From NCBI GenBank assembly GCA_049325335.1, contig JBMOMC010000044.1:32001-96000 (forward strand): 64,000 bases of DNA. The letters are read 5' to 3'. The notes under the pieces are model-generated. The model worked only from the letters and a program-made list of their open reading frames with translations. It was not told where the DNA came from and ran no database searches. The translations under genes were made by a program, and so were the position numbers. Of this stretch, positions 1 through 64,000 are shown piece after piece; the first letter of the stretch is position 1, and each line of letters starts with the position of its first letter. The DNA is from Nitrospirota bacterium. GTDB lineage: Bacteria; Nitrospirota; Nitrospiria; 2-01-FULL-66-17.

Positions 1-789
1 GACGGATACACGCTGGCGGACCTCGTCAGTTACGAGACCAAACACAACGAGGCCAACGGCGAAAACAACCGCGACGGCTGCAACCACAACGACAGTTGGC
101 ACTGCGGAATCGAAGGTCCCACCGACGATCCGGGCATCTCGCGACTACGCGAACGGCAAGCGCGAAACTTCCTCGCCACGCTGATGCTCTCACAAGGCGT
201 GCCGATGATTTCTGGCGGCGACGAGATCGGCCATTCCCAGCGCGGCAACAACAACGCGTATTGTCAGGACAACGAACTGACGTGGTACAACTGGGACCTC
301 ACCACGGATCAGCGGGACCTGCTGGAGTTTACGCAACGGTTGGTGGCGTTCCGCAAGGAGCACCCGGTGTTGCGGCGACGCACGTTTTTTCAGGGACGAC
401 GGATCAGGGGGTCGGAGATCAAGGACATCGCCTGGTTTCACTCCTCGGGCCGCGAGATGACCGATGAGGAATGGAGTTCGGGTCATGTCCGCTCGATGGG
501 TATGCGGTTGTCCGGCGACGCGATCGAAGAGACCGACGAACTGGGGCGACCCGTGGCGGGGGAAAGTCTCCTGGTCCTGCTCAACGCCTGGTCATCCGCC
601 GTGCCCTTCGTGCTCCCCGCCCACCGCGTGGATACGCGGTGGATCATGGTGTTCGACACCGCTCGGAACGGCCAGCCCTCGCGAAACCACGCGCGACGCG
701 GAGGCCGGACCTACGACCTGGAGGCGCATTCCATAGCGGTGTTTCGCCTGGCCTCTAGCCTGTCTAATGAAAGCCGTCCCCCCGTGTGA
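1..789 (+). CDS. glgX: Glycogen debranching enzyme, 3' part (5' end outside window)
   Basis: Frame 1 is open from base 1: DGYTLADLVSYETKHNEANGENNRDG, MLSQGVPMISGGDEIGHSQRGNNNAYCQDNE are hallmark GlgX/isoamylase motifs. Confidence 0.96.
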   Translation, partial: DGYTLADLVSYETKHNEANGENNRDGCNHNDSWHCGIEGPTDDPGISRLRERQARNFLATLMLSQGVPMISGGDEIGHSQRGNNNAYCQDNELTWYNWDLTTDQRDLLEFTQRLVAFRKEHPVLRRRTFFQGRRIRGSEIKDIAWFHSSGREMTDEEWSSGHVRSMGMRLSGDAIEETDELGRPVAGESLLVLLNAWSSAVPFVLPAHRVDTRWIMVFDTARNGQPSRNHARRGGRTYDLEAHSIAVFRLASSLSNESRPPV

Positions 790-822
790 TGAGTGCGATC
801 GAACGGCGTCCGACCGTTGGGC

Positions 823-1254
823 TCATTGCCTCTCCCCAAAGGACGACCACACTGCGGCGCCCCACGTCAAACAGGTCAGGAGCAGTAATGCGCTTATCAG
901 AAAGAGACCCATCTTCCTCACCACCTTTCTCGCCCGCTCTGAATCATCGTTAGCTACGACGTCGGTGGCCGGGGCGCGCCCCACCACCTTGCCCTCCATC
1001 TCTCGTTTGTCCGTGAGCTTCACCGTAACGGTCTTCGCCTCGCCCACCACGTACGCGTTGGTCAACAGATACCCGTCGTCGCTGATGAGGAATCCGGAAC
1101 CCATCGAGTGCGTCAGCGGCGCGGGCTGGCCGAAACGAAAGAATTCGCCGAACGGCGGGCCTTCAAATGGATTCTCGGCGTCGGGCATGGCGACCCGTCG
1201 CGCGTCGGAATCCACGGTGATATTCCGTTTTATATTAATAATCAGTTTCTTCAT
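823..1254 (-). pseudogene. Truncated DegP/HtrA-like serine protease fragment
   Basis: [19 protein letters not shown]...[11 protein letters not shown] matches the HtrA N-terminal half. The TNAH catalytic His reads Tyr, and there is no GNSGG serine motif, PDZ domain or signal peptide. Confidence 0.65.
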
Positions 1255-1285
1255 CGAGTGATCTTCGTGTATACATTCATGTCAT

Positions 1286-2308
1286 TCAGGAACCTCTTGC
1301 GCGCTCGCCGGCCGGTGCCGTATTGCCCCACAGGAGACCGATCGTGCGCAGATCGCGGAGAATGCGATGTTCCACGCCCCAGTCGCTCCAAAACGCGTCG
1401 TGCACCCGCAACACGGCGAGGCGCGACGGCCACCGGTCGCTCACCAATTCCAGGATTCCTCGCGACAAATTCACGGGCGCCACGGTCTGGTAGATCTTGT
1501 CGATGACGTCGCGCACGCGAGGCGTGTCAATGGCGTCCACGATCTCCATGAAATGGAGCGACAGGGTCGGGGCCACGCACCACAGCAGATCCATGAACAT
1601 CCGGAGCCGAAACACCAGGATCGAGGTGTTCCACAGCGCCCCGTGTTGCATCAACTCGGCGGCCTGACGCGCACCGGGTTTTTCGATGAAGCGCCGCACG
1701 CCCCAGACATCGTCCAGTCCGTCCGAGGAAATTGGGAGGCCGGGCACCACGTAGCCGTAATCGGTTTCCGGCGCATCGGGCCGCACGCCCACGAGGACGA
1801 GCAGCTCCGGGCGAGCCTCCACCGTCCGAAACGCCGCGTCCACGCGTTGCATGAGCGCCAGGTCGTTGTTTACGTAGTGATCGGACGGAAACACCGCCAC
1901 CACGGCGTCCTCGCAGCGCCGTTGCAAGTAGGCAAGCGGGAGCAGGAGTCCGGGTGCGGTGTCCCGGTTCCGCGGTTGGACGACCACGGTATGCGCCGGA
2001 CGGCGAGCCAGTTGCCGACACACGTCGGGGTAGAGGAGGTGATCGCGGGTGACCACGGTCATGATCCGGTCCGGTAACACGAGTCGTTCCACCCGTTTGA
2101 ACGTGCGCTCCAGCAACGAGTGCCGCCCGTAAAGGGTGACGTACTGCTTGGGCAATGCGTCGCCCCGCAATCGACGAATATAGGGTTCGAGCCGGCGGCC
2201 GTCGCCACCCGCTAACACCACCGCGGCGCGACGACGCGCCCCGGGCAGCGCACTCGTTGACGACTCGGCTTCACACGTGTTTACCTGTTCCACCATCCTC
2301 GCGGTCAT
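1286..2308 (-). CDS. Mannose-1-phosphate guanylyltransferase-like sugar-phosphate nucleotidyltransferase
   Basis: VVLAGGDGRRL, PKQY, QPRNRDTAPG, FPSDH, YGYV, FIEKP, WSDWG motifs; ATG at 2308 preceded by GGAGG. Confidence 0.85.
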   Translation of the reverse strand: MTARMVEQVNTCEAESSTSALPGARRRAAVVLAGGDGRRLEPYIRRLRGDALPKQYVTLYGRHSLLERTFKRVERLVLPDRIMTVVTRDHLLYPDVCRQLARRPAHTVVVQPRNRDTAPGLLLPLAYLQRRCEDAVVAVFPSDHYVNNDLALMQRVDAAFRTVEARPELLVLVGVRPDAPETDYGYVVPGLPISSDGLDDVWGVRRFIEKPGARQAAELMQHGALWNTSILVFRLRMFMDLLWCVAPTLSLHFMEIVDAIDTPRVRDVIDKIYQTVAPVNLSRGILELVSDRWPSRLAVLRVHDAFWSDWGVEHRILRDLRTIGLLWGNTAPAGERARGS

Positions 2309-2448
2309 GACACGACCTCCTGTCCGCTTCAATCCCCTACCTGCGTTTTCCTCCCCGCCGCCTTGCATCGCACGCATTTGGGGAGGGCAAGACCGGTCGC
2401 CCTGCCCTCCCCGTGGAGCGCGCTCCCGAATTTCGCGCTCGCAATGTG

Positions 2449-2814
2449 TTATTTCCCGAGCTTGGCCGGCTCGGCCTCCGCTCCTTTCAGCGCGATGGAG
2501 TGGGCCATGTGTTCCCCCTTTTCGGTCGCGTACTGGATGGTCACCTGATCACCCTCCTTCAACTCGCCCACCGGAACGTTCTGTCCGTTCCTGGTGACCT
2601 TGGCGTCCGGCACCACGTGGAACGTCACCGCCTGGTCCTTCCTGCCCTGGAGACCGAGACTGGCCACCGTGAGGGTATGGGTGATCGTGTCCACCTTTCG
2701 GACTTGCCCGGCCATGGACTGCATGTGCATGGGCGCCGCCAAGACCGGAGCCGCGGCCAGCAGAACCGGCAGCGCCAGCGCTCCGCATACTCGAGACAAT
2801 CGCGTCATCGTCAT
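2449..2814 (-). CDS. Small periplasmic OB-fold-like protein (DUF5666/CusF-like) with Met/His-containing ends
   Basis: Signal peptide ending VLAA; MHMQSM and EHMAH segments; GQVRKVD...ELKEGDQVTIQY pattern; strong RBS GGGAGGTG. Confidence 0.65.
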   Translation of the reverse strand: MTMTRLSRVCGALALPVLLAAAPVLAAPMHMQSMAGQVRKVDTITHTLTVASLGLQGRKDQAVTFHVVPDAKVTRNGQNVPVGELKEGDQVTIQYATEKGEHMAHSIALKGAEAEPAKLGK

Positions 2815-2844
2815 CACCTCCCTTCCGTCATGTTTGATGGACCC

Positions 2845-2904
2845 AGTGTAAGCACCCACGGCTATCGGAACGATGACGGCCGGATGACAAGATTGTCATC
2901 CGGC
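2845..2904 (-). promoter_or_regulatory. CusR/CopR-type copper box plus -10 element
   Basis: Palindrome GCCGGATGACAA-GA-TTGTCATCCGGC (2879-2904) with core ATGACAA-N2-TTGTCAT; extra ATGAC half-site 11 bp away; TACACT -10 on the minus strand at 2845-2850. Confidence 0.75.
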
Positions 2905-2912
2905 AAACGTCG

Positions 2913-3254
2913 TCAAGACGTGGGCAGGATGGTGAGGCGATCAACGACCTGGCGCACGTTGAGCGCGTTCACGATTCCGCGAACACCCGGAACAATCATG
3001 GCCAGATGTTCGGCAAGTCCCTTGTCGTCGTCCGTGGGCACCGCCCCTCGCAACGTCACCACCCCGTCGTGGCAGGATACCTTGACCTGTCCGGGGTAAA
3101 GCCGCCCGTCCCGTTCCATGACGGATTCAGTTGCCGTTGAGATCCAGAAATCCCCCGGCTCGCCCGTTGCGGTTCGCCCAATCGCGGGCGAGCCTCCGAC
3201 CGCACACAGAACGACCGCCGCTGCCGCCACCCTCTTGACGTGTTGTGCCTTCAT
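2913..3254 (-). CDS. BON-domain periplasmic protein
   Basis: Signal-peptide-like N-terminus; VKVSCHDGVVTLRGAV...AEHLAMIVPGVRGIVNAL is a typical BON domain. Confidence 0.85.
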   Translation of the reverse strand: MKAQHVKRVAAAAVVLCAVGGSPAIGRTATGEPGDFWISTATESVMERDGRLYPGQVKVSCHDGVVTLRGAVPTDDDKGLAEHLAMIVPGVRGIVNALNVRQVVDRLTILPTS

Positions 3255-3322
3255 GCGCGTGTCCTCCTTCTGGCGAACGTGACCGCGTCGGGACCCGGCC
3301 CGACTCCTGCTTTCGGTCTCCG

Positions 3323-3377
3323 ATCGTAGCGACCGGCGCCTGACGTGACGCTGACCAGCGGATGACGATGTTGTCAG
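3323..3377 (-). promoter_or_regulatory. Second CusR-type box plus -10 element
   Basis: ATGACGA-TG-TTGTCAG (3362-3377); CTGAC half-sites at 3351 and 3340 (11-bp phase); TACGAT -10 at 3323-3328, the same distance from the box as in the first site. Confidence 0.7.
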
Positions 3378-3397
3378 AAACGGGGGGGTGAAACGGA

Positions 3398-4825
3398 CTA
3401 CAGGACGGGGAACTGCAACGAAACCGTGGTGCCCTTGCCGGGTTCGCTCTGCACCGTCACGATCCCGCGGTGAAGATCCATGATGGACTTCACGATGGCG
3501 AGACCGAGACCGACCCCGCGCGGAAAACGGGATCGGGCGCGATCCACCCGGTAGAAGCGATCGAAGATCTTTTCCAGATGCTCCGGCTCGATTCCCACCC
3601 CGGTGTCGCTCACGCGCATCACGGCTCCGCCGTCGGAAGACGCGGACACCGACATCACGACCCGTCCGCCCCGCGGGGTGTACTGCAAGGCGTTGAACAG
3701 CAGATTGCTGACGGCTCGCCGGAGCAACAGTGGATCCGCATGGAGCGTGGCCTCCCCTTCACAGCGCACTTCCACGCCCTGCTCCTGCGTCATCGCGTCG
3801 TAGAACTCTCTGACCGCATCGATCTCCTTGCGGCCGTCCAGCACCGGGCGCTGGATCTGCGTTTCCGGATGGTCGGCGCGGGCGAGAAACAGGAGGCCGT
3901 CGATGGTGCGGGAGAGTTTGGCGAATTCCTCTAGACTGGATTCGAGGACTCGGCGGTATTCCTCGGGCGCTCTGACCCGGGACAGCGCCAGATCGGCCTC
4001 GCCCATCAGATTGTTGATCGGCGTGCGCAGCTCATGCGCCAGATCCGCGGAGAACTGCGACAGCCGTGCAAAAGACGCCTCCAAGCGATCGAGCATTTGG
4101 TCGAAGGCCGTGGCCAGCGCGGTCAACTCGCGAGGCCAGCGCGCCGGATTGACTCGTTCGTGCAATTGGGCGGCGCTGATGCGCGTGGCCGCGTGCGTGA
4201 TGTCGGCCAACGGGAGCATGCCCCGCCGCGCCACCACCGCCCCGGCGCCGGCGGCAAACAACAAGCCCGCGACCAGCACCATCGCCAACCGGCGGCGGTA
4301 TCCGGAGACGACCGCGTCCTGGCCGGAGACGTCGAGGGCGATCTGCAATAGCGCCTGCGGCTCGTCCGCGCGCCCCACCGGCACCCACAGAGACATCATC
4401 AGGTAGGACTGCGCGCCCGTCACCCAGCGGCGGACCGTGGCCTTCGGCCTCCGATCGTACGGCGCCGGGGGCGGAAACCGTTCGGCGGGAAGCCGCTCGC
4501 TCATGCCCGGCGTCTCCAGCAACGTCCGCCCGCCGTCGTCGAGCAGCCGCGCGTCGTACGCGCCCAGTCGGAGCTCCTCCACCAACGCGCTCTGGTTCGC
4601 GGGAAAATCTTGGAGGATCGTCCAGAGAATCTGCGCCCGCTCGCTGAGCAACGACCGATTCGCCAAATCCACGTCGGTTTTGAGCATCCAGTATAGGAAC
4701 ATGGTGGCTACTACCAGCAGCCCGAACGTGGACACGGCGTAGAGAATGGTCAGGCGCGCGGTGATGGACCAGGACGCGGCGCGGGATCGCGGATGCGCGG
4801 GAACGTCGGGAGGATCAGCGCTCAT
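3398..4825 (-). CDS. Heavy-metal sensor histidine kinase (CusS/CzcS family)
   Basis: Two TM helices, [21 protein letters not shown]-box, [23 protein letters not shown]; likely start MSADPP at 4825. Confidence 0.92.
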
Positions 4826-5486
4826 CGAGCACGTACCCGACGCCGCGTACGGTGTGGATGAGCTTCCTGGCGAACGGATCGTCCACCTTGCTCCGCAACC
4901 GTCGGACCGCCACATCGACCACGTTGGTGTCGCTGTCGAAATTCATGTCCCACACCTGCTCAGCGATCAGGGTCCTCGATAGAACTTCGCCTTTGCGCCG
5001 CGCCAACAACGAGAGGAGATTAAATTCCTTAGGGGTCAGTTCGAGGGACTTTCCTCCGCGCACGGCCTTGTGCTGCGGCAAATCGAGCTCCAGATCGGCA
5101 ATGTGCATCACATCCGGTTGCCGGCCGGGCCCGCGCCGCAAAATAGAGCGAACGCGGGCCAAACACTCCGAAAACGCGAACGGTTTGACCAAGTAATCGT
5201 CCGCGCCCAACTCCAGCCCCTTCACCCGATCTTTGATCGCGTCACGGGCGGTGAGAAACAACACGGGGGTCTGTTTGCCACGGCGGCGGAGTTCGGCCAG
5301 AATGGACCACCCATCCCGATCCGGTAACATTACGTCGAGGATAGCCAGATCGTACTGGCCCGTGGTAAGCAGGTACAGTCCGTCTTCACCCCGCCCCGCC
5401 ACATCCACGACGAATCCGTTTTCCGTCAGCCCATTCCGTAAATAGGCCGCGGCTTTGTCGTCGTCTTCGACGATGAGGACACGCAT
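4815..5486 (-). CDS. Heavy-metal response regulator (CusR/CzcR family)
   Basis: [52 protein letters not shown]. Confidence 0.94.
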
Positions 5487-5635
5487 ACCGCTTGCAATTC
5501 TACTGCGGCCGGTTCGTCGCGAACAAAGACACCACCGAGTCTCCCTGCACCTGCGGTGCCGCGCCGGTCGTCCAGCAGGGGACATCTGGCCTTCCTGGAC
5601 AACCCCAAACTGCAGTAACCAGGAACGAACCTGGG

Positions 5636-6454
5636 TTAGTCGTGCGCGATTGAACGGATAATATACCCGCCGGACTTCTCGTCGTACTCCAACGTTAACA
5701 ACCCGCGCGCCTGGGCGTCTTCGAGCAATGCGCTGAACGTGCGGAAGCCATGGAACGTCTCGTTAAAACCGGGATGGCGCCGCTTGAGCGCCTGTTTGAC
5801 CATGGAGCCCCAGACCTTCTCTTCCTCGCCGCGCTCTTCGAACATGGCGGCCGCGGTCTGCATCACTAAGTCCAGCCCCGCGCTCTTGCGTTCTTCGTCA
5901 TCCTCAGGACCCGGCTTCGCGCCGCGGGCGGCCTTGGCGGTCGCGGGCTTGCGCGTGGAACGGCGCTGTTTCTCGGCTTCCCGCACCAGATCGTCGTAGA
6001 AGATGAACTCATCGCAGTTGGCGATCAACAAGTCTGACGTGGACTTCTTCACGCCCACCCCGATCACCACTTTGTTGTTTTCCCGGAGCTTGCTCACGAG
6101 CGCGGAGAAGTCCGAATCGCCGCTGAGGATCACGAACGTGTCCACATGCGCCTTGGTGTAACACAGATCCAACGCGTCCACGACCATCCGGATATCGGCC
6201 GAATTCTTCCCGGACTGGCGGATGTGCGGAATCTCGATCAATTCAAACGCCGCTTCGTGCATGGCGGATTTAAACTCTTTGTACCGTTCCCAGTCGCAGT
6301 ACGCTTTCTTCACCACGATGTTGCCCTTGAGCAACAGGCGCTCCAGAACTTTTTTGATATCGAATGCGGCGTACCGCGCGTCGCGGACGCCGAGCGCCAC
6401 GTTTTCAAAGTCGCAGAATAACGCCAAGTTTTGCGTGTGTGATTTTCCGTTCAT
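5636..6454 (-). CDS. NYN-domain (LabA/DUF88) protein with C-terminal OST-HTH/LOTUS domain
   Basis: [37 protein letters not shown]-terminal [18 protein letters not shown]. Confidence 0.9.
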
Positions 6455-6605
6455 AAATCTCCTTCTGATTTTAAAATAGACAATACTACTCTAGTATGTC
6501 CGCCGACGCGAAGCGCGGTCGGACAGGACCGTATCATCCGTATATGTTTGATTGCAAGGCACGGTGCAGATTATGCCGACTATGGACTGTCTTGGACGTA
6601 GCCTA

Positions 6606-6866
6606 CAGGCTGCTCAAAAAGCCCCAGATGCGAAGCCGCAGGGAGGAGGAAACCGGGGCGTACTGGGTCGTACGTGAGGATTTGCCATGGCCGGCGAACC
6701 GAACGGTCGCGTCTTCGACGCGGATCGCATTTCGTGCCCCTGACGGGCCACGGTGCGGTTTCCGACGACCGAGAATCTGCACTGCGCCGGAGGTGTGCAG
6801 AATGGAATGGGTCGGTTCCTTGCAGATGGCGAAGCAACGCAGCAGATGGGCTTTTTCAGCAGCCTG
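6606..6866 (-). repeat. Structured MITE/REP-like element, copy 1 (carries two insertions)
   Basis: 19-bp terminal inverted repeat CAGGCTGCT(C/G)AAAAAGCCC; nearly identical to 54332-54452 apart from the insertions; abuts the iscX stop codon. Confidence 0.85.
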
Positions 6867-7073
6867 CTAAGCGTGCTTCTTTTCCTCAAGCCATGCCATC
6901 TGTATGGCTTCGAGTTTCCCTTCGTTGGACTTGGCCGGATCGTCGGCAAAACCCGGCAGCGCGATCACCCACTTGCGCAGGTCGGTGAACCGCACGGTGA
7001 GCGGGTCGAGGCCGGGGAATTTATCGGCCAATGCGATGGCGATGTCTTCCGCGTCATCCCAGGTCAGTTTCAT
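6867..7073 (-). CDS. iscX: Fe-S cluster assembly protein IscX (YfhJ)
   Basis: LTWDDAEDIAIAL...DPLTVRFTDL...SNEGKLEAIQMAWLEE; last gene of the isc operon. Confidence 0.95.
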   Translation of the reverse strand: MKLTWDDAEDIAIALADKFPGLDPLTVRFTDLRKWVIALPGFADDPAKSNEGKLEAIQMAWLEEKKHA

Positions 7074-7099
7074 CAGCGTCCCTCAGCGAATAGTCGTGG

Positions 7100-7438
7100 T
7101 TAATCCGGGATGACGACAATCACCGGACCCGAAATCTTGGCTTGGCATCCCAGCCGGGACTTCATAGTCAGGCCGTCCGCGTCGTCGAGCTGGTCCTCCT
7201 CTTCCTCGGAGCGCTCCGACAAATTTTCCATCCCCTGCTGCACGATCACGTGGCAGGTCGAACACGCGCAGTTGCCTCCGCAGTTGTGCTCCAAGTCGAT
7301 CGCGTGGTCGAGTGCGGCGTCGAGAATCGACGTGCCATCTTGGACTTCCACGGTCACGTTCGCGGGCAAAAACGTCACGAGGTGTTTCGTAGTCGCCACA
7401 GGAGTCGCGGCACGGTCGGTGGATTGGGGACTGGTCAT
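7100..7438 (-). CDS. fdx: ISC-system [2Fe-2S] ferredoxin
   Basis: [15 protein letters not shown]...SRLGCQ adrenodoxin-type motif. Confidence 0.93.
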
Positions 7439-9276
7439 ACCTTGGGCAAAATTTCCGAGACCTTGCGGTCGCGCAGCGCTTCTTCCATGGTCGCGTTGAT
7501 CAGCGCCTCGGCCAGGTGCCGTGTGACCTCGTCGAGCGCGATCTTGCTCTTCTTGATCGCGGTGCGGTCGGTCCCCGCCATCGCGGCCTTCAACGCGGCC
7601 ATCGCGGCTTCGATCCGCTCGGCCTCGCCGGCTTCCAGGAGATGGCGCCCTCGCTGGAGCGCCCGCTCGGACGCGTTGTAGATCTCGTTGGCCTCGTTTT
7701 TGGCCTCGATCAACGCTCGTTGCTCCAAATCGCTCTTGGCGTGTTTAAACGAATCCACCAGCATCTGTTCGATCTGTGCCTCGGTCAACCCGTACGAGGG
7801 TTTGACCTCAATGGACTGGAACTTTCCGGTTCGCAACTCAGTGGCGCTGACCTGAAGAATGCCGTTCGCGTCGATCAGAAATGTGACCTCAACCCTCGGC
7901 AACCCGGCCGGCATGGGGTCCACGCCTCGCAGTTCAAAGCGCGACAGGCTCCGATTATCCTTCACCAGTTCCCGCTCGCCTTGCAGGACGTGGATCGCCA
8001 CCGCGGTTTGCCCATCGACCGAGGTGGTGAACGTTTCCTTGGCGCTGGTCGGGATTGTGGTATTGCGCGGAATGAGCACGCTCATGATCCCGCCCATGGT
8101 TTCGATGCCCAGCGAGAGCGGCGTGACGTCCAGCAACAACATGTCGCGGATCCCGCCCGCCAGGATATCGGCCTGCACCGCGGCACCCAATGCCACGACC
8201 TCGTCGGGATTTAATTCAGAATGTGGCACCTTGCCAAAGAGTTCCTGCACCCGTCGGCGCACGAGCGGCACGCGCGTGGACCCGCCGACCAGGACCACCT
8301 CGTCGATCTGTTCTGGCGACACCTTGGCGTCGGCAATTGCGCGTCGGCAAGGCTCCAGCGTAGAAGCGACCAACTCAGCCGTCATGGTCTCGAACTCTTC
8401 GCGGGTGATCTCCCTGGCGAAGGTGACCCCGCCAGGCAACGGGACATCGATCCCCGTGCGGTCGAGCTCGGACAACCGGCACTTCGCGGCTTCGGCCGCC
8501 ACGCGAACCTCTTGCATCAGCTCCGGCGAACCCGCGATCTCAATTCCGTGCCGGCGTTTGATCTCGTCCGTCAGCACTGCGGCCAGGCGTTGGTCGAAGT
8601 CGTCACCGCCCAGATGGGTGTCCCCGTTGGTGGCCAGGACCTCGAAGATCCCGTCCTTGAGTTTCAGGATCGACACGTCGAAGGTCCCGCCGCCTAAGTC
8701 GTAGACCGCGATCACGCCCTGCTTGCGTTGTTGCAGGCCGTACGCCAACGACGCGGCGGTCGGCTCGTTCACGATCCGCAGCACCTCGAGGCCGGCGAGC
8801 CGTCCCGCGTCTTTGGTGGCTTGCCGCTGCGAATCATTGAAATACGCAGGCACCGTGATCACGGCCTGCGTGACGGGTTCGCCCAGAAACGCTTCGGCCT
8901 GGGTTTTGAGCTCGCGCAAAATAAACGCGGAAATTTCCGGTGGGGTCCACGCCCGGCCGCCCGCCATCACCCGCACCACGTCCCGGTGCTCTGGGTCCGA
9001 CGACACGCGGTACGGCAACGACGAGGCCTCTACCTGCACGTCGGCCCAGCCCTTGCCCATGAAGCGTTTGATCGAATAGATCGTCTCTTGCGGGCGCGTG
9101 AGCAGCCGGCGTTTGGCCGACACGCCGACCTCCACGCGTCCGTCGTCGAAAATCGAGACAACCGACGGGACCAGCCGCGCGTCGAACGCGTCTGCAATAA
9201 TTCGGGGGCGGCCGTGGTCCATAAACGCGACCAGACTGTTGGTCGTCCCCAGATCAATACCGACAATCCGTCCCAT
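7435..9276 (-). CDS. hscA: Fe-S assembly chaperone HscA (Hsp70)
   Basis: [28 protein letters not shown]; start MGRIVG coupled to the hscB stop. Confidence 0.93.
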
Positions 9277-9869
9277 CACGCCACCTGCGTCCTGACTCCG
9301 TCGATGTCCCGAATCAAATTCACTACGTACACCCGCTGCGATAAGAGGTCTTGGAGACGCTCGAGCGTCGATCGCCCCGCCTCGCCCCCGGCGCTCGCCG
9401 CGTCCCACACGTTCGCGCGCTCAGCCAACTCCGCGTCCAACGCCGTTAACGCCCCTCGCAGCCGCTCCGCCTCGGTCTTCACGCGCCTGGCCAGTGGGCT
9501 CTCCTCGCTCAAACGGCCTTGCGCCCGACACTCCTCCAACAGTTCCTGCACTTCCAGCACGTCCTCCAACAACTCCGGCGGCGCCTTAGGTTTGAGCGCG
9601 CCGCCGCCCTCCAACTCGACCAAGTACTCCACTCGCGCGTGAAAATCCTTGAGCGTACGGTAGGCCTGATTCACGAGCGCGGAACGGGCCAGCAGTCGCT
9701 CGCGTTCTTCGGCCGGTTTGGTTAGGTGAAAGTCGGGATGAACTTCGCGGCTCAACCGGTGATACGTTGCCTCGAGCGCCGGTGCGTCGATCTGCAGACG
9801 TCGCGGCAGTCCGAAGATCGCAAAATAATCCGGTTGTGCGCTCAACGCGTGAGCAGGCGTCTGCTGCAT
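9276..9869 (-). CDS. hscB: Co-chaperone HscB
   Basis: [12 protein letters not shown]-domain motif, [10 protein letters not shown]. Confidence 0.92.
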
Positions 9870-9913
9870 CGTGCGTACCCGCCCGTTCGATCAGACGCAG
9901 CGCAGAGCACGGC

Positions 9914-10300
9914 TCACGCCGAAAACGACTCCCCGCAACCACACGTGCCGGTTGCGTTGGGGTTGACGAACTTAAATCCGCCGCCCATGAGCGCGTTGAC
10001 GTAATCCAACGTGGTCCCTTTCAGGAACAACGCGCTCTTGGCATCCACCACGAACTTCGCGTCACCGGCGTCGATGACTTCATCGAACTCAGAGACTTTT
10101 GAATCGAACTTCATCTGATATGTGAACCCCGAACACCCCCCGCCCTGCACCGCAATACGCACCACCATGTCTGGCGTACCTTGCAGCCCCAAGAGGCGCT
10201 TGGCTTCCTTCGCCGCCTCCGGCGTAATCTTGAGGGTCGCCGGTTCGGCCTTGGTTTCTTCCACCATGTTCAATGAGATTTCCATTGTCTCCTCCCTCAT
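9914..10300 (-). CDS. iscA: A-type Fe-S carrier IscA/HesB
   Basis: GGGCSGFTY and NPNATGTCGCGESF. Confidence 0.93.
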   Translation of the reverse strand: MREETMEISLNMVEETKAEPATLKITPEAAKEAKRLLGLQGTPDMVVRIAVQGGGCSGFTYQMKFDSKVSEFDEVIDAGDAKFVVDAKSALFLKGTTLDYVNALMGGGFKFVNPNATGTCGCGESFSA

Positions 10301-10334
10301 GCTCCCAGTGGGATACGTCGATTCGCCACGCTGA

Positions 10335-10742
10335 TTATGACGCCGTGGTCGAAGGCGTAACCGACTCTTGTTTCTTTTTCACGTCCGCCAACGCCGCCTT
10401 GATCGCGTCTTCAGCCAACACCGAGCAGTGAATCTTCACCGGCGGCAACGCCAGCTCCTGCACGATGTCCGTGTTCTTGATCTGAGCGGCCTCGTCGATG
10501 GTCTTGCCCTTCAACCACTCGGTCGCCAGGCTCGAGCTGGCAATGGCGCTGCCGCAGCCGAAGGTCTTGAACTTGGCGTCTTCGATCACGCCCTGTTCAT
10601 TGACCCTGATCTGCAATTTCATGACGTCGCCGCACTCCGGCGCGCCCACGACCCCGGTCCCCACGCTGGGATCGGCTTTGTCCAGACTCCCCACGTTCCG
10701 GGGGTTGTTGTAATGATCGACGACCTTATCGCTGTATGCCAT
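10335..10742 (-). CDS. iscU: Fe-S scaffold IscU
   Basis: MAYSDKVVDHY, GAPECGD, FGCGSAIASSS, LPPVKIHC. Confidence 0.97.
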   Translation of the reverse strand: MAYSDKVVDHYNNPRNVGSLDKADPSVGTGVVGAPECGDVMKLQIRVNEQGVIEDAKFKTFGCGSAIASSSLATEWLKGKTIDEAAQIKNTDIVQELALPPVKIHCSVLAEDAIKAALADVKKKQESVTPSTTAS

Positions 10743-10771
10743 GACGTGTCCCCCTTACTCGATCCGCGTAT

Positions 10772-11992
10772 TTAATGAGCCGACCAGTTCACCGCTTTCA
10801 GATCAATCCCTTCTTTCGCCATCTCATAGAGCGGCGACATCTCCCGCAGCTTCGTCACCGCCTGTACCACCCGGTCGATGACGAAGTCGATTTCCTCCTG
10901 GGTGTTGAACCGGCCGAGCCCGAACCGGATCGACGAGTGCGCCAGATCCGATCCCACCCCGAGCGACCGCAACACGTAGGACGGCTCCAGCGTCGCGGAC
11001 GTGCAGGCGGAACCGGACGACAACGCAATGTCCTTCAGGCCCATCAACATGGCCTCGCCCTCGACGTACGCGAAACTGATATTGAGGTTATGCGGCAATC
11101 GCTTGACCTGGTGACCGTTCACATATACCTCATCCAAACCTTTAAAGATTCCGTCGCGCAACCGATCGCGCAACGCCGCCAAACGCACCGACTCGGTGGG
11201 CATCACCTCGCCCGCAATCCGGCACGCTTCACCGAACCCAACGATCAGCGGCACCGGCAGGGTGCCGGACCGCATGCCGCGCTCGTGCCCGCCGCCGTCC
11301 ATCTGCGCGGCTAACCGCACCCGCGGGTTGCGGCGACGCACGTACAACGCGCCCACGCCCTTGGGACCGTAAATCTTGTGCGAGGAGAACGACATGAGGT
11401 CGATCCCCATCGCCTGCACGTCCACCGGAATCTTGCCCACGCCCTGGGTCGCGTCGCAGTGAAAGATCACGCCACGTTCCTTGGCGATCTTGCCGATCTC
11501 AGCCACCGGGTTGATCGTGCCGATTTCGTTGTTCGCCATCATCACGGAGATCAGAATCGTGCGATCTGTGATCGCGTTTCTCACATCGTCGGGATTGACG
11601 ACTCCATCGGCCGGAACCGGAAGATACGTGACCGTCAGCCCGTCCTTCTCCAACCGTTTGGCGGTATCGAGAATCGCGCGATGCTCGGTGGCCACGGTGA
11701 TGACGTGATCTCCCTTTTCGCGATACATCGCGGCCACGCCTTTGAGCGCCAGATTGTTCGACTCGGTCGCCCCGCTGGTCAATACGATTTCCTTCGGGTC
11801 CGCGTGAATCAATGCCGCGATTTGCGCGCGCCCAGCCTCCACCGCGGACTCGGCTTCCCAACCGAACGCGTGGTTACGGCTGGCCGCGTTCCCGAACTTC
11901 TCGGTGAAGTACGGCAACATGGCTTGGAGCACGCGCGGATCACACGGCGTGGTGGAGTGGTTATCGAGGTAAATGGGCAATTTCAAGGCCAT
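10772..11992 (-). CDS. iscS: Cysteine desulfurase IscS
   Basis: [13 protein letters not shown] lysine, SSGSACTS, C-terminal [15 protein letters not shown]. Confidence 0.97.
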
Positions 11993-12425
11993 ACGAATGC
12001 TCCTCCTGCCGGCTGATCTGCGACATCTCGGCCAGCGTCATCCCTTGAAGTAGTTTGCGAATCCCGTCCTGAATCTTATAGAGCGGCGATCGAAGGCTGC
12101 ACCACGACCACTGATCGCAGGCCCCGTCACCCTTGCCGACCAATGAACAGGTCGTCAGCATGATCGGTCCTTCGATCGCCTCAATAATCTCGGATACCGT
12201 GATGTCCGTCGCTGGTCTGGCCAGTGCATATCCTCCCTTGGGACCGTTGTGCGACACGATCAACCCTCGTTTGGCCAGACGTTGGAGGACTTTGGCAAGC
12301 AGTTCAACCGGAATGTGGTACTCGTCCGCGATCCGTTTTGTGTTGACGGACAAACTGTCGTGGCTCAAGGCGATATAGTTCATCGCCAATAAGCCATAAT
12401 CGATCTTTTTCGAGAGCTTTAACAC
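11961..12425 (-). CDS. iscR: Rrf2-family regulator (IscR-like) with three Cys
   Basis: [10 protein letters not shown]...IEAIEGP; C-x9-C-x5-C; first gene of the isc operon. Confidence 0.8.
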
Positions 12426-12474
12426 AGCGAGCCCCCTATCCTATATACGACTGCTTTCATCCCCGACCGTTTAA

Positions 12475-12530
12475 ATCTGCGACTAATTGAGTCGGATACA
12501 AATATAACGAGTACCGCTCCTCGAAGTCAA
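12475..12530 (-). promoter_or_regulatory. isc promoter with IscR/Rrf2-type operator
   Basis: Minus strand TTGACT-N18-TATATT (12530-12501), followed by the palindrome CGACT-N5-AGTCG (12480-12494), which resembles IscR type-1 sites. Confidence 0.65.
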
Positions 12531-12580
12531 GAACAATTTGTCCCTAGTGAAGATTCGGTTGAACAGGGCTAGCCAGGAGG

Positions 12581-13105
12581 CTAGCCCTGACTTGACGTCA
12601 TGCGTTCCGACAACGATTTCGATTTTTTCTCAACGTCTTGCGCCATCTTCGCCCGGTACTCCACGAGCCGTTTGGCCAGGCTTTGATCTTGGAGCGCCAG
12701 GATACGCGCGGCAAGAATCCCCGCGTTTTTCGCCCCGGCCTTCCCGATCGCGACCGTGGCCACCGGGATGCCTCCAGGCATCTGAACCGTGGACAACAAT
12801 GCATCAAGGCCCTGGAGCGAGGAGGCTTCCAACGGCACCCCGATCACCGGCAGCAGGGTTTCGGACGCCGTGACCCCGGCCAAGTGCGCGGCCCCGCCCG
12901 CGCCCGCGATAATGACCCGCACGCCCTGAGCCTCCACCCCGCGGATCCACGCGCGCAGCAGATCGGGCGCCCGATGCGCAGAGGCGATCGTCATGGTGTA
13001 CGGAATTCCCAGCTCCTTGAGCACCTTCCCGGCTTCCTCCATAATCGGCAGATCCGAGTCACTGCCCATCACAATACCCACCAATGGTCGTGTCGTTGCG
13101 GTCAT
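12581..13105 (-). CDS. purE: N5-CAIR mutase
   Basis: IVMGSDSDL, SAHRAP, AGAGGAAHL, STVQMPGGIPVATVAIG. Confidence 0.97.
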   Translation of the reverse strand: MTATTRPLVGIVMGSDSDLPIMEEAGKVLKELGIPYTMTIASAHRAPDLLRAWIRGVEAQGVRVIIAGAGGAAHLAGVTASETLLPVIGVPLEASSLQGLDALLSTVQMPGGIPVATVAIGKAGAKNAGILAARILALQDQSLAKRLVEYRAKMAQDVEKKSKSLSERMTSSQG

Positions 13106-13405
13106 ATCGCCTCCCAGCGTACTCAAAAATGGAGGGCTACCCTATCACCATACTGACCTAGGGTCAAGCGGATATCCGCACCCTCATAACCCCATTTATA
13201 CGACTAACCCAACCCCTACTTAACCGTTTCTTAATCCATCGAATGTTAGATTGACGACCATGTTCAGCAGGGGAAGCACCCATGCCTGGCCCATTTGTCG
13301 TCAGTGACGTCACGAAGTCGGACGATCAGATCGCCCACCCGTCCAGGCCAATTCTCACTGCCCATCGGATTGAGCAAGCCCCTTCCCTATGGTAACGTAG
13401 CTGCC

Positions 13406-14605
13406 GTGGGTACAGTCCTGTTTTTACTCGTTGGTCTCACCGCATACGGAGTCTGGGAGTTTCGGACGCACCAACGCCGACTGAAACGCATTCCCATTCG
13501 CATCCACGTCAACGGCACTCGCGGCAAGTCAAGCGTCACGCGGTTGATCGCCGCGGGCCTGCGCACCGGTCCGCGGCAGACTATTGCCAAGACCACCGGA
13601 ACGACGCCCCGCCTCATTTTGGAGGACGGCAGCGAGCTGCCCATTCACCGCGCGGGCTCCGCCAACATCATCGAGCAATTGATGATCGTCAACGTGGCCG
13701 AATCCCGCGGCGCGGACATTCTCGTGATTGAATGCATGGCCGTGCAGCCGCATCTCCAGTGGATCGCGGAGGAGCGGATGATCCAATCCACCCTCGGCGT
13801 GATCACCAACGCGCGGGCCGACCACTTGGACCAGATGGGGCCGACCGTGTTCAATGTCGCGGAAGCGCTCGCAAACACCATCCCCAAACGCTCGACCGTC
13901 TATACCGCCGAACGAACACTGCTCCCCGTGATCGAGCAACGCGCCGCGGCCAAGGGCTCGACCGTGGTCGCGGTGGATGAGCGCTGGGTCAGCGACGACG
14001 AGATCGCCGGGTTCGCCTACGTGGAACATAAAGACAACGTCGCGCTGGCATTGGCCGTGTGCGCCCACTTCGGCATCGAGCGAGCCGCCGCACTCGATGC
14101 CATGCAGCGCGCCGCGCCGGACCAGGGCGTGCTCCAGGGATACCGAGTCCATTTCTTCGCGAAGGACGTGCTCTTTTACAACGCGTTCGCGGCCAACGAC
14201 CGCGACTCGACCCTGATGATCGCGAAACGACTGGGCTTGAAGAACCGACCAGATCACCCGGTGTTCTGGATCGTGAACAACCGCGGAGATCGCCTCCAAC
14301 GCGCGGAACAGTTCGGGGAGATGATCGCCACGGACGTTGACGCGGAACACGTATTCCTGGTCGGAGACTTCACCAAAGCCACCCACGACATCGCGCTGCG
14401 CCTGGGGTATCCCGCCCACCGGCTCAGCGACCTCGGGCAGGTGGGCGTGGACGTCTTGTTCGAGGCGATCATGGGACGCGTCGACCGATCCGCCACCATC
14501 TTGGGAGTCGGCAACATCGGCGGGCTCGGCAAGGAGATCGTCACGTTCTTTAAGAATCGGAGTGATGAATGGTCGAACAAGCCATCGGCCTCGGCCTCGT
14601 TCTGA
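13406..14605 (+). CDS. pgsB: Poly-gamma-glutamate synthase PgsB/CapB
   Basis: IHVNGTRGKSSVTRLI, AKTTGT, ANIIEQ, IECMAVQP, ITNARADHLD.MGP, NAFAAND, NNRGDR; start uncertain (GTG at 13406 precedes the TM anchor). Confidence 0.93.
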   Translation: MGTVLFLLVGLTAYGVWEFRTHQRRLKRIPIRIHVNGTRGKSSVTRLIAAGLRTGPRQTIAKTTGTTPRLILEDGSELPIHRAGSANIIEQLMIVNVAESRGADILVIECMAVQPHLQWIAEERMIQSTLGVITNARADHLDQMGPTVFNVAEALANTIPKRSTVYTAERTLLPVIEQRAAAKGSTVVAVDERWVSDDEIAGFAYVEHKDNVALALAVCAHFGIERAAALDAMQRAAPDQGVLQGYRVHFFAKDVLFYNAFAANDRDSTLMIAKRLGLKNRPDHPVFWIVNNRGDRLQRAEQFGEMIATDVDAEHVFLVGDFTKATHDIALRLGYPAHRLSDLGQVGVDVLFEAIMGRVDRSATILGVGNIGGLGKEIVTFFKNRSDEWSNKPSASASF

Positions 14606-15033
14606 GCCTGATATTTTCGGAGTCGCTCGGTCTGGCCGCGGGCGGCATGGTGGTTCCCGGCTACATCGCGCTGTATATTCACCAGCCGTTTCTCGTGCTT
14701 GGGACCATCGTCGCGAGCCTGCTCACGCTCGGAACCGTGAAGGTCCTGACCAACTATATTTTGATCTACGGTCGCCGCCGGATCGTGTTCTCGATCATCC
14801 TCGGGTTCCTGTTCGGCTGGCTCGCCAAAAATGTGTTCATTGTCTCGTTCCCGGACTACACCGTGGAACTCAAGTCCATCGGCTACATCATTCCGGGCCT
14901 GATCGCGAATTGGATGGAGCGGCAAGGCGCGACCAAGACCCTCTGCATCATGGTCACCACTGCGGTGATCGTTCGGTTGATCCTGATGCTCATCTCCGGG
15001 GAGGTCATTCCAGTTGAAATGGCGATCCGATAA
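14569..15033 (+). CDS. pgsC: Poly-gamma-glutamate biosynthesis membrane protein PgsC/CapC
   Basis: GLAAGGMVVPGYIAL, LIYGRRR, SIGYIIPGLIA. Confidence 0.94.
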   Translation: MVEQAIGLGLVLSLIFSESLGLAAGGMVVPGYIALYIHQPFLVLGTIVASLLTLGTVKVLTNYILIYGRRRIVFSIILGFLFGWLAKNVFIVSFPDYTVELKSIGYIIPGLIANWMERQGATKTLCIMVTTAVIVRLILMLISGEVIPVEMAIR

Positions 15034-16171
15034 GGCCTCGCTGCAGACTCTGCTCTTCATCACGGCCGTCGCCGTGTTGTCGCTCGTTTTAGCGGAACAG
15101 ACCGTCACACCGGTGCGTGAGCCGCATTACACGAAAAAAATGCAAGCCGCAAAACAAACGCTCCTGGCTCAACACACGCTGCGCACGCTCCGTGAAAGCC
15201 AAAACATCGTGGTCGACCCGGTCAATGATCCCAATGGCACCGGCATGATCGGCAGCGAGTTCACGCTGATCACCACCGACCGCGGGGACATCACGTCCAA
15301 GCTGACCGGCACGAACCCCAACTTCGCCGCGGCGATCGTGCAAATGCTCACCGACGCCAAACTCAAGAAGGACGACGTGGTGGCGGTCGCAATGACCGGA
15401 TCGTTCCCCGCGCTCAATATCGCCACCCTCGCCGCCCTCGAAGCCCTCGACCTCACCCCCATCGTGATTACGTCGGTGGGCTCCTCGTCGTGGGGTGCCA
15501 CGGACCCCGCGTTCACTTGGCTGGATATGGAACGCGCGTTGAACGAGGCCGGGGTGTTCCACACGCGCTCAGTCGCCGCGTCGATCGGCGGGGGGAAAGA
15601 CTCGGGACGCGGACTCTCCCCAGAAGGACGACAGGCCATCGAGGCCGCGGTTGCCCGCAACAAGGTCGCTTTTATCAATGAAGCAACTGTTGAAGCGTCC
15701 ATCGAGGCCCGGTTGGCGACCTACGACCGGCACGCGGGCGGCAAACGGATCAAGGCGTTCGTCAATGTCGGGGGCGGCATCGCCAGCCTCGGCAACTCGA
15801 TCAACGGCACGCTGATCCCGGCCGGACTCTCCACCAGCCTCCGCGACAAGAACTTCCCAATGAAGGGCGCGCTGATCCGTATGGCCGACCGCGGTATCCC
15901 GGTGATCCACATTTTGGACGTGCAGCGTCTGGCCAAACGGTACGGCTTGCCGATCGACCCGGTCCCGCTGCCGGAACTCGGACAAGGACCGATCTACTTC
16001 AAAGAACGATACGATCGCTTCAAACTCGGCTTGATCATCATCGTACTCCTTGCATTGACCGCCGCGGTTGTCCGCCTCGATATGCGGCACTACGTGCAAC
16101 AGTTCCGGAGCGGACAATACGGCGCGGGCGGATCGACCGTGCCCCCGGCACCCCCTCCAACATCGCGATGA
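15014..16171 (+). CDS. pgsW: Poly-gamma-glutamate system protein (PgsW type)
   Basis: DPNGTGMIG.EFT.ITT..G..SK.T.TNPNFAA, GSFPALN, GSSSWGA, FVNVGGG; TM helices at both ends; coupled to pgsC. Confidence 0.82.
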   Translation: MKWRSDKASLQTLLFITAVAVLSLVLAEQTVTPVREPHYTKKMQAAKQTLLAQHTLRTLRESQNIVVDPVNDPNGTGMIGSEFTLITTDRGDITSKLTGTNPNFAAAIVQMLTDAKLKKDDVVAVAMTGSFPALNIATLAALEALDLTPIVITSVGSSSWGATDPAFTWLDMERALNEAGVFHTRSVAASIGGGKDSGRGLSPEGRQAIEAAVARNKVAFINEATVEASIEARLATYDRHAGGKRIKAFVNVGGGIASLGNSINGTLIPAGLSTSLRDKNFPMKGALIRMADRGIPVIHILDVQRLAKRYGLPIDPVPLPELGQGPIYFKERYDRFKLGLIIIVLLALTAAVVRLDMRHYVQQFRSGQYGAGGSTVPPAPPPTSR

Positions 16172-16190
16172 CCCAGAAAGGACTACACAC

Positions 16191-16727
16191 ATGATGATCA
16201 CGGTCCGCACGTTCGTCCTCAGCGCGGTCGCAGCCGCCTGCTCCTCGACGCTCCTGCTCACGAGCCCGGCCGGCGCCGCGCCCCGCGTCAAGCCCCGCGT
16301 GGTGTCGTTTACTCCCGACAGCTACGTACGCGTGGAGACCGTGGTCACCAAATCCAAGGAGCGCAAGTATTACGTGATGAGTCCCGACAAACCAATCGAG
16401 TTTTCCCTCAGCGGCCCCACAACCGTGAACATCTCAACCCGTCTCCTCTTCTCCGTGGACATGAAGGGCGAGCAGCGGTACACGATCAGCGTAACCCAAG
16501 ACACGTTGCTGGGCCATGCGCAAGAGGTCGCCGCTATGACCTTCACCGCCAGCAAGTCGCCGGTTTCCATTTTGGGAACTGGAAGTCGGCTCGTTCCGGG
16601 TGAGGGGAAACGGCTCAAACTCACGGTGCCGTCCGGGCGCCACGCTTACCGAATTCACCTGTCCGGGACCTCGGCCCAAGAAGCCGCGGTCCGGATCATG
16701 GTTCCCAGAAAAGCGATTCGTCCCTAA
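16191..16727 (+). CDS. Secreted/periplasmic hypothetical protein, beta-rich and basic
   Basis: Signal peptide ending SPAGA; starts 19 nt after the pgsW stop with an AAGGA RBS. Confidence 0.7.
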   Translation: MMITVRTFVLSAVAAACSSTLLLTSPAGAAPRVKPRVVSFTPDSYVRVETVVTKSKERKYYVMSPDKPIEFSLSGPTTVNISTRLLFSVDMKGEQRYTISVTQDTLLGHAQEVAAMTFTASKSPVSILGTGSRLVPGEGKRLKLTVPSGRHAYRIHLSGTSAQEAAVRIMVPRKAIRP

Positions 16728-16742
16728 TCCGACAAGGAGCAC

Positions 16743-17771
16743 ATGATGCGCGCACGTCTACTCACAGGACTATTCGTTGTCGTTATCAGTCTGATCGCCA
16801 CTGAGCACGCAAACGCCGCTGCGCCGGACCTGCGCGCGGAAGCCGGTCTACGGATCCGTTACGACGATAACGTGTTCCAGTACTCGGATCGCAACCTCGG
16901 CCGGTATGATCAGACGCTCCCGAAGTTCAGGACCATTGAATCGACCGACGACATCATCGTGACCCCGTCGATCGACATTCGCGCCACGTGGAAAGGCCGC
17001 TACACCACCCGCCTGTTTGGGGGCGTGGACGTCAACCAGTACACGAAGAATACGGATCGCAGCAGCCAGACCTACACCCTCGGCGTGACTCAGAAATTGC
17101 CGCACGACACCGGAATCACCCTGCGCTATCGCTTCGTGCCAACCCACTTCGGCTGGCGACTGGCTGATCCACCCAATCAGACCATCACGTACTCGAACGC
17201 CGAACTCTCGTCATCCTCATGGCGGTTGGCGGCGGATCACGACTTTACCCGAACGCTTAATGCGGAACTCTACGGCGCGTGGGAGAGCAAGGATTACAAT
17301 CCCGCGTTCAACCATCGAGACATGACGGTCAAAGAAGTCGGTTTTTCCGGAACCGTGCGGCTTCGTCCCAAGGTTTCGGTCACGCTCGGTGGGAGCCACG
17401 AAACAGGCGATGCGGCCGGCGCGGGAGACGCATCCATCAACGGCGGCTCCGACACGTCATACCGCCAGTGGTCGGCCTTTGTGAAGCCTCGGATCTCCCC
17501 CACGCGCGACTGGGACGTGGCGCTCACCTACGAGTATCAGAAGCGGGACTTTACCTCGGCATTGGTCGCGGACACCAACTACACTCAGCGCGAGGACACG
17601 ACCCACACGATTGGACTCGACTCGACGGTGCAGATCAGGAAAAACATTGAGTTGCGCGCGGACTACGACCACATCCAGCGCTCGGTGGCGAGCCTCGCGC
17701 CCGGGGTCAACTTGGACTTCGGAAACTACACCGAACAGCGTGTGACGCTCGGCGCCGACTACCGTTTCTAG
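16743..17771 (+). CDS. Outer-membrane beta-barrel protein
   Basis: Signal peptide ending ANA; YDDNV near the N-terminus; amphipathic aromatic strands; C-terminal ADYRF. Confidence 0.8.
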   Translation: MMRARLLTGLFVVVISLIATEHANAAAPDLRAEAGLRIRYDDNVFQYSDRNLGRYDQTLPKFRTIESTDDIIVTPSIDIRATWKGRYTTRLFGGVDVNQYTKNTDRSSQTYTLGVTQKLPHDTGITLRYRFVPTHFGWRLADPPNQTITYSNAELSSSSWRLAADHDFTRTLNAELYGAWESKDYNPAFNHRDMTVKEVGFSGTVRLRPKVSVTLGGSHETGDAAGAGDASINGGSDTSYRQWSAFVKPRISPTRDWDVALTYEYQKRDFTSALVADTNYTQREDTTHTIGLDSTVQIRKNIELRADYDHIQRSVASLAPGVNLDFGNYTEQRVTLGADYRF

Positions 17772-18685
17772 CCCGCTGATTCGTTCGGTTTTTTCGGCAC
17801 CGGCGTGACCAGCCACACCAGGCCGCCGATGGCGCTGGACGCGATCAACACTACGAGCCAGAGCAATGCGAGTGAGAGCGCCTGGGCCTCGGGCACGCCG
17901 ACCTGGGCCATAAAGAAGACGAACGCGCCCTCGCGCACGCCCAGGCCGTTGAGACTCACCGGGATCATGGTGGCCACCGCGATCAGCGGGATCAGGATGA
18001 AGTAAAACGCGATAGGCATGTCGAGCCCCAGCGCCATGGCATTGAAAATATTCACCACCACGACCAAACTCTGGAGCAGAACCGACAGTCCTGCGACGAA
18101 TGCGAGGGTCCCTGGACGCCGGAAGAATTCGATCACCAGTGGCGCCGACGTCCGGAGCGAGGCGAGCGGCCCTCGCGCAACCAGTCCCACCGCGAGCAGC
18201 GCGAGTAACGCGACCACGCCGGCCCCAAGCGCCCACGCCATCCACGACGGCAGGTGGACGCGGCCGAATATTACCGTGGCGGTCGCCGCGATCGCGCACA
18301 TGGTGGCGAATCCGACTCCGCGATCGGCCAGCACGGAAACGATGGCGCGTCGCCAATCTGAAGCCGACCGCGCCACGTAATAACATCGATACACATCCCC
18401 GCCCACGCCGGTGGGCAGGAACAAATTGAAGAACATGCCGACGTAGTAGTACCGAACGAACCGGCTCCACGTCCCATGTAAATTGAGCACCTGCGCCAAC
18501 AGCAACCACCGCCACGCGCAGAGCCCTTGCAGCGCCAGGTACAGGAAGAACCCCGCGATGACCCAGCCCCACGCCGCGTCGGCCATGAGGCTCGCCACTG
18601 AGCCGATCTCGATGCGGGAAAACAGGTACGCGAGCAGGCCCACGGTGACCGTGAGCTTGAGCGCGAGCAACCCGGCTTTCTTCAT
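17768..18685 (-). CDS. Lysylphosphatidylglycerol-synthase TM-domain (UPF0104) flippase-like protein
   Basis: AWRW, FFNLFLPTGVGGD, SVLADR, IPVSLNGLGVRE. Confidence 0.88.
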   Translation of the reverse strand: MKKAGLLALKLTVTVGLLAYLFSRIEIGSVASLMADAAWGWVIAGFFLYLALQGLCAWRWLLLAQVLNLHGTWSRFVRYYYVGMFFNLFLPTGVGGDVYRCYYVARSASDWRRAIVSVLADRGVGFATMCAIAATATVIFGRVHLPSWMAWALGAGVVALLALLAVGLVARGPLASLRTSAPLVIEFFRRPGTLAFVAGLSVLLQSLVVVVNIFNAMALGLDMPIAFYFILIPLIAVATMIPVSLNGLGVREGAFVFFMAQVGVPEAQALSLALLWLVVLIASSAIGGLVWLVTPVPKKPNESAG

Positions 18686-19665
18686 CCGCCGACATTCCGG
18701 TCATGTGCGATGACTTCCCGGACCGTGTAAATGGGTTTGCCTTGGGATTCGTGGTAGGTACGAATTTGCAGTTCCGCAAGGATGCCTAAACTGGCGATCT
18801 GCAGGCCCGCCAGCATCAGGACCGCGCCGAACAACAACAAGGGACGGCCTGCCAATTGCGCGCCGAACGCGAGCTTTTGTATCGCGAGATACGCCTCGAT
18901 GCCGAACCCGGCCACCATCATGAGAATGCCCGCCCAGCCGAACGCGTGCATGGGCCGCTGCGCGTAACTCTTCAGAAAGCTCACGATGATCAAGTCCATG
19001 ATCACGCGGAACGTGCGCGCCAGGGTGTACTTGCTCCGTCCCTGCACCCGTGGGTGATGACGAACCGGCAACTCCGTGATCTTCGCGCCGTAGATCCCGG
19101 CGAGCGCGGGAATGAAGCGGTGCAGGTCCCCGTACAACGGAATGTTCTGGATCAATTCGGCGCGGTACGCCTTGAGCGAGCACCCATAATCGTGTAACCG
19201 CACGCCCGTGGTGCGGCCGATCAGCCAATTGGCCAGGCGCGACGGCACCACGCGGCTCCAGTGATCGTGCCGGTCGCGCCGCCACCCGCTGACCACGTCG
19301 AACCCCTCGTCGAGCTTCTTGAGCAACAAGGGAATATCGTCCGGGTCGTTTTGCAGGTCTCCGTCCAAGACCACGATCGCGGCCCCCCGCGCGTGGTCGA
19401 ACCCCGCCGCCATCGCCGCGGTCTGGCCGAAGTTCCGGCGCAGGCGGATCACCCGCAGCGCGGGATGCGCGGCGCACAAGCGCCGGTACGCGATCGCGCT
19501 GCCGTCCGTGCTGCCGTCGTCCACGAACAGGACCTCCGCGTCCAATCCATACCGCGCGATCGCGCCAAACACGCGCTCACTCAGCGCGGTTAAGTTCTCG
19601 GCTTCATTAAAGAGCGGAATCACGATCGACAACGCGGGTCGTGGCGGTTCAATCATCGACTTCAT
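18682..19665 (-). CDS. GT2 polyprenol-phosphate glycosyltransferase (ArnC/DPM-like)
   Basis: VDDGSTDGS, RNFGQTAA, DGDLQNDP, HDYGCSLKAYR, two C-terminal TM helices. Confidence 0.92.
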   Translation of the reverse strand: MKSMIEPPRPALSIVIPLFNEAENLTALSERVFGAIARYGLDAEVLFVDDGSTDGSAIAYRRLCAAHPALRVIRLRRNFGQTAAMAAGFDHARGAAIVVLDGDLQNDPDDIPLLLKKLDEGFDVVSGWRRDRHDHWSRVVPSRLANWLIGRTTGVRLHDYGCSLKAYRAELIQNIPLYGDLHRFIPALAGIYGAKITELPVRHHPRVQGRSKYTLARTFRVIMDLIIVSFLKSYAQRPMHAFGWAGILMMVAGFGIEAYLAIQKLAFGAQLAGRPLLLFGAVLMLAGLQIASLGILAELQIRTYHESQGKPIYTVREVIAHDRNVGG

Positions 19666-21346
19666 GCGATCCCCCTTCCTGGGACGACGACGCCTGCGGC
19701 GGTCGATTGGACGCCAACACGTACCCGCCGCGAGACTCGACCGCGTACGATGGTCCAAGCCGATCCAGCCACGCCGCCTTCGTGATCACGAACCACGCGC
19801 GCTCCTGGCGCAGCAGCGCGGCCGCCTCCTCCGGACGGCTCTCGGCGATCACCGTCACCAACCGCTTGGCGTAGAATACCACGCTGGGTTTGTTCAAACC
19901 GTATACCGCGACGCCGCCGTCGGGACCGGCCTCGCGGCTCGCCCGGATCGCTACGTCGCGCAACGGCGCCTGCATCACGCCCGCGGCCACCGGCGCCACC
20001 GCGGTCAGCAACACGATCGCGACCGCCACCGTGGTCCCGCTGATCGCGGCCAATGTCGCGACAGCCCGCTTGCGGACCACGGTCCAGGCGATGACCGCGG
20101 CCCCGATCAGGCACACGGTGCCGAGCGCGCCCGGCCCCCAGCCCACGTCGATGGGTTGGTGCAGGTACGCGGCCTTGGGGAACCGGACGCGCGCCCACTC
20201 CAACCACCACGGCACGCCCCAGAACGCGACCGCCATCAACAGCGCGACGACGGCCAGCACCGCCGCGCCCGCGCGGGTCCACCGGTCCGCGCCCGGCGCG
20301 CCCGCCACGAACCGTTCGGCCCACATCCCGACCAATAACGCGAGCGGCGGATACAGCGAGGCCACATAATTGGGCAGCTTGGTGCCGGCGGCGGAAAAAA
20401 ACGCGAAGACCACGCCGATCCACACCAGCGCAAACAGGCCGAGTGCTTCGCGGTCGGTGGGGCGCCGCAGCCCACGCCAACCGGACGGCCACGCCCACCG
20501 GGTCGCCGGAAGCAGCACCGCGGTCCACGGGAAGAACCCCACCGCGACCGCTGGCACGTAGTAATAGAACGGCCCGGCGTGTCCGGAAATCACGCCGGTG
20601 AACCGCCGGACATTGTGTTTGAGAAAAAATCCCTCGATGAACGCCCAGCCCCGCTCGTGTAATTCGAGCGCGTACCACGGCCCCGCGACCAACGCGAATA
20701 CCAGCGCCATGCGCGCCCACGGCACGCCGATCAGACTCTCCCGCCACCCGCCGCGCAGCCACAGAAATAACGCGATGATCAGACCGGGCAACACGATGCC
20801 CACCGGCCCCTTGGTGAGCACCGCCAACCCCAACGCGGCCGCGCCGATCAGCGCAGACTGGACGCGCGCGCCCGCGTCGCGCGCCTGCACCGCGGCAAAC
20901 CACGCCAGCAGGCCCGCGGAGATGAAAAAGATCAGCACCATGTCGGTGATCGCGGCGTGCGCCAGCACGATGATCTCCAGCGACGTTGCCGCGATCACGC
21001 CCGATAACAGCCCGACGCGAAATCCCAGGCGCCGCCACGCGAACACGGTCAGGAGCGCCACCAAGCCCACGCCGAACGCCGCGGACCAGAACCGCGCCCC
21101 GAACTCGTTGACCCCAAACACCCCGTACGCGGACGCCATCAACCAATAAAACAGCACCGGCTTGTCGAACCGATCCGCGCCGTTGTATTGCGGCGTGATC
21201 CACTCGCCGCTCTCCAGCATCTCGCGGGTGGCTTCGGCGAACACCGCTTCGTCGATATCAAAGAGCGGGATGCTTCCCAGGCCCGAGAAAAACAGCACCG
21301 CACACCCGAGCAGCAGCCCGACGAACGCCGTACGCTCCTTGGTCAC
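19649..21346 (-). CDS. ArnT-like GT-C (PMT_2) glycosyltransferase
   Basis: DIDEAVFAEATREM, DKPVLFYW, LTKGPVG, TKLPNY; multi-TM. Confidence 0.9.
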   Translation of the reverse strand: MTKERTAFVGLLLGCAVLFFSGLGSIPLFDIDEAVFAEATREMLESGEWITPQYNGADRFDKPVLFYWLMASAYGVFGVNEFGARFWSAAFGVGLVALLTVFAWRRLGFRVGLLSGVIAATSLEIIVLAHAAITDMVLIFFISAGLLAWFAAVQARDAGARVQSALIGAAALGLAVLTKGPVGIVLPGLIIALFLWLRGGWRESLIGVPWARMALVFALVAGPWYALELHERGWAFIEGFFLKHNVRRFTGVISGHAGPFYYYVPAVAVGFFPWTAVLLPATRWAWPSGWRGLRRPTDREALGLFALVWIGVVFAFFSAAGTKLPNYVASLYPPLALLVGMWAERFVAGAPGADRWTRAGAAVLAVVALLMAVAFWGVPWWLEWARVRFPKAAYLHQPIDVGWGPGALGTVCLIGAAVIAWTVVRKRAVATLAAISGTTVAVAIVLLTAVAPVAAGVMQAPLRDVAIRASREAGPDGGVAVYGLNKPSVVFYAKRLVTVIAESRPEEAAALLRQERAWFVITKAAWLDRLGPSYAVESRGGYVLASNRPPQASSSQEGGSHEVDD

Positions 21347-22050
21347 GCGCCGCCCGCGTCCGTGCGCAACGGGCGCCGTCGCTCCGCGATGCCCATGGCG
21401 AGCCGGCCCGTGGCCCAGCCCAACAGGCCGCCGGCCACCACGTCGGAGAGAAAGTGCGCGTCAACCCCCACGCGCGAAAACGCAATGACCGCAGCCGACG
21501 CGTACAGCACGCCCCGCCACGACGGCAACACCGCGGCCAACACCGCGGCCAGCGTGAACGCGGACGTGGCGTGCCCAGACGGAAACGAATTGAACGCCGC
21601 GGAAAACGACGGCGCCCACTGCGCGAGCCCGTCGGTGATCGTGCTGGGGCGAGGACGGGCGATCAGGATCTTGAACGCGCGGGCGATCAACCCGGACACG
21701 ATCAACGCCGGTACCGCGACCAGCCCGGCCCGAACCAGGTCGCCCCGCCCGACCCGGCTCGCGACCCCCGCCATCACCAGCGCCCCCACGCCCAGCAACC
21801 ACCCCTCGCCGAACGTGGTGATCGCCTTCATGACCGACACGAACTCCGGCGTGCGCCACGGCGTAATGGCTTCGCGAAACAACGGATCGAGCCGCGTCAG
21901 CGCCCAAAACGCGCCGACGCCGCCGATGACGGCGACAAGGAGCAGTACCCGCGTTGACGAACGAAATAGCTGACCGGCTCGTTCAGACACCACCACCGAC
22001 TCGGAGTGTTCGGTCACAATCAGCCCGTTCCTGGGCAGGCAACCCCACAA
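21343..22050 (-). CDS. PAP2-family lipid phosphatase
   Basis: KILIARPRP, SFPSGHA, SRVGVDAHFLSDV; start uncertain. Confidence 0.9.
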   Translation of the reverse strand: MWGCLPRNGLIVTEHSESVVVSERAGQLFRSSTRVLLLVAVIGGVGAFWALTRLDPLFREAITPWRTPEFVSVMKAITTFGEGWLLGVGALVMAGVASRVGRGDLVRAGLVAVPALIVSGLIARAFKILIARPRPSTITDGLAQWAPSFSAAFNSFPSGHATSAFTLAAVLAAVLPSWRGVLYASAAVIAFSRVGVDAHFLSDVVAGGLLGWATGRLAMGIAERRRPLRTDAGGA

Positions 22051-22054
22051 GAGG

Positions 22055-23320
22055 TCAAGGAATCGCTCGCGCGGCGATATCCGACCGATACCCCGCGCCC
22101 GCGAAATGGATCGTCTTGACGCGCGCGTACGCTCGCTCGCGCGCCGCGGCCACGTTCGGCCCCACGCCGGTCACGCCCAACACGCGGCCGCCCGCCGTCA
22201 CCAGCCGGTTGTCCTCCCGCGCCGTACCCGCGTGGAAGACGACCGCGTCGCCCTCCGCGGCCGCGTCCAACCCCGTGATCGCGTCGCCCTTGCGATAATC
22301 GCCGGGGTAGCCCTGCGCAGTCATCACCACGCACACCGCGGTCTCGTCGCGCCACCGGACCGGCGTCTGATCCAACCGCCCCTCCGCGATCGCTTCGCAC
22401 ACGTCCACCAAGTCCGTGACCAGGAGCGGCAAGACGACCTGGGTCTCGGGATCGCCGAACCGGCAATTGAATTCCAGGACCTTGGGCCCCGATGGGGTCA
22501 ACATCATCCCCGCGTACAGAATACCCCGATACGGAATACCCTCCGCCGCCAGCCCCGCCAGCGTCGGGGTCAACACCCGCTCGCGCACGACCGACAACAC
22601 GTCGCGCGTCACGAACGGACTCGGGGCGTACGCGCCCATCCCGCCCGTGTTGGGCCCGCGGTCGCCGTCCAGCGCGCGCTTGTGATCCTGCGCCGCGGGC
22701 ATCATCACGAACGTGTGGCCGTCGCAAAACGCCATACACGTCGCTTCCATGCCCTGCAGGCACTCTTCGATCAATACGGTGTCGCCCGCGGCGCCGAACG
22801 CCCGCCCCTCCATCATCGACTGCACCGCGGCGCGCGCTTCGTCCCGATCCGCCGTGACCACCACGCCTTTGCCCGCGGCCAACCCATCGGCCTTGATCAC
22901 CACGGGCAACGGGTGCAGGTCCAGCACCGCGAGCGCCTCCTGCGCGGAGCGCGCCACCACCGCCTTCGCGGTGGGGATCTTGTGCCGCTGCATGAACGCT
23001 TTCGAGAAGGCTTTGCTGGTCTCCAATTGCGCGGCCGCGCGCGTCGGTCCCACGATCCGGCGGCCGGCCGCCATGAAGCGGTCCACCACGCCCGCGGCCA
23101 GCGCGACTTCCGGCCCCACCACGGTCAGGTCGATCCCTTCGCGCTCCACCGCGCGAAGCAGCCCCTCCGCGTCGTCGACCGCGACGGGCAAACACGTCGC
23201 ACGCTCCGCGATCCCGCCGTTGCCCGGCGCGCAGAAAATCTTGGACACGCGCGGGCTCCTCCCCAGTTTCCACACCAGCGCATCCTCACGCCCGCCGCTC
23301 CCAATCACCAACACTTTCAT
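22055..23320 (-). CDS. purD: Phosphoribosylamine-glycine ligase
   Basis: VIGSGGRE, KADGLAAGKGV, GPNTGGMG, EFNCRFGDPE. Confidence 0.98.
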   Translation of the reverse strand: MKVLVIGSGGREDALVWKLGRSPRVSKIFCAPGNGGIAERATCLPVAVDDAEGLLRAVEREGIDLTVVGPEVALAAGVVDRFMAAGRRIVGPTRAAAQLETSKAFSKAFMQRHKIPTAKAVVARSAQEALAVLDLHPLPVVIKADGLAAGKGVVVTADRDEARAAVQSMMEGRAFGAAGDTVLIEECLQGMEATCMAFCDGHTFVMMPAAQDHKRALDGDRGPNTGGMGAYAPSPFVTRDVLSVVRERVLTPTLAGLAAEGIPYRGILYAGMMLTPSGPKVLEFNCRFGDPETQVVLPLLVTDLVDVCEAIAEGRLDQTPVRWRDETAVCVVMTAQGYPGDYRKGDAITGLDAAAEGDAVVFHAGTAREDNRLVTAGGRVLGVTGVGPNVAAARERAYARVKTIHFAGAGYRSDIAARAIP

Positions 23321-23370
23321 GGCCGGCCCTCGAAACGCAACGGCCCTCCCTGGCCGAAGCAGGAAAGATC

Positions 23371-23445
23371 GAATGGGAGAGGGGGAGAATGGGAGAAACG
23401 GGGAAACAGCTCAGGTCGTTCCGCCCTGTCTCCGATACTCCAATT
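23371..23445. repeat. Degenerate octamer tandem repeats with a partly complementary arm
   Basis: GAATGGGA GAGGGGGA GAATGGGA GAAACGGG GAAACAGC, then CTGTCTCCGATACTCC. Confidence 0.55.
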
Positions 23446-23448
23446 AGA

Positions 23449-23485
23449 AAATCCCCCCTCCCCCCCTTTTTTTAAAGGGGGGGAT
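23449..23485. repeat. REP-like poly-C/poly-G hairpin
   Basis: AAATCCCCCCT-CCCCCCCTTT-TTTT-AAAGGGGGGG-AT. Confidence 0.6.
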
Positions 23486-23531
23486 GTAAAAAAACTGAAG
23501 TTATATCCAGGCAGACCGAAGGGCTGCATGG

Positions 23532-23653
23532 GAGCCCGTTCAGGCATGGACAGATGCAAGGCGGAGCGAGAACCGGAGCGGAGCGTACTGAATCATACGC
23601 GAGCACCGGAAGCGCAGCGACAACGCAGCAGATGGCCGTGCCTGGACGGGCTC
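23532..23653 (-). repeat. Structured element, copy 2
   Basis: Terminal stem GAGCCCGT(C/T)CAGGCA; core CCATCTGCTGCGTT..CTCGCGTAT..AGTACGCTCCG..GCCTTGCATCTG; overlaps the purH stop. Confidence 0.8.
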
Positions 23654-25211
23654 AATGCCTGAAGTGGCGCATGCCGGTGAAGACCATCGCCATCCCATGT
23701 TCGTTCGCCGCCGCAATGACCTCATCATCCTTCACCGACCCGCCCGGCTGAATCACCGCGGTCACGCCCGCCTTGGCCGCTTCGTCGATGCCGTCCCGGA
23801 ACGGGAAAAACGCGTCCGATCCGATTACGGTGCCCGAAAGCGGCAACACGGCCTTCATGGCGCCGATTTTGACCGAGTCCACCCGGCTCATCTGGCCGGC
23901 ACCCACCCCGACCGTGCGATCGGCCCGCGCGTACACGATGGCGTTGGACTTGGTGTGTTTCGTCACCCTCCACGCAAACGCCAAGGCATCGTATTCCTCG
24001 GCGGTCGGCGTGCGTTTGGTCCCGACGCGTAATGCGCGCACGTCCGCGATGCGGCCCAGATCCCGCTCCTGATAAAGCAGCCCCCCCACGATTTTGCGGA
24101 CTTCCATCACCTCGGGCGCGCCGGTCCCCAACGGACCGATGTCGAGCAGGCGCAAGGCTTTCTTGCGCCCGAGTTCCTCCACCGCTTCGGGCGTGAACCC
24201 GGGCGCCACGATCACTTCCATGAACGTGGCCCCGATCTCTTTCGCGGTCTCGCCGTCCACCGGCCGGTTGAACGCGGCCACGCCTCCGAACGCGGACACG
24301 GGGTCGCCCTCGCGCGCTTTGCGGTACGCGTCGGCCGGGCTCGCGCCCAAGGCCACGCCGCACGGGTTGTTGTGTTTGACGATCACCACCGCGCACGGCT
24401 CGAACTCTTTGACGAGTTCGAGCGCGGCGTGCGCGTCCAAGAAATTGTTGTACGACATCTCCTTGCCGTGGAGTTGGCGGGCGCGCGCGGTACACGCCTC
24501 GGTCACCGCCGGATCGCGATATACCGCAGCCTGCTGGTGCGGGTTTTCCCCGTATCGCAGGTTCTGGAGCTTCTCGTACCGCAGGATCAATGTTTGCGGG
24601 AACTGCGTGGCCGCGTCCGACGCCGGAACCTGGCGGTCCAGGTATGACGCAATTAAGCCGTCGTACTTGGACGTGTGCGCGAACACCTTGCGCGCGAACA
24701 ACAGTCGCGTCTCGCGGCTCAACCCTTCGGGCCGCTTGAGTTCATCGAGCAATATCGGGTAGTCAGCCGGGTCCACCACCACCGCCACCTCTTCGAAATT
24801 CTTCGCGGCCGAACGCAGCATGGACGGCCCGCCGATGTCGATATTCTCGATCGCGTTCTCGAACGTGCACCCGGGTTTGGTGATCGTGGCCTCGAACGGG
24901 TAGAGATTCACGATCACCACGTCGATGGGATCGATGCCGTGCCGCTTCATCTGCTCCACGTGATCCGGGAGGCGACGTCGTCCCAGCAATCCGCCGTGGA
25001 CCTTCGGGTGCAGCGTCTTGACCCGGCCGTCGAGCATCTCCGGGAACCCGGTGATCTCCGAGATGTCGCGCACCGCCAGTCCTTGCTCGCGCAGCAACTT
25101 GGCGGTGCCGCCGGTGGATACGAGTTCGAACCCCAGGCCGACCAATCCCTTGGCGACATCCACCACGCCGTCTTTGCTCGATACGCTGATTAATGCCCGT
25201 CGCATGTTCAT
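23652..25211 (-). CDS. purH: Bifunctional AICAR transformylase/IMP cyclohydrolase
   Basis: [44 protein letters not shown]. Confidence 0.98.
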
Positions 25212-25245
25212 CTCCCCGTCAGAAGATCGTTGGCCGGTTCACCGG

Positions 25246-25947
25246 CTAACCGGCTTTCATCCCCACCAACCGTTTCAGCCACCGCCGACTCCAATTGCGC
25301 ATGGCGATGGCCGGCGTCTGCAGGAACACGCCCTTGCGATACCGCTCGGCCTCCTCGTGCGTGAGCAAGTCCGGCGCTAAGCGCCGTTTCAGCTTGATCA
25401 CGCCCATGCAGTCGTCTTGTTCGAATAACCGGAACAACGCGTTGACCGGCGCGTTCCACCACGTGCCCCGCCGGAACGACGCGGCGAAGTCGATTACGTA
25501 CGGCTCGCCGCGCTCGCTGATCATCACGTTGTTCATGTTGCGCAGGTCGCACAACACCACGCCCCGCGCATGCACCGCGTCAACCGTCGCGCTCAACCGC
25601 GAAAAAAACGCCTCGCCCACCTCGCCGGGTTCGGCCTCGCCCGCACCTTTGCCCACAATGTACTCCGTGGCCAACGCGTACCGGTCGATGCGCCCCACGA
25701 ATCCCGGCACGCCGGGAACGCCCGCGAGCGTGCGATAGATCGAGGCCTCGCGCCACACCGAATACAACCCCACGCCGACCCGGTACATCCATCTGCGCGG
25801 CGCGTAATCCTTGACGATCACGCGGCGTCCCTCGTGCTCGATCAGCAGGATGTCCGGTTGCCACGGCCGGCCTCGCCGCACGTACTGGGGGGCGGACGCC
25901 GCGATCGCCTCGCGCGTGGGCGCGGCCGTCGTCGCCTCACCCGTCAC
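25246..25947 (-). CDS. Small RIO/Kdo-kinase-like protein-kinase-fold enzyme
   Basis: VIVKDY, REASIY, HARGVVLCDLRNMNNVM, VIDF; GTG at 25947 overlaps the upstream stop (GTGA). Confidence 0.75.
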   Translation of the reverse strand: MTGEATTAAPTREAIAASAPQYVRRGRPWQPDILLIEHEGRRVIVKDYAPRRWMYRVGVGLYSVWREASIYRTLAGVPGVPGFVGRIDRYALATEYIVGKGAGEAEPGEVGEAFFSRLSATVDAVHARGVVLCDLRNMNNVMISERGEPYVIDFAASFRRGTWWNAPVNALFRLFEQDDCMGVIKLKRRLAPDLLTHEEAERYRKGVFLQTPAIAMRNWSRRWLKRLVGMKAG

Positions 25948-26513
25948 GACGAGACGCGCCACAGCCTCCACGCCAACAGCGCGATACCACACAGCACCGC
26001 CATCACGGTCCCGTGTTCGTCGTTGCGAATGAACGCGGACCACTGCCACGGTTTCTCCTCCCGCCCGGAATACGGCGTGAGCCTCGGCACGTAGCCCGGC
26101 ACGGCGCGGTCGTACCGATCCCAGGCTTCGCCGAACCGCTCGCGCAAGCGGTCGGACTCTCGCCGCTGTTTAAACGGCGCGTAATACGCCACGAACACGA
26201 CAAGGCCCGCCGCCAACACGATCAGGTTGGACGCCATGGCGCAAAATCCCACCATGATGAGAAACGTGCCGAGGTAAAGGGGATTCTTCACGTACGCGTA
26301 GGGCCCGCTCGTGACGACCCGCTCGTTCTTATAGAGGTGACCGGCCGCCCACACGCGAACGGCCTGGCCCAAGACCACGAGGACGAGGCCGGCCGCGAAC
26401 CACCGGGCGATCGGGTGCGCCCACCACACCAACCCGGCGAGCGCAAGATACACCGGCACCGTCTTGACGGTGATCTTCCGCTTCATCGCGGACCAGGAGA
26501 GCGTGGCGTCCAT
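25944..26513 (-). CDS. Isoprenylcysteine/phospholipid methyltransferase (ICMT/PEMT) family
   Basis: RVWAAGHL, VTSGPYAYVKNPLYLG, E..L..RFG..W..Y...VP; start 26513 or 26486. Confidence 0.88.
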   Translation of the reverse strand: MDATLSWSAMKRKITVKTVPVYLALAGLVWWAHPIARWFAAGLVLVVLGQAVRVWAAGHLYKNERVVTSGPYAYVKNPLYLGTFLIMVGFCAMASNLIVLAAGLVVFVAYYAPFKQRRESDRLRERFGEAWDRYDRAVPGYVPRLTPYSGREEKPWQWSAFIRNDEHGTVMAVLCGIALLAWRLWRVSS

Positions 26514-26590
26514 GAAATTGTTGCGCGCGGGCCGATTCGGAGCACGGAGTATAGAAAAAGACGGGTGAAAATTCAACTAAAGACCTCGCC

Positions 26591-26618
26591 TTGACTTTCC
26601 GTCTCGTTTCCTTACAAT
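26591..26618 (+). promoter_or_regulatory. Sigma70-like promoter
   Basis: TTGACT-N16-TACAAT upstream of the small basic ORF. Confidence 0.5.
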
Positions 26619-26680
26619 GGCCCGTACTTCGGCCGACGGATTGCTGTCGGCGCGACTCACGAACCACGGAAGGAGAGCGC

Positions 26681-26854
26681 ATGGCACCGGGACGGGAACG
26701 AGCAAAGGAACTACGGAGACGTCAAAAGCGACGTCGGGAACGCCTGCGCGAACGCGTCAAAACCCTCAAAGCCAAGGCCGCGTCGCAAGCCGCCAAGAAA
26801 GCGGCCGTCAAAACCAAACCCAAAAAAGAAAAAACCGCGGCGCCGACGGCATAA
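26681..26854 (+). CDS. Small highly basic protein (57 aa)
   Basis: GGAAGGAG RBS; MAPGRERAKELRRRQKRRRERLRERVK...; has its own promoter and terminator. Confidence 0.7.
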   Translation: MAPGRERAKELRRRQKRRRERLRERVKTLKAKAASQAAKKAAVKTKPKKEKTAAPTA

Positions 26855-26896
26855 CCTCTCGGCTCGGAAACCGAGCGTCCACGCCTGATCAGCACG

Positions 26897-26930
26897 TCGG
26901 GGTTCGACGCGTCGAACCCCGAACATTTTT
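26897..26930 (+). terminator. Perfect 26-bp palindrome plus T-tract between convergent genes
   Basis: TCGGGGTTCGACGCGTCGAACCCCGA followed by ACATTTTT. Confidence 0.7.
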
Positions 26931-28189
26931 CAGCCGCCTAGCTTTAGGCCGCGCGCCGTGCCGATAACCGCCTCCGCCACTTGTTTCATCGGCCGCCGGT
27001 TGTTCATGCTCTGTCGCTGAAGGACTCGAAACGCCTCCTCCTCGGTTAACCGGCGCTCGCGCATCAAGATCCCCTTAGCCCGCTCGACCAACTTGCGCAA
27101 CTCCAATTCGTCGTGCATCTGGGCGGTCTCCTGCATGAGCCGCGTGTTCTCGATCGCCACCGCCGCTTGATTCGCCACCGCTTCCAGCAATTCAATCTCG
27201 TCGGGCTGAAACACGTGCGGCGCGGCGGTGTAACTGTTGATCACCCCCACCGCGCGGTCCTTATAGAGCATCGGAACCGACAACAAAGACCGCAGCCCCT
27301 CGCGACGCGCCAACTCGCGATACACGTAGGCCGGGTCCTGCGTGACGTCGGTGACCGCGATCGGGCGTTTCTCCTGGACCGCGCGCCCGCTGACGCCTTC
27401 CCCGATTTTGAGCGACGGTTTCCCGCGGTACGCGTCCGACAGGCTTTGCGTCGCGGCGATCCGCAAGTCGCCCCGCGCGTCGTCGGCGAGCATGATCGAG
27501 CAGATCGCCGAATCCATGGTCCTCGCCGTGATGGTGACGATCAGGTGTAGCATCTCTTCCAAATACCGGGTGGAGGTGATCGTGGTGCTCACTTGCAACA
27601 AGGTTTCCAATTGCGAGGTTTTTCGGCGCATCGCGTCGTAGAGCCGCGCGTTTTCGATCGCGCCCCCGACCTGATGGCCGATCGCGGACAACAAGGCGGT
27701 TTCCGACGCGGTATGTCGGTGGGGCTCGCGGTGCTGCACGTTGATGACCCCGATCACCTCGTTTTTCGCGATCACCGGAACCGAGAGAAACGCCTGATAG
27801 CGGTCCTCCGGCAAATTCTGGAAATATTTGAACCGCGGGTCGTCGCTGGCGTGTCGGTCGATGGCGACCGGCGTCCGCTCGCGCGCCACCCACCCGGTAA
27901 TGCCTTCGCCCAACTCCAATTTGATCCGGCCGATCAAGCGCGGGTGCGGTTGTTTGGACGCGCGCAGCACCAGTTCCTTGCCCCCCTCGTCCAGCAAATA
28001 CAGGAAAGCCGCGTCGCAGGACGTGACCTCGACCACCAGGTCGATGATCTGTCGCAACACGGCTTCCTGGTCGAGCGTGCAACTGATCGTCTCGCTGATC
28101 CGCCGCAACACGTCGAGTTCTCGGTTGGTCTCGCGCAGCGCCTTGGCGGTGGCGCGAGACGGCCTGGAAAGAGGAGTCACGCGGGGCAT
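26930..28189 (-). CDS. GAF-GAF-ANTAR RNA-binding regulator
   Basis: Two GAF domains (GEGITGWVA..., GEGVSGRAV..., LSVP..., AIEN); C-terminal RKLVERAKGILM...EEEAFRVLQRQSMNNRRPMKQVAEAVI. Confidence 0.92.
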   Translation of the reverse strand: MPRVTPLSRPSRATAKALRETNRELDVLRRISETISCTLDQEAVLRQIIDLVVEVTSCDAAFLYLLDEGGKELVLRASKQPHPRLIGRIKLELGEGITGWVARERTPVAIDRHASDDPRFKYFQNLPEDRYQAFLSVPVIAKNEVIGVINVQHREPHRHTASETALLSAIGHQVGGAIENARLYDAMRRKTSQLETLLQVSTTITSTRYLEEMLHLIVTITARTMDSAICSIMLADDARGDLRIAATQSLSDAYRGKPSLKIGEGVSGRAVQEKRPIAVTDVTQDPAYVYRELARREGLRSLLSVPMLYKDRAVGVINSYTAAPHVFQPDEIELLEAVANQAAVAIENTRLMQETAQMHDELELRKLVERAKGILMRERRLTEEEAFRVLQRQSMNNRRPMKQVAEAVIGTARGLKLGG

Positions 28190-28225
28190 TCTAACAAGGG
28201 CCGCGCAAACTCTCAATCGCGCCGG

Positions 28226-29863
28226 CTACGGGCCCTCGGTCACCACGATATCGTAGCTTCCGGTCTCGCCGGCCGAAGGCGGCGCGTCCGGTGACCGCGC
28301 GACCCGGATGACGTACGACGCGCCGGCGACGGCTGGGAACGTGATCTTGGACGAGAGGGTTGAGGCACTGTTCGGTGGACAGGTCGAACCGCCGCACGAG
28401 GCGGGGTAGGTCCGCCCGGTCAGGTTGTCCACGGTCGAGGCATCCGCCGGGGTGACGCCGAGGACATCGAGGATGGTGTCGGCCGCGTTGGACACACGCG
28501 CGACACACCCGCCTCCTAGCGGCGCGCAACGCGAGGTGGCCACCGTATACGTCCCGGTCACCGGCGCCGTGAACGTCACGTAATCCACGTCGCCGGCCGG
28601 ATACAGCGTATGGTGTTGGATCGCGGACGGATTCGTCCCGGAATAGAGGCTGATCGGCGTAGGGCGCGACGGGTCGTCGTCGTTCGCGCCCGCCTCCCAC
28701 CCGTCCGGCCATAAGTCGATCTGCAAATCGGCCAGAATCGGTTGGAAATCGCCTGGGTTGGCCGCCTGCCAGTCGGTCCAAAAATCCTCAAACGTGACCG
28801 GCTGGGCGGTGAGCCCTCGAACGACCGACCAGATCCGGGCAAGTAGGCCGTTGAGCACGCCGGCGCCTTCATCCGCGTCCGACGCGTCGTGGGCATCCCA
28901 CAATGCCGCGGCAATGGCCAGTTCATTCGTATCGTAACGGGTCCCTTCTCCGAGCGTGGGCGGCGTTTCGATGTTAAACGAGAGCAACACCTCGCCGTTG
29001 CCGGTATCCGTGTGCTGCGGATCGTTGCGCGCCACGCTGGAAAAAAAATCGGCCCACCCTTCGGACCAGGCCAACCGCAGGTCCAGCGAGGACTCGCCGA
29101 GCGCATGCGGCCCGCCGGGCGAGTCGTCGCGGGAATACACGTCCAACACGTAGTGACCGTACTCGTGGAGGAGCACCGGGTCATCGAACTCGTCCGCGTC
29201 ATCATCGGTTCCAAGCACGGTGATGACGCGTGTGGCCGTCGTATACGAGGTTCCGACCGGATTGCCCGGGTACCAGTGCCAGACGAGCGGCGCGGTCGGG
29301 GCCGACCCGGTGAGCGACTCCACCGTCTCCGAACCTCGGAGCCCCTGTTCCAGGATGTTGAACACCCCGGCCCCCACGGCCTCGACTGCGTCCAACCCGG
29401 AGACCGTCACGGTTTCGCCGTCCCCCGCGTCATCAAAAACCGTTGACGCCAAGCCGTACACAAACGGTTCGGCCGCTGATCGCTGGACGCTCACGGGGTA
29501 CCGCGAAGACGACGAGAGCACCCGCGCGTACACTCCCACGCGACCGGGGTTGGAGAACGTGATCCGGAAGCGGCCGTCCGCATCCGTGGCGCCCGACGCC
29601 AGCACGCCGCCGCTCTGACACGACAGCACTTCGATTTCGGCGTATCGAATCGGCGTGGTCACGGTACTTCCGGTCGGTCCCATGGCCGTGATGACAGGCT
29701 TACTGTACGTCGCCAGCCCTTGTGCGACACCGAGTCCGCCGACGTCGGAGCGCAACGCGAACTCTGCGCAAGGGTCCGTCGTGGACTGCGGCGAATCACG
29801 GTGACAGGCCGCGGCGAGGACGAGACTGACGGCGAGCAGAAACCCCGCGCGACCCGCGGTCAC
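28226..29863 (-). CDS. Lipoprotein zinc metallopeptidase (gluzincin-like)
   Basis: Lipobox LAAAC; LLHEYGHY...AWSEGWADF; Cys-containing beta-rich C-terminal domain. Confidence 0.75.
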   Translation of the reverse strand: MTAGRAGFLLAVSLVLAAACHRDSPQSTTDPCAEFALRSDVGGLGVAQGLATYSKPVITAMGPTGSTVTTPIRYAEIEVLSCQSGGVLASGATDADGRFRITFSNPGRVGVYARVLSSSSRYPVSVQRSAAEPFVYGLASTVFDDAGDGETVTVSGLDAVEAVGAGVFNILEQGLRGSETVESLTGSAPTAPLVWHWYPGNPVGTSYTTATRVITVLGTDDDADEFDDPVLLHEYGHYVLDVYSRDDSPGGPHALGESSLDLRLAWSEGWADFFSSVARNDPQHTDTGNGEVLLSFNIETPPTLGEGTRYDTNELAIAAALWDAHDASDADEGAGVLNGLLARIWSVVRGLTAQPVTFEDFWTDWQAANPGDFQPILADLQIDLWPDGWEAGANDDDPSRPTPISLYSGTNPSAIQHHTLYPAGDVDYVTFTAPVTGTYTVATSRCAPLGGGCVARVSNAADTILDVLGVTPADASTVDNLTGRTYPASCGGSTCPPNSASTLSSKITFPAVAGASYVIRVARSPDAPPSAGETGSYDIVVTEGP

Positions 29864-29867
29864 GACG

Positions 29868-30596
29868 TTACGCTTTTGGCGTTGCCGGTTCGTCGACCGG
29901 CCAGAACAACATGCGGTGGCAATAGGTGCAGGTCAACAATTTCTCGTTCTTGCGCAGGTCCGCGATTAATTGCGGCGGGAGCGCGAGTCGGCACCCCTGA
30001 CACGCGCCGTTCTTCACCGCCACCACCGCAAGCCCCTTGCGCGTGGACTTGAGCCGTTCGTACGCCTGGCGGCTCGCCGGGGCCAACTGCTGGGTCATGG
30101 CCGCGGCCTCAGCCGCCAACCGGTCGGCCTCGGCCTGCATCGCCCGCAACTCGCCTTCCAATCGGGTGCGTTCCTTCTCGAACTCACGTTTGCGAACCGC
30201 CACCGCGTCTTCCTGCGATTTGACGGTTTGCTGCGTCACCTCGATACGGTCCATCAACTCGAGCAGCCGCTCTTCGAGCGTTCCCTTTTCTTGTTGCGCC
30301 AATTCGATCTCAAAGAGGTGGGCTTGATACTCCTTGTTGGACTTGATATCGCCTGAACGCCCTTTGAGTTTTTCGATCCGATCCTCTCGCTCCTTGAGGT
30401 CCTGTTCCTTGTCGCGACGCTCGCGCGTCATGGTCTCGAACGCCGACTTGGCCTTGGCCAGTTCCGCCTCCGCCTCCCGCACTGGTTTGGCCGCCTCCTC
30501 CACGAGCGCTGGAGCCTGCCGACGCTGCTCGGTGAGCGCGTCAACGTGAGAGTCCAATTCCTGGAGGCGGATCAAGAGCGCCAGTTGTTCGTTCAC
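29868..30596 (-). CDS. Coiled-coil plus C4 zinc-ribbon protein (DUF164 type)
   Basis: LQELD, SNKEYQA, CQGC...CTYCHRML. Confidence 0.9.
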   Translation of the reverse strand: MNEQLALLIRLQELDSHVDALTEQRRQAPALVEEAAKPVREAEAELAKAKSAFETMTRERRDKEQDLKEREDRIEKLKGRSGDIKSNKEYQAHLFEIELAQQEKGTLEERLLELMDRIEVTQQTVKSQEDAVAVRKREFEKERTRLEGELRAMQAEADRLAAEAAAMTQQLAPASRQAYERLKSTRKGLAVVAVKNGACQGCRLALPPQLIADLRKNEKLLTCTYCHRMLFWPVDEPATPKA

Positions 30597-30678
30597 GCGG
30601 GTTCCTTTATCGGATAAGACATCGAATCAACCCCTCTTCCTGCGCTCAACCCTCATTGCGGCAATGCGCCCCGCACGT

Positions 30679-30814
30679 CAACCGATCTCGCTGCTCGGCC
30701 CGGGAAACCAGGGCCTGCGCTGCGCTCCGCTAGCAGTCGAGTAAACCAACATCCACTGCAACCGATCTCGCTGCTCGGCCCGGGAAACCAGGGCCTGCGC
30801 TGCGCTCCGCTAGC
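30679..30814. repeat. Two exact 56-bp direct repeats separated by 24 bp
   Basis: CAACCGATCTCGCTGCTCGGCCCGGGAAACCAGGGCCTGCGCTGCGCTCCGCTAGC at 30679-30734 and 30759-30814. Confidence 0.95.
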
Positions 30815-30819
30815 GAGGA

Positions 30820-30893
30820 TGGGCCCACCAGGACTCGAACCTGGGACCAACCGGTTATGAGCCGGCAGCTCTAACCAACTGAGCTATGGGCCC
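30820..30893 (-). tRNA. tRNA with CAT anticodon, probably tRNA-Ile2 (lysidine)
   Basis: GGGCCCATAGCTCAGTTGGTTAGAGCTGCCGGCTCATAACCGGTTGGTCCCAGGTTCGAGTCCTGGTGGGCCCA folds as a cloverleaf; lies downstream of rpoD like ileX; CCA not encoded. Confidence 0.93.
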
Positions 30894-30957
30894 AACCTCG
30901 CTCGCGGGGCCGAACGCAGGCGCCGCCGTCCCGCGCCGAGGCTCGGAGTCCTCTGCC

Positions 30958-32778
<1,821 letters not shown>

Positions 32779-32794
32779 GGACACCCCTGGTCCT

Positions 32795-34693
32795 CTACCG
32801 ACCGGCCGTTTGGGACGGCCCCATGCGCGAACCCCGCAACGGAACGAGATCCACCGATTCCTTTGCGAGCCGATCTTGTTCACCCTGAAGTTGCTGCGCT
32901 TCCTCGTGCCGGCCCTGCGCCTCGGAGCGCTGAATCGCGCGCGAGAGTTCCTCCACGCGGCGCCGGCATTGCTCGATGCGCAAGGTCACGACGCAGTCAT
33001 AAATTTCCTGATCCGGGTCGTCGCCGTCGAATTCGTGCGTGGCCAGTTTGGCCAACGCGTCCGCCACGTCATGACGCCCGTCCGCCAATGCGCGATCGCG
33101 CGCGAGCACGGTCGCGTCGCCGTCCCCGGACCGGACCTCCCGCTGGACCAAGTCGACCACGGCGCGCAGCGTGCGGTCGGTCATGGTATCCCCCGACACG
33201 TCGGCCAGGAGCGCGGGGGCCAACCGGCCGTGCACTACCGCCGCGGCCACGATTTTCTCCGCGTGCGGCCACGCCCGGACCGGGGCGTGCGCGCCGCTCC
33301 GACGGACGGATGGCGGAGGCGTGGACATGGGCCCGGCTGGCGTTCGGACGCGGTGCAGCTCTTCGCGTAAGGACGCCTCAGCCACCCCCACCTGATCGGC
33401 CAACCACCGGAGATAGTGGTCGCGGTCGATCGCGTTCGTCAGGCCGGCGATCACGGGCAGCGCCCGAGCCACCGCCGCCTTCTTCGCGCCGGGGTCTCGA
33501 TAGTCGCCGACCGGCGCAAGATGCTCGAGGACGAATTGCGTCAACGGCGCGGCGCGGTCGAGCGCCGCGCGAAACGCCTCGGGTCCGTCTTCGTGGATCA
33601 CGCGGTCGGGGTCCTTGCCGTCCGGGAGCGAGACCACGTCCACGCGCAGATCGATCGGCGAGAACAGGTCCACCGTGCGCAACGCGGCGCGCACGCCCGC
33701 GGCGTCGGGATCAAACACCAGGCACACCCGCGACACCAACCGCCGGATCGCGTCCAAGTGTGCGGGGGTCAGCGCGGTGCCCAATGTCGCCACCACATTC
33801 GTGAAGCCGGCTTGGTGCGCCGCGATCACGTCGAAGTATCCTTCCACGACCACCAGGGCGCCGTTTGCGGCCACGGACTGGCGCGCGACGTCCAACGCAA
33901 AGAGGTGCCGTCCTTTGGAAAAGAGCGGGGTCTCGGGAGAATTGAGGTACTTGGGTTGCGCGTCGTCCAACACGCGGCCGCCGAACGCCACCACCTGGCC
34001 GTGGGTATCCCGAATCGGACACATGACGCGGTGACGAAACCGGTCGTACCGCCCCCCGCCTTGCTGCCTGGGAACCGCCAGCCCCGCGTCCTGGACCTGC
34101 TCCGCGGTCCACCCTTTCGACGTCAAGACCGCCAGCAGGTCGTCCCAGGACGAGGCGGCGTAGCCGAGGCCGAACGCCTGCACGCTCTCCGCGCTCAGGC
34201 GGCGCGACTGGAGATACCGACGAGCAATATCTCCCTCGCGCCCCGCGAGTCGCCGACGAAAATGTTCCGCCGCGGCTGCGTGGATGTCGTACAAGGTTTG
34301 TCGGCGCCGGTCCGCACCACCCGCGGCACGGGTGGGCAACGGCACGTTGGCCTTGCGCGCGAGCCACTGCACGGCCTCGGGAAAACTCAGGGACTCGCGT
34401 TGCATCACGAACGCAAACAGATCGCCCCCCGCCCCGCAGCCGAAGCAATGGTACAGTTGTTTGGACGGGCTGACCGTAAACGATGGGCGCTTATCAGCGT
34501 GGAACGGACACAGCCCGATCGCGTTTTGTCCGGTGCGCTTGAGTGAGACGTAGGCGCCGATGAACTCGACCAACTCCACGCGCTCCCGGATCGCGCGCAG
34601 CGCCGCGTCGCCGAACCCGCCGGCGGGACGGGGTGCTCCCGGCGGGTCACCGGGCTGCGCAGTAGCGTGGCGATCAGGAGCCGATGACGCCAT
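32795..34693 (-). CDS. dnaG: DNA primase
   Basis: CPFH..K.PSF...HCFGC zinc finger, [22 protein letters not shown]. Confidence 0.97.
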
Positions 34694-35155
34694 TTACGGT
34701 GGAAGTCGCTCCAACACTCGTTTTACGGCGGTGCTGACCGCGCCGCCCTCGGCCCGTCCCGCCACCCGCGACATCACGGCCTTCATCACTTTGCCCATCT
34801 CTTTCACGCTCGAAGCCCCGACCTCGGCGGCCGCCTCGCGCACCAAGACCTCCAACTCCTGTTCCGACAGTTGCGCGGGGAGAAACGTCTGGAGAATCGC
34901 GATCTCCTCCTGCTCCTTGGCGACCAACTCGGCCCGTCCGGCTTTTTGAAATTGTTCCACGGCTTCGCGGCGTTGTTTGATGCCGCTCTGGATCACATCG
35001 AGCACGTCCTGGTCCGTGAGCGGACGGCCCTTGCCCCGATCGATCTCGCGGTTCTTTAACGCGGACCGGACCATTCGAATGACGGAGACCTTGGCGGCCT
35101 GGCTGCTCCGCATGGCCTCCTTCATTTCATCGAGCAACCGTTCCTGCAGCGACAT
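34694..35155 (-). CDS. GatB/YqeY domain protein
   Basis: MKEAMRS, KQRRE..EQF..AGR..L, FLPAQLS, MGKVMK. Confidence 0.93.
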   Translation of the reverse strand: MSLQERLLDEMKEAMRSSQAAKVSVIRMVRSALKNREIDRGKGRPLTDQDVLDVIQSGIKQRREAVEQFQKAGRAELVAKEQEEIAILQTFLPAQLSEQELEVLVREAAAEVGASSVKEMGKVMKAVMSRVAGRAEGGAVSTAVKRVLERLPP

Positions 35156-35189
35156 GGTTCCGTGAACGATCCCGTGTGGAAAGGGTCGT

Positions 35190-35219
35190 ATTATACGGAA
35201 CGCGTTTCCGGAGGGTCAA
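35190..35219 (-). promoter_or_regulatory. Sigma70 promoter of yqeY-dnaG-rpoD
   Basis: Minus strand TTGACC-N18-TATAAT. Confidence 0.7.
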
Positions 35220-35249
35220 CCCGAGGCGCGACGCCGCGCGGCGCGCGAG

Positions 35250-35606
35250 TCAGCCCGGGGGCCACGCCATGGGGCGTCCGCCAAGCACGTGCACGTGCAG
35301 GTGGAACACGGTCTGGCCGCCGTCCGCGCCCACGTTGACGACGGTTCGGTAGCCGGACTCGGCCACGCCGAATTTCGTCGCCAGGCGGCCGACGCACGCA
35401 AAGAGCGCGGCCATGATCGACGCGTTGTCGGCAGTGACGGCCTGGAGTCCATCGAGATGCCGTTTCGGAATGACGAGGAGATGGACCGGCGCCTTGGGCG
35501 CGATGTCCTGAAACGCCAAGACCTCGTCATCTTCGTGGACAATGGTGGCCGGCAACTCCCGGCGGACGATGCGGCAGAAGAGACACGTTGATGTGGATGC
35601 GCTCAT
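35250..35606 (-). CDS. Histidine triad nucleotide-binding protein (HINT)
   Basis: CLFCRIV, GQTVFHLHVHVLGG, WPPG. Confidence 0.95.
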   Translation of the reverse strand: MSASTSTCLFCRIVRRELPATIVHEDDEVLAFQDIAPKAPVHLLVIPKRHLDGLQAVTADNASIMAALFACVGRLATKFGVAESGYRTVVNVGADGGQTVFHLHVHVLGGRPMAWPPG

Positions 35607-35640
35607 GACCGCTCCTGGTCAGGTCCGACGAACTGCGCGG

Positions 35641-36372
35641 TCAGCGCGCGGCTCGTCTCCGTTTGCGCGTGGGTTTGGTCGCGGTCCGTTTGCGCGACGC
35701 GGGCGCACGGTTGGTGAACCGTCGGGCCAATTCGTCGTAGATCGCGGACGGCGGGATATCGTGCCGGCCCAACGCGACCAACGTGTGAAACCACAGATCC
35801 GCGGTCTCCCACACGATCTGATCGCGCACGCCGTTCTTAGACGCGAGCAGCACCTCGCCGGCTTCCTCCGCCACCTTCTTGAGAATACGATCCTCGCCGC
35901 CAGCGAACAACGACGCCACGTACGAGCCTTCCACCGGATGCGCCTTACGGTCCTGGATGACGCGATACACGCGATCCAACACCGCCCCGCCGCCCTCCTG
36001 GTCCGGGATCAATCGTTCGCCATCCACTCGCCGGAAAAAACACGTAGGCGATCCGGTGTGGCACGCGGGCCCGACCTGATCGACTTCAACGACCAATGTG
36101 TCGCCGTCGCAATCGAGCCATACGTTCGCCACACGCTGGGTGTGGCCCGACGTTTCACCCTTCTTCCACAACGTTTGCCGCGATCGACTGAAGAAGTGCG
36201 TGAAGCCCGACTTGAGCGTCCGCTCCAGCGACTCACGGTTCATGTACGCGAGCATCAACACCCGCCCCGATCCCCGCTCCTGCACCACCGCCGGAATCAG
36301 CCCGGCCGTATCGAACCTGACCGCGCTCCAGAGGTTATCGATTTCTGACTTCTTCGCCACACCCACCCCCAC
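35641..36372 (-). CDS. hisIE: Bifunctional PR-AMP cyclohydrolase/PR-ATP pyrophosphatase
   Basis: [40 protein letters not shown]. Confidence 0.96.
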
Positions 36373-36411
36373 TCACTGAAGACCGGTTTTGACTCGTTTT
36401 TGCTCCTGATA

Positions 36412-36536
36412 AGCCTGTTCACCGACGGGCCGGATGCCAGGCGGAGCAAGGGGCCGCCCCGGAGCGTACTGAGTGCGTACGTGAGGAGGCGGTCCCGCAG
36501 CGACAACGTCGCAGACGGCCCTCGCTGAACAGGCTC
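36412..36536 (-). repeat. Structured element, copy 3
   Basis: Terminal stem AGCCTGTTCA/TGAACAGGCT; core CCGTCTGCGACGTT..CTCACGTAC..AGTACGCTCCG..GCCTGGCATCCG; abuts the hisF stop. Confidence 0.8.
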
Positions 36537-37316
36537 CTACACCAGTCGGACAATGACGCCCCGCTTCGCGAGATACGCCTTCACCTGCCCCACCGTCAAC
36601 CGCCGATCATGAAACAACGACGCCGCCAACACCGCATCCGCTCCCCCCGTCGTCAACGCGTCGTAAAAGTGCTCCAGCGTCCCCGCGCCGCCGGAGGCCA
36701 CCACCGGCACCGGTACCGCGGACGAGACCGCGCGCAACAACTCTACGTCGTACCCCTGCTGCGTGCCGTCGCGGTCGATGCTGGTCAGTAACACTTCGCC
36801 TGCGCCCAACGCCACCGCGCGCTCGGCCCACGCGACCGCCTCCAGATCCGCGGGGCGTCGTCCGCCGTGGGTGAGCACCTCCCACCCGTTCGCACCTCGG
36901 CGCGCGTCGATCGCAATCACGATACACTGGCTGCCGAAGCGCTCCGCGGACTCGCGCAATAACTCCGGTCGCGCCACCGCCGCGCTGTTGATCGACACCT
37001 TGTCGGCCCCGGCCAGCAACAACGCGCGAATGTCCTCCACGGTCCTCACGCCGCCGCCCACGGTCAGGGGCATAAACGCACGCTCCGCGGTGCGCCGCAC
37101 CACGTCCAATAAGATCGGCCGTTCGTCCGACGACGCGGTGATGTCCAAAAAACAGAGTTCATCAGCGCCCCCGGCGTCATAGGCCGTCGCGGCCTCCACC
37201 GGGTCGCCGCTATCGCGCAGGTCCACGAACCGTACGCCCTTGACCACGCGACCGTCCTTCACGTCGAGACACGGAATGATTCTCTTGGCGAACGTCGGCG
37301 CCTCGACCGTGCTCAT
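36537..37316 (-). CDS. hisF: IGP synthase cyclase subunit
   Basis: [30 protein letters not shown]. Confidence 0.97.
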
Positions 37317-38035
37317 ACCGTCGTTCCGGCCGCCATCGCGTCGCGCAGCGACAACGTTCCGCGATAGAGCGCCTGGCCCACGATCGCCGCCTCGACGCCT
37401 TTGATCGAGGTCAGCGATCGCACGTGCTCCGCCGTGGACACACCGCCTGAGGCGATCACCGGCGTGGGCGTTGCGGCGGCCACCGCGGCCAACGCGTCAA
37501 GATTCGGACCCTCCTGCGTGCCGTCGCGTCGGATATCGGTGTACAACAGCGAGACGGCGCCGGCCGCCGAGGCTTCGCGCGCCACGTCGAGCGCGTCGCG
37601 GTCCGTGGCCTCCAGCCAGCCGCGGATCGCCACCCGGCCGTCCCGCGCGTCGATCGCCACCACCACCTTGCCCGGAAACCGGGCGCACACCTCGCGCAGA
37701 AACGGCGGGTCCAAGGCCGCGCGCGTGCCCAACACCACGCGGTCCGCCCCCAGCGTCAAGTACTCGTCGATGGTGGCCGCGTCGCGCAGGCCGCCGCCCA
37801 CCTGGACCGGGACGCGAGCGGCCCGCACAATCGCCGCGATCGCGTCACGATTCTTCGGGACCCCGTCGGCCGCGCCGTCCAAATCCACGACGTGCAACCG
37901 CACCGCGCCCTCGGAGCGCCAGCGTTCGGCCATGGCCGCAGGGTTGTCGCCGTACACGGTCTCCGCGTCGAACCGCCCCTGTAACAATCGGACGCACCGG
38001 CCGCCCCGCAGATCGATCGCCGGAATGATGATCAT
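37313..38035 (-). CDS. hisA: ProFAR isomerase
   Basis: [31 protein letters not shown]. Confidence 0.96.
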
Positions 38036-38676
38036 GACGCGGCCCCGGCCGCGGCGGACCGACATGACGCGAACCGCTCAAGCAGCGCCAACCCCAATGC
38101 CTGGCTCTTTTCCGGATGGAACTGGCACGCCGTCACGTTGCCTCGCGCCACGATCGACGGAAACCGCATCCCGTAGACCGTCTCCGCCGCGACCACCGCG
38201 GGGTCCTCCGGCGCCACGTAGTAGGAGTGCACGAAGTAGAAATACCCGCGGTCGGGAATCCCAGTCAACGGCTCCACGCGGCGGCGCATCGACACCGCGT
38301 TCCACCCCATGTGCGGCACCTTGAGGCCCTTCATCGCAGGCGCATCGCCGGGAAACCGCACGACCTTGCCCGGAATCACGTTCAACCCTCGGTGTAGGCC
38401 GAACTCCTCGCTCTCGGTCATCAAGAGTTGCATACCCAAACAAATGCCGAGAAACGGCGTGCCCGCGCCGATCACTTCGCGGATCACGGCAACCAGGCCG
38501 AGGCGATCGAGTTGATCCATCCCGGCTTTAAATGCGCCGACTCCTGGTAGCACCACGCGTTCGGCGCGCCGAATCCGATCGGGATCGCTGGTCACCTCCA
38601 CGGTCGCGCCGAGGCGCTCGAACGCCTTCTGGATGCTGCGCAAGTTGACGACTTGGTAGTCGATGATGGCGATCAT
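38032..38676 (-). CDS. hisH: IGP synthase glutaminase subunit
   Basis: LPGVGAF, GICLGMQ, VPHMGWN, QFHPEKS. Confidence 0.96.
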   Translation of the reverse strand: MIAIIDYQVVNLRSIQKAFERLGATVEVTSDPDRIRRAERVVLPGVGAFKAGMDQLDRLGLVAVIREVIGAGTPFLGICLGMQLLMTESEEFGLHRGLNVIPGKVVRFPGDAPAMKGLKVPHMGWNAVSMRRRVEPLTGIPDRGYFYFVHSYYVAPEDPAVVAAETVYGMRFPSIVARGNVTACQFHPEKSQALGLALLERFASCRSAAAGAAS

Positions 38677-38755
38677 GATTCACGGGCCAAGAGGTTCAAT
38701 AGTTCAAGGGCTCACATTGCACGTTGAACCCCTTAAACATTGAACGCTCCTTCTT

Positions 38756-39379
38756 CTACTCCAAGGTTCCCTTGCTCGACGGCACGCCAGCCACGCGCGG
38801 ATCGATCCGCGTGGCCTGTTCCAACGCCCGGCCGAGCGCTTTGAACGTCGCCTCCAGCATGTGGTGCGAGTTTTTCCCGTACGGCACGTCCAGATGAAGC
38901 GTGAGTCCCGCGTGCACCACCAACGCTTCAAAGAAGTGTTCCACCAATTCGGGGTCGAACGAGCGGATCTTGCGCGCGGGCACCGGCACCCGGTACACCA
39001 GATACGGCCGGCCCGACACGTCCACGGTCGCGCGCGCGAGGGTCTCGTCCATGGGCACGGCCCCGGCTCCGAATCGCGTGAGCCCGACTTTGTCCCCCAG
39101 CGCTTGTTTGAGCGCTTGGCCCATCACGATCCCCAAATCTTCAACCGTATGGTGCGCATCCACGTCGAGGTCCCCGACCGCCTTCACGGTCAGGTCTACC
39201 AAGCCATGTTTGCCCATCACCGTGAGCATGTGATCCAAAAACGGCATACCGGTGGCGACGCGCGTGCGACCGGTGCCGTCCAAGTCGAGCGTCACGGTGA
39301 TCGCGGTCTCCTTGGTCTTGCGCGAAATCGCGGCGCGTCTGGCCTGAACCCGGCGCGCGGGCGTGACGCGCCGGCGCAT
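38756..39379 (-). CDS. hisB: Imidazoleglycerol-phosphate dehydratase
   Basis: [29 protein letters not shown]; start approximate. Confidence 0.96.
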
Positions 39380-39399
39380 GGCGGTCCGCCCCGGCACGC

Positions 39400-40698
39400 T
39401 CAGTCCTCCGGCCGCAAGCGAATATCCACGGCCTGCGCGTGCGCCTCCAGCCCCTCTACCCGCGCGATCTGCACCACTTTTTCCGCGATGCGTCGAAGGG
39501 CGTCTTGGGAGTACGCGATCAGCCCGCTCTTCTTCGTGAAATGGTCCACGGACAGCGGGGAAAAGAACCGCGCGGTGCCGCCCGTGGGCAACACGTGGTT
39601 GGGGCCGGCCATGTAATCACCCAACGCCTGCGGCGTTTGGTGCCCCAAGAACACCGACCCCGCGTTTTTGACGTATTTGAGCACCTTGTACGGTCGCTCG
39701 ATGGACAACTCCAAGTGTTCTGGCGCGATGTCGTTGGAGATCGCGATGGCATCCAGCACCTCGGGCACGACCATCGCGATCCCCCGGTGTTTCAGCGAGG
39801 CCTCGGCAATCTTGCGCCGGTCCAGCTTGGCTAATTGCAGCGCGATCTCCTTCTGCACCTTCTTAACGAACCCGTCGCTCAGCGCGATCAGAATCGTCCA
39901 CGCGTCTTCGTCATGTTCGGCCTGCGACAGGATATCCGCGGCGATGTGCGCGGGGTGCGCGGTCTCGTCCGCGATGATCAGAATTTCGCTGGGCCCCGCC
40001 ACCATGTCGATGTCCACCGTGCCGTAGACCAGACGTTTGGCGGTCGCGACATAGGCGTTGCCAGGCCCCACGATCTTGTCCACGCGTTTGATGGTTTTGG
40101 TGCCGTAGGCCATGGCCCCGATCGCCTGGACCCCGCCGACCCGATACACTTCGTGAATACCCACCAGGTCCGCGGCGACCAACACGTAGGGGTTCATCTC
40201 CCCGCGCGGGGTGGGGGTGCACATCACGATCCGTTCAACGCCCGCGACCTTGGCCGGGATGCCGTTCATCAACACCGACGACGGGTACGCGGCCTTGCCG
40301 CCCGGAACATACAACCCGGCCGAGGCCAAGGGCCGCAGTTGCTGTCCCAGCGTCACCCCCGCTTCCTCGAAGCTCCACGAGTGCGACTGCTGTTTGGAAT
40401 GAAACGCATAGATGCGGTCCGCGGCGATCTTGAGCGCGTCCACGACCTTGGGATCGGTTTTAGCCAACGCGGCCGCGCGCTCCTCGATGGTGACCAAGAA
40501 CCGTTTCGGGGACATCGCGATGTGGTCGAACTGTTTGGTGTAGCGTGAGACCGCGACGTCGCCTTTGGCGCGCACCTCGTCCAACATCCCGCGCACCTTG
40601 GTTTCGATCCGACGATCCTCGGGCTCGCCGCGGTTGACGAGTTTTTCCAGCTCGCGCCGCCCCCCGCCGCTCTTAAGTTTAATGACCTTCATCGCCAT
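39400..40698 (-). CDS. hisD: Histidinol dehydrogenase
   Basis: [40 protein letters not shown]. Confidence 0.97.
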
Positions 40699-40727
40699 GC
40701 GTTGTCCTCTCTTCCCGTTGCCGGGCG

Positions 40728-41381
40728 TCACGTCGGAGACGGGCACGCCGCCGTCACCCGTTCGACGAGTTCACCGATCCTCGCGTGCTTGACCTTCATG
40801 CTGGCCCGATTGACGATCAACCGTGCGGTGGAGCGCACGATTTCCTCGACGATGGTCAGCCCGTTCTCTTCCAACGTCTTGCCGGTGGACACCAGGTCCA
40901 CGATGCTTTCGGCCAATCCGATGCGCGGCGCGAGTTCCACCGCGCCCCACAGCTTGACCATTTCGATCGGCACGCCCCGCTGCGTGAAATACCGATCCGC
41001 AATGTTCGGATATTTGGTCGCCACGCGCAATTTTCCGGCCCTGGCGCCCGCCCACGCCCCGTTGCGGCCCGCGGGCGCGGCCCACACCACGCGGCACGGC
41101 CCGTAGCCCAAATCCACGGGTTCGTACACGTCCTTGGGGTGTTCGAGCAACACGTCCTTGCCGGCCACGCCGAGATCCGCGGCGCCGTATTCCACATACG
41201 TCGGGACGTCCACCGCCCGCACCACCATCACCGACACGTCATCCTGGTTGGTGCGGAACAGGAGCTGGCGCGTGTCGCGCGTGAGGCCCTTGGGTCGGAT
41301 GTCGACCCGGGCGAACAGCTCGATCGTGGGCTCCAACAACCGTCCCTTGGGGAGCGCGATCACCAGTCCCGCGTCGCTCAC
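40728..41381 (-). CDS. hisG: ATP phosphoribosyltransferase, short form (needs HisZ)
   Basis: [33 protein letters not shown]; no C-terminal regulatory domain. Confidence 0.95.
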
Positions 41382-42640
41382 GCGGCCTCGCGCACGCGCC
41401 GGATCACGGCGCCGGCTCGCGCCAATTTCTCTTCCATCCGTTCATACCCTCGGTCGAGGTGATACACGCGAGAAATCACGGTCTCGCCCTCCGCGGCCAA
41501 CCCCGCCACCACCAGACACGCGCTCGCCCGGAGGTCCGACGCCATCACCGGCGCGCCGCTCAAACGCGGCACCCCGCGCACCACGGCGTGATGACCCTCG
41601 ACGCGGATGGATGCGCCCATACGTTGTAACTCCGCCACGTGGGTCATCCGATTCTCGAACACGGTTTCGGTCAACACGCTCGCGCCGTCGGCCACACTGA
41701 GCAGAGCCATCATTTGCGCCTGCATGTCGGTCGGGAATCCGGGATACGGTGCGGTGGTCACGTCCACGCCGCGCAACGGCCCGCTCCGCGTCACCCGCAC
41801 GCCGTCCGCTTGGGCGCGGACGTCCACGCCGGCCTCCCGGAGTTTGGCCGACACGGCCTCCACATGCGCCCCCACCCCGCCGCGCAGGAACACGTCCCCG
41901 CCGGTGATCGCGGCGGCCGCCAGGTAGGTGCCGGTCTCGATCCGATCCGGCATCACGCGATAACGCCCGCCCCGCAACGACGAGACGCCTTCAACCGTAA
42001 TCACGTCGGTCCCCGCGCCGTGGATCTTGGCCCCGCGAGCGATCAACGCGTTCGCCAAATCGACGATTTCGGGCTCGCGCGCCGCGTGTTCGATCGTGGT
42101 GGTCCCTTCGGCCAATGTCGCGGCCATCAGCAAATTTTCGGTCCCGGTCACGGTCGGCAGATCGAGCGCGATCCGGGCCCCGCGTAGTTTGCCGGCCTTG
42201 ACCCGGATGTACCCGTGCTCGATTGAGACCTCCGCGCCCATACGTTCAAGGCCGCTCAGGTGCAAGTTGACCGGCCGCGCGCCGATGGCGCACCCGCCGG
42301 GCAACGACACGCGCGCCTCGCCCCGGCGCGCGACCACCGGACCCAACACCAGAATCGACGCGCGCATGGTCTTGACCAACTCGTACGGCGCGTCGGCCGA
42401 CGACAGGGTGCGCGCGGTCACGCTCACGGTTCCGGCGCCGTCTTCCCGCGTGGACGCGCCCAGGTGACGCAAGAGCGTGAGCGTCGTGGACACGTCCCTC
42501 AGTCGCGGGACGTTCTCCAGTACGCACTCGTCCTCGCTGAGCAACGCGGAGGCCAACAACGGCAACGCCGCGTTTTTCGCCCCGCTGATCGGGATCTCCC
42601 CGATGAGCCGCCGCCCGCCCTGCACCACGATCAGGTCCAC
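41378..42640 (-). CDS. murA: UDP-GlcNAc enolpyruvyl transferase
   Basis: [34 protein letters not shown]. Confidence 0.98.
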
Positions 42641-43497
42641 GCCGTCGCCTCCGTCAGCGTCATCACGCGGGCGATCCCGTTCGCGTCGTCGTCCAGCCGT
42701 TCGAGCGCAAACCCAGCCCTCTCTGCGAACGCACGGACCGCCTCGGCCTGTCCAAAACCCAGTTCGATCACGACCCGCCCGCCTGGCGCAAGCACCGAGC
42801 GCGCTTGCTCTACTAACCGGCGATAAAAATCCAACCCATCAGCGCCGCCCCGCAACGCCTCCGGGGGCTCGAACCGCACCTCGGCCTGCAACCGGTCGTA
42901 GTCTCCATCCGCCACGTACGGCGGATTCGAGACCACCACGTCCGCCCGCACGCCGTGATCCACCAGCGGCGCGCACCAGTCGCCTTCCAACCAGCGCACG
43001 TCCAACAACCCGAGGCGCTGGGCGTTGCCTTGCGCGACCGCCAACGCGCGCACGGACCGGTCGGTTGCGTACACGCGTGCGTCGGGCCGCGCCGAAGCCA
43101 CTGCCAACGCAATGGCCCCGCTGCCGGTGCCCACGTCCGCGACCACGGGCCGTTCTCGGCCCGCCAAAACAGCGAGCGCGGCCGCCACCACGCCTTCGGT
43201 CTCGGGCCGCGGAATCAACACGTCGGGGGTCACGATCACGTCCAATTCACAAAACGTCTCATGACCGATCACGTATTGGATCGGCTCGCGTTGCGCGCGC
43301 CGTTGTACCATCGCCGCGAAGCGCGCCTGTTCGTCCTCCGTCAACGCGACTCCCGGGTCCACGTACGACGCGTATCGCGGCCCGCCCACCGCCGCGGACA
43401 GAAGCGCGTCGGCCTCCACGCGCGGGGATTCGATCCCGGCGGCCACGAACACGTCGCGCGCCCAGCGCACTGCCGCGCTGCGAGTCCGCCGGCTCAC
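42631..43497 (-). CDS. prmC: Release factor glutamine methyltransferase
   Basis: [26 protein letters not shown] at 43497 coupled to the prfA stop. Confidence 0.95.
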
Positions 43498-44582
43498 AAT
43501 TGTTGTAGTTGCGCCGCCTGCGTCCATGCCTGTAACGCGTCGATCAACTCGTCCAAGTCGCCGTTGAGCACCTGATCCAACCGGTGCAACGTGAGCCCGA
43601 TCCGATGATCCGTGACGCGATTTTGCGGAAAGTTGTACGTGCGAATCTTCTCACTGCGTTCGCCGGTACCCACCTGGGCCTTGCGGTCTTTGGCGATTTC
43701 CGCTTCTTGGCGCTCGCGCTCGACCTCCACCAACCGCGACCGCAAAATGCGCATCGCCTTGGCGCGATTTTTGGTTTGCGACCGTTCGTCCTGGCAGCTC
43801 ACCACCGTGTTGGTCGGGATATGTGTGATGCGCACCGCAGAGTACGTGGTATTCACGCTCTGCCCGCCCGGTCCTGAGGAACAGAACGTGTCGATGCGAA
43901 GGTCCTTGGCGTCGATATGATACTCGACCTCTTCGGCCTCAGGTACCACCGCCACCGTGACCGTAGACGTGTGGATCCGACCGCTTGCCTCGGTCACTGG
44001 AACCCGCTGCACCCGGTGCACGCCGCTTTCGAACTTCAACCGGCTGTATGCGCCCTTGCCTTCGATCAGGACAATAGCTTCCTTCATCCCGCCGATGCCG
44101 GTTTCGCTCGACGACACCAACTCCACACGCCATCGGTGGGTTTCCGCGTATTTGCCGTACATACGAAGCAATTCGGCCGCGAACAAGGCGGCTTCACCGC
44201 CCCCGGTACCGGCCCGGATTTCCAAAAAGATATTCTTGTCGTCCCGAGGATCTTTGGGAAGCATGGCCACGCGCAAGGACTCGTACAACGCGGCTCCCTT
44301 CCCTTCAAGGACGCGGGCCTCCTCCATCGCCAGGTCACGAAACGTGGGCTCGGAACGAGGATCCTCGGCCAATCGCCGCGTCTGATCCAACTCGGCCACC
44401 ACCGCGCTGTACGCCTGGTACTGCCCCACCACGTCGGCTAAATCCGCGCGCTCTTTGGACAGACGCTGCAGCGCTTGAGGATCTCCGATCACGGAGGGAT
44501 CCCCCAGGTTTCGTTCGACTTCGGCAAATCGCGAAGCCAGCGCCTCCAACCGCATGATGAGCGGATCGGCTTGTTCAGTCAC
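43494..44582 (-). CDS. prfA: Peptide chain release factor 1
   Basis: [10 protein letters not shown] (PxT motif), [17 protein letters not shown]. Confidence 0.97.
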
Positions 44583-44660
44583 GGACGACACGAGTGTGAT
44601 TGCGCCGCAGGGATCTCCGCCACACCGAATTCCCTGCTCAGGCATGGCGAATAGTGGGCG

Positions 44661-44867
44661 TTACTTCTTATTATTGCTGTACTTTTTCCGGAAGCGTTCG
44701 ACGCGGCCTTCCGTATCCACGATTTTTTGCATGCCGGTGAAAAACGGATGACACATCGCGCAGATTTCCACACGAATGTCCTTGGCCGTCGATCGTGTCC
44801 GGAGGACGCTTCCACACGCACAGGAAATCAGCGTTTCTTGATAGGTGGGATGGATATCTACCTTCAC
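44661..44867 (-). CDS. rpmE: 50S ribosomal protein L31, zinc-binding type
   Basis: [25 protein letters not shown]. Confidence 0.97.
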
Positions 44868-44935
44868 CGTCTCACACTCCGATCTGGTTGAATTTCAAAG
44901 AAAAAATATCACTATATCCCTTGAGAAACGGGTGT

Positions 44936-44964
44936 ATTATACCGCGTCGCGACGGCGTTTACAA
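44936..44964 (-). promoter_or_regulatory. Sigma70 promoter of the rpmE-prfA-...-his transcription unit
   Basis: Minus strand TTGTAA-N17-TATAAT. Confidence 0.7.
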
Positions 44965-45149
44965 GAACATCCTCAATTTTTCTCGAAAATTTATCTCCCC
45001 CACGGTATTCGAGGCCGATCGTCACAGGCGGTGTCCGATGGCTACCAGCTCGTTATTTCACCAGGAATCCCAAACAACCGCCATCGCCTGCGCCGCGGGT
45101 CACGCCTGCGCTTGCGCACCTTCTTTCCGCTGTGTTACGCTCCAGCCTC

Positions 45150-46154
45150 ATGTTTCGATCGCGTCTTGCGTGCGCCGTGTTCGTGGCCACGGCGTGGATG
45201 TTGGGCTGTACAAAGGGCGAACCCACGATCTTCGCCGTCACCGTCCACCCCACCAATCCCCAGATTGTCTACGTCTCATCGAGCCACGGCGTCCTGAAGA
45301 CCCGTGACGGCGGCGCAACCTGGACCCCGATTCACGAAGGGTTGGAGCATTCCCAGGTCCTGGCGTTCGCTATTGACCCGTCGGCCACCTCCACCGTGTA
45401 CGCGGGAACCTTTGCCAACGCGATTTATAAGAGCAACGACGGCGGCCAACGCTGGCGACCCGCTAATGTAGGGATGAAAGAGCACGTGTCGGTGGTCAAT
45501 GCCTTTGCGATCTCCCCGCGCCACTCCGAGGAGATTTTCGCGGCCACCACGGTGGGGGTGTTCCGAAGCACGGACGGGGGCGGACAGTGGGTGGAAACCG
45601 TGCACGGGATGGAAAGCGTGTACGTGGTGGCGATCGCGATCGATCCGAAATCGCCGGATATCATGTACGCCGGGACCAGCGGCGGTATGTACCGCAGCGA
45701 TGATCGCGGCGTACGATGGACGATCATCAATCGCGGACTGATCAAGGGGGAAGTGGGCACCGCCATGGCTTTGGGCGTCAACGCCATCTCCATCGACCCG
45801 GACGACACGCGTCGCCTGGTGATCGCCACCGGAAAAGGCCTCTTCACGAGCCCTGACCGCGGCGCCTCCTGGGAACCGCGTCCGACGGGAGCGGACGTGT
45901 CTTTTATGACGGCGCTCCAGCGCGACCCGGTCGATCCCTCCCGTGTCTACGCAGGCGGCGACCGCGGGCTGTTCATCAGTTCGGATCGCGGCCACACCTG
46001 GAGCGCAGTCACCGCCGAACCCCGACCCGAAATCGTTCGTTCGCTGGCGGCTGACCCGTCTCGCCCCGGCGTGCTCTACGCCGGCACCCAACGCGGACTC
46101 CTCAAAAGCGCGGACAGCGGAGCAACGTGGTCGCAGGTTCCACTCGCCCGCTAA
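45150..46154 (+). CDS. BNR/Asp-box beta-propeller lipoprotein
   Basis: Lipobox MLGC; about 7 repeats of (S/T)xDxGxxW. Confidence 0.85.
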   Translation: MFRSRLACAVFVATAWMLGCTKGEPTIFAVTVHPTNPQIVYVSSSHGVLKTRDGGATWTPIHEGLEHSQVLAFAIDPSATSTVYAGTFANAIYKSNDGGQRWRPANVGMKEHVSVVNAFAISPRHSEEIFAATTVGVFRSTDGGGQWVETVHGMESVYVVAIAIDPKSPDIMYAGTSGGMYRSDDRGVRWTIINRGLIKGEVGTAMALGVNAISIDPDDTRRLVIATGKGLFTSPDRGASWEPRPTGADVSFMTALQRDPVDPSRVYAGGDRGLFISSDRGHTWSAVTAEPRPEIVRSLAADPSRPGVLYAGTQRGLLKSADSGATWSQVPLAR

Positions 46155-46792
46155 CGCGCCTGACCGTGATCGCGGTCGCCGTCGGGTGTGCGGTGCTCGG
46201 GGGGCACGCGGCCGCGGCGCGGGCGGAGCTCGAACGCCCGTCCTCGCTCGCGTTTAAACTCGGCTACCACATGTATCCGAACAGCCAGTATTTCGATTCC
46301 TTGGAACGCGCCGGCGCCGGAGGCGCGCAAGACTTTCGCGGGTTAAGCCTCGAACTTTTTGACTACACGTACCAATGGCCTTCGCGATGGGGGCTCAACG
46401 TCTCACTCGGAGGTTTGTACTACCAAAAATTCACGCCCTCTCAAACGGCGCAACACGCGATTTTCGTCCAGACCATGACCGTCACGCCGACCTTTCGCCT
46501 ATCCGGATCCGACGCGGTCGGCACGTGGCTGGTCTATTGCGGGGTGGGTGTGGGCCGATACGGCGCCACCACTCGCTTCGACTTTCTCCCGGGCGACGCC
46601 ACTGAATTCCACAACTACACGCTCGGGTACCACGCGTTGATCGGCGCGGAATACCGTTTTAACGAGCAAGTCGGGTTCCTAGTCGAAGAAAAATTCTCGC
46701 GCGCGCGCATTCGATTCGGACCCGAATTGGACCGCATGGAACTCGACGTCGGCGGGCACAATATCCTGGTGGGCACCAAGATCTATTTCTAG
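46127..46792 (+). CDS. Small outer-membrane beta-barrel (OmpW/OmpA-TM-like)
   Basis: Signal peptide ending ARA; YCGVGVG, GAEYRF, C-terminal KIYF; start may be 46166. Confidence 0.75.
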   Translation: MVAGSTRPLTRLTVIAVAVGCAVLGGHAAAARAELERPSSLAFKLGYHMYPNSQYFDSLERAGAGGAQDFRGLSLELFDYTYQWPSRWGLNVSLGGLYYQKFTPSQTAQHAIFVQTMTVTPTFRLSGSDAVGTWLVYCGVGVGRYGATTRFDFLPGDATEFHNYTLGYHALIGAEYRFNEQVGFLVEEKFSRARIRFGPELDRMELDVGGHNILVGTKIYF

Positions 46793-46816
46793 ATTGCCGG
46801 TTTGCCGGCCAACAAT

Positions 46817-47230
46817 TCACAGCGCGTCGGCATGTCCGGCGCCCTGCCGGACGTGACTGAGCGTGCGCCGCGCGTGCGCCAGTGCATCATCTGAACGGCC
46901 TTGCGTGGCCGCCTCGGCCGCGCGCTCCGCGCTCCGGATCGCCTCGCGGACGTGCTCAGCGGCGTCCCGCGCGTGGCGGTTCCCAGGCGTGGGGAACGCG
47001 TCCAGCGCGCGCTGGCCGGCCTCGATCACCCGCGCGGCACCGGCCACTATGCCAAGCAGATCCCCACGGTCGTGATTAGCGGCCATGGCGCGCGACGCCG
47101 TCAACATCTCGCTAATCGCGCGTCGGATCGCGGCGGGATCGGCTCCTACCACGGGACCGGCGACCAGCAGCCCCGCGGTCATGCCGATGACCAGCGCCAT
47201 CCCCGCCTTCCGTCCGGTCATGACCCACAC
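46817..47230 (-). CDS. Small secreted helical His-patterned protein (SmbP-like)
   Basis: Signal peptide; Ala-rich helices with periodic His (NRHARDAAEHVRE, LAHARRTLSHVRQGAGH). Confidence 0.6.
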   Translation of the reverse strand: MWVMTGRKAGMALVIGMTAGLLVAGPVVGADPAAIRRAISEMLTASRAMAANHDRGDLLGIVAGAARVIEAGQRALDAFPTPGNRHARDAAEHVREAIRSAERAAEAATQGRSDDALAHARRTLSHVRQGAGHADAL

Positions 47231-47235
47231 GTCCG

Positions 47236-49152
47236 TTACTCTCGGTCGAAGAACCCGCGCTTGGGAACCAGATTCACCCCGACGAACACGCCGTGCTCGG
47301 ACGCGCCCGCCATCACCAGCCCCATATCCGGAACCACAACGGATTCGAACGGCGCCGCCGAAAATGCGCCGTGGGACGGGTTCCAGGGCTTGCCGTCGTC
47401 ACTCCACCAGAGGCCGCCGCTGGTTGCGGCCAGCACCACGTCCTGGCGCCCGCCCGCGTCCACGGCAACCGCCCGGACATCCACGCCGTGCGGCAACGTC
47501 CGGCCGAGGTCCTCCCAGGTGGTCGACCGCCCGCGACGCGCGTATACCGCGCTCCGGGTCCACGCATACGCCGAATGACCCGCCGCCACGCCCAGGACCT
47601 CGTCGGTACCGGGGATCGTGCCGAGCGGGCTCCACGGTCCGCGGTCCGACTCCCCGCGGAACACGGCCCTACCGACCGCAGCGACCAGCCGTCCCTCACG
47701 ATCCAAGGCTAGACGAAGCGCACCGGACTGGGTCGGGACGGCCACCGCGGTCCACTGCGCGTCGCCGGTCCGACGCACGAACGCGCCCGACGACGTCGCG
47801 GCATACACCCGGCCCTCGGCGGCCAGCAACGCGGTCGGCGCCCCGGTCAACCCCTCGTTGTGCGGCACCCATCGACTCACCGACCAGTCGGCTTGGTACA
47901 CCGAGTCCGGGGTCGCGGCATACTGCGTCCCCTCCTGGTCCACCGCAAGCGCCAGGATCGTCCGCGACGGCAGTCCGTCGTGCAACAGCCCCCACGCCTG
48001 CCCACCGTCCTTACTGCGATAAAGTCCGTTGGCGGCGGTCCCGGCAAACAGCCCGCGACGAGGGTTCACCGACACCGCGCGGACCGCGGGGAACAACATG
48101 CCTCGATCCACCGCGCGCCATGCCCCGCCGGGCGAACGGACGGCCACGCCGGCCGACGTGCCCGCGTAGAGCGCGCCGTCCCGCGCGAGCAACAGACTTT
48201 GGATATTGGTGTTGGGCATACCGTCGCTGATCGAGTTCCATCGCCGACCGCCGTCGTCGCTGTAAAACACGCCCTCCCCCGTACCCGCGTAGATCCCCTC
48301 CGGGCCGATCGCCAACCCTCGAATCGAGAAATTGGTCAGTCCCTCATTTACCACGGTCCACTGCCGTCCTTGATTCACGCTCTTGAACACGCCGCCACCG
48401 AAACTCCCGGCGTACAACGCGCCGCGCGGATCCATCGCCAGCACCCGAATGAAGTTCTCGCGCAAACCGCGATCGTCGGTGAGGCCCTCGTTGATCGAGC
48501 TCCACGAGGCGCCGCGATCGCGGCTCACGAACAACCCGTTGCCGCCGGTTCCGGTGTACACCGTGCCGTCCGAACCCAACGCCAAGGACCGCGCCAACGC
48601 CAGCTCGAGGCCGTGGTTCGCCGCGGTCCACTGGCGACCGTTGTCCTGACTGCGAAAAACGCCGGCCCCGGTTCCCGCGTAGAGCATGCCCGCGCCGGGA
48701 TCGTACGCAATCGCGACAACCTGGTCATTGCCGAGTCCCTCGCCGGTCGGACTCCACCGCCGACCGTCTTCGCTGCGAAACAGACCGCCGCGGATCGTCC
48801 CCGCGAACAACGTGCCATCGGGCGTTCGTCCGAACGTCATGATAAACGGATCACTTGGCCCGGACTCGGCGGGCGCCCACCGCTCCTGCCCCGGCGCCTT
48901 GCGGTACACCCCGTCGCCGAACGTCCCGGCGTAGATCGCGCCGTCCGCGCCTTCCAGCAACGCCTGCACGCTCCCTCCGGTCACCGGGCCGTTGGTCTGA
49001 TACAAGGTGACGTCATTGGAAACCGGCGGCTGGTATCCGTCCTCTTTGGTCAAATAGGCGAACGGCTGCGCCATCCGGCTCTTCTCATCCCGGTCGCACC
49101 CTTCGGGTTGTCCGCTCATGGCCATCCCGACCAGCAGCGCCACTCCCCACAT
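47236..49152 (-). CDS. Large secreted BNR-repeat (double) beta-propeller protein
   Basis: Many YAGT..G...SxDxGxxW repeats; likely start MWGVALL at 49152. Confidence 0.82.
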   Translation of the reverse strand: MWGVALLVGMAMSGQPEGCDRDEKSRMAQPFAYLTKEDGYQPPVSNDVTLYQTNGPVTGGSVQALLEGADGAIYAGTFGDGVYRKAPGQERWAPAESGPSDPFIMTFGRTPDGTLFAGTIRGGLFRSEDGRRWSPTGEGLGNDQVVAIAYDPGAGMLYAGTGAGVFRSQDNGRQWTAANHGLELALARSLALGSDGTVYTGTGGNGLFVSRDRGASWSSINEGLTDDRGLRENFIRVLAMDPRGALYAGSFGGGVFKSVNQGRQWTVVNEGLTNFSIRGLAIGPEGIYAGTGEGVFYSDDGGRRWNSISDGMPNTNIQSLLLARDGALYAGTSAGVAVRSPGGAWRAVDRGMLFPAVRAVSVNPRRGLFAGTAANGLYRSKDGGQAWGLLHDGLPSRTILALAVDQEGTQYAATPDSVYQADWSVSRWVPHNEGLTGAPTALLAAEGRVYAATSSGAFVRRTGDAQWTAVAVPTQSGALRLALDREGRLVAAVGRAVFRGESDRGPWSPLGTIPGTDEVLGVAAGHSAYAWTRSAVYARRGRSTTWEDLGRTLPHGVDVRAVAVDAGGRQDVVLAATSGGLWWSDDGKPWNPSHGAFSAAPFESVVVPDMGLVMAGASEHGVFVGVNLVPKRGFFDRE

Positions 49153-49282
49153 CCGTATCCGCACCGGCAATCCTCCCGCTACCGCCACCCGCGGCGCTGA
49201 ACGTCCCCCCACCGCTCCGCGGCCGCCCGTGCCACTGCGGGATACCTGACACCGACCAGTCCCGCGCTTTGAACCGGGGCGC

Positions 49283-51964
49283 TCACGGCGCGCGGGGCTC
49301 CGCGGCGACTCCGGTCGCGTCAACCGCGTAGGCTTCGATCGACTGGATGAGCGCCCGCTTGATGCGGTCCACACGCTCGGCATCCAGGATTTTCCCGCCG
49401 CCGGCGTCCTGCACGTAAAAGACGTCCACGATCTGATCCAACCGCGTGGAAATTTTGGACGAATGAATGGAGAGCCCCAACTCAAACAACGCGCGCGTGA
49501 TCACGTATAACAGTCCCTGCACGTCATTGGCGAACACGTCGATGATGGTGTAGGCATCGGACGTTTCGTTGTCGATCTCCACCTGCGTAGGCTCGGCTCC
49601 GTGCGGCAACCGACGAGTCCGCGGCAAGCGCCGCCCGCGCGCGAACAAATCCTCCACGCGTTGACGCCCCATCACCACCGCACTGAGCGTGCGCTTGAGG
49701 TCCGCGACGCGATCAGGAGACGGTTCGCCGGAGGAATCCGGGTCCTCGAACCGAAACGTATCCAACACCACCCCGTCGCGTCGGGTGAAGACCTGTGCGT
49801 CCAAAATTTGAAACCCCAACGCAGCCAACCCCCCGGCCAGCTTCGAGAACAGCCCCGGAATGATCGAGTCGAACGTGGCCACGGTCAGCTCCGTGGTGCG
49901 CGGCTCGGCTTCCCACGTCGTGTCCACCAACACGCCGCCGGACGGCAGACGATACACCATGTCCAGGTGGTGCACGATCCGTTCCGGAGACGTGACCGCA
50001 AGATACCGATCGGGTATCACTTCGAATTGCCCTGCCAACCACGGCGTCGGGAACCGTTCCCCCGCCAGACTCCGCACCGTCTCCTCGACCCGACGTCGCG
50101 CCGCGGGGTCGCCGGCGGTCGAACCGCCCGCGAGTGTCTCCATGGCCTTGGCGTACAACGCATATAAGAGGTCTTCCTTCCATGCCGTCCACGTGCCCGG
50201 ACCCACCGCGGTGATGTCGGCGTAGGTGAACACGAGGAACATTTGGACCAATTCCGGCTGTCCGACCTGCCGGGCGAACCGCACCAACACCTTGTCGTCG
50301 CTCAAATCTCGGCGGAAGGCGATCTGCGACATCACGAGGTGATGTCGGACCAAGAAGGTCAACACGCCGCGTTCGTGCGCGTCGAACCCCAATCGGTCCG
50401 CCGCGCGCGACGCAATGGCCTCGCCGATTTCGCTGTGATCGCCGCCCTTGCCTTTACCGATATCGTGCAGGAGCAACGCCAAATGGAGCAGATCCTTGCG
50501 GTGAATGCCGCGGTACACGGCGGCGATCCGTCCGTCGTCGCCGTCCAGCGCGCAGGCCGCCTGCACCGCCCGCACGCTGTGCACGTCGACGGTGAACTTG
50601 TGGTACTGATTAAACTGCATCAGCCCGCGCGCCGAGGCGAATTCCGGAATGACCCGTTCGAGGATCCCCACCCGGTGCATGGTCTCCAACGTTCGCCCGA
50701 TTCCGGGCTCGGCAAACAAGGCAAACACCCGCTCTTGAATCGAGGGATCCAGGTACGCGTGGTCGGACAGCCCCGCGACCGCCCGCGCGATCGCGTCCAG
50801 CGTCGACGCCGATACCGGTCGCTCCGTCTCTTGCGACACGCCCAACAACCTGATCACCGCGCCCGGATCAGCCGCGAGCTCCTCCCGGCGACGCTCGGGC
50901 AACAACACGGCGTTCCGGGTCACCACCACCCGCCCCTCGATTTCCCGCGCCGTGATCGCGGTGATGAACCGCCGCCAGGCGCTCGGGCGCTGCACTCGTC
51001 GCGCGAACCGCTCGCTCGTATGCTGGAGCGCGGTGGACAACCGGTAGTACTGCTGCATGAACCGCTCCACCCCGAGTAAGTGCGGGCTGTCCGCGTACCC
51101 GAAAAACTCGGCCAGACGGACCTGCTCGTCGAACGTGAGCACGTCTCCTGGTTTGCCCGCGTGAAAGTGCAGCTCGTTCCGCACGACCCACAAAAAATCA
51201 CGCGCGTCAACGAGGCCTTGCCGCTCCGTCTCGGTGAGCAACCCGCGCGCGACCAGGTCATCCCACGACGCGGTTCCGTAACAGGCGCGCGCCAACCACC
51301 CGATGTAGTGCAAATCGCGAAGTCCGCCCTGACTTTTCTTGATGTCCGGCTCCAACAGGTACACGGTTGAGCCGTACCGGTCGTACCCCGAGTCCCGCTC
51401 GGTCAATTTTTGCGTCACGTACGCGTCCGCGTCCTTGCGCAGTTGCGACAGAAACGCGGCGGTAAATTGCTCGAACAGCGGCCGGTCGCCGGCCAACCAC
51501 CGCGCTTCCAATAACGCGGTGCGAATCGTGGCGTCGCGGCGCCCCAGATCCAAACAATCCCGAATCCGGCGGACACTGTGTCCCACGGTGTACCCGAGAT
51601 CCCAGAGCGTGTGCAGTACGCCTTTACTCACGGCGAGCCCCTCGCCGCGCGCGGGCGGATCAAAGAGAAACATCAGATCCACGTCCGACGCCGGAAACAA
51701 TTCCCCGCGCCCGTACCCGCCGACCGCAATTACGGCGCAACCCGACCCCGGACGCTCCACGCCCTCGCCCGGTACCACCGTCCGGTACAACGACGCGATC
51801 ACCGCGTCCATCAAGGCGGATAATCCGGCCACCGTATCCGGGCCGCACCGCCGACGTTCGTGATCCCGCCGAAGGACGGCGCGTTGCGCGGCGACCGCCG
51901 CTCGCAGCCGCGGCAAGTCGGCGCCGACCGAGATGATCGCCTCACGATCGAGGGTGACGCTCAT
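49283..51964 (-). CDS. glnD: [Protein-PII] uridylyltransferase
   Basis: AVGGYGRGELFP.SDVD, LEPDIK..GGLRD, YHKFTVDVH, LLHDIGKG, two C-terminal ACT domains. Confidence 0.96.
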   Translation of the reverse strand: MSVTLDREAIISVGADLPRLRAAVAAQRAVLRRDHERRRCGPDTVAGLSALMDAVIASLYRTVVPGEGVERPGSGCAVIAVGGYGRGELFPASDVDLMFLFDPPARGEGLAVSKGVLHTLWDLGYTVGHSVRRIRDCLDLGRRDATIRTALLEARWLAGDRPLFEQFTAAFLSQLRKDADAYVTQKLTERDSGYDRYGSTVYLLEPDIKKSQGGLRDLHYIGWLARACYGTASWDDLVARGLLTETERQGLVDARDFLWVVRNELHFHAGKPGDVLTFDEQVRLAEFFGYADSPHLLGVERFMQQYYRLSTALQHTSERFARRVQRPSAWRRFITAITAREIEGRVVVTRNAVLLPERRREELAADPGAVIRLLGVSQETERPVSASTLDAIARAVAGLSDHAYLDPSIQERVFALFAEPGIGRTLETMHRVGILERVIPEFASARGLMQFNQYHKFTVDVHSVRAVQAACALDGDDGRIAAVYRGIHRKDLLHLALLLHDIGKGKGGDHSEIGEAIASRAADRLGFDAHERGVLTFLVRHHLVMSQIAFRRDLSDDKVLVRFARQVGQPELVQMFLVFTYADITAVGPGTWTAWKEDLLYALYAKAMETLAGGSTAGDPAARRRVEETVRSLAGERFPTPWLAGQFEVIPDRYLAVTSPERIVHHLDMVYRLPSGGVLVDTTWEAEPRTTELTVATFDSIIPGLFSKLAGGLAALGFQILDAQVFTRRDGVVLDTFRFEDPDSSGEPSPDRVADLKRTLSAVVMGRQRVEDLFARGRRLPRTRRLPHGAEPTQVEIDNETSDAYTIIDVFANDVQGLLYVITRALFELGLSIHSSKISTRLDQIVDVFYVQDAGGGKILDAERVDRIKRALIQSIEAYAVDATGVAAEPRAP

Positions 51965-52023
51965 TGACTTTTGGTCCCGCAATCCGGCAGTGTAAAGCCT
52001 TACCAGTTGATGTGGAGCCCGCA

Positions 52024-52458
52024 ATGAGACTGCCGCGCACGACCGCTCTGGAATCGACTTCGCCAATCGCGTCCGACGCGACGCCCCCCGCGTGTCAAAC
52101 TTGCGACCAAATCCTCGCGCGGTTCGCCGGCGCCGGGATCCGTCCAGTCCGCGTGGCGATCCGTTGTCGCCGCTGCGGAACCGTGCATCGACACCACGGC
52201 GCGACCGACGCAGCACCGAAAACGCGCCGCACCGCGAAAGCGGCCGCGGCCATCGCGCGCGAAGCAGCCTACGAGCGGCTGTTGGCGGTCACTTCCGGCC
52301 GGAAAAGTCGTCCCTACTCCCTGTCCGGCGCCTTCAAACCCCACGATGTCATCGAACACCCGACGTTTGGTCTGGGGGTGGTCACCCACCTGGTCGCCGG
52401 GGATAAAATTCACGTCGCGTTTAAGAACGGCGACAAACTGTTGGTCTGCCGGCGGTAA
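52024..52458 (+). CDS. Hypothetical protein: CxxC...CxxC zinc ribbon plus SH3/Tudor-like C-terminal domain
   Basis: CQTC, CRRC; DVIEHPTFGLGVV...KIHVAF...KLL. Confidence 0.7.
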   Translation: MRLPRTTALESTSPIASDATPPACQTCDQILARFAGAGIRPVRVAIRCRRCGTVHRHHGATDAAPKTRRTAKAAAAIAREAAYERLLAVTSGRKSRPYSLSGAFKPHDVIEHPTFGLGVVTHLVAGDKIHVAFKNGDKLLVCRR

Positions 52459-52469
52459 GTCGCGCGGCG

Positions 52470-52874
52470 TTACCGCCGCGCTCTGGCCGCGCGCCGTTTG
52501 GACTTGGCGGGAGCCGCCGTATGCGCCCCCTTGGTCGGCGGGGGAGGCGCCACGTAGGAGGCCAGCGCGGGATGGGTCTCGGGGTCGATGGGCTGATCCC
52601 ACGTGAGTCCGACCAAAAATCCTCGCGGCGACGGCGCCGTCCACGCCACCACCCCGGTCAACTTCTCCTGCGTCGCGGTGCCGGCCTGATCGAGGAACGC
52701 CATGGTGACGCTCACCGGCTCATTGGGCGGAATGGCCTCCGGAACCCGTAATCCCGCGCCGGAGGCGCTGACGTTGGTGACCACCGCGGTCACGGCGCGG
52801 CCGCCGGACCCCGGAATCACCAAGGTCGCGCCGTCAAGCGTCACGCGACGCGATGTCCGTTTCTCAGTAATCAT
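52470..52874 (-). CDS. Stand-alone PilZ-domain protein
   Basis: EKRTSRR (RxxxR) and NVSASG (D/NxSxxG). Confidence 0.85.
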   Translation of the reverse strand: MITEKRTSRRVTLDGATLVIPGSGGRAVTAVVTNVSASGAGLRVPEAIPPNEPVSVTMAFLDQAGTATQEKLTGVVAWTAPSPRGFLVGLTWDQPIDPETHPALASYVAPPPPTKGAHTAAPAKSKRRAARARR

Positions 52875-53144
52875 ACTGCCTCCCTTAGTTATCGAGTCCC
52901 CATCGTGCGTTTCAGAACGCCCGCGGAACGGTCTGCCGCGAAGCGTTCATCCCTGTCCGTCAGGGTCAAGGGCCGCGGAAGCATACCACAACCCGCGTGC
53001 CCGGAGAAGGGGTCTTCTAGACCGCGTCCGCGAGGACCATCACCGGACCATTACCGGCCTTGTGCCCGGCCGTCAAACCGTGTATGATCGCTCGGTTCAA
53101 ACGCGCGTCTCAGCCCGAAAAAAAAATGGAGCACATGGAGCACT

Positions 53145-53450
53145 ATGTCGACTACCAATGAACTCACCTCGGCACATGCCGCCGAACTGCGCCTTGCAGC
53201 GCAGGAAGGACAACTCCGCGATACCCAGAGGGAATTGGAGCAGGTTCGTCGGGAGCTGGACGCGCTTCGCGCCGCGGTGGAGCGCCTCACGGCCAGAAGC
53301 GTCGCCACCTGCAAAAAATGCGGAACAACGTACGACATGTTCAGCCATCACTATAGCATCGGGTTGTTCGACAATATCGTCTACGTGAAATGTCCCGCCT
53401 GCCAGACCCCGATGCCGGTTGATCCCCGATTGGGAGTTCGAGCGGAGTAG
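53145..53450 (+). CDS. Coiled-coil plus zinc-ribbon small protein
   Basis: N-terminal heptads; CKKC...CPAC; GGAG RBS. Confidence 0.75.
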   Translation: MSTTNELTSAHAAELRLAAQEGQLRDTQRELEQVRRELDALRAAVERLTARSVATCKKCGTTYDMFSHHYSIGLFDNIVYVKCPACQTPMPVDPRLGVRAE

Positions 53451-53458
53451 TCACGCGC

Positions 53459-53845
53459 GTGTTACCGACCGACAAACTCTACACCGGCCTCACCTGGGAA
53501 CTGTACAAGGAGCACGTCAAGAAATTCTCCCACGCCGCGGTCAAAGGAATGCCCACGGAACAGGAGATGAAAGAAGACTTGGCCGCGCTGGTGGACGCCA
53601 GCACGGTTAAAGTGCTCGCGCAGGAACGCGCGGGCATGATCGTCACGTTTCACTGGCTCGACACATTCCCCGCCTTGGAGGTGTGCGAGATCGGCGACGT
53701 CAAAGGATTTCTCGCGAACCGCTACGGTGGAGGCAAGTTCAAATTAAATCTGTACCACGGGATCAATTTTCTTTCGACCAAGAACTGGGAGACCGAAGGT
53801 CCCCCGCGATGGAAAACCATGATCCGCGGACCGGAAGAAGGGTAA
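53459..53845 (+). CDS. Hypothetical cytoplasmic protein
   Basis: Protein-like composition and GC3 bias; 8 nt after the previous stop and 3 nt before the next start. Confidence 0.7.
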   Translation: MLPTDKLYTGLTWELYKEHVKKFSHAAVKGMPTEQEMKEDLAALVDASTVKVLAQERAGMIVTFHWLDTFPALEVCEIGDVKGFLANRYGGGKFKLNLYHGINFLSTKNWETEGPPRWKTMIRGPEEG

Positions 53846-53848
53846 CCT

Positions 53849-54331
53849 GTGCCGAAAGCCGCGTACCAATTATTAGTGGTGTTTCTGGTGTTTTCCGCAA
53901 CCGTCTACATCCTGCTCATGATCGGGCCCGAGGAATCCGCGACTAAAGCGGGTGAGAAGGACATTACCATTGCGCGGGCGCCCGCCGAAGCCAAGACCTT
54001 GGCCAACCCGTTCCCACTCTCGGACGAGGTTCTGCTCGAAGGCGAGCGCATCTACCAAACCAAAGGCACGTGCTTTACCTGCCACGGCACGGCCGGCCGC
54101 GGCGACGGGCCCGCCGGTCTGGAGTTGAACCCCCGCCCCCGCAACTTCACCAATCCGCGGTTCCACGAGTTGCGGACCGACGGCGAGATGTTTTGGGTCA
54201 TCCGCAACGGCAGTCCGGGCACGAGGATGTTCTCGTATTCGCCGTCGATCATCACCGAAGATGAAGCCTGGAAAGTGATCCACTACCTGCGCACCTTGCC
54301 CACGAAAGCGGGCATGCAGCAGGCGGGTTAG
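53849..54331 (+). CDS. Membrane-anchored monoheme c-type cytochrome
   Basis: N-terminal TM helix; CFTCH; GDGPAG..L.P.PRNF, DGEMFWVI.NGSPGT.M. Confidence 0.93.
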   Translation: MPKAAYQLLVVFLVFSATVYILLMIGPEESATKAGEKDITIARAPAEAKTLANPFPLSDEVLLEGERIYQTKGTCFTCHGTAGRGDGPAGLELNPRPRNFTNPRFHELRTDGEMFWVIRNGSPGTRMFSYSPSIITEDEAWKVIHYLRTLPTKAGMQQAG

Positions 54332-54452
54332 CAGGCTGCTCAAAAAGCCCATCTGCTGCGTTCTCGGTCGTCGGAAATCCTCACGTACGACCCAGTACGC
54401 TCCGGTTTCCTCCTTCCTGCGGCCTTGCATCTGGGGCTTTTTGAGCAGCCTG
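54332..54452 (+). repeat. Structured element, copy 4
   Basis: Perfect terminal inverted repeat CAGGCTGCTCAAAAAGCCC; starts right after the cytochrome c TAG. Confidence 0.88.
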
Positions 54453-54481
54453 CTGGTCTTACCAGGTTTTTCAGGGTCCTG

Positions 54482-56668
54482 TTAGTTCGCGCCCGCCTCC
54501 GCCGCGATCAGCGGCCGTCGGTTCTCCAGTTTTGCGCGCGGCGCATCGCGCGTCGAACCGTCCGGTTGTTTGACCGCCACCGAGAGCGGTGACCGCAGCA
54601 CGGGCCACTCGCCCTTTACCACGTTGGTCGGTTCGTCGCCTTCAAAGCCCAGATACCCGTACGTTCGATAGTGCGGAAGTTTGCGCGCCAGCCCCGGGAG
54701 CGCTTCCACGCGGTCGCACCCGATCCACCCGAGCCCGTATTCCGGGTTACGCGGCTGGTGCGCGGCAACCACGACCGCGTGGCCGTCGCGGGCCAGGTCC
54801 GCACCCGGCACACGCGCGGTTGAGTCGTGCAGGGTCATCGGGAGTTCCGAGGCGGCGCGTTCGATCGCGGATCGAAAGCGGTTTTCCCAGCCCAGCACCC
54901 ATACCGCCCGGTCCTCCGGAAGGCGTTCCAGCGTCTCATCGGACACGATCTCGGCGTGCTCCGATGAGTGCGCGACGGCCTCAGCCAACCGTTGATACCC
55001 AGCCCGCAGCTCGGCGGGCGCCGCGGCCGGCACAATGACGGCGACCCGAGGCGCGCCGAATAGTTGCGAGAGCGCGGGCGGCAACTCCGCGCGGTCCAGT
55101 CGTCGAAACAGATCGAACTCCGGATCGACATCCAGACGCACGGGTCGGCCCGGCACCACCAATTCGACCCCCAACCGTTTGGTATCGAGCCGAACCACGG
55201 TCTGGTAGGCGTCCTCTCGGCCTTCAAGGGTCACCGCGACCGGAACCCGCAGGCGGTACGCCGCGCCGGGCTGCGTCTGTTCCAACAATGCGGTGAGGAG
55301 AAACCGATCGCCGAGCGGAGCCGCCTGCGCGCCACCGACCCGCAGCGCCGGAGCGCCCACCCGCTCGACCCACGGCGTGATCATCGACGTCCGGTCCGCC
55401 GACGCGGCCAAGGCCTGGTCCAGATCCGTGAACGTCGCGCGGTGGAAACGAAACGCCTTAAAAAAAGCGCGTAGGGACCGGATAAAGGCATCATCCCCCA
55501 GCTCCCGGCGCGCCATGTGAAACGCCATCAAGGCTTTGCCGTATCCCACCGCCTCGGTCGCGGAATCGCGGCGGGCGCGAAACTCCGTGAGCGGGAAGTC
55601 CCGTTCGTGCGTCACGTAATCCGCGTACTTTTGCAGCGCGGCCCGGCGGTAGGCCGCGCCCGCGCCGCGCTGCTCGGCCATCAAATGATCCGCCAAATAC
55701 GCGGTCAGTCCCTCCGCCCAGTTTCCCCCGCTCGAATCAACAAACACGCCGTTGCCCCACCAGTTGTGCAGGATCTCGTGGGGGTACGACGACGTGAGAA
55801 TAAACGGCAATCGAATAACCGTGGAACCCAACAGCGTAAACGAGGGCATGCCGTAGCCGGTTTCCCACGCGTTTTCTACCATCGCGAACTTGGGGTAGGG
55901 ATACGGACCGAACAGCGCCGAGTACATCGCCACGTATCGCGCGGTTGCGTCCAAGTACTGCTCGGCCAAGGCCGGGTCCGGGGCACGCAGCAGCGCCATG
56001 GCCGTGACCCCGCCTGCGCGACGCGTGTATTCGGTCAGCGGGCCGCCGACCAGGAAGATATCGTCCTGGGGCTCCGGCGACTTCCACCGAACCAGGCCGG
56101 ATTCCCCGTCCGCGCGGCGAGCCGTGCGTTGCCCTTGGCTCACCACCACCCAGTCCCGGGGCGCGCGCACCTCTACGGTGAACGTGACTAAGCGATCATC
56201 AAACGTCGGGTACCACGCGCTCCCGCCGTCGAGGAACACGACGTCCGATGTCACCGCGCCGTTGGCCGACGGATCATCCGACGGCTCGACCCGCCCTTCA
56301 TACGCCACCCGAAACCGCCGCGCCGAGTGCGGGAGCGCCACGGCGTATTCATCGCGCACCACGCGCGCCCCCCCCTCGCCGTCGGGCGCCGGCTCGACCC
56401 GCCTGAGCCGCACGTCGGTATCCAGAGCTCTCGGCGTCCACCCCGCGCGCAGCCGGAACCGGATCGTGCGGTCGGCGTCCGCAGTGTTGATCGGCGGCAG
56501 GGTCACCGCGTCTTCGACCAAGACACGGCCCTGATCGGGGTCAAGCACCACGGAGAGATCGTGGTGGATCGTCGCCATCCCCGCGACCGCCGCGCGACTC
56601 AATTCGCTCCCGGCAACGAGGACCGCGGAGAGGACCATCCACACAACGGTTCCACGCGCGAACACCAT
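54482..56668 (-). CDS. Secreted M1-family metallo-aminopeptidase
   Basis: GYGMPSF, PHEILHNWWGN, WAEGL, YGK; signal peptide. Confidence 0.88.
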   Translation of the reverse strand: MVFARGTVVWMVLSAVLVAGSELSRAAVAGMATIHHDLSVVLDPDQGRVLVEDAVTLPPINTADADRTIRFRLRAGWTPRALDTDVRLRRVEPAPDGEGGARVVRDEYAVALPHSARRFRVAYEGRVEPSDDPSANGAVTSDVVFLDGGSAWYPTFDDRLVTFTVEVRAPRDWVVVSQGQRTARRADGESGLVRWKSPEPQDDIFLVGGPLTEYTRRAGGVTAMALLRAPDPALAEQYLDATARYVAMYSALFGPYPYPKFAMVENAWETGYGMPSFTLLGSTVIRLPFILTSSYPHEILHNWWGNGVFVDSSGGNWAEGLTAYLADHLMAEQRGAGAAYRRAALQKYADYVTHERDFPLTEFRARRDSATEAVGYGKALMAFHMARRELGDDAFIRSLRAFFKAFRFHRATFTDLDQALAASADRTSMITPWVERVGAPALRVGGAQAAPLGDRFLLTALLEQTQPGAAYRLRVPVAVTLEGREDAYQTVVRLDTKRLGVELVVPGRPVRLDVDPEFDLFRRLDRAELPPALSQLFGAPRVAVIVPAAAPAELRAGYQRLAEAVAHSSEHAEIVSDETLERLPEDRAVWVLGWENRFRSAIERAASELPMTLHDSTARVPGADLARDGHAVVVAAHQPRNPEYGLGWIGCDRVEALPGLARKLPHYRTYGYLGFEGDEPTNVVKGEWPVLRSPLSVAVKQPDGSTRDAPRAKLENRRPLIAAEAGAN

Positions 56669-56721
56669 GGCGCGTATTCCCGCATAAGAGTGGGGCGCGC
56701 GTCAAGCGCCGGCCACGCGGT

Positions 56722-56752
56722 CTTGACTTCCGCTCCGAGCCGCTGGTCTAAT
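56722..56752 (+). promoter_or_regulatory. Promoter motif upstream of the DUF2294 gene
   Basis: CTTGACTTC-N14-GGTCTAAT, ending 9 nt before the ATG; no SD sequence. Confidence 0.6.
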
Positions 56753-56761
56753 TTCACCTCT

Positions 56762-57139
56762 ATGCCTAGAACCGTCGGTCAAGTCGAAGCGGAAATTTCC
56801 ACCGCGCTGATCCAATTTGAAAAAGACTTCATGGGTCGCGGGCCGCAGGAGACCCGAGCCTACGTGATCGAAGACATGGTGTTGGTGCGACTCAAGGGCG
56901 TGTTGACGCCGGCGGAGCAGCAGCTCGCCAAAAATACCGAAGGCACCGAGCTGATCAAACGCCTGCGCTCGAATCTGCTGGAACAGGCCCGCGAGCTGCT
57001 GTCAGGCACGATCGAAAAAATCACCGGCCTGAAGGTCACCAGCCTGTACACCGACATCAGCACCAGAACCGGCGAGCGGGTCATTCTGTTTACGCTTCAC
57101 GAGAATTTGGCGGACCGGTATCGCAATACCTCGGCTTGA
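56762..57139 (+). CDS. DUF2294 / MpsC-family protein
   Basis: GQVEAEIS..., FEKDFMGRGP, LKGVLTPAEQQL, LYTDISTRTGERVILFTL; adjacent to the dab/mps genes. Confidence 0.9.
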   Translation: MPRTVGQVEAEISTALIQFEKDFMGRGPQETRAYVIEDMVLVRLKGVLTPAEQQLAKNTEGTELIKRLRSNLLEQARELLSGTIEKITGLKVTSLYTDISTRTGERVILFTLHENLADRYRNTSA

Positions 57140-57165
57140 CTTCGTTCCGGAAGATTCGGTCTAAT
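57135..57165 (+). promoter_or_regulatory. Promoter of the dab operon (same motif as 56722)
   Basis: CTTGACTTC-N14-GGTCTAAT. Confidence 0.6.
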
Positions 57166-57183
57166 AGAGTACATTTTCGGAAG

Positions 57184-57381
57184 ATAGCCCAAAGGATTCC
57201 CATGGAATCAGTTGGGCTGTAGGCCGACTCCCTGGTTGTAGGCGGGTCGGCCTTTTTTTATTATGAGAAGGGGGGTCAACCGGCTACCGATCGACCCTGG
57301 ACGGGCCTCAGGGTGGCTCGGTGGATGGCAAGCCGGCAATGGTTCCACTGAGGGATCGATGCTGGCTTTTTCGTTTTTTTT
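57184..57381 (+). ncRNA. Putative cis-regulatory leader RNA (attenuator) of the dab operon
   Basis: Hairpin A 57184-57220, terminator 57221-57259, a middle hairpin at about 57284-57324, and hairpin B plus U-tract 57330-57381. Confidence 0.6.
57221..57259 (+). terminator. Intrinsic terminator within the dab leader
   Basis: AGGCCGACTC...GGGTCGGCCT 10-bp stem followed by a T-run. Confidence 0.8.
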
Positions 57382-57413
57382 AATGTGCTCGAATCCCGGG
57401 ATCCGTCGCGACG

Positions 57414-60041
57414 ATGCTCGCTGACTACTATCCGCTGCTGACCATCGCGGCGCCGCTCGCGGCGGGCGCCCTGACCGCGCTGCCCGCGCGGCTCATCACC
57501 GAACGACACTACCGCATCGGCGCCGTCTGCCACGCGATCGGGTTCGGCGTCGCCCTCCACACACTCTATGACGTCGCCACACGGGCGCACGGACCGATCC
57601 GTCTGCCGCTGTTCGCGTCGCCGTGGAATTTCGTTCCGTCGTTCGACCTGACGATCGACCGGCTGGCGGCGGTCATGATGCTCGTGATTTCGGGCATCGG
57701 CGCACTCCTTTACATCTATTCCATCCGCTACATGCAGCAAGAACGCGGGCAAGCGCGCTATCAGACGCTGCTCACCCTGACGATCACCACGCTGCTGTGC
57801 ATGGTGTCGAGCGCGAATCTGGTGATGCTGTTCGTGTTCTGGCAGCTTCTGAGCTGGCTGCTCTGCCTGCTCACCTATAATTATGCGCACGCGCCGACCG
57901 CCCAAGGATCGTTTCGCACGTTTGTCATTCTCCGGGCCGGAGACGTCGCGTTTCTCTCCGGAATCGTGCTCGCCTATCACCTCTATGGGACGGTGGAGTT
58001 CTCGCAGCTCTTCTCGCGAGCCGCGGCGGACGCCACCGCCTTTTCACTCCTCTGGCCGAGCAACGGCATCGAAATCAGCGGTGCTACCGCGGTGACGCTG
58101 TTGATCTTCGTCGGCGCCATGAGCAAATCGGCCCAGTTCCCACTGCATCGCTGGGTTCCTGACACGCTCTACGCCCCCACGCCCATCAGCGCGCTGCTTC
58201 ATGCGGGCATCATCAATGCGGGAGGATTTCTCATCAATCGCCTCGCCCCGCTGTATGGTATGAGCCCCTGGACCCTGCACGTCGTATTCGGCGTCGGGGT
58301 ACTCACGACAGTAGTGGGCGCGTCCATGATGTTGACACAGAACGACATCAAGAAAACGCTGGGCTACTCCACCGTCGGCCAGATGGGTTATATGATCATG
58401 GAGTGCGGACTGGGCGCGTTCGCGCTGGCGGTTTTTCATTTGATCGCGCACGGCCTGTTCAAAGCCACGAGCTTTTTGAACTCCGGCAGCGTCATCCAGA
58501 CCGCTCGGAAGGATCTCCGGCTCCCGCATCAGTCTCACGCTTCGGCGGGACCCGGGTTTTCGTCCTTGACGTGGGCGACCGGATTCATCACGTCGCTCGT
58601 GCTGCCGCTCATCATTTTGCTCGCCGCCCACGGCGTCCTGCACATCCCATTGCGAGACGCCCAGGGCGTGGTGATCTTTCTCTTCTTCAGTTGGGTCACA
58701 ACATCGCAGGCGATCCTGACGCTCTATCGCCTGCAACCGGTCGGCTCGTGGAAGGTCGCGGCGATGATGCTGGGCACCCTGTTGCTGGTGATGTTCACAT
58801 ATCTGTTCGCGGCCGAGCGGTTCACCTATTTTCTGTATCCAGAGCCCGGTGTGGTGACCGCGTATTTCCAGGCCGCGGCTCTGCCGACGTGGCTGTTCGA
58901 CTCGGTGATCGCGGTCACGGCCCTGTCGATCACGCTCGGCTGGATCGTCATCTACGCGCGGAGCCATGGCCGGTCGATCTGGGCTCCGGGCCATGTCCCG
59001 CTCTGGATCAATGAGATTTACGCGCGGCTGTATCTGCTATTCGTCAACAACGTCTATCTGGACGGCCTAGCGCTCAGAGTTCACCGGCGCGTCCGGCACC
59101 TCGCCGCGAGCCTCGAGCACAGCCCACGCGTGCTGATGGTCGGGGCGGGAATCGCCCTGGCTGTGGGATGGCATCTCGCACATCCCGCGAGCGGGTGGTC
59201 GGTCGAACCGCTCATGAGAATGTTCCTGGTTGCTGCGATGCTGCCGTTGTTCCCTCTTCACGGGATCTATGTCAGCATGTTAACTCGCACGGGGCGGGGC
59301 TCCACCGGAGTTCTTCCCGTTCTTCTGGCTGGCGCCCTGCCGTTGGCGGGCTTGTATGCTCTGTCGGGTCTGCTCCCCATGCTGGCGCCCGAGGTCCTGC
59401 GCGGCGTGGGGGTCCTTGCCTTGGTTGGAACGCTCTACGGATCGTTCAAGGCTCTGGTCCAGTGCAGGGTGCCACACGTGGTGGCCTATGGGGGCCTCGC
59501 GTACCACTCGATCGTGTGGTGGCATATGATCCGGGTCGGGCATGTCACGCCGCAAGCCGTCGTCTCCACGGCCTCGGCCGTGTTGGTGACGTGCGGGTTG
59601 CTGCTGGCATGGAATCGGGTGCGGGCGCGCTACGGTGATGTCGAACTGGGCCGAATCGGTGGGTTGGCCCGGCCCATGCCGCGCTTTGCCACATTGATGG
59701 CGCTGCTCGTGATGGCCGCCATCGGATTGCCGCCGTTCGGTCTGTTCTTTAGCTACCTCTCCCTGTGGCTCGAACCTGCGCCTCACTTCTCCTTCGGCGG
59801 ATCGCTGGGCTGGGCGATCTTCGCCCTTGCATGGTTCATGGCATCCTGGTATCTGTTCAGGCTCATGCAACGGCTCTTGTTCGGACCGCACCGCGAGGAT
59901 CTTCGGTACGACGATCTCAGCCGCGCCGAGGCCGCGCCGCTGGTCCTGGTCCTTGTGCTCCTGTTGGCCATTGGGATGTTGCCGAACGAACTGATCGATG
60001 TGAGTAGCGCCACCGTCCTGTGGCCGATCGGCGGTGAGTAA
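57414..60041 (+). CDS. dabB: DAB/Mps inorganic-carbon pump membrane subunit (NuoL-like), copy 1, with a NuoM-like C-terminal extension
   Basis: MSKSAQFPLH.W.PD...APTP.SALLHAGIINAGGFL, STVGQMG.M..ECGLG...A.FHLIAHGLFKA; upstream of DUF2309. Confidence 0.85.
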   Translation: MLADYYPLLTIAAPLAAGALTALPARLITERHYRIGAVCHAIGFGVALHTLYDVATRAHGPIRLPLFASPWNFVPSFDLTIDRLAAVMMLVISGIGALLYIYSIRYMQQERGQARYQTLLTLTITTLLCMVSSANLVMLFVFWQLLSWLLCLLTYNYAHAPTAQGSFRTFVILRAGDVAFLSGIVLAYHLYGTVEFSQLFSRAAADATAFSLLWPSNGIEISGATAVTLLIFVGAMSKSAQFPLHRWVPDTLYAPTPISALLHAGIINAGGFLINRLAPLYGMSPWTLHVVFGVGVLTTVVGASMMLTQNDIKKTLGYSTVGQMGYMIMECGLGAFALAVFHLIAHGLFKATSFLNSGSVIQTARKDLRLPHQSHASAGPGFSSLTWATGFITSLVLPLIILLAAHGVLHIPLRDAQGVVIFLFFSWVTTSQAILTLYRLQPVGSWKVAAMMLGTLLLVMFTYLFAAERFTYFLYPEPGVVTAYFQAAALPTWLFDSVIAVTALSITLGWIVIYARSHGRSIWAPGHVPLWINEIYARLYLLFVNNVYLDGLALRVHRRVRHLAASLEHSPRVLMVGAGIALAVGWHLAHPASGWSVEPLMRMFLVAAMLPLFPLHGIYVSMLTRTGRGSTGVLPVLLAGALPLAGLYALSGLLPMLAPEVLRGVGVLALVGTLYGSFKALVQCRVPHVVAYGGLAYHSIVWWHMIRVGHVTPQAVVSTASAVLVTCGLLLAWNRVRARYGDVELGRIGGLARPMPRFATLMALLVMAAIGLPPFGLFFSYLSLWLEPAPHFSFGGSLGWAIFALAWFMASWYLFRLMQRLLFGPHREDLRYDDLSRAEAAPLVLVLVLLLAIGMLPNELIDVSSATVLWPIGGE

Positions 60042-62652
60042 CATGTGGCGCGAGTACTACCCTCTGTTAATCCCCGCGGGGCCGGTGGTCGCGGCGCTGC
60101 TGACGGCCCTCCCGTCCCGACTGATCCGCGAGTGGCACTATCGGATCGGGACCTTCGCGCACACGGTGGCGTTCGGCTGCGCCGTGGTGTTGCTCATCCA
60201 GGTGGCGGGGTCTTCGGAGCAAACACCCGTTCGCCTCGATCTGTTCCCCTCGCCGTGGCGGTTTGTCCCATCCTTTACGCTCGCGGTCGACCGCCTGGCC
60301 GCGGTGCTGATGGTGGTGATCTCGGCGATCGGCGCGCTGCTGTATTTCTACTCGATCCGGTACATGCAGCAGGAACGCGGCCGCGCCCGGTACCATGCCC
60401 TGCTCTCCGTCCAGATTGCGGTGCTGCTCGGCATGGTTTCCAGCGCCAATCTGGTCATGTTGTTCGTGTTCTGGCAGCTACTCGGGTGGTTGCTATCCCT
60501 CCTGTCCTACAACTATGCGCATCCACCGACCTCGCAGGGGGCATTCCGAACGTTTATCATGTTGCGGCTTGGGGACATTGTCTTTTTGTCGGGCATCGTC
60601 CTCGCGTTCACCTTGTACGGGACTGTAGATCTCTCGCAGCTCTTTGTCCGGGCCGCGGAGAATCAGTCCACGCTCACCCTGTTCTGGCCCGGAAGCGGGC
60701 TGGACGTCAGCGGCGCGACGGCCGTCACGCTGCTGATCTTTGTAGGGGCCATGAGCAAGTCCGCGCAGATCCCGCTGCACATGTGGCTACCGGATTCGCT
60801 GTACGCCCCCACCACGATCCACGCCCTGCTTCACGCCGGCATCATCAACGCCGGCGGCTTCCTGCTGACGCGTCTCGCCCCGCTCTTCGTCCTCGCGCCC
60901 ACCACGCTTCATGTGACGTTCGCGGTCGGCCTGCTCACCGCGCTGTTGGGCGCGTCCATGATGCTGACGCAGAACGACATCAAGAAGACCCTCGGCTATT
61001 CCACCATCGGACAAATGGGCTACATGATTATGGAATGCGGGCTGGGCGCCTTTTCCCTGGCCGTGTTTCACCTGATCGCCCACGGGCTCTTCAAGGCGAC
61101 GATCTTTCTCAACTGCGGCAACGTCATTCATCTCGCCCGCCGGGAACCACGATCACCGCACAGGCCCGATGCGCGCGGGTTGACCTCGTTCTCGGCGATC
61201 CCCTGGGCGACCGGTTTCATCACGACGCTGGTGCTCCCCCTCGTCATTTTGCTGGCCGCGCATGGAGTGCTCCAGATCCCGTTGCGAATCGGCGAGGGGG
61301 GCGTGATCTTTCTGTTCTTTAGCTGGGTGACGTCCTCGCAGGCGATCCTCACGCTGTATCGTCTGCGAGCGGTCGAGTCGTGGAAGGTCGCGGGCCTCAT
61401 GCTCGTCGCGCTGCTGCTGGTGATGTTCACGTATTTGTTCGCGGCCGAGCGCTTCACGCGCTTTCTGTTTCCGGATCCCGGCGTGGTCACCGCGTATTTT
61501 GAAGCCGCCGCCCTGCCCGGCCCCGTGTTCGACGCGCTCATCGCGGTGACCGCACTCGTGGCCGCCATGGGATGGATTCTGATTTACTCCCGGAGCCACG
61601 GTCGACCGATACCCTTCCCCGCGCGGATCAGCGCACTGCACACCATCGGGTACCTGTTCCTGGTGAACCGGCTGTACCTCGACGGTCTTGCACTGCGATT
61701 GGGACAGGGATTCAGCCGCGCGATCCAGGCGCTCGATCACAACCGCCTGTTTCCACCGGTTGCGGCGCTGCTTGCCGCGGTGCCCGCGATCGCCGTGTCG
61801 GCGGGAACGTTTCCGGATCTCGCGGGCACGCGGATCGCGCTCTGTACACTGACGGCGCTCGCGCTTCCCTTGTTTCCGCTTCACGGCGCGTATGTGCTCG
61901 TCCTGACCCGGTTGCCCGGATTCGCCTCCTCGGCCATGGCGCTCCTGTTGCCGCTGGCCGGTCTATATGGAGCGGCGAGTGTCCTCCCCGAGCTGCCCGC
62001 CAGGGTATTGACGGGGGTGAAAGTGCTGGCATTGTCCGGGGCTGTCTATGGCTCGATTAAAGCGCTCGCGCAGGTTCGGGCGACCGGGTTCATCGCCTAC
62101 GGGGGGGTGGCGCTCTATTCGATTCTCTGGTGGCATGTGGCGGTGGCCGGCCGCGTGATGTCACAGGACGCCATCTTCGCTGGGGCCGCCGCGCTGGTCG
62201 CCGCGGGGCTGTGTCTGGCGTGGCGCGCACTGCAGATACGGTACGGCGATCTCACCATGAACCGGATCGGCGGACTGGCCCGTCCCATGCCGCGGTTCGC
62301 CACCCTGTTGGCCCTGCTGGTCATGGCGGCTGCGGGGTTGCCGCCCTTCGGCCTGTTCTCCGGGTACGTCGCCCTGCTGCTCGATCCATCGAACGAGGTC
62401 GCCCTCGGTAGCTCCGTGGCCATCGGGGTCGTGCTCCTGGTATGGTTCATTGCGTCGTGGTATCTGTTCAAGCTGATGCAGCGTCTCCTATTCGGCCCCC
62501 ATAGGCCGGATCTTCCCTACCAGGATCTTCGCCCTGTAGAAATTGCGCCGCTGGTCGCCGTTCTGCTCATGCTCCTGGCGCTGGGCGTGGCGCCGCATAC
62601 GCTCATCGCTGAAGTCGACACCCTTATGCTGACAGCTTGGAGTCCTCGATGA
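60034..62652 (+). CDS. dabB: DAB/Mps membrane subunit, copy 2 (tandem paralog)
   Basis: Colinear with copy 1 over its full length, with long identical stretches. Confidence 0.85.
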   Translation: MSNMWREYYPLLIPAGPVVAALLTALPSRLIREWHYRIGTFAHTVAFGCAVVLLIQVAGSSEQTPVRLDLFPSPWRFVPSFTLAVDRLAAVLMVVISAIGALLYFYSIRYMQQERGRARYHALLSVQIAVLLGMVSSANLVMLFVFWQLLGWLLSLLSYNYAHPPTSQGAFRTFIMLRLGDIVFLSGIVLAFTLYGTVDLSQLFVRAAENQSTLTLFWPGSGLDVSGATAVTLLIFVGAMSKSAQIPLHMWLPDSLYAPTTIHALLHAGIINAGGFLLTRLAPLFVLAPTTLHVTFAVGLLTALLGASMMLTQNDIKKTLGYSTIGQMGYMIMECGLGAFSLAVFHLIAHGLFKATIFLNCGNVIHLARREPRSPHRPDARGLTSFSAIPWATGFITTLVLPLVILLAAHGVLQIPLRIGEGGVIFLFFSWVTSSQAILTLYRLRAVESWKVAGLMLVALLLVMFTYLFAAERFTRFLFPDPGVVTAYFEAAALPGPVFDALIAVTALVAAMGWILIYSRSHGRPIPFPARISALHTIGYLFLVNRLYLDGLALRLGQGFSRAIQALDHNRLFPPVAALLAAVPAIAVSAGTFPDLAGTRIALCTLTALALPLFPLHGAYVLVLTRLPGFASSAMALLLPLAGLYGAASVLPELPARVLTGVKVLALSGAVYGSIKALAQVRATGFIAYGGVALYSILWWHVAVAGRVMSQDAIFAGAAALVAAGLCLAWRALQIRYGDLTMNRIGGLARPMPRFATLLALLVMAAAGLPPFGLFSGYVALLLDPSNEVALGSSVAIGVVLLVWFIASWYLFKLMQRLLFGPHRPDLPYQDLRPVEIAPLVAVLLMLLALGVAPHTLIAEVDTLMLTAWSPR

Positions 62653-64000
62653 ACCCATTGGAAGTGGAAGCGCGCCCGCGCTATCAGGAGACCCAACGGA
62701 CCGAACTACGCACGCTGGTCCGGATCGCGAGCGAGATGGTCGCGCAGTACTGGCCCATGCGGACCTTCGTGCACCACAATCCGTTGCACGGGCTCGAGGA
62801 ACTTCACTTCGAGGAAGCCGCGCGGCGCGCGCGCCAGGCGCTCGGTGGAATGACCTATCTGCCGAACGAGGTGTTTCGCGACTATGTGCGCACGGGGCGC
62901 ATTCGGTCAGATGAGATCGATGACGCCCTCAAACCATTGGCCCAGGATCACCAGGTTGCCCTGGGCGATCGCAAGCTGACGCATCTGGACGTGCTGCGTG
63001 CCCATCTGCTGCACGGCATGTCCGCCCCTCCGGACGACGTCCTGGATGCCATGATCGAACGGCGGAAAGATCGCCGTGCGATCCTCGCGCTCGCGGACCG
63101 CCTGGGCCGCGAAGCCCCACGGGCGATCGAAGAGGCTCGCGCCCAAGCGGAGCTGGCCGCGATCGGCAGATCGATCACGCTGGCCGCCTGGTGCGATCGC
63201 GCGTTGGGCACGCAGGTGACCGAACAGATCAACCGGGAAATGATCAAGTGGTGCGAGGCGTTCCTCGACGAGGAGCACGCCGCCTGGTCCATGCCGGGAC
63301 GAGACATGGGGTTCTACTCCGCGTGGAAGTGGCTCGCGAGCCTGGAGTGGTCCCCCTGCGGTATCGCGCGAAGCCGCCGGAAGCTGGCCGACCTCCCGGA
63401 CAATGCGGAAGAGGCCTTGCTTGATCACTTGGCGGTCCTGGGCGTTTCGCCGGACGCGTGGCAGGACTATCTCGCGTCCCACTTCGTGGCTATGCCTGGC
63501 TGGCCAGGCTTTATCAAATGGCGTGCGGATCAGACCGACTATGAATGGCAGCAGGCCTATCCGATCGACCTGATCCAATACCTGGCGGTGCGCGTGTGGT
63601 ACGAGCGAGAGCTGGTCCAGCAGGTCTGCCGGCGGGAACTGGGTGGCGACGGGACGGTGGAGGCCATCCGCGCCGCGGCGACATCAAAGGCCGCCCGCGC
63701 CGCCGAGAGTCCTGACACCCTTCGGCGCACCGCGGCGTGGCGCCTGCTGGCCCTGGCCCATGCGTTGGACGTGGCACCTCCGGCGCTCATGGACACGGAG
63801 CCAGCGATCCTCCAGACGCTGGTGGACTGGCTGGATGCCTTTCCGGAAGCGGCGCACGGACCGGTGTGGCTGCGAGCGTTCGAGGCCGGCTATCGGGACC
63901 GGCTCTTGGAGCAGCTCAGGCCGCAAGTGGTCCAGTCTCCCAAGGCGACTGCGGTTCGCCCGCAAGCGCAGGCGGTCTTTTGCATCGATGTGCGCTCGGA
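62649..64000 (+). CDS. dabA: DabA/MpsB (DUF2309) beta-carbonic-anhydrase-like subunit, 5' part (absent from the ORF track because no stop falls in the window)
   Basis: ATGA overlap with the dabB stop; translates MNPLEVE...YWPMRTFVHHNPLHGLE...MPGWPGFIKWR...QAVFCIDVRS (Zn-ligand motif) at the window end. Confidence 0.93.
   Translation, partial: MNPLEVEARPRYQETQRTELRTLVRIASEMVAQYWPMRTFVHHNPLHGLEELHFEEAARRARQALGGMTYLPNEVFRDYVRTGRIRSDEIDDALKPLAQDHQVALGDRKLTHLDVLRAHLLHGMSAPPDDVLDAMIERRKDRRAILALADRLGREAPRAIEEARAQAELAAIGRSITLAAWCDRALGTQVTEQINREMIKWCEAFLDEEHAAWSMPGRDMGFYSAWKWLASLEWSPCGIARSRRKLADLPDNAEEALLDHLAVLGVSPDAWQDYLASHFVAMPGWPGFIKWRADQTDYEWQQAYPIDLIQYLAVRVWYERELVQQVCRRELGGDGTVEAIRAAATSKAARAAESPDTLRRTAAWRLLALAHALDVAPPALMDTEPAILQTLVDWLDAFPEAAHGPVWLRAFEAGYRDRLLEQLRPQVVQSPKATAVRPQAQAVFCIDVRS

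Follow-up and report, generated by a model that had tools for sequence, protein, structure and literature searches.

A candidate MpsC-linked double attenuator ahead of a DAB inorganic-carbon pump operon in Nitrospirota

Known attenuation systems and the dab locus

In the BglG, SacY, and LicT systems, a protein dimer stabilizes a weak RAT hairpin that overlaps the 5′ strand of a terminator; the default state is OFF, and autoregulation occurs. The ANTAR antiterminators (AmiR, NasT, EutV) are dimers that can respond to an oxyanion and bind two small hexaloop hairpins, HutP binds single-stranded repeats, and PyrR promotes termination. The Na+-I/DUF1646, nhaA, and fluoride riboswitches are small leaders, found also in tandem copies, in which an overlapping terminator precedes ion transporters. 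The leader described here, with the small protein MpsC encoded just 5′ of it, resembles each of these in part. Its RNA layout, a hairpin with two internal loops overlapping a terminator, fits that of BglG/SacY–RAT, and a regulator dimer is predicted, but the RNA is of another kind, PTS phosphorylation is not the signal, and CAT and PRD domains are absent from MpsC (PF10057 being the sole match at E up to 0.001). MpsC is like ANTAR in being a small putative output domain that also occurs fused to receivers; it is, however, an alpha/beta protein with no ANTAR match, and its RNA partner would be one long hairpin with internal loops, dual hexaloop hairpins being absent. HutP and PyrR, which bind ligands, likewise come with a small regulator gene directly 5′ of its attenuator (as at L198 and L199), but neither matches MpsC in sequence. 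The ion-sensing riboswitches share the small leader, overlapping terminator, downstream transporter, and tandem copies, whereas our leader has no Rfam 15 match and is strictly linked to a protein gene.

How inorganic carbon is sensed, and how DAB/MpsAB and SbtA are controlled outside cyanobacteria, is the question addressed here. The available parts of three reports describe the same pump families with an adjoining mpsC (ybcI) and an expression that responds to CO2 or medium (PMC6689103, PMC8552792, bioRxiv 10.64898/2026.09.08.750065); the present operon differs from the known ones in its two dabB genes and double attenuator. According to the accessible text of PMC6689103, Staphylococcus aureus mpsA expression is lower at 5% CO2, deletion of mpsC leaves growth unimpaired, and mpsAB expressed from the native promoter is enough, without mpsC, to complement an Escherichia coli can mutant; there, and in what is accessible of PMC8552792, MpsC is set aside as a non-functional part of its operon. 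In Bacillus subtilis, absence of c-di-AMP raises ndhF-ybcC 7-fold (PMC7857571, partial text), and the available portion of a 2026 preprint leaves mechanisms of inorganic-carbon control to be explored (bioRxiv 10.64898/2026.09.08.750065). A full-text literature search, in which subscription papers and supplements were thinly covered, turned up neither this RNA nor a function for MpsC, RNA binding included, and the main texts of PMC11109978 and PMC8632094, as well as one supplement of the latter, mention neither DUF2294 nor a carboxykinase.

The window, the whole 64,000-nt stretch analyzed (G000:C44:32001-96000), carries on its + strand mpsC, a 274-nt gap, dabB1, dabB2, and dabA, in that order:

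56723..56752, + strand: mpsC promoter-like site, TTGACT / 18 nt / TCTAAT, 9 nt 5′ of the ATG
56762..57139, + strand: mpsC (DUF2294), 125 aa, PF10057 at E 9.7e-39; putative trans-acting antiterminator
57136..57165, + strand: dab leader promoter-like site, TTGACT / 18 nt / TCTAAT, −35 box overlapping the mpsC stop
57414..60041, + strand: dabB1, NuoL-like (PF00361/PF00662)
60034..62652, + strand: dabB2, NuoL-like (PF00361/PF00662)
62637..64000, + strand, continuing beyond the window: dabA (PF10070)

MpsC scores 132.3 bits against PF10057 (Pfam cut-off 23), which places it in the MpsC/DUF2294 family, and a NuoL-like DabB gene adjoins the PF10070 DabA gene, the mark of a DAB/MpsAB pump operon. The Pfam matches (PF10057, two NuoL-like DabB proteins, and PF10070) thus bear out an earlier note on this DNA that had put a DUF2294 gene beside a DAB pump. 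The two dabB genes (57414-62652) are tandem paralogs, 61% identical, 5′ of a single dabA, an arrangement seen too at some loci of family f3, which is probably Nitrospira and kin. Directly 3′ of dabA, past the window edge, lies a P-II-family (SbtB-like) gene (PF00543, L001:5752-6090).

The promoter-like sites of mpsC and the dab leader are near-identical, and their pattern occurs four times in the whole genome. With its site 9 nt from the ATG, the mpsC mRNA would be leaderless or nearly so. The site of the dab leader, a feature absent from the earlier note, has a noncanonical −10 box (TCTAAT) in which the usual A at the second position is missing, and it would put the transcription start near 57171-57173. 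With a site of this kind at the mpsC stop, the dab leader is probably a separate transcript. A similar site stands 8-19 nt upstream of 24 of 30 copies of the first leader unit. A promoter/terminator consensus scan of the window listed no promoter and neither of the two terminators described below.

Two tandem modules in the dab leader

The leader folds with z = −5.19 (0 of 200 shuffles equally low) and consists of two tandem antiterminator/terminator modules, A with T1 and then M with B:

57177..57227, + strand: module 1, antiterminator form, including hairpin A (57184-57220); from nascent folds and pair counts
57221..57259, + strand: terminator T1, 14-bp stem with one bulge, then 7 U; −23.7 kcal/mol
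57274..57334, + strand: module 2, antiterminator form; from alignment A3, model R2, and nascent folds
57330..57381, + strand: terminator B with U-tract; hairpin 57330-57368, −22.5 kcal/mol, then U5-CG-U8

Refolding reproduced hairpin A, T1, the middle stem M (57284-57324, between T1 and B), and B with its U-tract where the earlier note had them. Hairpin A (−21.2 kcal/mol) has the 9-bp stem, 2×2 loop (AG/AG), and 6-bp stem described there. The two terminators that the note placed ahead of dabB are also sound, both T1 and B folding as a GC-rich stem that runs directly into a U-tract, as intrinsic terminators do.

In the antiterminator form of module 1, an outer stem absent from the earlier note pairs 57177-57180 with 57224-57227, the start of T1. 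Above it follow a basal 3×3 purine loop (57181-83 / 57221-23), the 9-bp stem, an upper 2×2 loop (57193-94 / 57210-11), and the upper stem; the loops are 9 bp apart, and their starts are separated by 11-12 nt, about one helical turn. The first bases of T1 are common to both structures, and by computed folds and pair counts the alternative fold shares sequence with the terminator so that only one of the two can form, the structural hallmark of an attenuator. In nascent folds, in which the RNA is cut before the terminator’s 3′ strand is made, the window’s outer stem has P = 1.00 up to 57248, and nearly all of 30 unit-1 copies have the outer-stem form as their minimum (L035 being mis-anchored). 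For the complete module, the terminator state reaches −46.4 kcal/mol vs. −35.0 kcal/mol when the antiterminator is enforced, a gap of ∼11 kcal/mol.

Module 2 has the same logic in another architecture. Its outer stem pairs 57274-76 with 57332-34 and captures the start of B; a short stem and loops lead up to M, which in relatives carries a basal 3×3 purine loop, 9 bp, and a 2×2 loop and thus plays the part of A. At its basal loop, the window’s module 2 strays somewhat from the relatives’ consensus. Families f3 and f12 have a second subtype with a purine loop that is conserved, often another one 9 bp above it, and an overlap with the same terminator start. In family f10 (L010, L013, L014), repeat-like insertions with duplicated terminator ends occupy the place of module 2, 3′ of unit 1. 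At L236:297-429 (− strand), a segment of the element’s 3′ strand recurs about five times in tandem within the hairpin, 5′ of an ORF that is presumably isocitrate/isopropylmalate dehydrogenase-like.

The earlier note had instead taken A and B for hairpins of one architecture and twin binding sites of one protein. Their likeness is indeed above a pair-preserving shuffle null (p ∼ 0.0016, post hoc), and the upper-stem letters of B resemble A in the closest relatives, perhaps through an old duplication. The common architecture, however, does not hold: B’s minimum-energy fold has a 1×1 rather than a 2×2 loop, a 2×2 loop occurs in just 1 of 13 B hairpins (the window and 12 relatives, 2 of them poorly anchored), and the B hairpin of L015 is a perfect stem. 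Since only the base and U-tract of B are conserved and its internal loop is not kept, B is a terminator and nothing more, namely that of M, and M is A’s counterpart. Many leaders, moreover, carry A and T1 alone, and we regard twin sites for one protein as extremely unlikely. A 19-nt match to T1 at C7:422620 was dismissed as chance, lying inside a coding region.

Conservation, downstream genes, and co-occurrence with mpsC

At the gathering score, no Rfam 15 family matched the window or 19 related loci, and none of relevance appeared at E up to 10; the Na+, Li+, fluoride, and guanidine riboswitch families and PyrR all stayed below their gathering cut-offs. The Rfam comparison proposed in the earlier note therefore leaves the leader outside every family of that release.

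Covariation was assessed in two alignments. The 12 copies from which model R1 was built show double changes in 10 of 25 pairs (MAFFT alignment), and the 78 matches from which model R3 was built show them in 23 of 25, in an alignment fitted to the model and including one partial antisense match. In the R3 alignment 90.8% of cells pair, compared with 21-45% when slid, and the T1 helix is paired in 96.5% of cells over the 78 matches. For the outer stem, 77 distinct copies were anchored by script (∼5 mis-anchored, 7 failed, and 10 of other subtypes or weak left out beforehand), the anchor itself imposing the G that adjoins the stem. Across positions 4-8, pairing is found in 252 of 385 cells; slid controls give 60-156. 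Pairing exceeds shuffles at positions 6 and 7 (31 and 1 of 2000, respectively; 43 of 77 vs. 37.8 shuffled at position 7), a modest signal from related sequences. The GG/CC pairs of this stem are nearly invariant, so that recognition of structure and of sequence are not separable here.

The element recurs well beyond the window. At metagenome mpsC loci, R3 matched 61 of 80 at E up to 0.01 and, among loci outside its training, 25 of 44 (three of the 25 close to seeds); 78 of 82 matches lie on the mpsC strand. It is present in Nitrospirota/Nitrospiria records, and in Bacillota we found the orders mpsC, element, sodium-dependent bicarbonate permease (Anoxybacillus) and mpsC, element (Acetoanaerobium); a whole-record R3 search recovered the Acetoanaerobium element and missed the Anoxybacillus one. 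Within the window genome itself, neither module turned up again, nor did mpsC. These copies bear on whether there is a switch at all. Ordinary mpsC terminators or a small RNA, with dab expressed by leak or from a hidden promoter, would agree with T1 lying right behind mpsC and with the consensus scan that listed no promoter. Such a reading deserves hardly any credence, however, as copies with no mpsC upstream have a promoter-like site of their own (L027, L036, L091), and the loops and 5′ arm are conserved beyond the needs of a terminator.

We then scanned 28 first ORFs 3′ of the element, with crude ORF calling. Five encode PEPCK, four MpsC-like proteins, and two PurC; IDH, AccC, PurE, Sbt_1, a putative carbonic anhydrase, and DUF4914 also occur, and about one-third are not obviously carbon-related (four aminotransferases, an ABC permease, a methyltransferase, ExbB, and a few others). 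Within the phylum, the element lies 5′ of dabB, dabA, sbtA-like genes, and icd, and also of ORFs that we take to be ATP citrate lyase, beta-carbonic anhydrase, and SulP; at L033 and L035 it precedes mpsC itself. In the window genome it matches at the dab leader only, the icd-like and ATP-citrate-lyase-like genes having no match. Inorganic carbon is all that the otherwise unrelated transporters (DAB, Sbt_1) and carboxylation enzymes (PEPCK, AccC, PurE, IDH, putative carbonic anhydrase) have in common. Together with the covariation over 78 matches, this survey agrees with the earlier note’s expectation of a conserved, covarying attenuator ahead of inorganic-carbon genes. Divergent MpsC-like paralogs sit behind element copies of their own (L143:2111-2494, L146:4236-4499, L166:1035-1661, and L138:2373-2618) and are possible anti-antiterminators or heterodimer partners.

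An MpsC antiterminator might also answer to some other input, such as Na+, pH, formate, a nucleotide relayed by P-II, or, in receiver fusions, phosphorylation. The downstream genes unrelated to carbon, the formate dehydrogenase neighbors of distant paralogs, the P-II gene that ends the dab operon, and the 7-fold rise of B. subtilis ndhF-ybcC without c-di-AMP (PMC7857571, partial text) would all suit this. Unrelated transporters (DAB, Sbt_1) and carboxylation enzymes nevertheless share only inorganic carbon, and we consider a different input quite unlikely.

The tie between motif and DUF2294 that the earlier note had predicted is apparent across 121 genomes of the class: 64 have both motif and mpsC, 42 have neither, 6 have the motif only, and 9 mpsC only, counts that come from related genomes in which kin are not independent. 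Each of the 35 genomes that show the second-subtype pattern also has an MpsC match; in f3/f12, the 10 genomes lacking MpsC (completeness 98% or higher, DabA in 8) are all without the pattern. Five of the six motif-only genomes carry degenerate copies: in the closed, mpsC-less G215 and G243, mutations have hit both conserved loop positions and the dabA that follows carries a stop, and the copies of G013, G019, and G184 are degenerate as well. The sixth, G218 (91% complete, 610 contigs), has an intact element and no MpsC match. Of the genomes with mpsC only, G012 combines module 2 with a frameshifted mpsC, a variant element occurs in G149, and mpsC is interrupted by stops in G208 and G211. In family f7, DabA is found in 11 of 15 genomes and MpsC in 2 of 15; three of four folded dab leaders from its mpsC-less members keep the promoter without a terminator, the exception being L096 (G193, 95% complete), which keeps a terminator-like hairpin. 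Outside the class, MpsC occurs in 7 of 123 genomes, all among the 8 with an R3 match (E up to 0.001), and the eighth motif genome, without MpsC, is 71% complete. Some element copies lie on contigs other than the mpsC contig (G048). On an MpsC tree (73 rows, labels by eye), RNA subtypes group with protein clades, requiring 7 changes with a minimum of 6; kin share labels, so this grouping was not counted as co-evolution.

Two further readings were weighed against this distribution. In the first, the looped hairpin is a riboswitch that binds a small ligand directly, and mpsC is merely co-regulated. Terminator overlap, tandem copies, and a coherent downstream gene set, all seen here, are typical of riboswitches, and six motif-positive class genomes lack an MpsC match. 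Dispensability of S. aureus mpsC also fits (PMC6689103, partial text). However, five of those six genomes carry degenerate copies and the element decays where mpsC is absent, invariant bases are few, and the core is a pseudo-symmetric loop that occurs in rearranged forms. Moreover, with a conserved basal loop that is confined to the read-through structure, a ligand would mean ON; a bicarbonate-ON switch would run the pump when it is not needed, and this wrong sign means that the ligand would have to be a metabolite accumulating at bicarbonate shortage, such as the PurK/PurE substrate. We judge a riboswitch unlikely.

In the second, MpsC would promote termination in the manner of PyrR, binding hairpin A or M of the terminator state when carbon is high. 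The upper loop is present in both states, and the lack of a growth defect in the S. aureus mpsC deletion (available part of PMC6689103) fits. Yet the terminator is ahead by ∼11 kcal/mol unaided, read-through is the one state in which the conserved basal loop forms, and the terminators go when mpsC goes, which makes this version very unlikely.

MpsC as a candidate antiterminator

MpsC is modeled as an alpha/beta domain (pLDDT 94.9). A predicted homodimer through the beta-sheet scored 0.46 (pLDDT 84), with 0.00 for the best of three controls, and the runs agree in at least 95% of contacts; 20 of 30 solved dimers, and 1 of 23 monomers, attain the mark set for this score. The modeling thus supports a dimer. 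Four basic residues (R26, R43, K66, and R69), each conserved to 92% or more, fall outside the residues named for the dimer interface, and the net charge is zero (17 K+R, 17 D+E). Foldseek with the model returned nothing at E at or below 0.001, and the PDB sequence search, fold searches, and Atlas gave no clear relative. Of the RNA-binding folds considered (KH/RbfA, uL23), RbfA in the VIA fold comparison (Z 5.7, rmsd 3.8, 88 aligned) was tied with non-RNA folds, the best Z being 6.6.

Among 40 longer homologs scanned, two (P0211, P0227) carry an N-terminal receiver, and none is a CsrA–MpsC fusion. Receiver fusion is the layout of output domains such as ANTAR, and the receiver-fused MpsC is possibly a response-regulator output domain, perhaps an unlisted one. 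A distant DUF2294 subfamily of Bacillus/Priestia adjoins the formate dehydrogenase genes fdhD/fdhF (L225:5983-7152, L226:2679-7140), with no R3 match in the L225 record; these proteins may sense formate or act differently.

We hold it probable, with moderate confidence, that MpsC binds RNA and acts as an antiterminator when inorganic carbon is low. The proposal builds on the computed anatomy, conservation, covariation, gene associations, co-occurrence, and predicted dimer, and from these we infer the transcription start and ends, RNA binding by MpsC, the ON polarity, and the signal. Transcription of dab would start just 3′ of the mpsC stop. In each module, the hairpin with its two purine-rich internal loops, one helical turn apart, would form first, and its weak outer stem of 3-4 bp would transiently capture the first bases of the terminator. 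Unaided, the terminator would displace the outer stem (by ∼11 kcal/mol in module 1), and the default would be OFF. An MpsC dimer would bind the looped hairpin and clamp the outer stem, allowing polymerase to pass both terminators into dabB-dabB-dabA. Because the pump is needed at low carbon, MpsC should bind when inorganic carbon is scarce; HCO3−/CO2 would release it, or a carbon-reporting metabolite would steer it. Two modules in series would give less leak and a sharper response.

Several lines of evidence argue for antitermination by MpsC. The basal loop is conserved although no structure but the read-through one contains it, the terminator prevails without help, and where mpsC is lost the terminators mostly vanish. 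The nascent outer stem, outer-stem pairing, covariation, and co-occurrence with mpsC point the same way, as do the copies before mpsC and MpsC-like paralogs and on contigs without mpsC, and the receiver fusions, conserved basic residues, and predicted dimer of the protein. Lower S. aureus mpsA at 5% CO2 is also consistent with it (PMC6689103, partial text). Against it stand the dispensability of S. aureus mpsC and the function of mpsAB without it (same source, available part), the lack of an R3 match on an S. pettenkoferi mpsAB-mpsC plasmid, the terminator-like hairpin kept in L096, and the intact element without MpsC in G218, in addition to the one-third of ORFs not related to carbon, the formate dehydrogenase neighbors, and the zero net charge of MpsC.

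The element is real, conserved, and uncatalogued; it represents a new RNA family and, with MpsC, a probable new family of regulators within a known kind of control. Its distribution suggests that MpsC/DUF2294 may hold both switches open, which would be a new bacterial control of carbon uptake. By analogy it would work as RAT/terminator pairs do, yet it falls outside that class, with no CAT, PRD, or ANTAR domain and no Rfam family. More tentatively, MpsC/DUF2294 could be a widespread, hitherto unrecognized bicarbonate/CO2-sensing RNA-binding domain that, with a modular double-loop RNA, serves in several phyla a dedicated antitermination regulon for inorganic carbon, made up of pumps, carboxylases, and carbonic anhydrases, and that acts as a new two-component output domain; the two architecturally different tandem modules found here would then be a two-step gate on the DAB pump. 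The analysis gives MpsC a testable function and defines an RNA family with a predicted regulon, and 125 aa with ∼90 nt could serve as a compact, portable CO2-responsive switch.

Some leaders outside the element were also recorded. The staphylococcal mpsA leader (L200:2418-2500) has a promoter-like site, a terminator-like hairpin at its end, and no R3 match, and is possibly a distant variant. Weak R1 matches 5′ of nifH (L043, L050) and terminator-only matches were set aside as a different element or noise. In that family, f21, a conserved hairpin and terminator lie directly 5′ of a nifH-like ORF (L043:1501-1573, − strand; L050:1501-1590, + strand), and the hairpin looks like a separate nitrogenase-gene attenuator. 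Weak R3 matches in the mpsC-less family f13 (L213, L214, L222; MpsC absent in six genomes) likewise look like a different motif. The f13 leader, which has no Rfam match, consists of a small GC hairpin, a second hairpin, and a terminator, with a promoter upstream (L213:149-223, − strand; L214:1501-1566, − strand; L222:1501-1591, + strand). It precedes an ORF that we assume to be beta-CA-like or NhaD/ArsB-like and is a possible candidate for an ion or carbon riboswitch.
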